This document shows positions 1-30,613 of a DNA stretch of 30,613 bases, piece by piece (within the stretch, counting starts at the first letter, position 1; every line of letters starts with the position of its first letter). The notes beneath the pieces are model-generated. The model saw only the letters and a program-made list of their open reading frames with translations, was not told where the DNA came from and ran no database searches. The stretch is from a virus, in the IMG/VR virus record IMGVR_UViG_3300047557_002095, positions 1-30,613 of that record; one strand, 5' to 3'. The translations under genes and the position numbers were made by a program.

Positions 1-127
1 GTGAGTTTATTTACGCTTGCCATGGTGTCTCCGATGAGGACGCGGCGGGAGGAATCGAACCTCCGTCTTAGGTGTTACTCGTCAGTCAACACCCAGCTCT
101 ACCACTGAGCTACGCCGCTAACCTCAC
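1..127. repeat. Terminal exact direct repeat, copy 1 (identical to 30487-30613); end overlap of a circular or circularly permuted genome
   Basis: The first 127 nt recur base for base as the last 127 nt. The repeat cuts through a CDS (the N-terminus of 30171-30509 reappears at 1-23) and duplicates the tRNA-like gene. It therefore looks like a contig overlap, not a biological duplication. Confidence 0.9.
41..119 (-). tRNA. tRNA-like gene: Val(GAC)-type body with an 8-nt insertion in the anticodon loop (15-nt loop, or an extended anticodon stem)
   Basis: Minus-strand read: GCGGCG/CGCCGC acceptor stem; U8; D arm GCTC-AGTGGTA-GAGC (A14, G18, G19); anticodon stem GGGTG/CACCT enclosing TTGACTGACGAGTAA; 5-nt variable loop AAGAC; T arm GGAGG-TTCGATT-CCTCC. 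No CCA is encoded, and positions 1:72 would be an A:G mismatch. Confidence 0.7.
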
Positions 128-130
128 TTA

Positions 131-460
131 TTAGGTTTGATCTACAGCGTCGTAACCTTGAACGATGAGGTGCAACTCAACGTCTAAGGCAGAAGCGCCC
201 AAATCATAGGTTTTAACCCGCACTGCTGTAGAAGTAGCAGAGCTAACAAGAGCAACACCAACAGCAGCTCCTCCGCAAGTAGCCGAAACAATCGGCGCAC
301 GAGCGAATGGCTCATTGAAGGTAACAGTGTAATCACCAGTTCCGTTAACAGTCAAAACACCGTCGAATTGACCAATCTTAATGGAAGAGGTTGAAACACC
401 ATCAATCTTGAAATGAAGCTGACGTGGCAAACGTTGAGGACATTTAATTTCGCGTAACAT
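131..460 (-). CDS. Hypothetical small structural protein (head-associated or decoration candidate by position)
   Basis: 109-aa ORF immediately downstream of the major capsid gene in the late operon. Beta-rich composition. No motif recognised. Confidence 0.6.
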   Translation of the reverse strand: MLREIKCPQRLPRQLHFKIDGVSTSSIKIGQFDGVLTVNGTGDYTVTFNEPFARAPIVSATCGGAAVGVALVSSATSTAVRVKTYDLGASALDVELHLIVQGYDAVDQT

Positions 461-483
461 GGTTTATTCTCCGTGGAATAGTA

Positions 484-507
484 GGAGGGTGAGTCGCCCC
501 ACCCCCC
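484..507 (-). other. GC-rich stem-loop between the capsid gene stop and the next gene
   Basis: GGAGGGTG...CACCCCCC gives 7 bp with one mismatch and an 8-nt loop. No U-run follows on the minus strand, so it is not a classic terminator. It could be an attenuator or mRNA stabiliser. Confidence 0.35.
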
Positions 508-519
508 GACCAGTTTTAA

Positions 520-1734
520 TTAGACTGCCAATCCACTGATGACGCCGTGGAATGGAGGTACGATGTAGGACTGCAAGTATCCACCGAAGCGGAAGCTGTA
601 GCTATCGCTCGATGCATCACGCAACAACACAGTGCCGTCGTCGTCAAAGAATCCGAAGTCAGGTCTGTGGTGGATGCTGATGAAGTTATCGTTCAAGAGG
701 TACACGCGGTCGTCTTCACAGAAGCGCTCTGGGAAGATACCTACTGGGCCAGCAGCAGACATGAATTCCAAACCACGGAAGCTGATCTTGCCAACCAAGT
801 CTTGAGCGCGAGGATCAAGCAAGTATTGCTTTTGGTCTTCGAGGATATTCAAGAGCTTACGGAATTGAACGAAGGAGCAGATGATCAAGTTAGGTACTTT
901 ACCAGACTTGCGCTGAACTTCCATCATGCCTTGGTTCAAGAGGTCAGCAGTGATACCTGCACCAGATGCAGCGATCTGAGCAGATGCCTGCCAACGACGA
1001 CCAACGGTGATGCTGTACTGAGTACCGGAAGTAGCATCGAGAACACCCTTCAAGCCCGAAGGATCGTTGTCCTTAGAGTTTTGCATGTAAAGGGTCTTTG
1101 CGCCAGAGTCAGCAGTCAAGTCCACAGATCCGCTGATGCGGGAAAGGGTGAGAGTGCGGGTAGCAGGAGCTACAGCAGTAATCTCCCAAACAGCAGCAGT
1201 GGAGTATGGGTTAGCTACGGAGTCTACGTTGATGTAATCCTTTTCTTCAAAGTTAGACTCTTTCCAGGTAGCAGCAGAGATAACAACGGTAGGAGCAGCA
1301 GCAGTACCACCAGCAGCAGCAGCACTGGTTACACCGAGGCTACCAGTTCCGTCGTTGAACAAAGAGCGGGACATATTGCGCATCCAAGATTCAACTGCCT
1401 TTTGGGTAGAGAATTTGGTGAGTTCAATGAACGCGCCTTCAGACACGGAAGCAGCTTTGATAGCTTCACGGTCGATCTGACCTACAGCGTACATTTTCTT
1501 TGCTTCAATCACAGCGTCTTGGATTGCTGCGTAGTTAGCAATAGGGAGAGAGCCCGAACCAACACCGCCAGAGAAGCTGGTAGGAACTGCGATGTCCATA
1601 CGCTTACCGACGAAGTTGTATTCTTTCTTTACGCGTCCGAGAAGGACGTTTGCGCTGTTATAGGTATTGTCTGCGAGTTTGCCATACTTAATCTTGAATA
1701 GATTAGAGGCAGTGCTTAAGCTAAATTGTGCCAT
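520..1734 (-). CDS. Major capsid protein
   Basis: 404-aa ORF after the portal and scaffold genes. Size and position are typical of an HK97-fold coat protein. Strong codon bias: no TTA, CTA or TCA codons over about 385 codons, which leaves the codon-aligned antisense frame open. Confidence 0.75.
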   Translation of the reverse strand: MAQFSLSTASNLFKIKYGKLADNTYNSANVLLGRVKKEYNFVGKRMDIAVPTSFSGGVGSGSLPIANYAAIQDAVIEAKKMYAVGQIDREAIKAASVSEGAFIELTKFSTQKAVESWMRNMSRSLFNDGTGSLGVTSAAAAGGTAAAPTVVISAATWKESNFEEKDYINVDSVANPYSTAAVWEITAVAPATRTLTLSRISGSVDLTADSGAKTLYMQNSKDNDPSGLKGVLDATSGTQYSITVGRRWQASAQIAASGAGITADLLNQGMMEVQRKSGKVPNLIICSFVQFRKLLNILEDQKQYLLDPRAQDLVGKISFRGLEFMSAAGPVGIFPERFCEDDRVYLLNDNFISIHHRPDFGFFDDDGTVLLRDASSDSYSFRFGGYLQSYIVPPFHGVISGLAV

Positions 1735-1752
1735 GGTTTCATTCCTTTATGG

Positions 1753-2964
1753 TTAGATGTCGTCAAAGAACAGTGGATCACTTCCGCCCCGTTTAGGGCC
1801 GCTTTCCACATGAGCTTTTTTCAAGGTTTTAGTAATTTTCTTAGACAACTTTTTTGCCGAGTCATTGGCATAGAGTTGGTTGATCACTTCCTCGATCTCT
1901 GCGCGGTTCGCGTCAGTTTGGATCGCAAGATTAGCAAGCTTTTCGACCTCATCATAATTGCCAGCAAGTTCTGGATTAACTTCAGCTAGTTTCGATTCAA
2001 TCGTTTGAACTAACTTCATGTTATCCCAGTATTTGCCGACCTGTTCAGGCGTAATCTGGTTAGGATCAAACCCATTTTTAACGAGATCGTCATACGCTTG
2101 GACGAAGTCCGACTTCTGCATCTCAAAGGAGCTCATTACTTCCTGAATCTTTCCTTCCATCTCCTTTACCTTTGCTGCTTCCACTTGCGCGGATTTGGCA
2201 GCTTCGGCCTTGGAACGGTAGTATTGATTCTCTTCCTCAAGACGCTTTAGACGTACTTCCTCAGGTGTAAGTGTACTCTCTTCCTCTACAGCTTGTCTAA
2301 TTTTCTCTAGAGCATCGGTGTAGAGCTGCTGACCGTCAACCCCGAGCGTTTCACTCATGAATTCCATGAAGCCTTTTAGGTCTTTTTTTTGGGAGAGTAG
2401 TTCATGAGACTTCTGAACCACTTCATTCATTTTAGCTCGGCTAGTTTCAAATTCTTGACGCTCGGCCTTGTGTTTACGGAATAGATCGTCCAAGTGGCGC
2501 TGCTGGGAGTAACGGTTGATTACTTCCTGAACAGGTACTTCGACGGTCTTTCCGTCAACCTTAACAGTCACTAGGGCGTCGGCGGCCACTTCAAGATCCT
2601 TGTCACCGTGTTTAAACTTCAAAGCTTTCACGGCTTCTTTGGTCTCTTTAGCCTCCTTCTCTTTACCCTTAGTGGTTTTTACTTCATCTTTTTCTTCGCT
2701 GGCTTTTTCTTTGCTGCTTTTTTCTTTGCCATGTTTTTCTCCTTTCTCAGATTTGGTTTCTAAAACTTCCTCAAGATCATCGCCCTCTTCAGATCTGCGC
2801 TGGGCGGTCTTAACTTGTGGCTCATCACTTAAACCCTTACGCCAATTATCAACGGCGCTTAGCTCATCCCAGCTTACTGGCGAGCTTCCGCCTACAACTT
2901 CAATGGGTTCCTGTACGCTTGCAGTTTCTACATTCACTGTAGTCTGTGGTGTCGATTCACTCAT
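1753..2964 (-). CDS. Scaffolding protein candidate
   Basis: 403-aa ORF between portal and capsid. Highly charged with helical or coiled-coil character, including a K/E-rich low-complexity stretch (KSEKGEKHGKEKSSKEKASEEKDE). Confidence 0.6.
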   Translation of the reverse strand: MSESTPQTTVNVETASVQEPIEVVGGSSPVSWDELSAVDNWRKGLSDEPQVKTAQRRSEEGDDLEEVLETKSEKGEKHGKEKSSKEKASEEKDEVKTTKGKEKEAKETKEAVKALKFKHGDKDLEVAADALVTVKVDGKTVEVPVQEVINRYSQQRHLDDLFRKHKAERQEFETSRAKMNEVVQKSHELLSQKKDLKGFMEFMSETLGVDGQQLYTDALEKIRQAVEEESTLTPEEVRLKRLEEENQYYRSKAEAAKSAQVEAAKVKEMEGKIQEVMSSFEMQKSDFVQAYDDLVKNGFDPNQITPEQVGKYWDNMKLVQTIESKLAEVNPELAGNYDEVEKLANLAIQTDANRAEIEEVINQLYANDSAKKLSKKITKTLKKAHVESGPKRGGSDPLFFDDI

Positions 2965-2980
2965 TTTGACTTCTTTCTAA

Positions 2981-5209
2981 TTAAACGCCCGAAGTAGGTT
3001 GGACTGGCCCGCCTACGCCTAGCTGTTCTTCGATTGTTGGCATTGGAGGGTTAGCTAAGGCTTGTGCCTCACCGCCCACCAATGGGTTTACTGGCAAACC
3101 AGGTGTTGGCATGATCATACCGCCTGTAGCATCCTGGCCTGCTGGTGTTGGCATGGGTGCCTCTACTGGTGCTACCGCTGCCATAGGTTCAAAAAACATT
3201 GGGAAGAGTGCAAGTGTAGCTAGCTCTTGAGCGAACTTTGGATTCTTTGCAGCTACATCAAGCATCATCATTTCATGAGCTGTGATGTGGTTGATCACCC
3301 GTTCTTGCACGTCTACCGGAGTCTGATACTTGAAAGAGTATTCCTGAACTACGCGGGTATGCTCTCTCCAGTGTAGAATGTGATTCTCAAACTCTTTAGG
3401 TGCAAGCTGCTCTTCACTTAAAGCCTCTCCACCTTGTCTGAGTAATTCCTCATTCTCAGCTTGAGCGGTTCTGACTGCAACGGTTGCAGCATCAACGAAC
3501 TTATCGGCTTGGCCCAGATCAAGTAGGTCAATCACCTGCTCTGCTGTGAACTGGCCAGGGAAACGCTCATTGAGATCCAAGAGTGTCTGAGTACGAGCTG
3601 CGATAGAGCGTGGAAGAGCTGAGCTGTTCTGTACGCGGATGTCATAATCTTTCTCAAGATAAGCCACGTTAAAGAACTTAGTCATCCATTGGTTATCTTT
3701 GCCGATAACACGGATCATGCGCTCATCCGACTCATCGTAGTAGTCGCCACAGACTGCTAGAGTCATCTTGGCAACACCTAGGATCATGTCGTTATATTTA
3801 AGCACTGGCTCATTGTAGCCTTCAGACTCTTGCTCAGAGAGGAACTGAAGCGCCACACCTGCTTTGATGCCTGGGGGTGGTACGCCTCGGCTTACTCCGA
3901 AGACTCCTGAGATCTGCTGGAACTCTTCTTTCACCTTCTCACGGAACGCGAACACATCGCTTGGAACGGTAGGCGCAGTAGCTAGCACTGGAGGTTGAGC
4001 GCCCTTGTATTGAACGATAGTGATGTCATTGCCTAGGCGATCCAGAGCAACCGACCCCGCTGGGACCATCCACTTCGGATGAGATGCGAGCACGATGTTT
4101 CTAAGGAGCATATTGGTGATGTTATTGTAGGTACCTGTAAGCTGCTTGATGTTTTCAAAGAAGGAAACACCATAAAGCTCACCGGGATACTCAATGTCAG
4201 TAAAGCGAACAAACGGCAAATTATCATGCGAATACGGAAACTCCTCATTCTCTAAAATCACGTCGCGTAAGAATACGATCTTACGGCCCTTGTCCATCAT
4301 AGGGCTTCTACGATGCCAGAAAGTGTAGACTACTTGCTCACCACGAGCTGGGCGCAATTCCATTTTCTCGTAATCGTAAACCTGAGCGTCATCCAAATCT
4401 TTAATCTTGGAAGCCTTATCAGGGTAACGCTGACGGAGTTCCTGAGTGTTGACTAGCTCACGGGTGAAGCAATAGTCCACGTCAACAAACTTCTGCTTCT
4501 TTTGAAGTAGGACTTCTGAAGCTAAGAAAGTCTTATATTGAACGTCGCCTACGCGCACTGGACGGTCGATGTAGACAGTGTTGCCTTGTGGATCTTTAGT
4601 GGGTTGACCATCTTGATCAAGCACTGGCACCTTGCCGCCGTGTTCTTTAGAAGCCTTCACCCAAGCTGGGTTGAGATCTCCCTTGTCTTCATTCCAAAGA
4701 ACAAAGAGGTAAGCCTCGCCCATAACGAATGCATTAGTTACGAGCTGAAGAACGATCTTAGTTTCAAAGTCTGACTCGTACCAGACGTGGTCTAGGAGCT
4801 GCTTAGTGACCTTAGCTGCAACCTTATCGCCTAGCTCATCGTTAGTAGGGAGGATAGCTACAGCGGGCTTAAACTTGATCAATCTTGAAGCGCGGTTCTT
4901 GGCCAAATCATAGAGATGGTTGATCACAACCTTACGGACCACTTGAGCCCGATCCGTTCCACGATCTCTAGCATCAAGCCTTGTCTCTAGTTCCTGATAC
5001 TGGATGCCCTTATAGAGCGCCAAGTTCCTACGCATCACTCGGATACGAGGTTCATTCTCTTGCTCAAGGAAGCCCAGCTCAGAAGAAAGCCAGCGAAGGA
5101 CTTCCTCATCGTTTCTTGGATCATCTAGGTCCAGGCTATAGAGCGGGTACTTTGGTTGAGAGAAACTTTTATCTAGGGTGTCTAATGCGCCATCAAAGAA
5201 GTAGCTCAT
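2981..5209 (-). CDS. Portal protein
   Basis: 742-aa ORF downstream of the large terminase gene (a small membrane-protein ORF at 5206-5418 lies between them) and upstream of scaffold and capsid. Called from size and synteny. Pro/Gly-rich C-terminal tail. Confidence 0.7.
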   Translation of the reverse strand: MSYFFDGALDTLDKSFSQPKYPLYSLDLDDPRNDEEVLRWLSSELGFLEQENEPRIRVMRRNLALYKGIQYQELETRLDARDRGTDRAQVVRKVVINHLYDLAKNRASRLIKFKPAVAILPTNDELGDKVAAKVTKQLLDHVWYESDFETKIVLQLVTNAFVMGEAYLFVLWNEDKGDLNPAWVKASKEHGGKVPVLDQDGQPTKDPQGNTVYIDRPVRVGDVQYKTFLASEVLLQKKQKFVDVDYCFTRELVNTQELRQRYPDKASKIKDLDDAQVYDYEKMELRPARGEQVVYTFWHRRSPMMDKGRKIVFLRDVILENEEFPYSHDNLPFVRFTDIEYPGELYGVSFFENIKQLTGTYNNITNMLLRNIVLASHPKWMVPAGSVALDRLGNDITIVQYKGAQPPVLATAPTVPSDVFAFREKVKEEFQQISGVFGVSRGVPPPGIKAGVALQFLSEQESEGYNEPVLKYNDMILGVAKMTLAVCGDYYDESDERMIRVIGKDNQWMTKFFNVAYLEKDYDIRVQNSSALPRSIAARTQTLLDLNERFPGQFTAEQVIDLLDLGQADKFVDAATVAVRTAQAENEELLRQGGEALSEEQLAPKEFENHILHWREHTRVVQEYSFKYQTPVDVQERVINHITAHEMMMLDVAAKNPKFAQELATLALFPMFFEPMAAVAPVEAPMPTPAGQDATGGMIMPTPGLPVNPLVGGEAQALANPPMPTIEEQLGVGGPVQPTSGV

Positions 5210-5418
5210 ACGGCCTCGAATAGATCTTTATTAAGTTTGGCTTCCAAGTCTTGAGTCACTTTCTCAAAATCATTTGAAGCTGGTACATACTGGATCGAAT
5301 GAGTGGACTTTTGCAAGGCTTTTACTTCAATCCAGGCGACAAGCCCCATCCCGAATCCAATCGCGCTTAAGACTGCGAACGCAATAAACAAACCAAAGAA
5401 AACAGTTGTTACTCCCAT
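5206..5418 (-). CDS. Small membrane protein (one or two TM helices)
   Basis: 70-aa ORF. N-terminus VTTVFFGLFIAFAVLSAIGFGMGLVAWI is strongly hydrophobic. Its ends overlap the terL stop and the portal start. Confidence 0.5.
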   Translation of the reverse strand: MGVTTVFFGLFIAFAVLSAIGFGMGLVAWIEVKALQKSTHSIQYVPASNDFEKVTQDLEAKLNKDLFEAV

Positions 5419-6797
5419 GATAGATCATCCTCCGTTTTAAACAAGTCTGGAAAGTCGTCTTCAATCCTGTAGCCACGCTTCATACTCACCGGATCAACTT
5501 TAGGTTCCGGGATATTAAGGATTGAATAGTGGTGAGAGTCGAACACATATCGAAGACAGTCAATAAGGTGGTCGTCCTTTTTAGGGATCTTACCTGAGCC
5601 GTCCTTACGGTAGTGTTCTAACTCCCAAAATAGTTTCACGCATCGAGATGAGATCTTAAGCTTCCCGTGAAGCATCGCGTCTTTGATGAGTGATAAGCCT
5701 GTTAACTTATCGGACTTCATTTTCTGAGTAGGTTCTAAGCCTTCGCTGAATACGTCTAAGACTTCATTTGCAAACCAGGTTGCCGCCTCATCGTAGCCTT
5801 GCCGCCACTCATCGTCCCAAAGCTCATCTCTCTTCTCTCTCACTTGTGGCCAGATCTTAGAGACAGTCATGTTAGCTTGCTCGGTCTCATAGACCTCATC
5901 GAGACAGTAAACCACTTTAGTGTAGGGATTGATCGCGCAGAAGAGAACAGCAAAGCAGCTTGCCCCAGCAGGGTCGGCCCATAGAACCCAGTTAAGCTTC
6001 TTACGATCCCGCCAGATCTCACCCATCAGCTCATCGTGTCTGTAGACCAAATGATTGCCCAGCATAGGAAAGATAGCAGAAGCACCACCTCTAACAAACT
6101 TAGCCTCATACTCACGCTCCCACTTATCGCCCTCTCCACGCCCGTAGAGTTCTGCCTTCTTATCCTCAAGCCACTTACGGCTAATGTGAGGATTGGAGTG
6201 CGTAGGAAGCTGAAAGAATCGTTTAGCAGAGTCCCGCTTGTAGGAGTCAGCAAGCTTAGTGAACTGACCTTCCACGTCTGGAGGCGTTCCAATGATCATA
6301 AGAGGCGCATCGAAAGCAGCGCGGTTAGGATCATAAGCTTCATAGAACTCTTCTCGAAAGTCCTTGAACTCATCAAAGACCGACAGACCTTTGGGCTTAA
6401 CACCCCGGTAGGCATCCACGTTGTCTGATCCATCAAGCTTAATGAATGAGCCGTTATGAAAGGTCACGCGCATCTCGGTGTTATTGATCTCAGAGATCCA
6501 CGACTCAGGCCCCAAGGCTTGAATGCGGCGGGAGGCCCAAAGGATTTCTCGGGCTTGCTTCATGTAGGGCGCGAAGTAATAGTTCTCGCTGCCAGGGAAT
6601 GTGTAGGCAAACCTCCAAAGCAAGTAGCATACCAGTTCCGACTTACCCCAGTTACGGCCACATTGAGCCATGACTTCTTTAACTTCCCCACGGATCAGGG
6701 GTGAGCCTACTTCGATCTGAGATGGGTGTGGGGTCCAATGAGCGTGTAATTCTTTCAGACCCCTAGCGATGCGCTCGATCTCAGGGTGAAATGTCAC
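5409..6797 (-). CDS. terL: Terminase large subunit
   Basis: 462 aa. Walker A-like AQCGRNWGKSE and Walker B-like LSVFDEF, followed by a nuclease-sized C-terminal half. Position is upstream of the portal gene. Confidence 0.85.
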   Translation of the reverse strand: MTFHPEIERIARGLKELHAHWTPHPSQIEVGSPLIRGEVKEVMAQCGRNWGKSELVCYLLWRFAYTFPGSENYYFAPYMKQAREILWASRRIQALGPESWISEINNTEMRVTFHNGSFIKLDGSDNVDAYRGVKPKGLSVFDEFKDFREEFYEAYDPNRAAFDAPLMIIGTPPDVEGQFTKLADSYKRDSAKRFFQLPTHSNPHISRKWLEDKKAELYGRGEGDKWEREYEAKFVRGGASAIFPMLGNHLVYRHDELMGEIWRDRKKLNWVLWADPAGASCFAVLFCAINPYTKVVYCLDEVYETEQANMTVSKIWPQVREKRDELWDDEWRQGYDEAATWFANEVLDVFSEGLEPTQKMKSDKLTGLSLIKDAMLHGKLKISSRCVKLFWELEHYRKDGSGKIPKKDDHLIDCLRYVFDSHHYSILNIPEPKVDPVSMKRGYRIEDDFPDLFKTEDDLSWE

Positions 6798-6996
6798 GCG
6801 CTATCCTTAGCTCGCAAAGCTTGTCTCGGACTTCTTGAATCACCTTGAGTTCCACTTCAGGGCGTTCTGCATACTTGATCTGCTGCCTCAAATATTCATC
6901 AATCTCATCAATGCAGATTGCATAGTCCATGGCTTTACAGTGCAGATTGAACTGTTCGTCTTCCATGGGAAGCTCAAATTCAAGAATGCCCTTCAT
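6781..6996 (-). CDS. Hypothetical protein
   Basis: 71-aa ORF whose end overlaps the terL start. Acidic and helical. Confidence 0.5.
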   Translation of the reverse strand: MKGILEFELPMEDEQFNLHCKAMDYAICIDEIDEYLRQQIKYAERPEVELKVIQEVRDKLCELRIARDISP

Positions 6997-7141
6997 GGTT
7001 GTCCTTATCTATCAAGTATTGAAACAATTGTTTGACGACTTCCATGTGGGCATCGCGTTCTGCCTCTAGGCGAATGCATAGGCCTTCGAGGGTCTTAACT
7101 TGATCCGTTAGCTGTTCGATCTTTTGAACTAGATTGTCCAT
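6980..7141 (-). CDS. Possible small coiled-coil protein (53 aa, below the ORF-track cutoff)
   Basis: ATG at 7141 reads MDNLVQKIEQLTDQVKTLEGLCIRLEAERDAH... and runs to a TGA at 6980-6982. That stop lies 12 nt inside the next ORF (start 6996). The ORF fills an otherwise empty gap but overlaps the terS 3' end by 47 nt. Confidence 0.35.
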   Translation of the reverse strand: MDNLVQKIEQLTDQVKTLEGLCIRLEAERDAHMEVVKQLFQYLIDKDNHEGHS

Positions 7142-7508
7142 TTGCCACAACCTTCAAAAATGGGTCTTGTGTAAGAATCGTCTGGATCTGCTGAGTGCTT
7201 AGCTTCTCCTCTACGACGTTCGTTATCTCGCCTGAGTGCTCAATCGCCTTACGCTTAGGGTAAAGGTACTGGGCAGCTTCAGCAGCGGCCTTCTGGCGCA
7301 ATTCTGGAGGTATAATGGGCTTCTCTACAACCTCACCCTTTTGGGTAGGCGAGAACGTAAATTCCTTCTCGTATCCAAGTCCCTTCCAGTCACCTAAGGC
7401 AAACCGGCAAAGGATCTCAAACGGGTCACACCCAAGCTCACGTGCTTTCTCTTCCAGGGGAAGCTTGGACTTGTTCGCAGTCCCCTTCGTTCTCCCACCG
7501 TATCTCAT
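7095..7508 (-). CDS. terS: Terminase small subunit candidate
   Basis: 137 aa. N-terminal GGRTKGTANK followed by an LGCDPFEIL helix, then RQKAAAEAAQYLYPKRK. This pattern is typical of phage small terminases. Position is upstream of terL. Confidence 0.65.
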   Translation of the reverse strand: MRYGGRTKGTANKSKLPLEEKARELGCDPFEILCRFALGDWKGLGYEKEFTFSPTQKGEVVEKPIIPPELRQKAAAEAAQYLYPKRKAIEHSGEITNVVEEKLSTQQIQTILTQDPFLKVVANGQSSSKDRTANGSS

Positions 7509-7831
7509 AATACCTGACTACCTTTAACTACTTTAGCCTTGCGCGTCCTAACCTTCGGCTCTTCTAAGGAAGGAGCTTCAATAGCAGCATACGGCTCTTT
7601 AGCTTGCCTTTGAACCTCAAGTTCCCTCTTCCACTGAGAGAGTAGATCAATAAGTTCAATTGCATCCCAATCGCGGTAGCGTTGATAGATATACTCTTCT
7701 ACCCGCTCTGTAATGATCTGGGAGATTTGCTGGGCAAACTGAGCAAGATTAAGCTGATGCTTGAACCGTTCTTCAAGGTGCTTCGTGAGATACCCGATCT
7801 CTTGGCTATACTGTTCAACTGAGCGTTTCAC
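7505..7831 (-). CDS. Hypothetical protein, first gene of the late arm
   Basis: 108-aa ORF with a GTG start at 7831, preceded by AAGGAAG. It overlaps the terS start by 4 nt. Confidence 0.6.
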   Translation of the reverse strand: MKRSVEQYSQEIGYLTKHLEERFKHQLNLAQFAQQISQIITERVEEYIYQRYRDWDAIELIDLLSQWKRELEVQRQAKEPYAAIEAPSLEEPKVRTRKAKVVKGSQVL

Positions 7832-7869
7832 TAGGTTCTTCCTTTCGTGTCGCTGTAATGATGAGCAAT

Positions 7870-7898
7870 ATTAAACAGGAAGCCCTAAAAAAACACAA
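7870..7898 (-). promoter_or_regulatory. Possible late-arm promoter
   Basis: Minus strand reads TTGTGT (7893-7898), 17 nt, TTTAAT (7870-7875). The -35 is weak. Confidence 0.3.
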
Positions 7899-7932
7899 GC
7901 CTGAAACAGAGTTTGAATTCTGAGTCAGGCTT
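7887..7932 (-). terminator. Intrinsic-terminator-like hairpin read on the minus strand
   Basis: AAGCCTGA (7897-7904) pairs with TCAGGCTT (7925-7932), with an inner CAGA/TCTG helix. On the minus strand this is followed by GUG and then U7 (A-run at 7887-7893). There is no U-run on the plus strand. Confidence 0.5.
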
Positions 7933-7941
7933 ATGTATAAC
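7913..7941 (+). promoter_or_regulatory. Sigma70-like promoter firing rightward into the ORF-free region
   Basis: TTGAAT (7913-7918), 17 nt, TATAAC (7936-7941) with TG immediately upstream. Predicted start is near 7948. Confidence 0.55.
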
Positions 7942-7945
7942 ATGA

Positions 7946-8500
7946 TTGCGAAAACAGTTAGTGATACGAGCATACCACTCGTGCGCTAACTTTCAATCCT
8001 TTTCGCAGAGGATTTGACCGTAGCTCTTAAAACACGGTCACGGAATTATCGGGGATGAAAGTCGTCGAGGCGAGCGCTCGTGCCGAATAAAACAATCGAG
8101 CAGGTTGTCTAATAGCTGACAAGGTAAAGGCGGGTTGAGCATTACGCTCCTCTAGCTGACTACACTGGGTCTTGTGAAGAATCGGAAACGTAAAAACACA
8201 GGACAGGGCTTACCACCCCAGTACCGAGTTATTAGGCCACTGGAATTTGATCATCCTATCCTTTCTGGGCGAAAGTGACGGTGACACCTGAAGCAGACGA
8301 TCGACGGCCTAGATGGGAAGCGAGACCATACCATCGAGCGGGGCTAATGCTGAGTTTATAAGCCATAGGGTTTATAGATTGAACACTAACTCCGAGGGGA
8401 TCGAAGCGCAGGCAACCAAAGGCGGCTCAAAGACGGAAGTCCTAGGGCAGGGCTTATGGTCTACTTTTGTCTTTTGTTAGACATTCATTGCATCTTTCTT
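7946..8500 (+). ncRNA. Candidate large structured non-coding RNA, or a ~575-nt structured leader of the first early gene (family unknown)
   Basis: No ORF of 60 aa or more in any frame between 7832 and 8455. The predicted start lies at the base of a nested hairpin at 7946-8008, and several more local helices follow. U.G pairs favour the plus strand. The 3' end is undefined. Confidence 0.35.
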
Positions 8501-8524
8501 CACGCTCATAAGAGGGGGTTCTGC

Positions 8525-8830
8525 ATGACTCTATCTCGACGTGAACAGATGGTTCTCAGTCTCGGTGTAATCTTAGGCATGGCTTTGCTGATGCTCGTGG
8601 GTAAGGCCAGAGTGTCTACACCTTGTGTTAAGGCTCAAGCGAATGTGGAAGCATCGGATCGGCTATGCTCAAAGCTTGCTGATCAAGCTGCTGAAGCGAA
8701 CTGTAGTCACCTTGAAGGGGCTCAGGCTAATCAGTGTCGCTCTATGGTCCTGATGCTTGCCAAGGAAGGTTGTAGAGAAGCTATGGGTTATCAGATGCTT
8801 AAGGCCGAAGCTTCCGAGAGGTGTCTATGA
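8525..8830 (+). CDS. Small Cys-rich membrane-anchored or secreted protein (101 aa)
   Basis: Internal ATG at 8525 is preceded by AAGAGGGGG. The N-terminus has a hydrophobic anchor (MVLSLGVILGMALLMLVG), followed by a soluble part with 6 Cys. Confidence 0.6.
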   Translation: MTLSRREQMVLSLGVILGMALLMLVGKARVSTPCVKAQANVEASDRLCSKLADQAAEANCSHLEGAQANQCRSMVLMLAKEGCREAMGYQMLKAEASERCL

Positions 8831-9250
8831 ACGAGAGCGAAGCAAATCTTCGTATCGCTTTGAAGTGTTTGCGGAAGCTTGAGCAACAGCTTGTAAAACT
8901 TCATAAAAACGGCGCTCTTGATCTGGACTCAGTGGAACTTCTTTTGGATCTTGCGGAGGATGCTTCTGAGTATGTGAAGCTTGCAACGAAGCTTGTGCTT
9001 TAGTGTAAGCATCGTCTAACCAGGCTTGCCTCTTCTTAGCCTCTTCATAATAAGCTCTTTGGTACTCTCGAACTGAAGAAACTTCCCGCTCACTTACAAG
9101 GGCTGAGCTTACCGTGTCGATTGCGTCTGAGATTGTACTTAAAGTCTCAGCATCAACGTCAGCATCGGATGCTTTATAGAGAGCTTGATGGGCAATGCGA
9201 AGGGCTTGCCACATTTCCTCTCTCGCTTTGAAATTCTTAGTTTTACTCAT
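8825..9250 (-). CDS. Hypothetical helical protein encoded against the direction of the early arm
   Basis: A 141-aa open frame, unlikely by chance at this GC content. The SD is weak. Its C-terminal 59 codons overlap a plus-strand ORF. Confidence 0.55.
   Translation of the reverse strand: MSKTKNFKAREEMWQALRIAHQALYKASDADVDAETLSTISDAIDTVSSALVSEREVSSVREYQRAYYEEAKKRQAWLDDAYTKAQASLQASHTQKHPPQDPKEVPLSPDQERRFYEVLQAVAQASANTSKRYEDLLRSRS
8827..9003 (+). CDS. Possible 58-aa protein (alternative to, or overlapping, the minus-strand ORF)
   Basis: ATG at 8827 overlaps the upstream stop (ATGA) and follows GAGAGGTG. However, it is Leu-rich, as expected for the shadow of an E/K/Q-rich antisense gene. Confidence 0.25.
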   Translation: MNESEANLRIALKCLRKLEQQLVKLHKNGALDLDSVELLLDLAEDASEYVKLATKLVL

Positions 9251-9346
9251 AGTGATCCAAAAACAGATGGGCGTGTCCGGTTGACAGCGTTTAAGTGAGT
9301 GCTCTCCCTATGGGACGGCTCTCACCCCACCGCAAGTGAGGCTTGG

Positions 9347-9375
9347 GCTATAACTCTATGCGCTATGTCTGGCAA
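9347..9375 (-). promoter_or_regulatory. Possible promoter for the 8825-9250 gene
   Basis: Minus strand reads TTGCCA (9370-9375), 17 nt, TATAGC (9347-9352). It lies directly downstream of the terminator U-run. Confidence 0.35.
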
Positions 9376-9376
9376 T

Positions 9377-9411
9377 AAAAAACCCCCCGAAAGCACGAGG
9401 CTCACGGAGGG
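9377..9411 (-). terminator. Strand-specific intrinsic terminator (minus strand)
   Basis: Minus-strand RNA reads CCCUCCG-uGAGCcucguGCUUu-CGGGGGG followed by UUUUUUAUU. Two G.U pairs become C/A mismatches on the plus strand, so the hairpin is only strong when read leftward. Confidence 0.6.
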
Positions 9412-9440
9412 ATGAGAAGGATCAGATCTCGACCTCAAAC

Positions 9441-9457
9441 TGTCTAAACTTTAGACA
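9441..9457. promoter_or_regulatory. Operator-like perfect palindrome O1
   Basis: TGTCTAAA-C-TTTAGACA (TGTC-N9-GACA). Confidence 0.55.
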
Positions 9458-9459
9458 AC

Positions 9460-9476
9460 TGTCAAACATTTTGACA
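9460..9476. promoter_or_regulatory. Operator-like perfect palindrome O2, containing back-to-back TTGACA hexamers
   Basis: TGTCAAA-CAT-TTTGACA (TGTC-N9-GACA). TTGACA lies at 9471-9476 on the plus strand and at 9460-9465 on the minus strand. The centre is 19 bp from O1. Confidence 0.55.
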
Positions 9477-9529
9477 CTTGAAAACTCTTTGCTTCCATTG
9501 TAGCAATTAGCTTCACTTTGGAGGATCAG

Positions 9530-9835
9530 ATGGAGAAAGCTAAATTAGAAAGCCTTGTCGGGCTTAGGGTTACTCTTGTCACAGACAGTGGCTACATTCG
9601 CGGTAAGGTCATCGCCGTAGATGATTCATGTACTCAAGTTGTAGAGGCTCAGATCATCGAGCGCCCTGCATTCCATGAGGCTTATAAAGAAGGCCACGGG
9701 GAAAGCATTGAATGGCTTCTCGTGAATAACATGAAGGTCTGGGATGCTTATATGTCCTATGATGCCGTAGCTTATAACTACTCCGTCAGCACGCAAAACC
9801 TCACCCAAAGGACAACCAATGAGCACCCTTTTTGA
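9530..9835 (+). CDS. Hypothetical protein with an Sm/LSm-like N-terminal pattern
   Basis: ATG at 9530 follows GGAGGA; the track start at 9518 is a TTG. LESLVGLRVTLVTDSGYIRGKVIAVDDSCTQVV resembles an Sm1 motif. This is pattern-level only. Confidence 0.6.
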   Translation: MEKAKLESLVGLRVTLVTDSGYIRGKVIAVDDSCTQVVEAQIIERPAFHEAYKEGHGESIEWLLVNNMKVWDAYMSYDAVAYNYSVSTQNLTQRTTNEHPF

Positions 9836-10319
9836 ACTATCCCAAGAGGCTAATCGTCTTGAAGAGTTGTTACTTGAAAGCGGTGGGGAATTGACACCTG
9901 AGTTTGAAACTTGGTTAGAGCAGATCAACACCCAGCTAGAACAGAAAGCAGATAGCTATGCGCACGTCTTGGATAAGCTTGAAGCTAACATCGCCCTACT
10001 ACGGCAGAACGCTAAACAATACACCGACGCTGCGAGATCTCTTGAGAATGCCCAGACAAGAATTAAAGACCGAATTAAAGACGCACTGGAAGCAATGGGC
10101 AAGTCTAAGCTATCAGGTAATCGTAAGACTTTTACTCTTTCTAACAGTAGCCCTCGCCTTGTCGTCAATGAGACAGAGCTAGACCAAGCCTATGTAATCG
10201 TTCAAACTCAATACTTGCCAGACAAGGAACGCATCAAAGCAGACCTTAAGGAAGGCAAAGAGATTCAAGGCGCTCGCCTAGAAGGTGGGAAAGCTTTGAG
10301 AGTAACCGTTAGCAAATAA
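9819..10319 (+). CDS. Gp157-family protein (Siphovirus Gp157-like)
   Basis: 166 aa. The N-terminal MSTLFELSQEANRLEELLLESGGELTPE..., the central coiled coil and the C-terminal KADLKEGKEIQGARLE fit the Gp157 family layout. Confidence 0.7.
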   Translation: MSTLFELSQEANRLEELLLESGGELTPEFETWLEQINTQLEQKADSYAHVLDKLEANIALLRQNAKQYTDAARSLENAQTRIKDRIKDALEAMGKSKLSGNRKTFTLSNSSPRLVVNETELDQAYVIVQTQYLPDKERIKADLKEGKEIQGARLEGGKALRVTVSK

Positions 10320-10329
10320 GGAGACAACA

Positions 10330-10530
10330 ATGGTTTTTCTTAAAACGTACTTCCATCCAGAAAAAGGTGCTGAGCCAGAAGTGCAGTTCCATACCTTTGA
10401 AAGCGATGCTGAAGCAATTGAGTTCCTGCACGCCGATAGCAAGGAAAAAGGCTTAGGCATCACCCCTGATCCTTCTATTCACTACTATGAGTTCCTTTCT
10501 CAAGATGAGTACGAGGCTCAGAATAAATGA
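10330..10530 (+). CDS. Hypothetical protein
   Basis: 66-aa ORF preceded by AAGGAGA. Confidence 0.55.
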   Translation: MVFLKTYFHPEKGAEPEVQFHTFESDAEAIEFLHADSKEKGLGITPDPSIHYYEFLSQDEYEAQNK

Positions 10531-10655
10531 GTGAAGAGAGGCTTAAAGAGATTGAAAGCCTTGTGAATGCAAACAATCTCATCATGCAAATGATCCCCAT
10601 TAGTATTGTAAAGGAATTACTTGCAGAGATTAGACGCTTACGAGTGAAGCAATGA
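10527..10655 (+). CDS. Small hypothetical protein (42 aa)
   Basis: ATGA overlaps at both ends (10527-10530 and 10652-10655). Reads MSEERLKEIESLVNANNLIMQ... Confidence 0.45.
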   Translation: MSEERLKEIESLVNANNLIMQMIPISIVKELLAEIRRLRVKQ

Positions 10656-10873
10656 TCCATCTTGAGCACTGTCCTGGATGCTCTGATCCACTATGCAGAA
10701 TCGTCCGTGGTGCTACAGTGACATCTAATCGCGATGAGGTAACGTGCAAGGTATGCGTAAAGATATTCACTTTGAAACCTGTTCAGTGTGTCACGTCGCA
10801 GTCCTCGGCCCGCATCCAGAGTTCAAAGGCTACCTCAAGTGCCCAACGTGCGGGTTCTCGAAGAAAGAAGTAA
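10652..10873 (+). CDS. Small zinc-ribbon protein (CxxC...CxxC)
   Basis: HCPGC...x22...CKVC in the first 36 aa. The tail after 10760 is S/R/K-rich and overlaps a second CxxC ORF in another frame. Confidence 0.5.
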   Translation: MIHLEHCPGCSDPLCRIVRGATVTSNRDEVTCKVCVKIFTLKPVQCVTSQSSARIQSSKATSSAQRAGSRRKK

Positions 10874-10923
10874 AACCAAATGAAGAAAAAAAGAATTCTG
10901 ATCACTTGGCCGGAAGTTCATGA
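10753..10923 (+). CDS. Possible second zinc-ribbon protein (56 aa), in the -1 frame relative to 10652-10873
   Basis: MRKDIHFETCSVCHVAVLGPHPEFKGYLKCPTCGFSKKEV... has a C-x2-C-x17-C-x2-C pattern. It overlaps both neighbouring ORFs. Confidence 0.4.
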   Translation: MRKDIHFETCSVCHVAVLGPHPEFKGYLKCPTCGFSKKEVKPNEEKKNSDHLAGSS

Positions 10924-11122
10924 GCTAACAAAGATCAACCGCTCAACTGAGTGGCGCAAAGAACAACAAGGGCTATTCCCTCGCCGAATCATCACCGGAT
11001 TCAATTCAGTCAGATGGGATAAGGCAGAAATTTTAGAATGGCTCAAATTTAACAACCCAGGCGGGCGTAAAGGTAAGAACACTTGCAAAGATCCAACAAA
11101 TCCCTATCAGAGAAAAACATGA
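10880..11122 (+). CDS. AlpA/excisionase-like HTH regulator
   Basis: ILITWPEVHELTKINRSTEWRKEQQGLFPRRI...VRWDKAEILEWL matches the AlpA/MerR-type winged-helix pattern. Confidence 0.7.
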   Translation: MKKKRILITWPEVHELTKINRSTEWRKEQQGLFPRRIITGFNSVRWDKAEILEWLKFNNPGGRKGKNTCKDPTNPYQRKT

Positions 11123-11283
11123 GCTGTAAGACCTGCCAAGGTGAGGGCTCATGCACTTATATCGAAGACAGTCGAACGATTGAAGAAACTTGCCCTAGGT
11201 GTGATGGATATGGGCAATCGCTTAATAACGAGTATACTCCCATCACAAGCTATAACCCTTATATCGAGGTAAACCTAAAATGA
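11119..11283 (+). CDS. Small DnaJ-type zinc-finger protein (CxxCxGxG, two copies)
   Basis: ATG at 11119 overlaps the upstream stop (ATGA). Motifs CKTCQGEG and CPRCDGYG. Confidence 0.55.
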   Translation: MSCKTCQGEGSCTYIEDSRTIEETCPRCDGYGQSLNNEYTPITSYNPYIEVNLK

Positions 11284-11693
11284 TTAAAATGATCGCCCTA
11301 GGTGTCGTAGGACGCGATGCCGAACTTATGGAAAGTAAGAACGGTAAGGCTTATGCCAAGTTCTCTGTCGCCGTTACTAAAAAGATTAAAGGTGAGTATC
11401 AGAGCACTTGGATCTCTTGCGTAATGTTTGGTGAGCGCGCTCAATCCGTTGCCCAATACATTCAAAAAGGCGTGAAGTGCTACGTTGAAGGTGAGCCTTC
11501 TGCTAATGCCTACACCGATAAGAAAGGCCAAGTGAGAGGCGATCTTTCTCTTATAGTGCAGGACGTTCAGATCCTTCACGAGCGTAGGCCACAAGAGGCA
11601 CCTCAACAAGCCGTGGAAACAAAGCCAGCGTTCACGCAAAATAGCCCAATGTTTGCTCAAACTGAGTTCACTGAAGACGACATTCCATTTTGA
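11280..11693 (+). CDS. ssb: Single-stranded DNA-binding protein
   Basis: OB-fold-like N-terminal region, a Q/P-rich linker and the canonical acidic tail ending DDIPF. Confidence 0.85.
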   Translation: MIKMIALGVVGRDAELMESKNGKAYAKFSVAVTKKIKGEYQSTWISCVMFGERAQSVAQYIQKGVKCYVEGEPSANAYTDKKGQVRGDLSLIVQDVQILHERRPQEAPQQAVETKPAFTQNSPMFAQTEFTEDDIPF

Positions 11694-11759
11694 TCGGGTA
11701 TTACAGTTTGATGGATTAGCTGTTTTAGCCTAAAATGCGTAGTCAAGGAGACTCCTATT

Positions 11760-11936
11760 ATGAAAGACGAACAAGGATTAGCAGGTAAGAAGCCAAGTGA
11801 AAAACCTAAGATGGAACCAAAGCTCGGCGGCTCATTGGGCTCTAAGCTCGATAAGCAAGGCGACGTGAAGGGCAAGGATCAAGCCGTTTACGTTAAAGCT
11901 GGCATTCAAGATCAAAAGAAACAAGCTGGCGCATAA
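11760..11936 (+). CDS. Small Lys-rich protein (58 aa)
   Basis: AAGGAGA lies 8 nt upstream of the ATG. Preferred over the junk-like antisense ORF at 11657-11875. Confidence 0.45.
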   Translation: MKDEQGLAGKKPSEKPKMEPKLGGSLGSKLDKQGDVKGKDQAVYVKAGIQDQKKQAGA

Positions 11937-12011
11937 AGTTGACCGAAACTCTTAGGCGGTTTACTTTGGCTTCGTAACGATAAAAAGTTATGGAAGGCAA
12001 CTGGGGGGGTA

Positions 12012-12037
12012 GAGGTGGGCTTTACCCCTCTTTTTTT
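12012..12037 (+). terminator. Intrinsic terminator inside the early arm
   Basis: GAGG(u)GG / CCCCUC stem followed by U7 (12031-12037). Confidence 0.5.
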
Positions 12038-12041
12038 ATTC

Positions 12042-12068
12042 TTGAAAACAGTTTGCATCTCTTATAGT
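12042..12068 (+). promoter_or_regulatory. Possible promoter for the erf operon
   Basis: TTGAAA (12042-12047) and TATAGT (12063-12068), but with only a 15-nt spacer. Confidence 0.3.
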
Positions 12069-12091
12069 GTCACGCTCACTTAGGAGACAAT

Positions 12092-12817
12092 ATGAGAACT
12101 TCGGATCAGATCAATGAGCTATCTGCTGCTTTGGCTAAGGCTCAAGGTTCTATGAGGAACCCAGAGAAGAATAAGCGTGCTACAATCCCCACCAAAACAG
12201 GCGGGGGATATTCTTACGACTACGCCGATCTGCCTTCGACGTTTGATACTGTAAGGAAACAGCTCTCTGAGAATGGCATCATGCATACGTCAGCCCCTAG
12301 AATGGTCGATGGACACTATGTCTTATTCTCAAGACTCTCTCACTCATCCGGTCAATGGATTGAAGCTGAATGGCCTTTGCCTAACGCTCAAGACCCGAAA
12401 CAGTTGGCAGGCTCTATTACCTATGGTACTAGGTACCTGTTCAACTCGTTATGTGGAATAGCGGGCGACGACGACTTAGACGACACACCTGAGAGTCCTC
12501 TTGCTAAATACGAGAAGAAACCAGCGTCTAGGTCAGCTACTGTGAGTGTTGCATCTCCTAAAGCTAATGAGACAGTGGAGGCACCCCGAGGCCATGCAGA
12601 CTTAGGTGCTTCCACATCTCAGGAACCAGGCAGATTTACGCTACTTGCTAAACTTAAAGAGAGCCAATGGCCAAAAGAGCAATTAGTAAAATACTGTGTG
12701 GACGTGTTCGGTAAAGCTGACTCAAAGAGTCTGTCTTCACAAGAGCTAGCTCAACTTGTTTATGCTTCAACTACTTTTAAAACTATTGAAGACGCGCTCA
12801 AAGCCGCAGCTAAGTAA
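12092..12817 (+). CDS. erf: ERF-family single-strand annealing recombinase
   Basis: N-terminal INELSAALAKAQGSMRNPEKNK...YSYDYADLPSTFDTVRKQLSENGI is the characteristic ERF core. AGGAGA ribosome-binding site. Confidence 0.75.
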   Translation: MRTSDQINELSAALAKAQGSMRNPEKNKRATIPTKTGGGYSYDYADLPSTFDTVRKQLSENGIMHTSAPRMVDGHYVLFSRLSHSSGQWIEAEWPLPNAQDPKQLAGSITYGTRYLFNSLCGIAGDDDLDDTPESPLAKYEKKPASRSATVSVASPKANETVEAPRGHADLGASTSQEPGRFTLLAKLKESQWPKEQLVKYCVDVFGKADSKSLSSQELAQLVYASTTFKTIEDALKAAAK

Positions 12818-12935
12818 CTTAGGCTTTTGGCCCAAGTGTCTGAACTGTTTTGATCGGGGATGGACCTATCAAACCGACGTGTATCCTTGGGATGCGTATG
12901 AAGGTAAAGAGACCTGCTTAAAGTGTTTGCACTAG
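12762..12935 (+). CDS. Possible small CxxC...CxxC protein (57 aa)
   Basis: PKCLNCFDRGW...ETCLKCLH. The only start is an ATG inside the erf 3' end (56-nt overlap), and there is no clear SD. Confidence 0.3.
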   Translation: MLQLLLKLLKTRSKPQLSNLGFWPKCLNCFDRGWTYQTDVYPWDAYEGKETCLKCLH

Positions 12936-12963
12936 AGAGGCCGTTGCTTCACAATTTGGAAGC

Positions 12964-13920
12964 ATGGCCGATATTCTACACGAGCTAGTGTCACATCTGA
13001 AGGACTTGGCTTTAGAATTAGGTCGAACACCGACGAAGCCCGAATTCTGTAATAAGATCCCTGGTGGGCATTACAAGGTAACAAAGCTAGGCGGCTATAA
13101 TGTTCTTGTCAAAGCTGCTGGGTTAGAGCCAAATATAAATAATTCTCAAAAGATTGATAACACGATCTTTATTAAGAACCTCGCTACTCACCTGGACCAG
13201 TATGAACCTAAAACGCCTCCTTCGACTTGCAAAGAAACCTTCCCTCGCATTGCGGTTATTTCGGACATCCATTGGCCGTTTGCGTCCCAAAAAGTCCTAG
13301 ATCAATTCTATCGCTTCATTGAGAAGCATCAACCCGAATACGTTATCATCAACGGTGACGCTTGGGATATGTTTTCTCACTCCAAGTACCCTCGGAGTCA
13401 CAATGTCTTTACACCTGAAGTTGAGCATCAGTTATCCAGGGAAGCGAACGAAGTCTTCTGGCAAGAAGTCAAAAAGGCAGTCAAGGATGCAAAGTGCTTT
13501 CAACTCCTTGGAAACCATGATATCCGCCCACTCCGCCGTATCCTCGAAGTATATCCCGTCGCTGAAGACTGGATTAGCTCGATGCTACAGAAGCTATTTA
13601 ATTTTGAAGGAGTTCAAACGATACATGATGTCAGGCAGGAATTGATTCTCCCAGGAAACATTGCAGTTCACCATGGCTACCGTTCAAAGCTAGGCGACCA
13701 TCGGGACTATATGTTGCAAAATGCAATAATAGGACACACTCATCTTGGCGGGGTTACGTTTAGACGGTTAAGAGGCGAAGTGTTATGGGAATTGAATAGT
13801 GGTGTCGCAGGCGATCCTGAATCTAAAGGTTTGTCGTACACGCCCCAAAAGATCACTCACTGGACACCTGGATTTGGTTGGGTAGATGAGTATGGTCCTA
13901 GATTCATTGTTGCAAAATGA
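12964..13920 (+). CDS. Calcineurin-like metallophosphoesterase with an N-terminal homing-endonuclease-associated-repeat-like module
   Basis: Motifs ISDIHWP, INGDAWD, LGNHD and IIGHTH. The N-terminal LGRTPTKPEF...LGGYNVLVKAAGLEP resembles the HNH-associated repeat. Confidence 0.75.
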   Translation: MADILHELVSHLKDLALELGRTPTKPEFCNKIPGGHYKVTKLGGYNVLVKAAGLEPNINNSQKIDNTIFIKNLATHLDQYEPKTPPSTCKETFPRIAVISDIHWPFASQKVLDQFYRFIEKHQPEYVIINGDAWDMFSHSKYPRSHNVFTPEVEHQLSREANEVFWQEVKKAVKDAKCFQLLGNHDIRPLRRILEVYPVAEDWISSMLQKLFNFEGVQTIHDVRQELILPGNIAVHHGYRSKLGDHRDYMLQNAIIGHTHLGGVTFRRLRGEVLWELNSGVAGDPESKGLSYTPQKITHWTPGFGWVDEYGPRFIVAK

Positions 13921-13947
13921 ACAACAATGCTTAACCTGGAGTCAATT

Positions 13948-14103
13948 ATGCCATTGAAAAAAGGTAAATCAAAAGAAGTTATTTCCAAAAACATTAGCCA
14001 GCTTTCAAAAGAGGGCTACGGTCAACGCCAAGCTATTGCCATTGCTCTAGCTAAAGCGGGTAAGAGTAGAAAAAATGCAGGAAAAAAAGCGAAAAAAGAT
14101 TAG
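13948..14103 (+). CDS. Small basic conserved-looking protein (51 aa)
   Basis: GGAG lies 7 nt upstream. Reads [40 protein letters not shown]... Confidence 0.5.
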
Positions 14104-14308
14104 TGATTCAAAGATGTACTGTGACGGTTGCGGCAAAGTCTGTGGCACCAATGCTACAGGCAAATGTACGGAATGCCGTCAACAACCGTGTCATTGGTGT
14201 GGCACGCCTACTCTTTCGCGATTGCTTCCAGTTTGTTGCGGAGAATGTCGGCGTCGATCAGTCCAAGAACGGTCAGCGCTTCGGGCACAGATCTTACGCA
14301 AGCAGTAG
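14075..14308 (+). CDS. Cys-rich zinc-binding small protein (alternative start 14114)
   Basis: [29 protein letters not shown]. The 3' 100 nt overlap the convergent VRR-NUC gene. Confidence 0.45.
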
Positions 14309-14612
14309 CAGCTCCTAGGGCTTGCATCTCTTCTAAGAATTGCTTCTGTTCAGGGCTTAAGCGCCCCTTCTGAGTCTTTACTTCAAGGCAAAGCATACGG
14401 CCCTTATAGATCCCTAAGATGTCAGACACGCCTTTGATCTGATACTTGGAACGAGATCTAAAGGTTTTTCTAGTGGGATCATAGATGCCCACACTCTGAT
14501 TCTTCCAAGCTTTACACCCTTTTACTAATTTAAGGGCGGCTAGGATTGCGTTCTCAATGTCCTTTTCTGTCTCTTTCAATAATGCGGTCGATTTTCGCTT
14601 CAATGCGGTCAA
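14208..14612 (-). CDS. VRR-NUC domain nuclease (PD-(D/E)xK)
   Basis: GVSDILGI...LCLEVKTQKGRLSPEQKQFLEEMQALG fits the D...ExK core plus the conserved Q of VRR-NUC. Confidence 0.65.
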   Translation of the reverse strand: MTALKRKSTALLKETEKDIENAILAALKLVKGCKAWKNQSVGIYDPTRKTFRSRSKYQIKGVSDILGIYKGRMLCLEVKTQKGRLSPEQKQFLEEMQALGAATACVRSVPEALTVLGLIDADILRNKLEAIAKE

Positions 14613-14754
14613 GGCGCTGCTCGATTCTTCCTAATCGCTCTTTACTCATCTCTTTAGTTTCAAAGGTGTCAAATGCCCACACACACACTGAAACTGAGGA
14701 AGCAATGAGGCCGGTTAAAATTGCTATCACTTGTTGCACGTTCATTTTGAGCAC
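14554..14754 (-). CDS. TM plus coiled-coil protein (i-spanin-like candidate)
   Basis: N-terminal TM helix (VIAILTGLIASSVSVCVWAF) followed by a charged helix (RLGRIEQRLDRIEAKIDRIIERD). Confidence 0.5.
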   Translation of the reverse strand: MLKMNVQQVIAILTGLIASSVSVCVWAFDTFETKEMSKERLGRIEQRLDRIEAKIDRIIERDRKGH

Positions 14755-14966
14755 CGAGCCTTTACCCAGTCAAGAAGTTGTTTGGTGTCATCTGGGCTTA
14801 GACATACATAGTTGTCAGCTTGTGGGATGGGAAGCGTGAATGTCGCACCGTCTGGCTTTGCGCATTGCAATGCCTGGTTTGCACTATCAATCACGCAAAC
14901 GGTTACTTGAGGTCTAGCGCACGCACTAAAGGCGATTAAGAAGATCGCTAATCTTTTTAGCTGCAT
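14742..14966 (-). CDS. Small lipoprotein (o-spanin-like candidate)
   Basis: Signal peptide with lipobox-like FSAC (LAIFLIAFSAC). Short mature part containing Cys and Pro. Confidence 0.55.
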   Translation of the reverse strand: MQLKRLAIFLIAFSACARPQVTVCVIDSANQALQCAKPDGATFTLPIPQADNYVCLSPDDTKQLLDWVKARCSK

Positions 14967-15153
14967 CTTTCTTCTCCTCAGCGCTTTTTGCCTTCTTTAG
15001 ATCTTCAATAACCTTATGCGAGTCTTCAATAAACTGTTCAGGGTTTTGCCTCATGGCTCCCTTGATCAGCTTAATTAGCTCCGTAATAAGAGCTAAAAGA
15101 CTAGGAATGGCTTTCAGGATGCTCCATAGGGCTTGCATCTTTTTTAGCTCCAA
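14926..15153 (-). CDS. Small lysis-cassette protein (holin or antiholin candidate)
   Basis: Hydrophobic or amphipathic N-terminus (ALWSILKAIPSLLALITELI) and a highly charged C-terminus. Confidence 0.45.
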   Translation of the reverse strand: MELKKMQALWSILKAIPSLLALITELIKLIKGAMRQNPEQFIEDSHKVIEDLKKAKSAEEKKDAAKKISDLLNRL

Positions 15154-15286
15154 GTGCTTTAAGTGCTTTGATTACGCCGTCAAGAATCCCGTTAGCTTTC
15201 AAAGCTGGGATCATTGCCAAGGCTTCAGAGATGCCCAAAAGAACTGCCAAGATCAAAGGTAAGTTTTCCATTACTTTTTGAAGCAT
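15101..15286 (-). CDS. Holin candidate
   Basis: 61 aa with a TM segment (LPLILAVLLGISEALAMIPAL), immediately downstream of the lysin gene. Confidence 0.45.
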   Translation of the reverse strand: MLQKVMENLPLILAVLLGISEALAMIPALKANGILDGVIKALKALGAKKDASPMEHPESHS

Positions 15287-15295
15287 AATGCCCCC

Positions 15296-15808
15296 CTATT
15301 TTTTATTATAACCAAAGGTTTCGTTTAACGCTATGAGGTAGCTTGTCACTTTATCAACGTACTGCTGATTCTTGTACTGCCCAGTCAAGTTTTTGATGGG
15401 GCTTCCAGCATTGTAAGATGCAATGATATCAGATCTTTCACTGTAGCGTTTTGCAATACGCTTGAGCTGCAAGCATCCGTATTTTAATCCGATCTCAGGT
15501 TGTAAAAGCTCCAAAAGGCTCTTCTGATGCCCAAGCTCACGGGCTACCCCACCCATCACTTGAGCTAGGCCAAATGAGGTTTTCTGCAACACTAGCTCAG
15601 TCTCTTTGCTAATTGCATTGGCTCTGGCGTGCTTATCAATGTCTACAGTATACTTGTAATGAGGCTCAAAGCGAACAGCAAGAGTTTCGCCTGCACTTTC
15701 AGCTTGAACGATAGCTGCGAGAAGTACCCAAGGAATTTCATGATCTAAGGCTATATCATAAATGATATTGAGTGGTAGTCTCGCGATCCACGTCTTAGTG
15801 AGCATCAT
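15296..15808 (-). CDS. Lytic transglycosylase (SLT-domain) lysin
   Basis: AIVQAESAGE (catalytic E-S), GLAQVMGG and YNAG motifs. 170 aa. Confidence 0.75.
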   Translation of the reverse strand: MMLTKTWIARLPLNIIYDIALDHEIPWVLLAAIVQAESAGETLAVRFEPHYKYTVDIDKHARANAISKETELVLQKTSFGLAQVMGGVARELGHQKSLLELLQPEIGLKYGCLQLKRIAKRYSERSDIIASYNAGSPIKNLTGQYKNQQYVDKVTSYLIALNETFGYNKK

Positions 15809-18108
15809 TCTTCAACCTGATCTAATGCCTTCAGCATATCAGGACGGTCTTCTTTGACCGCTTCTGATTCTGCCTTTGGCATTGGAATTGCTGGACTAGC
15901 TTTAGGTTGTTCGCCCACCATGAAGCGCTTCATAATAGTTGTGTCTACAGTCTGAGATTGCTGAAGAGACTTCATAGCCTTCGCTTTTGTTACGCTATCC
16001 AAACCCGAACTTTTGAAGTCCTGAATTGCTGCTTCAGCAGCTTGAGGCTCAAACTTGATTACCTTAGGCTCATCGGCTTCCATTCCCACAGTGTTTGCCC
16101 GAATAAAGCCATTGATTAGATTTTGACGGGTCTTTGGGTCAACCTCTGACAACGCCTGATTAAGCTTTTGAACCGATGGAATTCCTCTAACAGTAATCAT
16201 CCCATCTAGGATCTTTTTAGTGGCAGGCGCTCCAAAGGTCTTAACCATATAACCGATGCCAGCTCCAACAACTCCGCCCATAGGACCACCAACCGCTGTC
16301 CCAGCAAGTGCGCCTCCAGCAGTGAGACCACCGAGCACTTCTTTCCAGAAATTCACGTCACGAGAACCATTTTGAACAACCTTCTCAAACTCAGCAGTCA
16401 TAGCTGCCTCATCTGCTAGTTTTACAAGGTCCTCATCTGCTAACTCAGATAAAAGCTTGAGAGTGCGCTTACCTTCAATAGAACGATCACTCATCACTCC
16501 CTTTAAGAAGGATTGAGTTGTCTTTGGGTCCATTCTTTCTACAGGAATGGTTTTTTTAATTGCTTCGATCCCACGAGAAATCTTAACGCCTGTTGCTTGC
16601 TCTAGTTGTGAAGCAAGTTCATTGACTCTTGGGTTTTTACCTACAGCAAGAGTTTGAAGGTTTCCAAGCGCTGCCTGTTCAGTTCCAAACAACTGAGATG
16701 CTGCATCTAAAAGTTTAGCATCTTTAGACACCTCATCCATTTTAGAGGCGTATGCTGGACTCAACTGCCTTAGTTGTTTATTGATGCTGGATCTAATTGC
16801 TTTAAGAGATTGATCTAAACGAGTGCTAAATTGACCTTCAGCTACAGCAAAATCAGTAATCTCATCAAGGCTTTGAATTAAGTTCTTAGCAGTTCCAAGA
16901 TCAAGATTCTCTCCAACCTGATCAACAAGCAGATTGAGTCTGCCTTGAAAGTCTTGAAGCTTATTGGCAACACTTTCTCTCAAAGGATTTAAAAGAATAT
17001 CGCCTGTTTTTGTTTTTTGAGCGGCGATCTGTCTATTGATCTCATCGTTAATGCTAGATGCTTTGATTAGCTTCTCAGCACCTTTTTTAGCTGTATCAAT
17101 CCCTTCTCTTTCGAGAATATCGTAAGACTCTTTTGATCCTTCAATAATCTTATCTTTCAATGCTTTGACGGCAACAAGCAGATCATCTGCACCTTGTTTA
17201 CGCTGCTCAACTAATCCTGCTTGAACGCGTGCAAGTGCATTGTCTACTTGATCCTTTAATACTTCAGTGCTGACAGGAAGCAGTGGCTCGGATCTCTTAA
17301 GATATTCTTTGATGGTTTTTTCTCTCACCCCACCGACCGCTGACAACGCCTTAGCCCCACCTGCTTTAATGGCCTTGCCTACAAGTGGTAAAGCTTCCAT
17401 GGTTCCAGAGATAAGAGCTGCACCTTCAGCTACATCACCTAGCTCCAATCTTTCTTCAGGCGTAATAAACCCAGTAGGCACTTCAGCAGCTTGCTTTACA
17501 GCTTCAGCGGCTACACCAGTAGCTACAGCTTGACCTACACCACGAGCTGCTTTAGTCAGTGTTGGTGCTTTACCAGCTAATCCTACAGCTTCAATAGCAG
17601 GTGCGGCTAAACGCTCAGCAGCAGCTACAGCGCCTTTACCCAATGCCGATACTGCTTGTGTTGGGGCTACTGCTAACTTTGCGGCAGCAGTCGTTCCTCC
17701 AGTGGCGAATGCTGGTAATACAGCACCAGCAATTTCAGATGCAGCAGCAATTCCAGGAAGCTCTTGTTCAAGCTTCCGTCTTCTTTCTACATCACGTTTA
17801 AACTCAGCTTGAATCCTTGCTGAGTCCACTGATTTATTGAAAAAGTCTTTAAGACCTTCAGCATCGAAACCAGAGCTAATCAAGTTACCGATAACAGCAT
17901 TAACCCCAGAGATTGCAGGTTCGCTTGCTCCGAAAGTCATTCCTTCAAGAACTGATCTGCCAGCGGTTTCAATTTGTTCCGAAAGAGCAGGTTCAGGTTC
18001 AGCTTGTGGCATATTCTCAGACTGCCACTTGGCTTGAGCAGCTTGAACCAACTGATCACGTTGAAACTTAGACTCGGCTTGTTTGATTAGTTCTTGTCTA
18101 GTAGCCAT
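15805..18108 (-). CDS. Large internal virion / ejection-type protein
   Basis: 767 aa, Ala-rich and helical, with a Gly-rich hydrophobic patch (GGLTAGGALAGTAVGGPMGGVVGAGIGYMV). Position resembles T7 gp15/16-like proteins, upstream of the SLT gene. Confidence 0.5.
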   Translation of the reverse strand: MATRQELIKQAESKFQRDQLVQAAQAKWQSENMPQAEPEPALSEQIETAGRSVLEGMTFGASEPAISGVNAVIGNLISSGFDAEGLKDFFNKSVDSARIQAEFKRDVERRRKLEQELPGIAAASEIAGAVLPAFATGGTTAAAKLAVAPTQAVSALGKGAVAAAERLAAPAIEAVGLAGKAPTLTKAARGVGQAVATGVAAEAVKQAAEVPTGFITPEERLELGDVAEGAALISGTMEALPLVGKAIKAGGAKALSAVGGVREKTIKEYLKRSEPLLPVSTEVLKDQVDNALARVQAGLVEQRKQGADDLLVAVKALKDKIIEGSKESYDILEREGIDTAKKGAEKLIKASSINDEINRQIAAQKTKTGDILLNPLRESVANKLQDFQGRLNLLVDQVGENLDLGTAKNLIQSLDEITDFAVAEGQFSTRLDQSLKAIRSSINKQLRQLSPAYASKMDEVSKDAKLLDAASQLFGTEQAALGNLQTLAVGKNPRVNELASQLEQATGVKISRGIEAIKKTIPVERMDPKTTQSFLKGVMSDRSIEGKRTLKLLSELADEDLVKLADEAAMTAEFEKVVQNGSRDVNFWKEVLGGLTAGGALAGTAVGGPMGGVVGAGIGYMVKTFGAPATKKILDGMITVRGIPSVQKLNQALSEVDPKTRQNLINGFIRANTVGMEADEPKVIKFEPQAAEAAIQDFKSSGLDSVTKAKAMKSLQQSQTVDTTIMKRFMVGEQPKASPAIPMPKAESEAVKEDRPDMLKALDQVEE

Positions 18109-19194
18109 TTATTGCCCCAAGTATTTTTGTAGTTCTGCATCGCTCATTTTTGAGAAATCAGGCATTGAAGGCGCTGCAACCGCCTCTTGAATTCCACGCT
18201 TAGACTTTTGGATTTTTGGTGCCTGGACTGCCACTAATGGAATTTTTTCCAACGCCTTACCAGCTTCAGCTTGTAATCCTAAAAGAGCTTGCTGACGGTT
18301 AGCTCTCTTCTGAGCTACAATCTCTGAATTATCACCTGCTCTTGGGAAATATTGAGCCTCAGCGTTTGCAAACTCGCCTTCAGAGATAGCTGCACCAGAT
18401 TCACGCCTTAAAAGAGCATTAATGAAGTTACGCTCGGCTTGTGTTTGAGCTTTCAATGCCGAATCAGCTACACGAGCTGGAAGAATAGCTTTGATACCCT
18501 CTTTTAATGAGGCGCGATCATATCCTTGATTCTCAAGTTGACCAAAAATGCTTTCAGCTTGTTCTAGTCGTCTTGCATAGGTTCCAGCAGCAAATTGTCC
18601 AGCAGGAAGCTGCTTTTCCACTGATGCTTTCTGCTCTAATGCTTTCTTTTCCAGATCAAGCTTCTCTTTTGAGATTCCAAGGTTTTGAAGCAACGCATAG
18701 GTTTGAACTTGCTGTTTCTTCTCATCAGCAGCGGCCTTCCTGTCTTCGGAGGCGGCCAATCGTTCTTCTTTCGCTTGTAAGCGCTGCTCAGTCCCAAGCT
18801 TAAAGGCCAACTCAAGCCCTTTTAATCTTTGCTCTTGAGCAATCCTAGTGGCTTCACGTTCTTGAACAGCTTGTCTTTGTCTACCCTCTTCAAGTTTTTG
18901 AATGCCGCCTAATCCAGCTTGAGCACCGATAGCGCCTCCAGACCTTCCTCCAAACGCAGCACCGGCAAGAATTGGAGCTAAGCCAATGATAGCCTCTCCA
19001 AGTAGACGTTTAGTGTCCTCGCTCATTGGAGCTGATGGAGCTTCTACTTTTGGAGCTTCTACCTTTGGCGCTTCTGCTACAACTGGAGCTTGAACTGGAG
19101 CTGGAGCTGGTTGAGCTAACTCATCTTTAATTCGCTGAATCGCGCTCATCATTGCTGGATTCATTGCTGCAGCGGGTGTCTTTTTTTCAGCCAT
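18109..19194 (-). CDS. Internal virion protein candidate
   Basis: 361 aa. Contains a PKVEAPKVEAP repeat, a Gly-rich hydrophobic segment and coiled coil. Confidence 0.45.
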   Translation of the reverse strand: MAEKKTPAAAMNPAMMSAIQRIKDELAQPAPAPVQAPVVAEAPKVEAPKVEAPSAPMSEDTKRLLGEAIIGLAPILAGAAFGGRSGGAIGAQAGLGGIQKLEEGRQRQAVQEREATRIAQEQRLKGLELAFKLGTEQRLQAKEERLAASEDRKAAADEKKQQVQTYALLQNLGISKEKLDLEKKALEQKASVEKQLPAGQFAAGTYARRLEQAESIFGQLENQGYDRASLKEGIKAILPARVADSALKAQTQAERNFINALLRRESGAAISEGEFANAEAQYFPRAGDNSEIVAQKRANRQQALLGLQAEAGKALEKIPLVAVQAPKIQKSKRGIQEAVAAPSMPDFSKMSDAELQKYLGQ

Positions 19195-20029
19195 ATACTT
19201 TTTTCCCCTTTGCAGCGAGAGTGCAAACTGGTTTACCGATAGTCATAATCAGGCGTCCAAATAGGTTGTCTTTAGTGCGTGCGCCCATGAGGTAAGCCAT
19301 GTGATGCGCCCAAGGCTTAGCAAACAAAGCTACAACGTGAGTAAAGATCTTAGACTTCTGCATGAGTGCTACAAGAGGCATTGCTAGAGTCCAGTAGCCG
19401 ATCATTACTTCAGGTTGCTCCTTACGCATGATCTTTCCAAACTCTTGATCTACTTCAAAGGTTTGTTGGTCAAGTAGACCCTGACGGTGCAGCTCAGTGC
19501 AGATAACTGTTCCTAAGAACCCACCGCCAGCACTTTCTCTTGCAGCTTGCGCTTGAACTGATGCCCCACGCTCTGCTGCTGCTGCGATTGCCTTTTGACC
19601 TTCAAGAGCTGCTGCAATTTGTCTTAAAGCGATCTGACTTGCTACGTTGCCAAACTGTTCTTTTTGAGATTGTTGAAGATTAAACAAGGTGCGCTGTAAT
19701 GCGCCCTCCTCTTCTTGCACCGCACGTTGCTGCTGCACTTGCTGAGCCAAGCGAGCTTGCTGCGCGGAAGCTGCCCCACCGCGAATCCCTGCTCTAGCTT
19801 GCTGGGCGGCTAGTTGTCTTTGAGCGGCTTGCTGCTGAACCATAAGGTCACGAGCAAGTTTTGCGCGTTGAGCTTGTTCTTCTGCTGTCCCAAGTCGTTC
19901 TAGCTGAATCTTAGGCAAGTCTTCCTTTTTTGGACGAACGACTACAGCAGATCTATCTGGAGCGGTTACTGTAAGTCCTTCCGATCCAAAACTAGGTCCT
20001 AATGTTTTCATATCTTTTGGATTAATCAT
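19187..20029 (-). CDS. Internal virion protein candidate (Q/A-rich N-terminal half, hydrophobic C-terminal module)
   Basis: 280 aa with a long AQQ/QQA low-complexity helix, followed by GGGFLGTVICTELHRQGLLD... Confidence 0.45.
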   Translation of the reverse strand: MINPKDMKTLGPSFGSEGLTVTAPDRSAVVVRPKKEDLPKIQLERLGTAEEQAQRAKLARDLMVQQQAAQRQLAAQQARAGIRGGAASAQQARLAQQVQQQRAVQEEEGALQRTLFNLQQSQKEQFGNVASQIALRQIAAALEGQKAIAAAAERGASVQAQAARESAGGGFLGTVICTELHRQGLLDQQTFEVDQEFGKIMRKEQPEVMIGYWTLAMPLVALMQKSKIFTHVVALFAKPWAHHMAYLMGARTKDNLFGRLIMTIGKPVCTLAAKGKKVYG

Positions 20030-20031
20030 AA

Positions 20032-20376
20032 TTACCTCAGAAAGATTACCGTTGCGGTTGCAGCTCCTGCCCCTGTTTTTTTCATATACACATAGTCCTT
20101 AGACCATGCCGTATCACCATCGACAATATCACTCGCTGAACTTCTGACAATTATTCTCTGACTTGGGATAAATCCCACATTATGTCTAAAAGCCTGCTCA
20201 TCCGATCCAGCAAAGCTAAATGTCGCCTCAAATCCCTCAAAGTTGTCTAATAACTTTAGCTTGTTTAAACCGATGGTTAAATCACGCAGCGAGTTAGCAA
20301 GTTCCACGGAAAGATACCGAATGGCATCCTCCGTAGTAGAACCGCTGCGAAATAGTTTAACCCCTGTAAATTTCAT
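20032..20376 (-). CDS. Hypothetical structural protein
   Basis: 114-aa ORF coupled by an ATGA overlap to the upstream 838-aa gene. Confidence 0.55.
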   Translation of the reverse strand: MKFTGVKLFRSGSTTEDAIRYLSVELANSLRDLTIGLNKLKLLDNFEGFEATFSFAGSDEQAFRHNVGFIPSQRIIVRSSASDIVDGDTAWSKDYVYMKKTGAGAATATVIFLR

Positions 20377-22889
20377 TTAACGAACCTTGGCTTGTAAGGT
20401 GCGGCGATTTCAAACTCATAACCCGTCACACCAATGTTTTTCTGCATCTCTTCGTTTACTAGAACGGCTCTGATAGATTTTACCCGATTGTTGTTCAACT
20501 TTCTAGGGTAGGTTGGCTCAACTGGAGATCCCCAAGGGTCAAGATCCCACCGATCCACACCATAACCGCCTGTCCCAATGCTGATGCTGACTTCTGACTT
20601 AGTGTCAGGAAGCCAGTTCACTTCGCTTCTAAAGGTCAGGGTAAAATCATTCTCAACAATCCCAGTAGAGAATACAGTCACGGCTAGGAAGCTTTTAAGG
20701 ATCGAAGCCTCACCCAAAAAGTCCCAAGCTGACTTCCAGTAGCATGAAATAGCTGCTGTATTGTTTGCGTAATCATAGCGGGTATTGGTGTTATGAACCT
20801 TATAAAGAAAGTTCTTTAGGGCAGATAGGGCGCTTGAATACCTACGTTCCGAGAAGAATACATTACCACTATATTCAACTATACCGCCCGCCATGTTTTG
20901 CATATCCCATTCAAGCCATGCATCTCTGGGGTAATCGTAAACAAAGGTTACGCTGTATTCATTAGCGGCCACAGTTCCGCTTGTGGTGGTCTCGCAAGGG
21001 ATAAATAGGATGTATTTTTGATTAGTCCTATCGTGGAAGCTTACAGATCTTTTGAGCTGAAAGATTAGGGCAGTATTGCTAATCCCTGCCTGATCAAATA
21101 CGGGATCAATCCGGCTAACAAATGGGTTTTGCTCAAACGGTCCTAAGCCACGCGGAACCTGACCACCTTGTAAAAGCCTTGGCCCCTGAAGGCTCATAAA
21201 CATCAAAGCGCCACGCACGTCCTGAATCGAGGCATGAGCAGCGCAACCAATGTCGTTAGCTACTTGGTCAACCTTGAATGATCCGCCAACAAAGTCACCA
21301 GATAGGACATGGATGCCCTGAGACTGGAATATGATGAAGAACTCGTTACTAGGTGCAATCCCAGTGACACGGTCTCCGATGATATCATTTACGATGATCT
21401 GATTATCTGGAACCGGAAAGTATTCAGGATTTTCTACATCACTAAAGCTTACAGTGTTGACCTCATCCAGATTACCAGCAGTGACTAGCAATCCCTGGAA
21501 TGTGGAGACATATCGACCCTTGGGAGGAGGGCTTCTATCAGTAGCGGGTTCAAGGTAAACCGCACCAAGCGATGCGTCTGCAATATTGTCACGATAGGTC
21601 TGAGTTGACGTGAAAGAGTTGTTCGGTAACTCAACCAATGAGTACCATACTGTCGGAGTGCCAGTGCTGTTCTTCGAGCGATAGACTGCAATTCTTAGAT
21701 TGTTAGAAATTACAGCGTTATCGGCTACTGTAACAGCGGCCCCTGAAACTGTAATTGAATAAGTGGGTGCAGTTACATCCACAGCAGTAACAGTTCTTTC
21801 TACATATCCGCCACTTACGGCATCGTAGAAGTAAGCTGTGTCCCCTACTTTCATGGTGTGAACGCCGCCTGAGCCATTATCTACAACAATCGTATTTACA
21901 GCAGCTTGAGCACCGTCAACGACTGCGCAGTTAGTGTTATATCCACTTGCAGCAAGGATATTATTTACTGTTACGTCAATCTGGTTGCCGTTGTAGTCTA
22001 CGGTCGCCGAAGTAACAGGATTACCTTCAACCTCATTACCTTGAGCATCTTTTTGAAGAACCGTGACCTTATAGCTGTAATTGTCAGTGCCCAGAACACC
22101 GGCAACAGTGCTGTTTGCTAAAGAGACAGAAGTAGCAGGAACGCCAGCATTGTAGATATTTTGACCATCGTACTTCTTTACAGAGTCATACCCGTTTGAA
22201 AGGTAAAGGATATTGTAAAGCTGAACGCCACTTGTGTTCTCAAAGTCTGCACTGTTTGCGTAGGTAACGTTTCCAGGGAATGGCGTCTGTGGTGCGTTGA
22301 TCTGATCCCAGTAACGTAACTTTAGAACTAGACCACTTGCCAATAGATCATGCTCTACTGTGGTGTCTAAGAAAGCAGCAGGCATGGTTCCAACCGTTGC
22401 GATTGCTGTGAATCCAACTGTAGCGCCAATTGCAGCAGCAAGGGTTGTTACATCCACTGGAGCTAGCTCATCAATTCCAACGCCAAGATCATAGTTCAGA
22501 ACCTCAGTGGTTCCTTCGACTAGCTTGAATCTGTAATCAGACGTTGCAGTATCGTAAATGATAGAAGCAGTACAGACTAAGGCGCTGCCACTGTAAGTGA
22601 CAGTGAGAGTACCTTCTTTAAGCTTAAAAGCGTTACTTCCCACTGCGACCATTTCAACGGTTTCAGCTCCGGTGCTGGTATTGTAGCGCTTATAAGTAAA
22701 TAAGCCTCTACCACCTTGGCTTTCTACAGATCCTTGATAGCCTTTACGCTTCTCGATTGATCCAGTGTTAGTAAATTGGATATTGCGTAGTGCGGTCGCG
22801 TACTGCTCGGGAAACTTCAAGTCAGACGACTTGTAGTCAACACCTGCTAGGTTTTCATACCTTTTAACGAATTGATAATTGACCGCCAC
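20373..22889 (-). CDS. Large tail structural protein (nozzle / tail-tube-B-sized)
   Basis: 838 aa, beta-rich. Position between the adaptor-sized gene and the internal proteins mirrors T7 gp12-type genes. Function is inferred from size and synteny only. Confidence 0.5.
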   Translation of the reverse strand: MAVNYQFVKRYENLAGVDYKSSDLKFPEQYATALRNIQFTNTGSIEKRKGYQGSVESQGGRGLFTYKRYNTSTGAETVEMVAVGSNAFKLKEGTLTVTYSGSALVCTASIIYDTATSDYRFKLVEGTTEVLNYDLGVGIDELAPVDVTTLAAAIGATVGFTAIATVGTMPAAFLDTTVEHDLLASGLVLKLRYWDQINAPQTPFPGNVTYANSADFENTSGVQLYNILYLSNGYDSVKKYDGQNIYNAGVPATSVSLANSTVAGVLGTDNYSYKVTVLQKDAQGNEVEGNPVTSATVDYNGNQIDVTVNNILAASGYNTNCAVVDGAQAAVNTIVVDNGSGGVHTMKVGDTAYFYDAVSGGYVERTVTAVDVTAPTYSITVSGAAVTVADNAVISNNLRIAVYRSKNSTGTPTVWYSLVELPNNSFTSTQTYRDNIADASLGAVYLEPATDRSPPPKGRYVSTFQGLLVTAGNLDEVNTVSFSDVENPEYFPVPDNQIIVNDIIGDRVTGIAPSNEFFIIFQSQGIHVLSGDFVGGSFKVDQVANDIGCAAHASIQDVRGALMFMSLQGPRLLQGGQVPRGLGPFEQNPFVSRIDPVFDQAGISNTALIFQLKRSVSFHDRTNQKYILFIPCETTTSGTVAANEYSVTFVYDYPRDAWLEWDMQNMAGGIVEYSGNVFFSERRYSSALSALKNFLYKVHNTNTRYDYANNTAAISCYWKSAWDFLGEASILKSFLAVTVFSTGIVENDFTLTFRSEVNWLPDTKSEVSISIGTGGYGVDRWDLDPWGSPVEPTYPRKLNNNRVKSIRAVLVNEEMQKNIGVTGYEFEIAAPYKPRFVK

Positions 22890-22898
22890 GGTGTCTCC

Positions 22899-23825
22899 TT
22901 ACAGTTCATATCCAAGATAGAACGGATCAATGATAGGAATACGGTCTGGATCATTGTCAGGCTCAGCGAAGGCTTGCTTGAGCGTTCCTTCGATTTTAGC
23001 CATAAGTGCTGCGACTTCAGCTTGATCGGTTGATGAGTCTCGAACAAAGATTCTCATATTGCAGTATTCAAGTAGGTATTTTTCACATACATCAGGCAGC
23101 AAAGAGTTAGTGCTAGAGTTCTTGCCTCTTAGTGCATATTGACCGACTACGATTGTCTCACCTGACTGGAAAGTAAAACCAGGCGATACAGTGACCACAC
23201 CTGTTGCGGTGTCGATTGCATCAACTGGAATATCTTTCATTTTGACTGCGCCGTACTTATCAACGATAGTGATATAGTTCTGCTCAAGTAATGCAGAAGC
23301 ATCAAGGCCAGCGGGGTCAAGTGTCAGGCTTGTGATCGTGTTAGTCCCAAGTGTCACTGCCTGAACAGTTCCACGCCTGATATCCAAGTATGGAATAGCC
23401 TTTTGATATACAATCCTAAGCTTCCCCCCATTTTGCGGTGGGGGTTGAATGATTAGGTTAGAGCCCTGACGTAAATAGAATGATGGGTTTCCATTGATAC
23501 CGTCAATTCGCTCTTTAAGGCTACCCTTACGGATAATGTAGTAGTCTTGGTCTAAGCCACTTGGAGAATATGAGATGTTATCAATCCGAGTTCCCATGTA
23601 GCAATCGGACGGGATTGCATAGGTCTCTTGAGAGATCGTAACGTCTACATATTTTTCAGCCATCAAGATAGTCGGAAAAAGTACGTTGATGATGGAATGA
23701 ATTTCTTCCTGCGCATCGTTTAGCGCCTGAATGAATTCCTCATCTTGCACGCCAGCGGTACTGGTAAAATCAGTATTTCCCGTGGCTCTCCGACTCGCTA
23801 GAATTAGCTGATCAAGTGATCTCAT
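22899..23825 (-). CDS. Head-tail adaptor or tail-tube-A-sized structural protein
   Basis: 308-aa ORF immediately upstream of the 838-aa gene. No motif recognised. Confidence 0.45.
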   Translation of the reverse strand: MRSLDQLILASRRATGNTDFTSTAGVQDEEFIQALNDAQEEIHSIINVLFPTILMAEKYVDVTISQETYAIPSDCYMGTRIDNISYSPSGLDQDYYIIRKGSLKERIDGINGNPSFYLRQGSNLIIQPPPQNGGKLRIVYQKAIPYLDIRRGTVQAVTLGTNTITSLTLDPAGLDASALLEQNYITIVDKYGAVKMKDIPVDAIDTATGVVTVSPGFTFQSGETIVVGQYALRGKNSSTNSLLPDVCEKYLLEYCNMRIFVRDSSTDQAEVAALMAKIEGTLKQAFAEPDNDPDRIPIIDPFYLGYEL

Positions 23826-24079
23826 TACTCACCCTTTGGTTTCATTTTTCCAATGATAAGTGCAATCTTAGCGCGATCCATGGCAGGCTTTTTCTCTTCC
23901 ATGTCTTCGCCTTCTTCCATGTCTTCTTCTTCCATGTCACCACAGCATTTTTTGATGAGGTCTTCCATGGACATCTCATACTTATCGGCAAGCATCATAA
24001 GCTTGTCGTGAAGCATTTTGACTTCTTTCATGTCTTTAGCGTTAATTTCCATTCCTTCTTTTTCCATTTCGCCCATCAT
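23825..24079 (-). CDS. Met/Glu-rich acidic small protein
   Basis: 84 aa with about 15 Met and DMEE-type repeats (GDMEEEDMEEGEDMEEKK). TTCCATGTC is repeated three times at the DNA level. Confidence 0.5.
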   Translation of the reverse strand: MMGEMEKEGMEINAKDMKEVKMLHDKLMMLADKYEMSMEDLIKKCCGDMEEEDMEEGEDMEEKKPAMDRAKIALIIGKMKPKGE

Positions 24080-24089
24080 AAATCTCTCC

Positions 24090-24410
24090 TTAGATTGCTG
24101 ATCTATAGCTTGCCATTAAACGACTAAGTGCATTTTGTTGATCTTGCTGCGCCTTGAGCATTGATTCGCCAGTAGCTTGCTGAGCTTGCTGCATCCCTCT
24201 TTGCTCAAGTTCTTTTTGCTGAATCTGTCTTTGAGCAGCTTGCTGCATGAGCCCACCTACAAGAGCAGCGCCAGCTTGAATGCCAGCAGAACCTAGTTGA
24301 GCGCCGGTAGAAGCTTGCTGCTGAGCAGCTTGCGCCTTCTTTTGTTCTTCTGACTGCTGCATGAATAGTTTAGCTAGAGCTGACATATCCATGTTTTGAT
24401 TTTCATTCAT
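24090..24410 (-). CDS. Q/A-rich small virion-associated protein candidate
   Basis: 106 aa, with a Gly/Ala hydrophobic core flanked by Q-rich helices. Confidence 0.5.
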   Translation of the reverse strand: MNENQNMDMSALAKLFMQQSEEQKKAQAAQQQASTGAQLGSAGIQAGAALVGGLMQQAAQRQIQQKELEQRGMQQAQQATGESMLKAQQDQQNALSRLMASYRSAI

Positions 24411-24411
24411 A

Positions 24412-24672
24412 TTAGCATCTCCATCTCTTTAGCGCCGCGCCTTTAGGTGTTAGCTCACCGTCTTTACTTGTAGGCCCCTTAACTCCTGCCATTCGAGCGC
24501 AAAAACTACGGCGACGGGCCGCACGTTCTGGGCTAGGATCTTTCTCGGTTACTGGCTCTTTTAGATCAGAACCATGCTCACGATTATACCTTTCGCGAGC
24601 CTTCTCGCTCATTCCGCCCGTCTTGGAATGCTTCTTAGGATTATAACCGAGGAATGGTTTTTCTTTTGCCAT
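24412..24672 (-). CDS. Small basic conserved-looking protein
   Basis: 86 aa. Reads GGMSEKARERYNREHGSDLKEPV...RRRSFCARMAGVKGP...LKRWRC. Confidence 0.5.
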   Translation of the reverse strand: MAKEKPFLGYNPKKHSKTGGMSEKARERYNREHGSDLKEPVTEKDPSPERAARRRSFCARMAGVKGPTSKDGELTPKGAALKRWRC

Positions 24673-24673
24673 A

Positions 24674-24898
24674 TTATCCCAAAAGGCTTTGTTTATATGC
24701 TTCGATCACATTAGCCAAAGCACCTTGCTGAGACTGAGCAGCTTGCTGAATGGCCGCTTGCTCCAAAGATGTTTGTTGCTGAAGTGCAGAGCTAATCATT
24801 TGTTTTTTAGCCTGTTCTTTCGCAGCGGATTGACCTAACAAACCGCCAATAACTTGAGTCGCTGCCATGATTGCTGCTGCGCCGATTACTGGATCCAT
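24674..24898 (-). CDS. Q/A-rich small protein with a Gly/Ala hydrophobic N-terminus
   Basis: 74 aa. Composition is similar to 24090-24410. Confidence 0.5.
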   Translation of the reverse strand: MDPVIGAAAIMAATQVIGGLLGQSAAKEQAKKQMISSALQQQTSLEQAAIQQAAQSQQGALANVIEAYKQSLLG

Positions 24899-24906
24899 AG
24901 TTCACC

Positions 24907-25488
24907 TCAAGAGTAGTTCAGTTCCCAGTCACCGTAGTAACTGGTTCCATCATAATACATTGTCACAATATCCACTTCGCTTGCTCCTGTAGAAAGAATA
25001 GGAGCTTGGCCTTGAGGCCATTTTACTGACGCTGGCCACACCACATCAAGTGGAGCTGCACCTTGAATAACAAACAACTTATAGACTGCGCCTTCAATCG
25101 GACTACTTAAGGTCACAGTAACGTTACCTGAAGCAGAGGCTAAGGAAAGCTTTTGCCAGTTTCCGTTACTCCAATCGACAGTCTGAGTGGTGCCTGCTGG
25201 ACTAAGAGTAGCTGCCTGAGTTAGAGCCAGGTTCTTAGAGAGGTTAAGCTTTACGATTGTGTTATCTGCAATCTTTCCAGTCGTAACCGCTTTGTTGTCA
25301 ATCTTTGCAGTTGTAACCGAAAGATCGGTGTAAGAGTTAGTAACCATCTTGTTGCCGTCACCTGATCCGGTGTGGCCGTGGTTACTGATCTTAGTCCAAG
25401 TGGTAGAATAAAGCGTACTCGCCCAGTTTCGGGTTCCACTTGTAGGTATTGTAAGTGTGAGTCCGAGACTCAGCGTAGTATATGGCAT
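24907..25488 (-). CDS. Short tail-fibre-like protein
   Basis: 193 aa. HGHTGSGDGNKM...SVTTAKIDNKAVTTGKIADNTIV is a motif common at tail-fibre N-termini. Confidence 0.5.
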   Translation of the reverse strand: MPYTTLSLGLTLTIPTSGTRNWASTLYSTTWTKISNHGHTGSGDGNKMVTNSYTDLSVTTAKIDNKAVTTGKIADNTIVKLNLSKNLALTQAATLSPAGTTQTVDWSNGNWQKLSLASASGNVTVTLSSPIEGAVYKLFVIQGAAPLDVVWPASVKWPQGQAPILSTGASEVDIVTMYYDGTSYYGDWELNYS

Positions 25489-25994
25489 TAGACCCCCGCT
25501 ACAGGTTTAGGATGTTTTGCTTTTACAGCTAATCTAAGAGCCTTCAATTCTTCCAGAGCAGCATCCCCACCGTCAAACCAAGCGTTTAAGAACTCTTCAG
25601 CGCTTGGATATTCTGCCTTACGTTTAGCAAGGCACTCCGCAAGTGCGTGCTCTGCTGACACATCGATGATCTCAATTGAGTATTCTGATTTGAGCTTTAC
25701 TTCTTTACGCACGATTGCAGCAAGCTCAGGGATCTCAGCTTGTACTAACTCACCTGACTCATTCCACACTTCAGGTACTTTTGGAGAAGCTTCTTGAACT
25801 ACTACTTCGCGCTCTTCAAGTACGTCTGCCTCATCATATGCTTCTGCGTGCATCTCATCTTTATGAGGTACCCACCGTTCAGGCTTTCCCCACGAATTTT
25901 TTTCAATGCATGAGGCAACCCATTCAGTTGGATCCAGCATTTTAGCACTAGATCTTTCCTGTCCTAATTTATTTTTAATAATAACTTTTTTCAT
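25488..25994 (-). CDS. Hypothetical protein (fibre-associated by position)
   Basis: 168-aa acidic ORF. Start and stop are coupled to both neighbours. Confidence 0.5.
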   Translation of the reverse strand: MKKVIIKNKLGQERSSAKMLDPTEWVASCIEKNSWGKPERWVPHKDEMHAEAYDEADVLEEREVVVQEASPKVPEVWNESGELVQAEIPELAAIVRKEVKLKSEYSIEIIDVSAEHALAECLAKRKAEYPSAEEFLNAWFDGGDAALEELKALRLAVKAKHPKPVAGV

Positions 25995-28132
25995 TAGTTA
26001 CCTACTCTCACAATTTCAACGGCATTATAATCTCCAGAGTTTAGCATAGCTAGAGTTGCTCCAGAGTTTTGCAATAAGCCAACTTCAATTCTATCTCCAG
26101 CTATGCAATCTACAACTGCCACTACAATTGCAAAAACAAATGTTGAATGAGTAGCTTGAGATACATTCCCTCCACGCGCTATTGATGTGTTGTTTTTTCT
26201 TATCGAAAGTACCCATTCTTCACCAGCTACCCAACCACCTCCAGAGGCTGATAAAGAATGCGCTTTAACTAAATATTTCCCACTAATTGGAATTGTGGCT
26301 TTCCATCCTGTGTTTGTTGTTGTTACATTTCCGCTTGCTGTTCCAGATACGATACCGTGGGTATCATAATCTTTATCTTCAAAGTCCAAGTATGTAAGCG
26401 TATTATTTGTTACGTTATTTCCTGCATTAGTACTGTATCTGCAGGCCACAGTTTCAGTCGCAGCAATCGCGCTAGGACCGGAAAGACGCTCAATTGTTGC
26501 ATAAGTAAATCGAGAGCCGCTATCAATTGTGTAAGTATTTACAGAGTTATTTCCTGCGCCATAAATAAACACTTCAATATATTGTCCAGCATTTAAAGAT
26601 GCAATTGTTACCACATTCACATCTTCAGAACCACCGGCCGCAGCAAACCGAGTGACCGAATCGGCTATCGCTGATCCATCTACATAAATAGCAGGACCAT
26701 AGCCATTCGATAATAAATTTGCGCCACTCAATCTAACATTAGCAGAAATTGAGTAAATTCCAGGAACAGGAACCACCCATCTATTTGACCCAGCTACAAA
26801 ACCACTATGAGTATCGATGTTAGTAGAATCAAACGCTACTTTAACAAAACTGTTATTAGTATTTACACCAGTTTGATTTGTTGATCTAAAAAGCTTTGCA
26901 GCAACCACCCGAGTATCAGTGTCGTTAGACATCTGAACAGTAGAGGACCATCCGACTACAGGAAAAGTATATTTAATATTTACTGTATCAGTGTTTCCAA
27001 AAGTAATTGGAACTGCTTGTGTTACAGCATTTTCCTGAGCATAAGTTACTGACGCGTTGTAAACTAAAACTCTAACAGAAGTAGTGCTTACATAGTTCAC
27101 GGCTACTGGGAATGTATTTGCTCCAGTATCAACTGCGTTACCTACACCAAGTTGTTGGTTATCGTTGCCGCTAAAGCTAATTTTGCTTGTATCAATTACA
27201 AGTCCAGATGGATTATTTACGGTTAAGGCCGCTGCTGTTACTGCACCACTACAAGTGATACCGACTTCAACTTCAGCTGTGTCTCCCACACGCCGATATT
27301 TTCCTGTGTAGGTTACGTTTGAGGTCCATGATCCAGTTGGAGTAAATGATACCCAATCGGTAACAGGCGCACCGTATTGCACTACTTGAGGTCCAACTAC
27401 TACGTTATCAATCGCAAGGGTATATGCACTCGCAGAAGTAGAGGCTACGTGCAGACACAAGCGGTAAGAAGTTCCAGACGCTTGAGTTTGGAATGTCGCA
27501 ATCTGACGCATCTTAGTGCCAGATGTGGCAGCTTGAATCTGATATCCAGCGGGTTGAATCACTACGGGAGTACCAGTAGGATCAGCGATCAAGTAAACGG
27601 TGAGATCGCCCGTAGCGTAAGTTCCACTTACCACTTCATAATCAAAGGTAACAGTAAGAGGCTTTGCGATATCAGCGTTATCGATTGTGAAATCATCGCT
27701 AACACCTTGGCCCTGACGGTTTGCTGCATCTTTAGCAAATTCAAAGTCAGCAGCGCCACGAAGAGGGGTAGTGGTCGATCTAGTCCATGTGACGTTAGGA
27801 GATCCCCCAGTACCGTCTACAGGTTGAGCACCTGCTGCATCAGCGTAGGTATTCCATCCAGTGGTGTTTGTTGCAGCGTTTGAGTTAGCAATGTAGTTAA
27901 TGCCAGCTTGTCCGCTTGCTCCGACTTCAGTCCAGTTAGTAGAGCTACCAGAATCGTTCTTACGGTAAAGCTTACCGTTAGAGCTATTGAGCAACAAAGA
28001 GCCGATATTGGCACTTACTGCGCTTGAAGTTGGATCAGTTGTAGAGCTGATGATGTCGTTTCCGCCATTAAGGTCAATGGTGCCTTTCAGCGTTTTGACC
28101 TTAGTACCTGAGAAAATTACTGAGCTACCCAT
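25994..28132 (-). CDS. Tail fibre / receptor-binding protein with tandem C1q/TNF-like C-terminal modules
   Basis: 712 aa. The N-terminal LLLNSSNGKLYRKNDSGSSTNWTEVG is a fibre-type anchor. C-terminal modules carry G-x-Y strand signatures (PVPGIYSISANV, PISGKYLVKAHS). Confidence 0.65.
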   Translation of the reverse strand: MGSSVIFSGTKVKTLKGTIDLNGGNDIISSTTDPTSSAVSANIGSLLLNSSNGKLYRKNDSGSSTNWTEVGASGQAGINYIANSNAATNTTGWNTYADAAGAQPVDGTGGSPNVTWTRSTTTPLRGAADFEFAKDAANRQGQGVSDDFTIDNADIAKPLTVTFDYEVVSGTYATGDLTVYLIADPTGTPVVIQPAGYQIQAATSGTKMRQIATFQTQASGTSYRLCLHVASTSASAYTLAIDNVVVGPQVVQYGAPVTDWVSFTPTGSWTSNVTYTGKYRRVGDTAEVEVGITCSGAVTAAALTVNNPSGLVIDTSKISFSGNDNQQLGVGNAVDTGANTFPVAVNYVSTTSVRVLVYNASVTYAQENAVTQAVPITFGNTDTVNIKYTFPVVGWSSTVQMSNDTDTRVVAAKLFRSTNQTGVNTNNSFVKVAFDSTNIDTHSGFVAGSNRWVVPVPGIYSISANVRLSGANLLSNGYGPAIYVDGSAIADSVTRFAAAGGSEDVNVVTIASLNAGQYIEVFIYGAGNNSVNTYTIDSGSRFTYATIERLSGPSAIAATETVACRYSTNAGNNVTNNTLTYLDFEDKDYDTHGIVSGTASGNVTTTNTGWKATIPISGKYLVKAHSLSASGGGWVAGEEWVLSIRKNNTSIARGGNVSQATHSTFVFAIVVAVVDCIAGDRIEVGLLQNSGATLAMLNSGDYNAVEIVRVGN

Positions 28133-28155
28133 TTAAGTCTCCTTAGAGAGTTCTA

Positions 28156-30051
28156 TTAAGAATAGAAGTTAACTGAGATTTCGCCTGCATTTGCAGTCGC
28201 ACTAACAGCTTTGATCGCCACGCGTGTTGTAGCAGCAATCGCAAGAGGAATGCGACCGTTACCGCCTGGGAAAATATACACTTGATCTGCTTCTGCACCT
28301 GCTGCACCAGTAGCAAGCACCAGCGTTTGGCCTGAGCTATCAAAGATCTCAACTTCATTGATTGCAGCAGAAGTCGATGCAAGAAGCTGAGTGTATGCTG
28401 CTGTGGTAACGCTAGTAGAAGTGTAATCAATACGCGCTCTGTTAGCAGCAGAACGGCCTGCGTAGTAAATCGGCATCGCAGTTTGGTTTGATGCCAGAGT
28501 TACAGAAACCGAGCCTGACATGGTTTTAGTACCAGTCGTAGGCAAACGGTTAGGAATAGTAGTTGAGTTCAGGGTACTAAGAGTGGATTCAGTAGCAGCA
28601 CCAGTAGGAAGAGATACTGTCCCACTGATATTATTGATATTCCAAGTGCCGGATTGATTTGCTGATACAGTTCCATCTACCGTTAAAGAACTTCCATTAT
28701 CACCGACTTGTAGGACACCAGAAGAATCAACCTTTAGAATATAAGTGCTGCTTCCAGTAGAACCACCAATTTGCATTACTTCAGCATTAGAAGTCGCACC
28801 GTTAGTAGTTACAGCAGATCTAATAATACCTGTATCAATATCAATAGTCTGAAGGTAATTATTTCCAGTATCTTGTCTTGCTGCTGTAGCTGCACCTGTT
28901 GGAAGACTAATGGTTCCGCTTACATTATTGATATTCCAGGTACCGCTTTGGCTTGCAGGAACCGCACTTTGATCTGAAGCAATAACAACAGGAAAGCTGA
29001 GTGCCATGGTCTTTTGACCATCAACGTCAGCGATGCTTGCAATACTTGCCTCAGTTACTAAAGCGCCTGATGGATTTACTTTGACGTTAACAAAACCACC
29101 ACCGCCTCCAGTGGTCTCTCCAGTGATCACACCACGGGTGAGTAGAACCTGGCTCTCACCTGTGATCGTGTGATTTACACGGTACTGGCTTGGAAATACT
29201 GGAACGTGGCGAGTTGTAGTAGAAAGCGTAAATGAGCTTTGAGCTACTGCGCCGTTAGTAAATTTTACTCTGTAGTATCTAAATTCCGGTTGAAACGAAT
29301 ACCCAATACCACCGCTAGCAGTAAGATAAGTGTAATAATGAGAATGGTGAACAGTAGAGCCGTCGTTTGAGAATTGCATCTCAAGACCATCGGTCGCAGA
29401 GTTTTGGTCTGCTTTTATTCCGAGTGCAATAGCTGCGTAATTCTTATTCTCAACCCAAGATCCAGTAAATACAGCACCACCTGCAAGTGCCACTGTAGTG
29501 GTGTTAGATGCGTCTACAGTTCCAGTAATTGACTGAATATCAACTTGAAGCTCACCTGCTGCATCAGTTTTTAAAACTTGAACAGCAGATCCATCATATC
29601 CAGAAACAACCTTGGTCAGAGCTGGAAGCGCCCCACCGTCAGCGGCGGTAGCTACTTCTGTAAATGATCCAGTGACCTTAACTTCGCCTGTAGCTTCAAC
29701 AACAGGATACTTGTGGCGTAGGATCTGGAATGTCACGCCAAGTGCTGGAGCAGATGCAAGTTCTTCAGCAAGGGTGATGCTGTTAGTAGCTACAGAGTAA
29801 ACTTTAACTTCTTGGCCACTGAGAGTGCCTGAAGTGATACGGATAACATCGCCCACTTTAGCCGCATGGCCAGTGGCATTGATTAAAATTGTTGTGGAGT
29901 TTGCCTCAACAGCGTCAGTGCCTACTTCCCTGACGAACTCGTGAGACAATACTGAAAGCGCATTTTGCAGCTCTCTAACAGGTTCAACTGTCGCATATTG
30001 CGGCACTAACCTGTCGTCTTTTTCCTGCGTGGACCATCCCTTGATGCTCAT
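28156..30051 (-). CDS. Tail fibre / spike protein with an internal repeat
   Basis: 631 aa, beta-rich with a GGGGG hinge. Contains a duplicated (S/N)QSGTWNINN(V/I)SGT(I/V)SLPTGAAT motif. Strong GGAGG ribosome-binding site. Confidence 0.65.
   Translation of the reverse strand: MSIKGWSTQEKDDRLVPQYATVEPVRELQNALSVLSHEFVREVGTDAVEANSTTILINATGHAAKVGDVIRITSGTLSGQEVKVYSVATNSITLAEELASAPALGVTFQILRHKYPVVEATGEVKVTGSFTEVATAADGGALPALTKVVSGYDGSAVQVLKTDAAGELQVDIQSITGTVDASNTTTVALAGGAVFTGSWVENKNYAAIALGIKADQNSATDGLEMQFSNDGSTVHHSHYYTYLTASGGIGYSFQPEFRYYRVKFTNGAVAQSSFTLSTTTRHVPVFPSQYRVNHTITGESQVLLTRGVITGETTGGGGGFVNVKVNPSGALVTEASIASIADVDGQKTMALSFPVVIASDQSAVPASQSGTWNINNVSGTISLPTGAATAARQDTGNNYLQTIDIDTGIIRSAVTTNGATSNAEVMQIGGSTGSSTYILKVDSSGVLQVGDNGSSLTVDGTVSANQSGTWNINNISGTVSLPTGAATESTLSTLNSTTIPNRLPTTGTKTMSGSVSVTLASNQTAMPIYYAGRSAANRARIDYTSTSVTTAAYTQLLASTSAAINEVEIFDSSGQTLVLATGAAGAEADQVYIFPGGNGRIPLAIAATTRVAIKAVSATANAGEISVNFYS
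28591..28659 (-). repeat. Intragenic repeat unit 2 (NQSGTWNINNISGTVSLPTGAAT)
   Basis: Near-identical 23-aa unit located 98 aa after unit 1. Confidence 0.7.
28885..28953 (-). repeat. Intragenic repeat unit 1 (SQSGTWNINNVSGTISLPTGAAT)
   Basis: See unit 2. The DNA is also clearly similar (attattgatattcca core). Confidence 0.7.
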
Positions 30052-30091
30052 GTTTTTTCCTCCCCGTCCTGAAGGCGGTTCTTAGTGAAAG

Positions 30092-30123
30092 GCGGGTTAA
30101 TTCCGTCCATGAAACTAACCCGC
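30092..30123 (-). other. 8-bp hairpin in the leader of the fibre operon
   Basis: GCGGGTTA (30092-30099) pairs with TAACCCGC (30116-30123) around a 16-nt loop. On the minus strand only UUU follows. Confidence 0.4.
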
Positions 30124-30139
30124 GTGATCGCCGTAGACA

Positions 30140-30169
30140 ATTATAATTCTATTTTTTCTGAAAGATCAA
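30140..30169 (-). promoter_or_regulatory. Internal sigma70-like promoter upstream of the fibre genes
   Basis: Minus strand reads TTGATC (30164-30169), 18 nt, TATAAT (30140-30145). Confidence 0.5.
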
Positions 30170-30170
30170 A

Positions 30171-30509
30171 CTAACGACGCTTATCGTAGTAAAGATCTAC
30201 CGAAGCAGTGCAGGTAGTGGTACCACCTGTGAAGTCAAAGATTGCCCGGACATAAGTCATCCCAAACGTGGTCGCCCGAAGAACTTCAGCTCCAGTGCCA
30301 GTCTTTGCTGCAAAGGTAATCCAGTCGAGCCAGTTAGAATTGTCTGGACTGGTTTGAATCTTAACCACAAGGCTCGTGCCAGCTCCCAATGCAGTCACAT
30401 TTAGTAGACCGGCATAGTCAACTTGTAAGCCTTCAAGGGTGTAGCTCGAACCATTGGTGTCACCGGACACAGCGCCCGATGAGAGAGTGAGTTTATTTAC
30501 GCTTGCCAT
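30171..30509 (-). CDS. Hypothetical small structural protein
   Basis: 112-aa beta-rich ORF with a GGAG ribosome-binding site. It lies immediately downstream of the tRNA-like gene on the circular map. Confidence 0.6.
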   Translation of the reverse strand: MASVNKLTLSSGAVSGDTNGSSYTLEGLQVDYAGLLNVTALGAGTSLVVKIQTSPDNSNWLDWITFAAKTGTGAEVLRATTFGMTYVRAIFDFTGGTTTCTASVDLYYDKRR

Positions 30510-30613
30510 GGTGTCTCCGATGAGGACGCGGCGGGAGGAATCGAACCTCCGTCTTAGGTGTTACTCGTCAGTCAACACCCAGCTCTACCACTGAGCTACG
30601 CCGCTAACCTCAC
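30487..30613. repeat. Terminal exact direct repeat, copy 2 (identical to 1-127)
   Basis: Same as copy 1. The unique genome length is 30,486 bp. Confidence 0.9.
30527..30605 (-). tRNA. Second copy of the same tRNA-like gene, inside the terminal overlap (same locus on the circular map)
   Basis: Identical sequence to 41-119, offset by 30,486 nt. Confidence 0.7.

What the first reader, a model, noticed from the sequence alone, without database searches (positions are those of the whole stretch)
70..94. tRNA-Val(GAC)-like gene with 8 extra nucleotides in the anticodon loop, embedded between late structural genes
The tRNA body is canonical: U8, A14, G18G19, a G15:C48-compatible arrangement, a 5-nt variable loop AAGAC, and T arm GGAGG-TTCGATT-CCTCC.

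The anticodon arm is not. The stem GGGTG/CACCT encloses 15 nt, UUGACUGACGAGUAA, instead of 7. Deleting UGACGAGU (84-77) leaves UUGACAA, a textbook Val(GAC) loop with U33 and A37.

As encoded, the arm can instead fold into a stem about 4 bp longer: three further base pairs (U-A, U-A, G.U) plus a closing A/G mismatch. It is capped by CUGACGA, another loop of canonical shape that again displays GAC. TGAC is tandemly duplicated.

Short introns of this kind are not known in bacteria, where tRNA introns are group I. An elongated anticodon arm should not fit normal decoding.

Possible roles, all inference:
- a decoy or resistant substrate for host anticodon nucleases or tRNA-targeting defence systems;
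- an RNase P / RNase Z processing site that splits the late polycistronic mRNA between head and fibre genes (it sits 12 nt after one CDS and about 17 nt before the next);
- an expanded-loop decoder.

No CCA is encoded, and positions 1:72 would be an A:G mismatch.
Basis: partly seen in the sequence, partly recalled or inferred. Interest (0 to 1): 0.7.

Follow-up and report, generated by a model that had tools for sequence, protein, structure and literature searches.

The report
Anticodon-less tRNA mimic in phage late operon
The odd "tRNA-Val with 8 extra bases" is real, but it is not a decoding tRNA or an intron: it belongs to a conserved family of phage tRNA look-alikes whose anticodon arm is replaced by a longer hairpin, placed between head and tail genes where sister phages carry a terminator hairpin.

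Summary
Confirmed: window 119..37 (minus strand) encodes an 83-nt cloverleaf with normal acceptor, D and T arms. Its "anticodon arm" (94..70) is 25 nt long: 10 bp, one bulged base and a GACG tetraloop.

It is not an assembly error or a lone pseudogene. A covariance model finds the same element at the same junction in 38 of 80 capsid-related viral loci, plus L081 and L121. Covariation is strong in all stems.

All 27 distinct arms are 23-25 nt long. Most lack U33, so no canonical anticodon loop can be restored. The "Val GAC" is simply the GACG loop motif, kept in 20 of 27 arms while its closing pair covaries. The intron and expanded-loop decoder readings are rejected.

The element lies 8-13 nt after the upstream stop codon and just before the next gene's ribosome-binding site. 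Sister phages carry a terminator-like hairpin, a plain hairpin or nothing at the same junction.

An unrelated phage family has GACG-capped long-arm tRNA mimics, with encoded CCA, after its terminase gene.

Best reading (inferred): a non-decoding tRNA mimic processed by host tRNA-maturation enzymes. This would split the late transcript and release a stable about 80-nt RNA. The partner of the GACG arm is unknown.

Verdict: new variant of a known kind; interest about 0.65.

The parts
37..119 (-). tRNA-like gene (83 nt): position 1 = 119, discriminator U = 40, tail CCU = 39-37
   Evidence: Rfam tRNA 49.8 bits. Model R1 78.7 bits. Cloverleaf MFE -36 kcal/mol, z -3.2.
113..119 (-). acceptor stem, 5' strand AGCGGCG (A1 unpaired against G72)
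   Evidence: The 1:72 mismatch is shared with L081. 1:72 is paired in 31 of 33 distinct family members.
96..110 (-). D arm GCUC-AGUGGUA-GAGC, the most conserved block of the family
   Evidence: invariant or near-invariant columns in A1. Pairs 10-13/22-25 are 100% paired.
70..94 (-). elongated 'anticodon' arm, 25 nt: 7 bp + bulged G + 3 bp + tetraloop (the finding's coordinates)
   Evidence: -10 kcal/mol, z -3.6. All 27 distinct arms of the family are 23-25 nt with 6-10 bp. Helix 3 has double changes at all 8 modelled pairs.
80..83 (-). apical GACG tetraloop (closed by U84-A79)
   Evidence: GACG is present in 20 of 27 distinct arms, with closing pair U-A, C-G, G-C or A-U. It recurs in an unrelated phage family.
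65..69 (-). 5-nt variable loop AAGAC
48..64 (-). T arm GGAGG-UUCGAUU-CCUCC
   Evidence: L081 has the compensatory variant GAAGG/CCUUC.
41..47 (-). acceptor stem, 3' strand CGCCGCG
   Evidence: acceptor helix 99.5% paired, all 7 pairs with double changes
131..460 (-). upstream late ORF p109 (function unknown); its stop lies 11 nt before the element
   Evidence: Homologues end ...QG(Y/F)DAxDxT* 8-13 nt before the element in all loci.
30171..30509 (-). downstream late ORF p112 (weak match to a tail-protein family). Its start codon also appears at 23-21 in the terminal overlap, with SD GGAGA at 32-28.
122..125 (-). SD-like GAGG directly upstream of the element, possibly a relic of the compact stop-SD-ATG junction of distant relatives
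   Evidence: inference
30523..30605 (-). same gene seen again in the 127-bp terminal overlap of the assembly

Best explanation
The element is a non-decoding tRNA mimic, an "anticodon-less tRNA", and a member of a conserved phage family.

**Shown**
- The acceptor, D and T arms and the tertiary-contact nucleotides of a class-I tRNA are conserved with compensatory changes.
- The anticodon stem-loop is replaced by a 23-25-nt hairpin, usually capped by GACG.
- The gene sits inside the late operon, on the coding strand, between the stop codon of p109 and the ribosome-binding site of p112.
- Sister phages carry a terminator-like or plain hairpin, or nothing, at this junction.

**Inferred mechanism**
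- The element is co-transcribed with the late genes.
- The L-shaped body is recognised by the host tRNA-maturation machinery: RNase P at the 5' side, and endo/exonucleolytic trimming to the conserved N73-C74-C75 (plus CCA-adding enzyme) at the 3' side.
- This cuts the polycistronic late RNA between the head-proximal and tail-proximal genes, uncoupling their stabilities.
- It also releases a stable RNA of about 80 nt.
- In some relatives a U-tract directly after the acceptor stem suggests that the same structure also acts as an intrinsic-terminator stem.
- The long arm keeps the RNA out of decoding. Its conserved length and GACG cap most likely form the contact for a partner that is still unknown.
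For: - **Family and structure.** R1 finds the element in 38 of 80 capsid-related loci, plus L081 and L121. On alignment A2, 92% of cells are paired, 21 of 24 pairs show double changes, and covariation is 0.74 against 0.21 in shuffles, 0/500. Each sequence folds as a cloverleaf with a long arm.
- **Synteny.** The element is always 8-13 nt after the upstream stop and 10-25 nt before SD+ATG, on the same strand.
- **Interchangeability.** L001, L006 and L082-86 (capsid 90-92% identical) have a 14-bp hairpin plus U8 in exactly this intergenic slot, with homologous flanks. L036, L041, L043, L049, L055 and L057 have hairpins. More distant relatives have a 0-17-nt junction. L004/L042, L005 and L002/L003 have the tRNA-like followed directly by U-tracts.
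- **3' tail.** CC at positions 74-75 in 26 of 33 distinct elements, with a variable position 76. From my own knowledge, bacterial RNase P pairs with C74 and C75.
- **Precedents.** tRNA bodies whose anticodon stem-loop is replaced by a hairpin are recognised, precisely processed and stable in E. coli (PMC3753655). RNase P also processes phage M3 and C4 RNAs and operon mRNAs (PMC11143913). A tRNA-like Y RNA is cut by RNase P and receives CCA (PMC4201824).
Against: - There are no transcript or cleavage data.
- Position -1 pairs with position 73 in 20 of 33 elements, and leader GG often pairs with C74C75. Such pairing disfavours canonical RNase P cleavage at +1 (my own knowledge).
- Pure punctuation explains neither the conserved GACG cap nor the fixed arm length.
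- GACG-capped long-arm mimics occur at a different junction (after the terminase gene) in an unrelated phage family. This suggests the released RNA, not the position, carries the function.
- The late operon already has plain hairpins after the capsid gene and after p112, so a tRNA shape is not needed just to stabilise a 3' end.
Confidence: 0.45

Rival explanations
1. A natural "tRNA scaffold" for a trans-acting RNA. The main function lies in the released small RNA. The tRNA body only provides processing and stability, and the GACG-capped arm is the ligand for a host or phage factor. Candidates are an anti-defence decoy, a Y-RNA-like adaptor, or a loop that pairs with an anticodon: UGACG is complementary to nt 33-37 of tRNA-Asp(QUC).
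For: - GACG is kept in 20 of 27 distinct arms across capsid identities of 61-97%. Meanwhile the stems are rewritten, the closing pair covaries and arm length stays at 23-25 nt.
- The same architecture (lower stem, bulge, upper stem, GACG, encoded G73-CCA) occurs after TerL in an unrelated family (L216, L218, L219). It also occurs in a high-GC phage, L122.
- L178 shows a phage Ro60-like gene next to a long-arm tRNA-like carrying the Ro60 motif GCCGAAG.
- The engineered tRNA scaffold is a precedent.
Against: - No partner was identified. The window encodes no Ro60, ligase or other recognisable RNA-binding protein.
- Only GNCG of the Ro60 motif GNCGAAN0-1G is shared.
- No complementary target exists elsewhere in the genome.
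- Other phage long-arm tRNA-likes are capped by inert C(UUCG)G loops.
- Close sister phages do without the element and use a terminator instead.
Confidence: 0.3
2. A purely structural 3'-end element: a tRNA-shaped terminator stem or exonuclease barrier for the head-gene message. It would remain attached to the upstream mRNA, with no RNase P cut and no free small RNA.
For: - Exact positional replacement by hairpin + U8 in sister phages.
- U-tracts directly after the acceptor stem in L004, L005 and L003.
- Leader-trailer pairing lengthens the closing helix in many members.
Against: - The window and most group-2 members have no U-tract.
- A simple hairpin would do, yet D/T-loop tertiary nucleotides and NCC are conserved.
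- The GACG cap is unexplained.
Confidence: 0.15
3. An aminoacylatable but non-decoding tRNA-like, comparable to plant-virus TLS or to non-ribosomal aminoacyl donors. It would be charged through acceptor-stem identity only.
For: - The NCC tail is conserved.
- CCA is encoded in L024, L025, L031, L216, L218, L219 and L122.
- Several group-4 members have G-1:C73 + CCA, the tRNA-His-type acceptor end (tRNA-His identity is from my own knowledge).
Against: - No shared identity element across the family: no G3:U70, discriminators U/G/C/A, and variable -1:73.
- The window itself has A1xG72 and no A76.
Confidence: 0.08
4. A decoding tRNA-Val(GAC) interrupted by an 8-nt mini-intron, or read with an expanded anticodon arm.
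For: In the window and L081, deleting UGACGAGU leaves UUGACAA or UUCACAA, both Val-type loops with U33 and A37. L005 also has CU at positions 32-33.
Against: - Most orthologues lack U33 and cannot regenerate a 7-nt loop.
- The segment is a conserved helix with covariation.
- No BHB motif or group I core is present, and Rfam gives only the tRNA hit.
- Any base at position 34 keeps Val identity, so the G/C difference in L081 is uninformative. It falls on the bulged base of the helix.
- There is no special GUC demand.
- Anticodon stems longer than 6 bp are unknown in decoding tRNAs.
Confidence: 0.02
5. A decaying tRNA pseudogene or an assembly artefact with no function.
For: A1xG72 mismatch, no CCA, and a non-canonical arm.
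Against: - An independent assembly (L081) and about 40 loci share the architecture.
- Compensatory changes occur in every stem.
- Arm length and loop are under constraint.
Confidence: 0.02

Closest known systems
Phage-encoded canonical tRNAs (Rfam RF00005)
   Same: The acceptor, D and T arms, the tertiary nucleotides and the 5-nt variable loop are those of a class-I tRNA. The gene is embedded co-directionally among phage genes. It scores above the Rfam gathering threshold.
   Different: There is no 5-bp stem plus 7-nt anticodon loop. The arm is 23-25 nt with a tetraloop, orthologues share no anticodon, and some members fall below the Rfam tRNA threshold (L009 and L033 are absent).
tRNA-like processing signals: mascRNA/MALAT1 3'-end formation, mitochondrial tRNA punctuation, RNase P cleavage of bacterial operon mRNAs (the first two from my own knowledge; the last from the Li & Altman 2003 and Alifano 1994 entries in the reference list of PMC11143913, and that review's statement that RNase P processes mRNAs)
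   Same: A tRNA-shaped module inside a longer transcript. Recognition by RNase P would define the ends of the flanking RNAs and release a small tRNA-like by-product with a non-functional anticodon arm.
   Different: Not described for phage late operons in the literature I could search. Cleavage is untested here. The arm is elongated and sequence-constrained rather than degenerate.
YrlA-type bacterial and phage Y RNAs (Chen et al. 2014, PMC4201824)
   Same: A tRNA mimic with conserved D and T arms. The position of the anticodon arm is taken by a longer helix that carries a protein-binding motif. It can be an RNase P and CCA-adding substrate. Such RNAs are found in phages.
   Different: YrlA is circularly permuted: its ends lie in the long helix and its acceptor is closed. 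It sits within 4 kb of a Ro60 gene and carries GNCGAAN0-1G. The window has no Ro60 gene, normal tRNA topology and only GACG(A)G.
Engineered tRNA scaffold (Ponchon & Dardel; PMC3753655)
   Same: The same design: acceptor, T and D arms are kept and the anticodon stem-loop is replaced by a hairpin insert. In E. coli this design is processed precisely, modified and stable.
   Different: That scaffold is an artificial expression tool. Here the design is natural, and its insert is short and conserved.
Intrinsic (Rho-independent) terminators after head genes (for example T7 T-phi after gene 10, from my own knowledge)
   Same: The same place in the operon. Sister phages have a hairpin + U8 in the identical slot. 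In L004, L005 and L003 the acceptor stem is followed by a U-tract.
   Different: The window's element has no U-tract (UCCUCAUC). It is a three-way junction with tRNA tertiary features, not a simple hairpin.
Phage regulatory RNAs matured by RNase P (P1/P7 C4; listed in PMC11143913)
   Same: A small phage RNA cut out of a longer transcript by tRNA-processing enzymes.
   Different: Those RNAs act by antisense pairing to defined phage targets. No target complementary to the loop exists in this genome, and Rfam gives no C4 match.

Membership tests
Decoding tRNA (tRNA-Val GAC) | Cloverleaf with 7-bp acceptor, D arm, 5-bp T stem and conserved tertiary nucleotides | tested here: met
   (the window has a 1:72 mismatch)
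Decoding tRNA (tRNA-Val GAC) | 5-bp (at most 6-bp) anticodon stem and 7-nt loop with U33 and purine 37 | tested here: not met
   25-nt arm of 10 bp plus a tetraloop. Family arms are 23-25 nt and most lack U33. The norm is taken from PMC7609411.
Decoding tRNA (tRNA-Val GAC) | The same anticodon or isotype in orthologues | tested here: not met
   ARAGORN gives Ser, Val, Pro, Leu, Ala, Phe or ??? for syntenic orthologues
Decoding tRNA (tRNA-Val GAC) | Aminoacylation and use on the ribosome | not testable with these tools
   needs charging assays or tRNA-seq
Intron-containing tRNA (archaeal/eukaryal BHB type or bacterial group I type) | Bulge-helix-bulge motif or group I catalytic core at the insertion | tested here: not met
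   An 8-nt insert. Folding gives a continuous helix with one bulged base. Rfam finds no intron family.
Intron-containing tRNA (archaeal/eukaryal BHB type or bacterial group I type) | Removal of the insert restores a canonical anticodon loop in orthologues | tested here: not met
   Possible only in the window, L081 and L005. Impossible in groups 2-4, whose enclosed segments begin AG, AA or GA.
YrlA / bacterial Y RNA | Encoded within about 4 kb of a Ro60 (TROVE) gene on the same strand | tested here: not met
   No TROVE or phrog_850-like ORF in the 30.5-kb genome. Criterion.
YrlA / bacterial Y RNA | GNCGAAN0-1G Ro60-binding motif | tested here: not met
   The window has GACGAG. Across the family only GACG is constant, because the fifth base follows the closing pair.
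YrlA / bacterial Y RNA | tRNA-like D and T arms with tertiary pairs | tested here: met
YrlA / bacterial Y RNA | Permuted topology: ends in the long helix, closed acceptor-like stem | tested here: not met
   Normal tRNA order with an open acceptor stem
RNase P-dependent tRNA-like processing signal (mascRNA / punctuation type) | Acceptor and T coaxial helix of 12 bp, T/D elbow, single-stranded NCC 3' tail | tested here: inconclusive
   The helix and elbow are met. CC is present in 26 of 33 elements. However, -1:73 and leader-CC pairing in many members could mask the tail.
RNase P-dependent tRNA-like processing signal (mascRNA / punctuation type) | Embedded in a longer transcript whose ends it defines | tested here: inconclusive
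   The position inside a co-directional operon leaves no room for a promoter or terminator. Transcript ends are unknown.
RNase P-dependent tRNA-like processing signal (mascRNA / punctuation type) | Actual cleavage by RNase P | not testable with these tools
   needs an in vitro assay or end mapping
Intrinsic terminator | GC-rich stem immediately followed by a U-tract | tested here: not met
   Window: the acceptor stem is followed by UCCUCAUCGG, and the scan finds no terminator in 1-2000. The feature is met in relatives L004/L042 (U8), and partly in L005 and L003.
tmRNA | tRNA-like domain plus tag-peptide reading frame | tested here: not met
   ARAGORN and Rfam report no tmRNA

The most novel reading that the evidence does not exclude
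Phages from unrelated lineages encode a class of "anticodon-less tRNAs". These would be natural tRNA scaffolds that the host's own tRNA-processing enzymes cut out of structural-gene operons. They display a conserved GACG-capped arm of fixed length as a specific ligand. The ligand role could be a decoy or adaptor for a host tRNA-binding defence or RNA-decay factor (Y-RNA-like). It could also be a "codon-display" loop that captures the anticodon of tRNA-Asp. This would be a new kind of phage non-coding RNA effector.
Probability: 0.3. Interest if true: 0.8.

Novelty: new variant of a known kind. Interest (0 to 1): 0.65.

Why it matters
If the processing model is right, these phages use the host's tRNA-maturation machinery to punctuate their late polycistronic message. 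That principle is known from mitochondria and from MALAT1/mascRNA, but I found no description of it for phage structural operons. It could be interchangeable with ordinary terminators, which makes it directly testable by cassette swaps.

If the GACG arm has its own partner, the family would be a natural counterpart of the engineered tRNA scaffold and a new class of phage small RNA.

There is also a practical point. Such genes are mis-called by tRNA finders as Ser, Thr, Val, Pro or "???". That corrupts phage tRNA inventories, codon-usage arguments and recoding predictions.

Tried and rejected
- **Cultured relatives and host.** blastn of the first 3 kb and tblastn of the capsid against 50,697 phage records found nothing. 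The one genome-contig hit is a Pseudobdellovibrionaceae MAG contig (50% capsid identity, no element), which is too weak for a host call.
- **Exact arm sequence in IMG/VR.** No match.
- **Rfam at permissive E-values.** Nothing beyond tRNA. The mascRNA hit is 12 bits, which is noise. No YrlA or C4-type hit.
- **Primer hypothesis.** No second site complementary to the 3' 17 nt.
- **Antisense hypothesis.** The loop complement CTCGTCAG occurs only at the gene itself.
- **Own promoter or terminator.** Only weak promoter-like matches inside p109 and no terminator in 1-2000.
- **Phage-encoded partner.** PHROG and Pfam scans of window ORFs show Gam, Erf, SSB, a metallophosphoesterase and AlpA. They show no Ro60, ligase, CCA enzyme or synthetase-like protein.
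- **Linkage to a p109 type.** The tRNA-like occurs with both p109 variants.
- **Literature.** Six full-text searches found no description of this element. A 2023 catalogue of viral structured RNAs mentions unnamed tRNA-like candidates, but its supplements are not held.
- **MS2-operator-like reading of the bulged hairpin.** The bulge position is not conserved.
- **Simple terminator scan on L001.** It missed the junction hairpin because of its loop-size limit. The hairpin is supported by folding instead.
Full report
**1. Observation**

On the minus strand, window 119..37 reads AGCGGCG-UA-GCUC-AGUGGUA-GAGC-U-[GGGUGUUGACUGACGAGUAACACCU]-AAGAC-GGAGG-UUCGAUU-CCUCC-CGCCGCG-U-CCU. The bracketed 25 nt are the finding's coordinates, 94..70.

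- Rfam's tRNA model matches at 49.8 bits and places an 11-nt insertion in the anticodon loop.
- ARAGORN calls Ser(tga) by forcing a false variable arm. With introns allowed it calls Thr(agt) plus an 8-nt intron.
- The RNA folds as a cloverleaf at -36 kcal/mol, z = -3.2.
- The arm alone folds as 7 bp, a bulged G, ACU/AGU and a GACG tetraloop, at -10 kcal/mol, z = -3.6.
- The window is a 30,486-bp circular-type assembly with a 127-bp terminal overlap, so the "second" tRNA at 30523-30605 is the same gene.

**2. Genome context**

The genome is a small podovirus-like phage.

- Terminase, portal, a probable scaffold and a major capsid protein of the SU10 type lie on the minus strand.
- They are followed by a 109-aa ORF (p109), the tRNA-like, a 112-aa ORF (p112) and large tail or fibre-like ORFs.
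- Gam, Erf, SSB and a metallophosphoesterase lie on the plus strand.
- The element starts 11 nt after the p109 stop. Its discriminator base (U73) lies 16 nt before the p112 ATG, whose GGAGA Shine-Dalgarno lies in between. There is no room for its own promoter or terminator.

**3. The element is a family, not an accident**

Eighty IMG/VR loci encode a relative of the capsid. ARAGORN finds one 79-84-nt "tRNA" about 400 nt downstream of the capsid gene in 34 of them. It calls them Ser, Val, Pro, Leu, Ala, Phe or "???".

A covariance model built from 26 distinct copies (A1, R1) finds the element in 38 of the 80 loci, always on the coding strand. It also finds the element in L081 (capsid 97% identical, from an independent NCBI metagenome) and in L121.

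On the model-guided alignment:
- 92% of cells are paired.
- 21 of 24 pairs show changes on both sides.
- The covariation score is 0.74 against 0.21 in shuffles (0/500) and at most 0.19 for slid partners.
- Acceptor, D and T helices are 99-100% paired.

L081 differs from the window by a compensatory T-stem change (GGAGG/CCUCC to GAAGG/CCUUC). It also differs by a G-to-C change on the bulged base of the arm. This rules out an assembly error or a unique degenerate copy.

**4. What replaces the anticodon arm**

Every member folds with a long hairpin in place of the 17-nt anticodon stem-loop.

- The 27 distinct arms are all 23-25 nt, with 6-10 predicted pairs, usually interrupted by a bulge or small internal loop.
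- Twenty of the 27 carry GACG at the tip. The closing pair differs between subgroups:
  - U-A in the window's group
  - C-G in the group with about 80% capsid identity
  - G-C in the 68-72% group
  - A-U in L053
- The stems below are completely rewritten.
- Other tips are CGCGGCA or UGCGGCA (group 3), CCGAAGA (L050) and GUGUACA (L029).
- In most groups the first two enclosed bases are AG, AA or GA. No U33 exists there, and no deletion can regenerate a 7-nt anticodon loop.

The window's "GAC" is thus part of the conserved loop motif, and its U33/A37 are stem bases. Known decoding tRNAs have anticodon stems of 5-6 bp (PMC7609411). GUC is the rarest Val codon in the late genes. I therefore reject the mini-intron and expanded-loop decoder readings.

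**5. The junction in relatives**

The flanks are homologous in all relatives...QG(Y/F)DAxDxT* upstream and SD plus ATGGCAAG... downstream (alignment A3). The slot between them holds one of four things:

| State | Loci |
|---|---|
| tRNA-like | capsid identity 61-97% |
| 14-bp hairpin followed by U8 (-23 kcal/mol, z -6.5) | L001, L006, L082-L086; capsid 90-92% identical |
| other stable hairpins, some with U-rich tails | L036, L041, L043, L049, L055, L057 |
| only 0-17 nt, often SD only | more distant relatives (L046, L051, L052, L058, L059, L063, L065-67, L080, L156) |

In L004/L042, L005 and L002/L003 the tRNA-like's acceptor stem is followed directly by U8, U5 or UUAUUUU. This is where L001 has its U8. 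The tRNA-like therefore occupies a slot otherwise used for RNA 3'-end or stability elements. In some phages it has the geometry of a terminator stem. The window and L081 lack the U-tract.

**6. The 3' and 5' edges**

- CC follows the discriminator in 26 of 33 distinct elements, and the next base varies: U 13, C 10, A 3.
- Conservation of C74-C75 without A76 fits recognition by bacterial RNase P, and repair by the CCA-adding enzyme, better than it fits a need for a charged end (my own knowledge of the RCCA-P15 interaction).
- Against this, position -1 pairs with position 73 in 20 of 33 elements. Leader GG often pairs with C74C75, lengthening the closing helix to 8-11 bp. This would disfavour canonical cleavage at +1.
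- Some group-4 members have G-1:C73-CCA, as in tRNA-His.

I leave this point unexplained.

**7. Beyond this phage family**

Two pattern scans of IMG/VR show that class-I-type tRNA bodies with a long hairpin instead of an anticodon stem-loop occur in many unrelated viral contigs. Their caps include C(UUCG)G (L172, L201, L206) and GACG (L207).

L207's element lies 9 nt after the terminase large-subunit stop and before a head-morphogenesis gene. Five of the seven closest TerL relatives (TerL identity 44-100%) have a tRNA-like in the same place. In three of these (L216, L218, L219) the arm is a lower stem, an A-rich 5' bulge, an upper stem and GACG, with encoded G73-CCA. L122, from a high-GC phage, has the same design.

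L178 carries a phage Ro60/TROVE-vWA-like gene followed by a long-arm tRNA-like. Its arm contains GCCGAAG, the Ro60 motif GNCGAAN0-1G of YrlA Y RNAs.

So the design "tRNA body plus replaced anticodon arm" recurs in phages, and the GACG cap recurs at different operon positions.

**8. Mechanism**

Shown:
- A conserved, structured, non-decoding tRNA mimic.
- Co-directional and tightly embedded in the late operon.
- Positionally interchangeable with hairpins and terminators.

Inferred: it is transcribed with the late genes and handled by the host tRNA-maturation enzymes. This cuts the message between p109 and p112 and yields a stable RNA of about 80 nt.

Precedents:
- Engineered tRNA scaffolds with the anticodon stem-loop replaced by a hairpin are recognised, precisely processed and stable in E. 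coli (PMC3753655).
- RNase P matures phage M3 and C4 RNAs and cuts operon mRNAs (PMC11143913).
- M. smegmatis YrlA is cut by RNase P and receives CCA (PMC4201824).

What the arm does is open. Its fixed length and GACG cap argue for a specific partner. The inert UUCG caps in other phages, and the replaceability by a terminator, argue that the body alone can be the functional part.

My estimates:
- about 0.45 for processing/punctuation with release of the RNA
- about 0.30 that the released RNA's arm is the main effector
- about 0.15 for a purely structural 3'-end element
- under 0.1 for charging-dependent roles
- about 0.02 each for the decoder/intron reading and for pseudogene/artefact

**9. 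Comparison and novelty**

The element passes the tRNA test for three arms and fails it for the anticodon arm and for isotype conservation. It fails the defining tests of intron-bearing tRNAs, YrlA, tmRNA and, in this window, intrinsic terminators.

It works most like tRNA-like processing signals (mascRNA/MALAT1, mitochondrial punctuation) and is built like the tRNA scaffold. Six full-text searches found no description of it. A 2023 catalogue of viral structured RNAs mentions unnamed tRNA-like candidates that ARAGORN only sometimes calls. Those could overlap this family, but I could not check this.

I rate it a new variant of a known kind, with interest about 0.65.

Noticed in passing
window 1-127 and 30487-30613: Exact 127-bp terminal overlap. 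The window is a circular-type (or terminally redundant) 30,486-bp assembly, so features near either end appear twice.
   Followed up: yes
window 461-519 (minus strand): A 10-bp hairpin GGGGGGUGGG-GCGA-CUCACCCUCC with a GNRA loop lies directly after the capsid stop (-22.7 kcal/mol), without a U-tract. It is a likely 3' stabiliser of the capsid message.
   Followed up: partly
window 30052-30170 (minus strand): A 119-nt intergenic region after p112 holds a 13-bp hairpin (GCGGGUUAGUUUC...GGAAUUAACCCGC) followed by CUUUC. p112 is thus bracketed by the tRNA-like upstream and a hairpin downstream.
   Followed up: no
L178 19-1230 and 1915-1996 (IMGVR_UViG_3300042935_002429): A phage Ro60/TROVE-vWA-like gene (phrog_850) is followed by a tRNA-like RNA whose extended anticodon arm carries GCCGAAG, the YrlA Ro60-binding motif. 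This looks like an unpermuted Y-RNA-like tRNA mimic. A homing endonuclease and a tRNA array follow.
   Followed up: partly
L216/L207 2720-2806; L218 3840-3922; L219 3842-3925; L217 3780-3871; L220 1936-2020: A second, unrelated phage family carries long-arm tRNA mimics immediately downstream of the terminase large-subunit gene. Three of the five are GACG-capped with encoded G73-CCA.
   Followed up: partly
L094, L098, L100, L103, L106, L118, L128, L145, L151, L155 (for example L098 3153-3234): Another conserved 82-nt tRNA-like family occurs in 20-65-kb viral contigs. It has a 6-7-bp anticodon stem and a 9-13-nt loop containing CUGGACGCC or CUAGACGCC. Its context was not analysed.
   Followed up: no
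L137 10786-10855: A type II hammerhead ribozyme hit (51.6 bits, above gathering) lies in a 20-kb viral contig. The same contig carries a tRNA array that includes a tRNA-like with a 14-nt loop, AAGCCGACGAAACA.
   Followed up: no
L161, L168, L171, L188, L200, L208, L212: Phage tRNA-Gly(UCC)-like genes have a normal anticodon arm (CUUCCAA loop) but an extra hairpin in the variable region. That is unusual for a class-I tRNA.
   Followed up: no
window 122-125 and equivalent positions in L008, L010, L013, L026: SD-like GAGG, GGAG or AGGAGG lies directly after the p109 stop and upstream of the tRNA-like, with no start codon following. It looks like the relic SD of the compact stop-SD-ATG junction in distant relatives. 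It often pairs with C74C75 of the element.
   Followed up: partly
L156 (DATBTE010000389.1, Pseudobdellovibrionaceae MAG, 50,952-bp contig): The only match in 185,579 reference genomes to the capsid (50% identity). The gene order portal-scaffold-capsid-p110 is kept, with no tRNA-like. This is a weak hint to the host range of the wider phage group.
   Followed up: partly

Follow-up and report, generated by a model that had tools for sequence, protein, structure and literature searches.

The gene-free gap between the late and early arms of an uncultured phage genome, the 30,613-nucleotide stretch of DNA analysed here (the window), contains a conserved and highly structured element on its plus strand. 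With a probability of about one half, this element (7946-8476, plus strand) is the gene for a stand-alone early non-coding RNA with a length of about 530 nt and a function in trans. Its helices are preserved by covariation among four phage lineages, and it matches no named or characterised family among the described families with which it was compared, the unnamed candidates of one survey aside. Large and intricately folded RNAs are rare in bacteria and phages, the ribosomal RNAs, RNase P RNA, group I and II introns, tmRNA, OLE, ROOL, GOLLD, and raiA being among the known examples. In the past, new classes of large RNA have led either to new biochemistry or to a lasting and instructive puzzle. 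The present family offers a compact, well-defined target for structure determination and functional tests, and indicates that gene-free divergent regions of uncultured phages can conceal RNA genes.

The gap (7832-8524) separates the minus-strand late arm, comprising genes for small proteins, terminase, portal, and capsid, from the plus-strand early arm. A first-pass annotation had described it as a divergent region of about 690 bp devoid of ORFs, and the ORF scan bears this out. No ORF of at least 60 aa lies within 7832-8455; the longest ORF inside the gap has 55 aa (8313-8480, plus strand), and a 124-aa ORF at 8456-8830 results from extending the early gene upstream of its start at 8525, which is preceded by a good Shine-Dalgarno sequence (AGAGGGGG, 8511-8518). 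The RNA is flanked on the left by the first late-arm gene (7505-7831, minus strand, 108 aa) and on the right by the first early-arm protein gene (8525-8830, plus strand, 101 aa), both products being without family matches. Among the products of the complete 30.5-kb genome are SSB, Erf, a Gam-like protein, and a phosphoesterase. A second ORF-poor stretch, 9004-9517, was considered as part of the RNA element and rejected, since it is kept in the closest relative only.

A predicted sigma-70-like early promoter (7913-7941, plus strand) precedes the element, with the -35 box TTGAAT at 7913-7918, a 17-nt spacer, and the -10 box TATAAC at 7936-7941. This site had been proposed from the window alone. 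It is unlisted by a consensus promoter scan because the last base of its -10 box is C. An equivalent layout occurs at the same position in other lineages, for example TTGAAG-17-TATATC in the related phages L017 and L016. The site may well function as a promoter, and the transcription start near 7948 that had been predicted earlier would be consistent with a conserved promoter immediately before the 5' hairpin. On the minus strand, the same region holds a terminator-like stem followed by seven T residues (7887-7932), namely a seven-A run at 7887-7893 and then a hairpin, AAGCCTGA at 7897-7904 with TCAGGCTT at 7925-7932. This element lies about 50 nt upstream of the first late gene and carries the early -35 box within its loop. 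The arrangement of A-run, hairpin, and -35 box in the loop recurs with other stem sequences in L017, L016, L029, L064, L063, and L024. The promoter scan also listed a minus-strand promoter-like site inside the 5' hairpin P1 (7996 to 7969), which is not conserved, as P1 sequences differ between lineages.

The proposed RNA gene would begin at the base of the 5' hairpin and finish with a conserved 3' tail, and homology covers all of 7946-8476 in L017, L016, and L002. The tail, ACUUUUGUCUUUUG (8463-8476, plus strand), includes a U-rich tract and the 3' strand of a candidate pseudoknot (8465-8469), and its motif UACU(U/A)UUGU is kept in all four lineages. No canonical intrinsic terminator was found between the RNA and the gene at 8525, in agreement with the first reading of the window. 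The U-rich tract could serve as a terminator tail after the helix of the pseudoknot PK1.

With nhmmer, homologues were detected in four phage lineages, each time at the equivalent syntenic position and with unchanged orientation. The TerL proteins of the carrier lineages are 61-97% identical to that of the window, while islands within the element reach 88-94% nucleotide identity. Between the window and its close relative L002, positions 8009-8240 are 100% identical, the flanking genes being 94-97% identical. The contig names of the carriers belong to JGI freshwater sets, and we therefore take these to be freshwater phages. There was no match in DNA similarity to deposited phages, and no cultured relative was found, TerL identity being at most 25%. 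A search with the pattern of the P2 hairpin motif across viral, metagenome, and genome collections returned the same lineages together with chance matches and no cellular genome; likewise, the covariance model R1 recovered only the known carriers across 66 loci (503 kb). Some relatives lack the RNA even though their late and early arms are similar, and this absence, which had been named beforehand as a possible objection, is read as a sign that the element is accessory, not that it is unreal.

The evidence for a structured RNA comes from comparison of these homologues and not from thermodynamics. In the hand alignment of the 3' core, 30 pairs were followed, 95.5% of cells are paired, and 22 of the 30 pairs are changed on both sides, whereas controls with slid positions give 28-50% paired cells and 1-7 pairs changed on both sides. 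None of 500 shuffles reaches the observed value on four of five measures, and 2 of 500 do so on the fifth. In addition, a covariance-model alignment of the native sequences yields 96.2% paired cells with 16 of 21 pairs changed on both sides, and the helices P2, P5, and PK2 together give 94% paired cells with 13 of 19 pairs so changed. These structural alignments lean towards the proposed structure, since the fitting was manual or relied on a model derived from the hand alignment; moreover, as the lineages are only four, per-sequence counts overstate the number of independent evolutionary events. RNAalifold on MAFFT-aligned sequences finds 20 of 106 predicted pairs to be compensatory. Plain MAFFT with RNAalifold over all ten sequences recovers few helices because loop and helix lengths vary between lineages and put the alignment out of register, and for this reason per-lineage folds, hand alignment, and a covariance model were used. 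The covariation spans about 470 nt over multiple helices and includes pairs 130-275 nt apart.

The element has a clear strand. Paired cells comprise 36 G.U or U.G combinations and no A.C combination, which favours the plus strand, as the first-pass annotation had surmised from a single hairpin, and GAAA and GGAA tetraloops are present in the RNA. There is no conserved reading frame, every frame being broken by 3-16 stop codons in all ten homologues. Covarying helices, lack of a conserved frame, and a strand-specific G.U bias are the general criteria for a structured non-coding RNA, and all three are seen here. Hence the plus-strand structured RNA of about 0.5 kb suggested at the outset is supported by conservation in four lineages, by covariation far above the controls, and by the G.U bias. 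The proposed check on folding energy had a borderline outcome and was not clearly passed, the minimum free energy z-score being -1.73 for the plus and -1.33 for the minus strand, which is uninformative alone.

The 5' half of the RNA is composed of several hairpins. The 5'-terminal nested hairpin P1 (7946-8008, plus strand) has UUGCGAAAA (7946-7954) and UUUUCGCAG (8000-8008) at its base. Its pair G7950-C8004 is replaced by U-A in L002 and L068, a compensatory change, and a long 5' hairpin closing on UGC/GCA, of differing sequence, is present in every lineage. The following region (8009-8039, plus strand) is an island of 88-94% nucleotide identity, comprising a conserved AGGAUUU and the hairpin P2, in which GACCG at 8016-8020 pairs with CGGUC at 8035-8039 around a conserved 14-nt loop, UAGCUCUUAAAACA. 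P2 covaries to AACCG/CGGUU, AACCC/GGGUU, and AGGCC/GGUCU, and in L015 to GACCG/CGGUU with a G.U pair. P3 (8050-8067, plus strand) is a hairpin with a GAAA tetraloop, CGG-G-GAU[GAAA]GUC-G-UCG with the loop in square brackets. It becomes GGG[GAAA]UCC in L068, with both sides changed, CGAUCUUG[GAAA]CAGGGUCG in L017, and GUC[GAAA]GAC or AUU[GAAA]GAU in the set of carriers called group B. Further on, a hairpin domain (8129-8157, plus strand) consists of an outer helix, GGC at 8129-8131 with GCU at 8155-8157, and an inner helix, GAGC at 8137-8140 with GCUC at 8146-8149. The arms of the inner helix differ by lineage with pairing kept, being GGUGUC/GACACC in L017, GAUGUC/GACAUC in L016, GGUC/GACC in group B, and GGCGUU/GACGUC in L021.

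The P5 domain (8164-8222, plus strand) is enclosed by an outer helix, ACUGGG at 8164-8169 with CCCAGU at 8217-8222, in which four of five pairs are changed on both sides. Within it lie an inner helix (UCUUGUG at 8170-8176 with CACAGGA at 8197-8203), where 100% of cells are paired and all four scored pairs show changes on both sides, and a mini-hairpin, CG[GAAA]CG, at 8183-8190. P5 also has the conserved internal loops GUGAAG and GUAAAAAC and a 3' bulge with a CAGGG motif, and RNAalifold on the MAFFT-aligned sequences gives the same P5 helices. A small hairpin, CUUUC[UGGGC]GAAAG (8261-8275, plus strand), is specific to the lineage of the window; L002 has CUUCC and GGAAG as its arms, a compensatory change from U-A to C-G, and the hairpin is missing in L017, L016, and group B.

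In the 3' half, the hairpin HpA (8312-8335, plus strand) pairs GAUGG at 8312-8316 with CCAUC at 8331-8335, and four of its five pairs are changed on both sides, the arms elsewhere being CGUAG/CUACG, GCAGG/CCUGC, GCGG/CCGU, and CUGG/CCAG. Its 14-nt loop provides one strand of the pseudoknot PK1, AGACCAUA (8323-8330, plus strand), which pairs with UAUGGUCU (8455-8462, plus strand) near the 3' end. Four of six PK1 pairs are changed on both sides, with AACCGC/GCGGUU in L017 and L016, AGCCA/UGGCU in group B, and AGACC/GGUCU in L021. Between the two strands lies the 3' core (8339-8394, plus strand), whose enclosing helix, CGGGG at 8339-8343 with CUCCG at 8390-8394, has five of six pairs changed on both sides (CAGGGG/CCCCUG, GGCAGC/GCUGCC). 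The core contains a conserved CUGAG, a conserved G.G mismatch between U-A and A-U pairs, and a 12-bp hairpin (8353-8364/8369-8380) with 99% of cells paired and 7-9 pairs showing changes on both sides. The model R1 recovers the 3' core in all carriers. A second pseudoknot, PK2, is tentatively proposed between UAAAA in the P5 internal loop (8191-8195, plus strand) and UUUUG in the tail (8465-8469). All of its cells are paired, with one pair changed on both sides (A-U to U-A) and one change from U.G to C-G, so that the sequences are UAAAA/UUUUG in the window and CAAUA/UAUUG in group B; the support stems from a single evolutionary event. PK2 was preferred over a closing helix given by RNAalifold, GCAGAGG/CUUUUGU, which consists of G.U and A-U pairs throughout, is invariant in the lineages of the window and L017, and is impossible in group B. 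PK1, and more tentatively PK2, would fold the 3' tail back into the body of the RNA.

Most of the helices first drawn from the window alone therefore reappear in the comparative structure. The base of P1 is real in view of the change in L002 and L068; P2 (then given as 8015-8020/8035-8040), the inner helix 8137-8140/8146-8149, and the outer P5 helix are confirmed by covariation or by pairing kept with differing arms; 8358-8364/8369-8375 proves to be part of the 12-bp hairpin; and 8323-8330/8455-8462 is PK1, in which a hairpin loop pairs with the 3' end. Only the helix 8352-8356/8388-8392 has to be abandoned, as it clashes with the covarying helices 8353-8364/8369-8380 and 8339-8343/8390-8394.

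On the favoured reading as a free RNA, host RNA polymerase would transcribe the element first of all from the rightward early promoter as the genome enters the cell. The product would fold into a compact body of multiple domains, its 5' end locked in P1; next would come a series of hairpins bearing GNRA loops, along with conserved unpaired motifs. At the other end, the HpA loop would hold 8455-8462 and the P5 internal loop the U-rich tail, so that the 3' end is tucked back. The PK1 helix and the U-rich tail would probably stop many transcripts, and the remainder would read through into the early genes. In trans, the folded RNA would most likely bind, early in infection, a protein or complex of the host or the phage, possibly as an effector of host takeover or anti-defence, or as a scaffold. 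Alternatively, and more speculatively, it may be a new ribozyme or a self-assembling RNA particle. Such a trans-acting RNA would resemble other large, ornate, phage-borne RNAs without assigned function. The RNA is kept across lineages with swapped early proteins (Erf versus RecT-like), and this retention together with its early position suggests that it does the kind of early job usually done by a protein; host takeover, anti-defence, and replication are the jobs suggested.

The alternative that the RNA is a giant cis-acting leader, that is, the untranslated 5' portion of the mRNA of the early operon, is unlikely but keeps a modest probability. Such a leader might control elongation or termination, as a put- or EAR-type antiterminator or a riboswitch-like sensor, or the stability and translation of the early genes. 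The early promoter, the RNA, and the first early gene follow one another directly on one strand, as in the structured leaders of HK022 put and EAR/LoaP type, which act in cis just after an early promoter; the lack of a canonical terminator before 8525 fits, and the terminator-like arrangement of PK1 helix and U tract, with PK2, could form a switch. However, cis-regulators usually follow one gene family, and the gene after the RNA varies between lineages, being the 101-aa protein in the window, a DUF6321 protein in L017, and a 65-aa Lys/Gly-rich ORF in group B. In group B, moreover, the RNA and the small ORF seem to make up a separate unit that ends, after the ORF, in a hairpin and U-run. A regulator of this kind would also be expected to have an expression platform with mutually exclusive pairings; inspection by eye showed no conserved pairing that would sequester a terminator or ribosome-binding site in an alternative fold, and relatives with similar late and early arms do without the RNA. 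Its size of about 530 nt with two pseudoknots is far above that of known leaders of this kind, put having about 70 nt in two stem-loops and EAR about 120 nt, and no Rfam match to them was found. The lineage-specific downstream genes and the building of both RNA ends into the fold point to a free RNA rather than a regulator of a single gene, as do the varied first early genes, for example an ADP-ribosyltransferase, in the slot of relatives lacking the RNA. The simpler variant raised earlier, an early leader consisting of promoters only, is excluded by the conserved structure.

Somewhat less probable still is a replication RNA or origin, in which the transcript would prime or activate replication, much as ColE1 RNA II or an R-loop origin does, and would replace a protein initiator. 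The first-pass annotation had listed an origin as an alternative, and it keeps a small share of the probability without being favoured. No initiator, helicase loader, primase, or polymerase is detectable in the complete genome, and the early arms of group B are equally minimal. In two relatives without the RNA, L004 and L019 (TerL 77% identical), the slot holds a gene whose DnaD-like product matches phrog_2514 (E = 9e-34), a helicase loader or replication initiator, and a weak helicase-loader match follows it. A protein initiator wherever the RNA is absent was considered as a rule; it is true for L004 and L019 and fails in other relatives, whose slot holds an ART-PolyVal gene (an ADP-ribosyltransferase of polyvalent-protein type), a ParB-C-like gene, or GP88. 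Positional replacement by an initiator is therefore not specific. In ColE1, the 3' part of RNA II stays hybridised to the template DNA, where RNase H cleaves it into a primer for DNA polymerase I, and an antisense RNA I is transcribed from the 5' region. RNA II is made by host RNA polymerase and, at about 550 nt, is similar in size to the window RNA; it likewise serves a replicon without an initiator protein. In contrast, the window RNA has no evident RNA I-like antisense partner and no sequence similarity to RNA II (no Rfam match), and covariation places its 3' end in the PK1 and PK2 pairings, whereas a primer needs that end free for DNA. Furthermore, the gap region contains no iterons, DnaA boxes, or repeat arrays, and the turn in GC skew at the gap merely tracks gene orientation. 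That the RNA itself is the replication initiator of the phage, an RNA-only origin system in a tailed phage, is held to be improbable. If it were true, the RNA would do the job of the DnaD-like initiator and helicase-loader pair found in the slot of its siblings, and it might recruit host replication or recombination proteins, or prime after remodelling of its 3' end.

A DNA-level element without functional RNA, such as a pac or cos site, a divergent promoter-operator, or a structure in single-stranded DNA, is very improbable. The gap does adjoin the packaging genes and has divergent promoters with a terminator-like hairpin at its left edge (7887-7941). However, covariation over about 470 nt with pairs 130-275 nt apart would not be expected of duplex sites, the G.U over A.C bias is strand-specific, GNRA loops are present, and operator- or iteron-type repeats are lacking.

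That the element is a known large RNA in diverged or permuted form, for instance RNase P RNA, tmRNA, ROOL, GOLLD, or a group I or II intron, is scarcely credible, since no Rfam 15 model matches at E <= 10 in the window region or at E <= 5 in four homologous loci, ARAGORN finds no tmRNA, and two 10-mers in common with E. coli RNase P RNA are permuted, present in one lineage only, and expected by chance with a probability of about 0.045. Over the whole window, cmscan with Rfam 15 at gathering scores reported the tRNA only, and over 7700-8700 at E <= 10 only chance matches to a CRISPR repeat and a microRNA; nothing was found within the element in the four homologous loci or in the scan of L015, and the ROOL (RF03087), GOLLD (RF01998), OLE, RNase P, tmRNA, and 6S models gave no match. 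In bacterial RNase P RNA, the P4 pseudoknot arises from the conserved regions CR-I to CR-V, which follow one another in order. The 10-mers in common with rnpB are GGCCUAGAUG and UAGGGCAGGG, and one of them is the arm of a helix whose sequence covaries elsewhere; RNase P identity is rejected, the likeness being due to chance. tmRNA has a tRNA-like domain built from its 5' and 3' ends together with a tag reading frame, whereas the 5' end of the window RNA pairs locally in P1 and not with the 3' end.

The closest resemblances are to ROOL and GOLLD, although no homology to them had been claimed at the outset and none is claimed now. These are large, ornate RNAs that are frequent in phages and prophages, often beside tRNA genes, and GOLLD was first seen in lake metagenomes. 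ROOL, GOLLD, and OLE self-assemble into homo-oligomeric RNA complexes. Like ROOL and GOLLD, the window RNA is phage-borne and non-coding, belongs to the 0.5-0.8 kb class, and has many conserved helices and unpaired nucleotides as well as pseudoknots; like GOLLD, it comes from presumably freshwater samples. It differs from both in lacking any model match at E <= 10, in opening an early operon, in its narrow range of four lineages of one phage group, and in not adjoining a tRNA gene, the single tRNA found by ARAGORN (38-119, with a copy at 30524-30605) being about 7.8 kb away. Cryo-EM structures of ROOL and GOLLD are available (PMC12286853).

The pRNA of phi29 (RF00044) is also a structured early RNA encoded by a phage beside its packaging genes, but it has about 170 nt and another fold, and no Rfam match to it was obtained here. 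Moreover, phages with pRNA replicate by protein priming and have no small terminase, while the phage of the window has a T4-type TerL and a P22/SU10-type portal. A survey of IMG/VR predicted thousands of unnamed candidate structured RNAs, some of them upstream of terminase genes (PMC10690425), and the family described here comes from the same collection. The RNA occupies 2% of the 30-kb genome and 15-20% of the small early region in some relatives.

A conserved structured RNA very probably lies on the plus strand at 7946-8476, in the gap between the minus-strand late genes and the plus-strand early genes. As described in the first-pass annotation, which proposed a structured RNA or a giant leader starting near 7948, the gap (7832-8524) contains no ORF of at least 60 aa; the longest one inside has 55 aa. 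The minimum-free-energy fold does not clearly beat shuffles (z-scores of -1.73 on the plus strand and -1.33 on the minus strand), and without its relatives this sequence would make a weak case for an RNA. Searches with the two flanking proteins located the closest relative, a single close one (IMGVR_UViG_3300032311_001256), which is 100% identical over 8009-8240 while its flanking genes are 94-97% identical. Its substitutions are few and several are compensatory (CUUUC/GAAAG to CUUCC/GGAAG); in a 12-bp hairpin the loop is altered and a G.U pair has become G-C. A search with the large terminase (TerL) gave 57 related loci. With nhmmer, copies of the element turned up in more distant phages as well; every copy separates the first late gene from the early arm and is oriented like the latter. 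The carriers form four lineages, namely W (the window, L002 and L068), S (L017 and L016), B (L029, L064, L063 and L024) and L021 alone. When the best-conserved motif was used to scan viral, metagenome and genome collections, all additions belonged to these lineages, and no convincing match to a cellular genome came up. In the remaining matches the complementary arm of the helix is missing, and they are probably fortuitous.

A plain alignment of all ten sequences was out of register because loop and helix lengths vary between lineages. Separate folds of lineage B and of W plus S have the same architecture, and in the latter 20 of 106 predicted pairs were still paired after changes on both sides. 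The helices were therefore aligned by hand, anchored on conserved unpaired motifs, with gaps entered as N for counting; these structural alignments are fitted to structure, and with only four independent lineages the following per-sequence counts overstate the number of events. In the 3' core (hairpin HpA; PK1, pairing its loop at 8323-8330 with 8455-8462; a GGGG/CCCC helix; and the 12-bp hairpin), 95.5% of cells were paired over 30 pairs, 22 of them changed on both sides, against a shuffle mean of 73.6% and 12.2 pairs and slid controls of 28-50% and 1-7 pairs. A covariance model of the core without PK1, run on native sequences, gave 96.2% over 21 pairs with 16 changed on both sides (shuffle mean 74.1% and 8.8; slid 30-55% and 1-4). 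For hairpin P2 (8016-8020/8035-8039), both P5 helices and the candidate pseudoknot PK2, aligned by hand as helix arms only, the values were 94% over 19 pairs and 13 (shuffle mean 73.6% and 6.5; slid 34-51% and 1-2). Covariation thus stands well over both kinds of control in three tests; in each, the observed value lay beyond all 500 shuffles for four of five measures, and for the remaining one, the number of further pair types, it was reached by 1 to 4 of 500.

Further helices can be read directly from the sequences. The long 5' hairpin P1 (7946-8008) has a different sequence in each lineage, with compensatory change within W, and P3, capped by a GAAA tetraloop, has the arms GAU/GUC (window), GGG/UCC (L068) and CGAUCUUG/CAGGGUCG (L017). 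At 8137-8149 the window forms a GAGC/GCUC hairpin, where other carriers have GGUGUC/GACACC, GAUGUC/GACAUC, GGUC/GACC or GGCGUU/GACGUC. The 3' boundary is a conserved tail, UACU(U/A)UUGU; PK1 joins the strand directly before it to the HpA loop, and PK2, with one covarying pair, may join the tail to the P5 internal loop (8191-8195 with 8465-8469). Unless pairing is under selection, it is difficult to account for helices that keep position and length but not sequence across four lineages. Moreover, G.U or U.G occurs in 36 cells of the counted helices and A.C or C.A in none; those 36 would be mismatches on the minus strand, so the plus strand is favoured as the folded one, as initially suggested. 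No reading frame is conserved, since stop codons break every frame in every homologue, and between-lineage gaps are not multiples of three.

A promoter-like site whose position is conserved lies 5-10 nt ahead of the P1 base in every lineage. In the window, the promoter annotated earlier (TTGAAT-17-TATAAC, 7913-7941) is present but fails a strict consensus scan, because its -10 ends in C. Its -35 sits in the loop of an overlapping terminator-like hairpin preceded by an A-run (7887-7932, minus; stem plus T7 on that strand), about 50 nt upstream of the first late gene. This arrangement is conserved in other lineages with differing stem sequences, and the hairpin may block leftward read-through or belong to a late-gene antitermination scheme. 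Because it precedes the late genes, a weak match of an early 66-aa ORF (11083-11283, plus) to Q-like antitermination proteins (phrog_127, E = 0.006) is noteworthy.

The window begins and ends with an exact 127-bp repeat (1-127 and 30487-30613) and is thus a complete phage genome of about 30,486 bp, circular or terminally redundant. No cultured phage is close to it (TerL identity at most 25%). The minus-strand arm, starting at 7831, encodes two small proteins, a T4-type large terminase (5409-6797), a P22/SU10-type portal (2981-5209), an SU10-type capsid protein (520-1734) and, across the junction, virion and tail genes. The plus-strand arm, starting at 8525, encodes small proteins, a Gam-like protein (Sipho_Gp157), an AlpA-like regulator, SSB, Erf and a metallophosphoesterase. 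A minus-strand tRNA-like gene at 38-119, duplicated at 30524-30605, scores 49.8 bits against the tRNA model and is called tRNA-Ser (anticodon tga) by ARAGORN; its anticodon loop is 15 nt long (UUGACUGACGAGUAA) where 7 are expected, so that a short insert or intron may be present, or the tRNA may be a non-standard one.

Other relatives of the same phage group lack the element and carry varied genes in its place, so the RNA occupies a variable first-early-gene slot. In L004 and L019 the slot holds a DnaD-like helicase loader or initiator (phrog_2514, E = 9e-34) and a gene with a weak helicase-loader match (1818-2642 and 1274-1798, minus, in L004), beside an AT-rich divergent gap of 388 nt. L012 has a ParB-C-like protein there, and L026 and L035 have GP88. 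The first early gene of L006 (502-1863, minus), which lacks the RNA, encodes an ART-PolyVal ADP-ribosyltransferase domain of the polyvalent-protein type, which would fit a slot for host-takeover genes. We infer that the element most likely acts as a stand-alone, trans-acting early RNA, with a probability of roughly one half.

A cis-acting leader is an unlikely alternative; one dedicated to a single gene conflicts with a downstream gene that differs between carrier lineages. In lineage B a conserved Lys/Gly/Ala-rich ORF of about 65 aa (MKESGYGSQAAS...KEACKDE) comes after the RNA, with a GC-rich hairpin and U-run behind it (L029, about 1400-1630, minus; L064, 5199-5394, plus; also L063 and L024), and RNA and ORF may there form a transcription unit of their own. 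Somewhat less probable still is a replication RNA. The complete genome encodes no detected polymerase, primase, helicase, helicase loader or initiator, and L004 and L019 have an initiator in the same slot, but covarying pseudoknots hold the 3' end inside the RNA, so a simple primer does not fit. A DNA-level element is highly improbable: GNRA loops, which are typical of RNA, and the promoter-like site before P1 point to RNA and not single-stranded DNA, and a repeat-based origin or operator array is ruled out, the region having no repeats.

The slightest chance is left to a diverged known RNA, as the gap region has no Rfam 15 match, whether gathering scores or a cutoff of E <= 10 are applied, four homologous loci have none either, and ARAGORN found no tmRNA. 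The earlier restraint on homology to ROOL and GOLLD was well placed; the element is of the same general kind, a member of neither, and represents a new RNA family. A resemblance to RNase P RNA, in which the 10-mers GGCCUAGAUG (8306-8315) and UAGGGCAGGG (8443-8452) are identical to stretches of E. coli rnpB, was judged to be chance (permuted order, lineage W only, chance probability about 0.045); moreover, one 10-mer forms a helix arm with covariation elsewhere.

A second ORF-poor stretch, in the early arm (9004-9517), is overlapped by a 141-aa minus-strand ORF without a family match (8825-9250) and is kept only in L068, the closest relative examined. Additionally, L015 has only the first two hairpins in common with the element. 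At about 700-1260 (minus) it carries the family promoter, P1 and P2, but the ~300 nt between these and the early gene show no relation to the family, are ORF-poor and have no Rfam match; judging from this layout, the 5' module may have been joined to a different RNA body.
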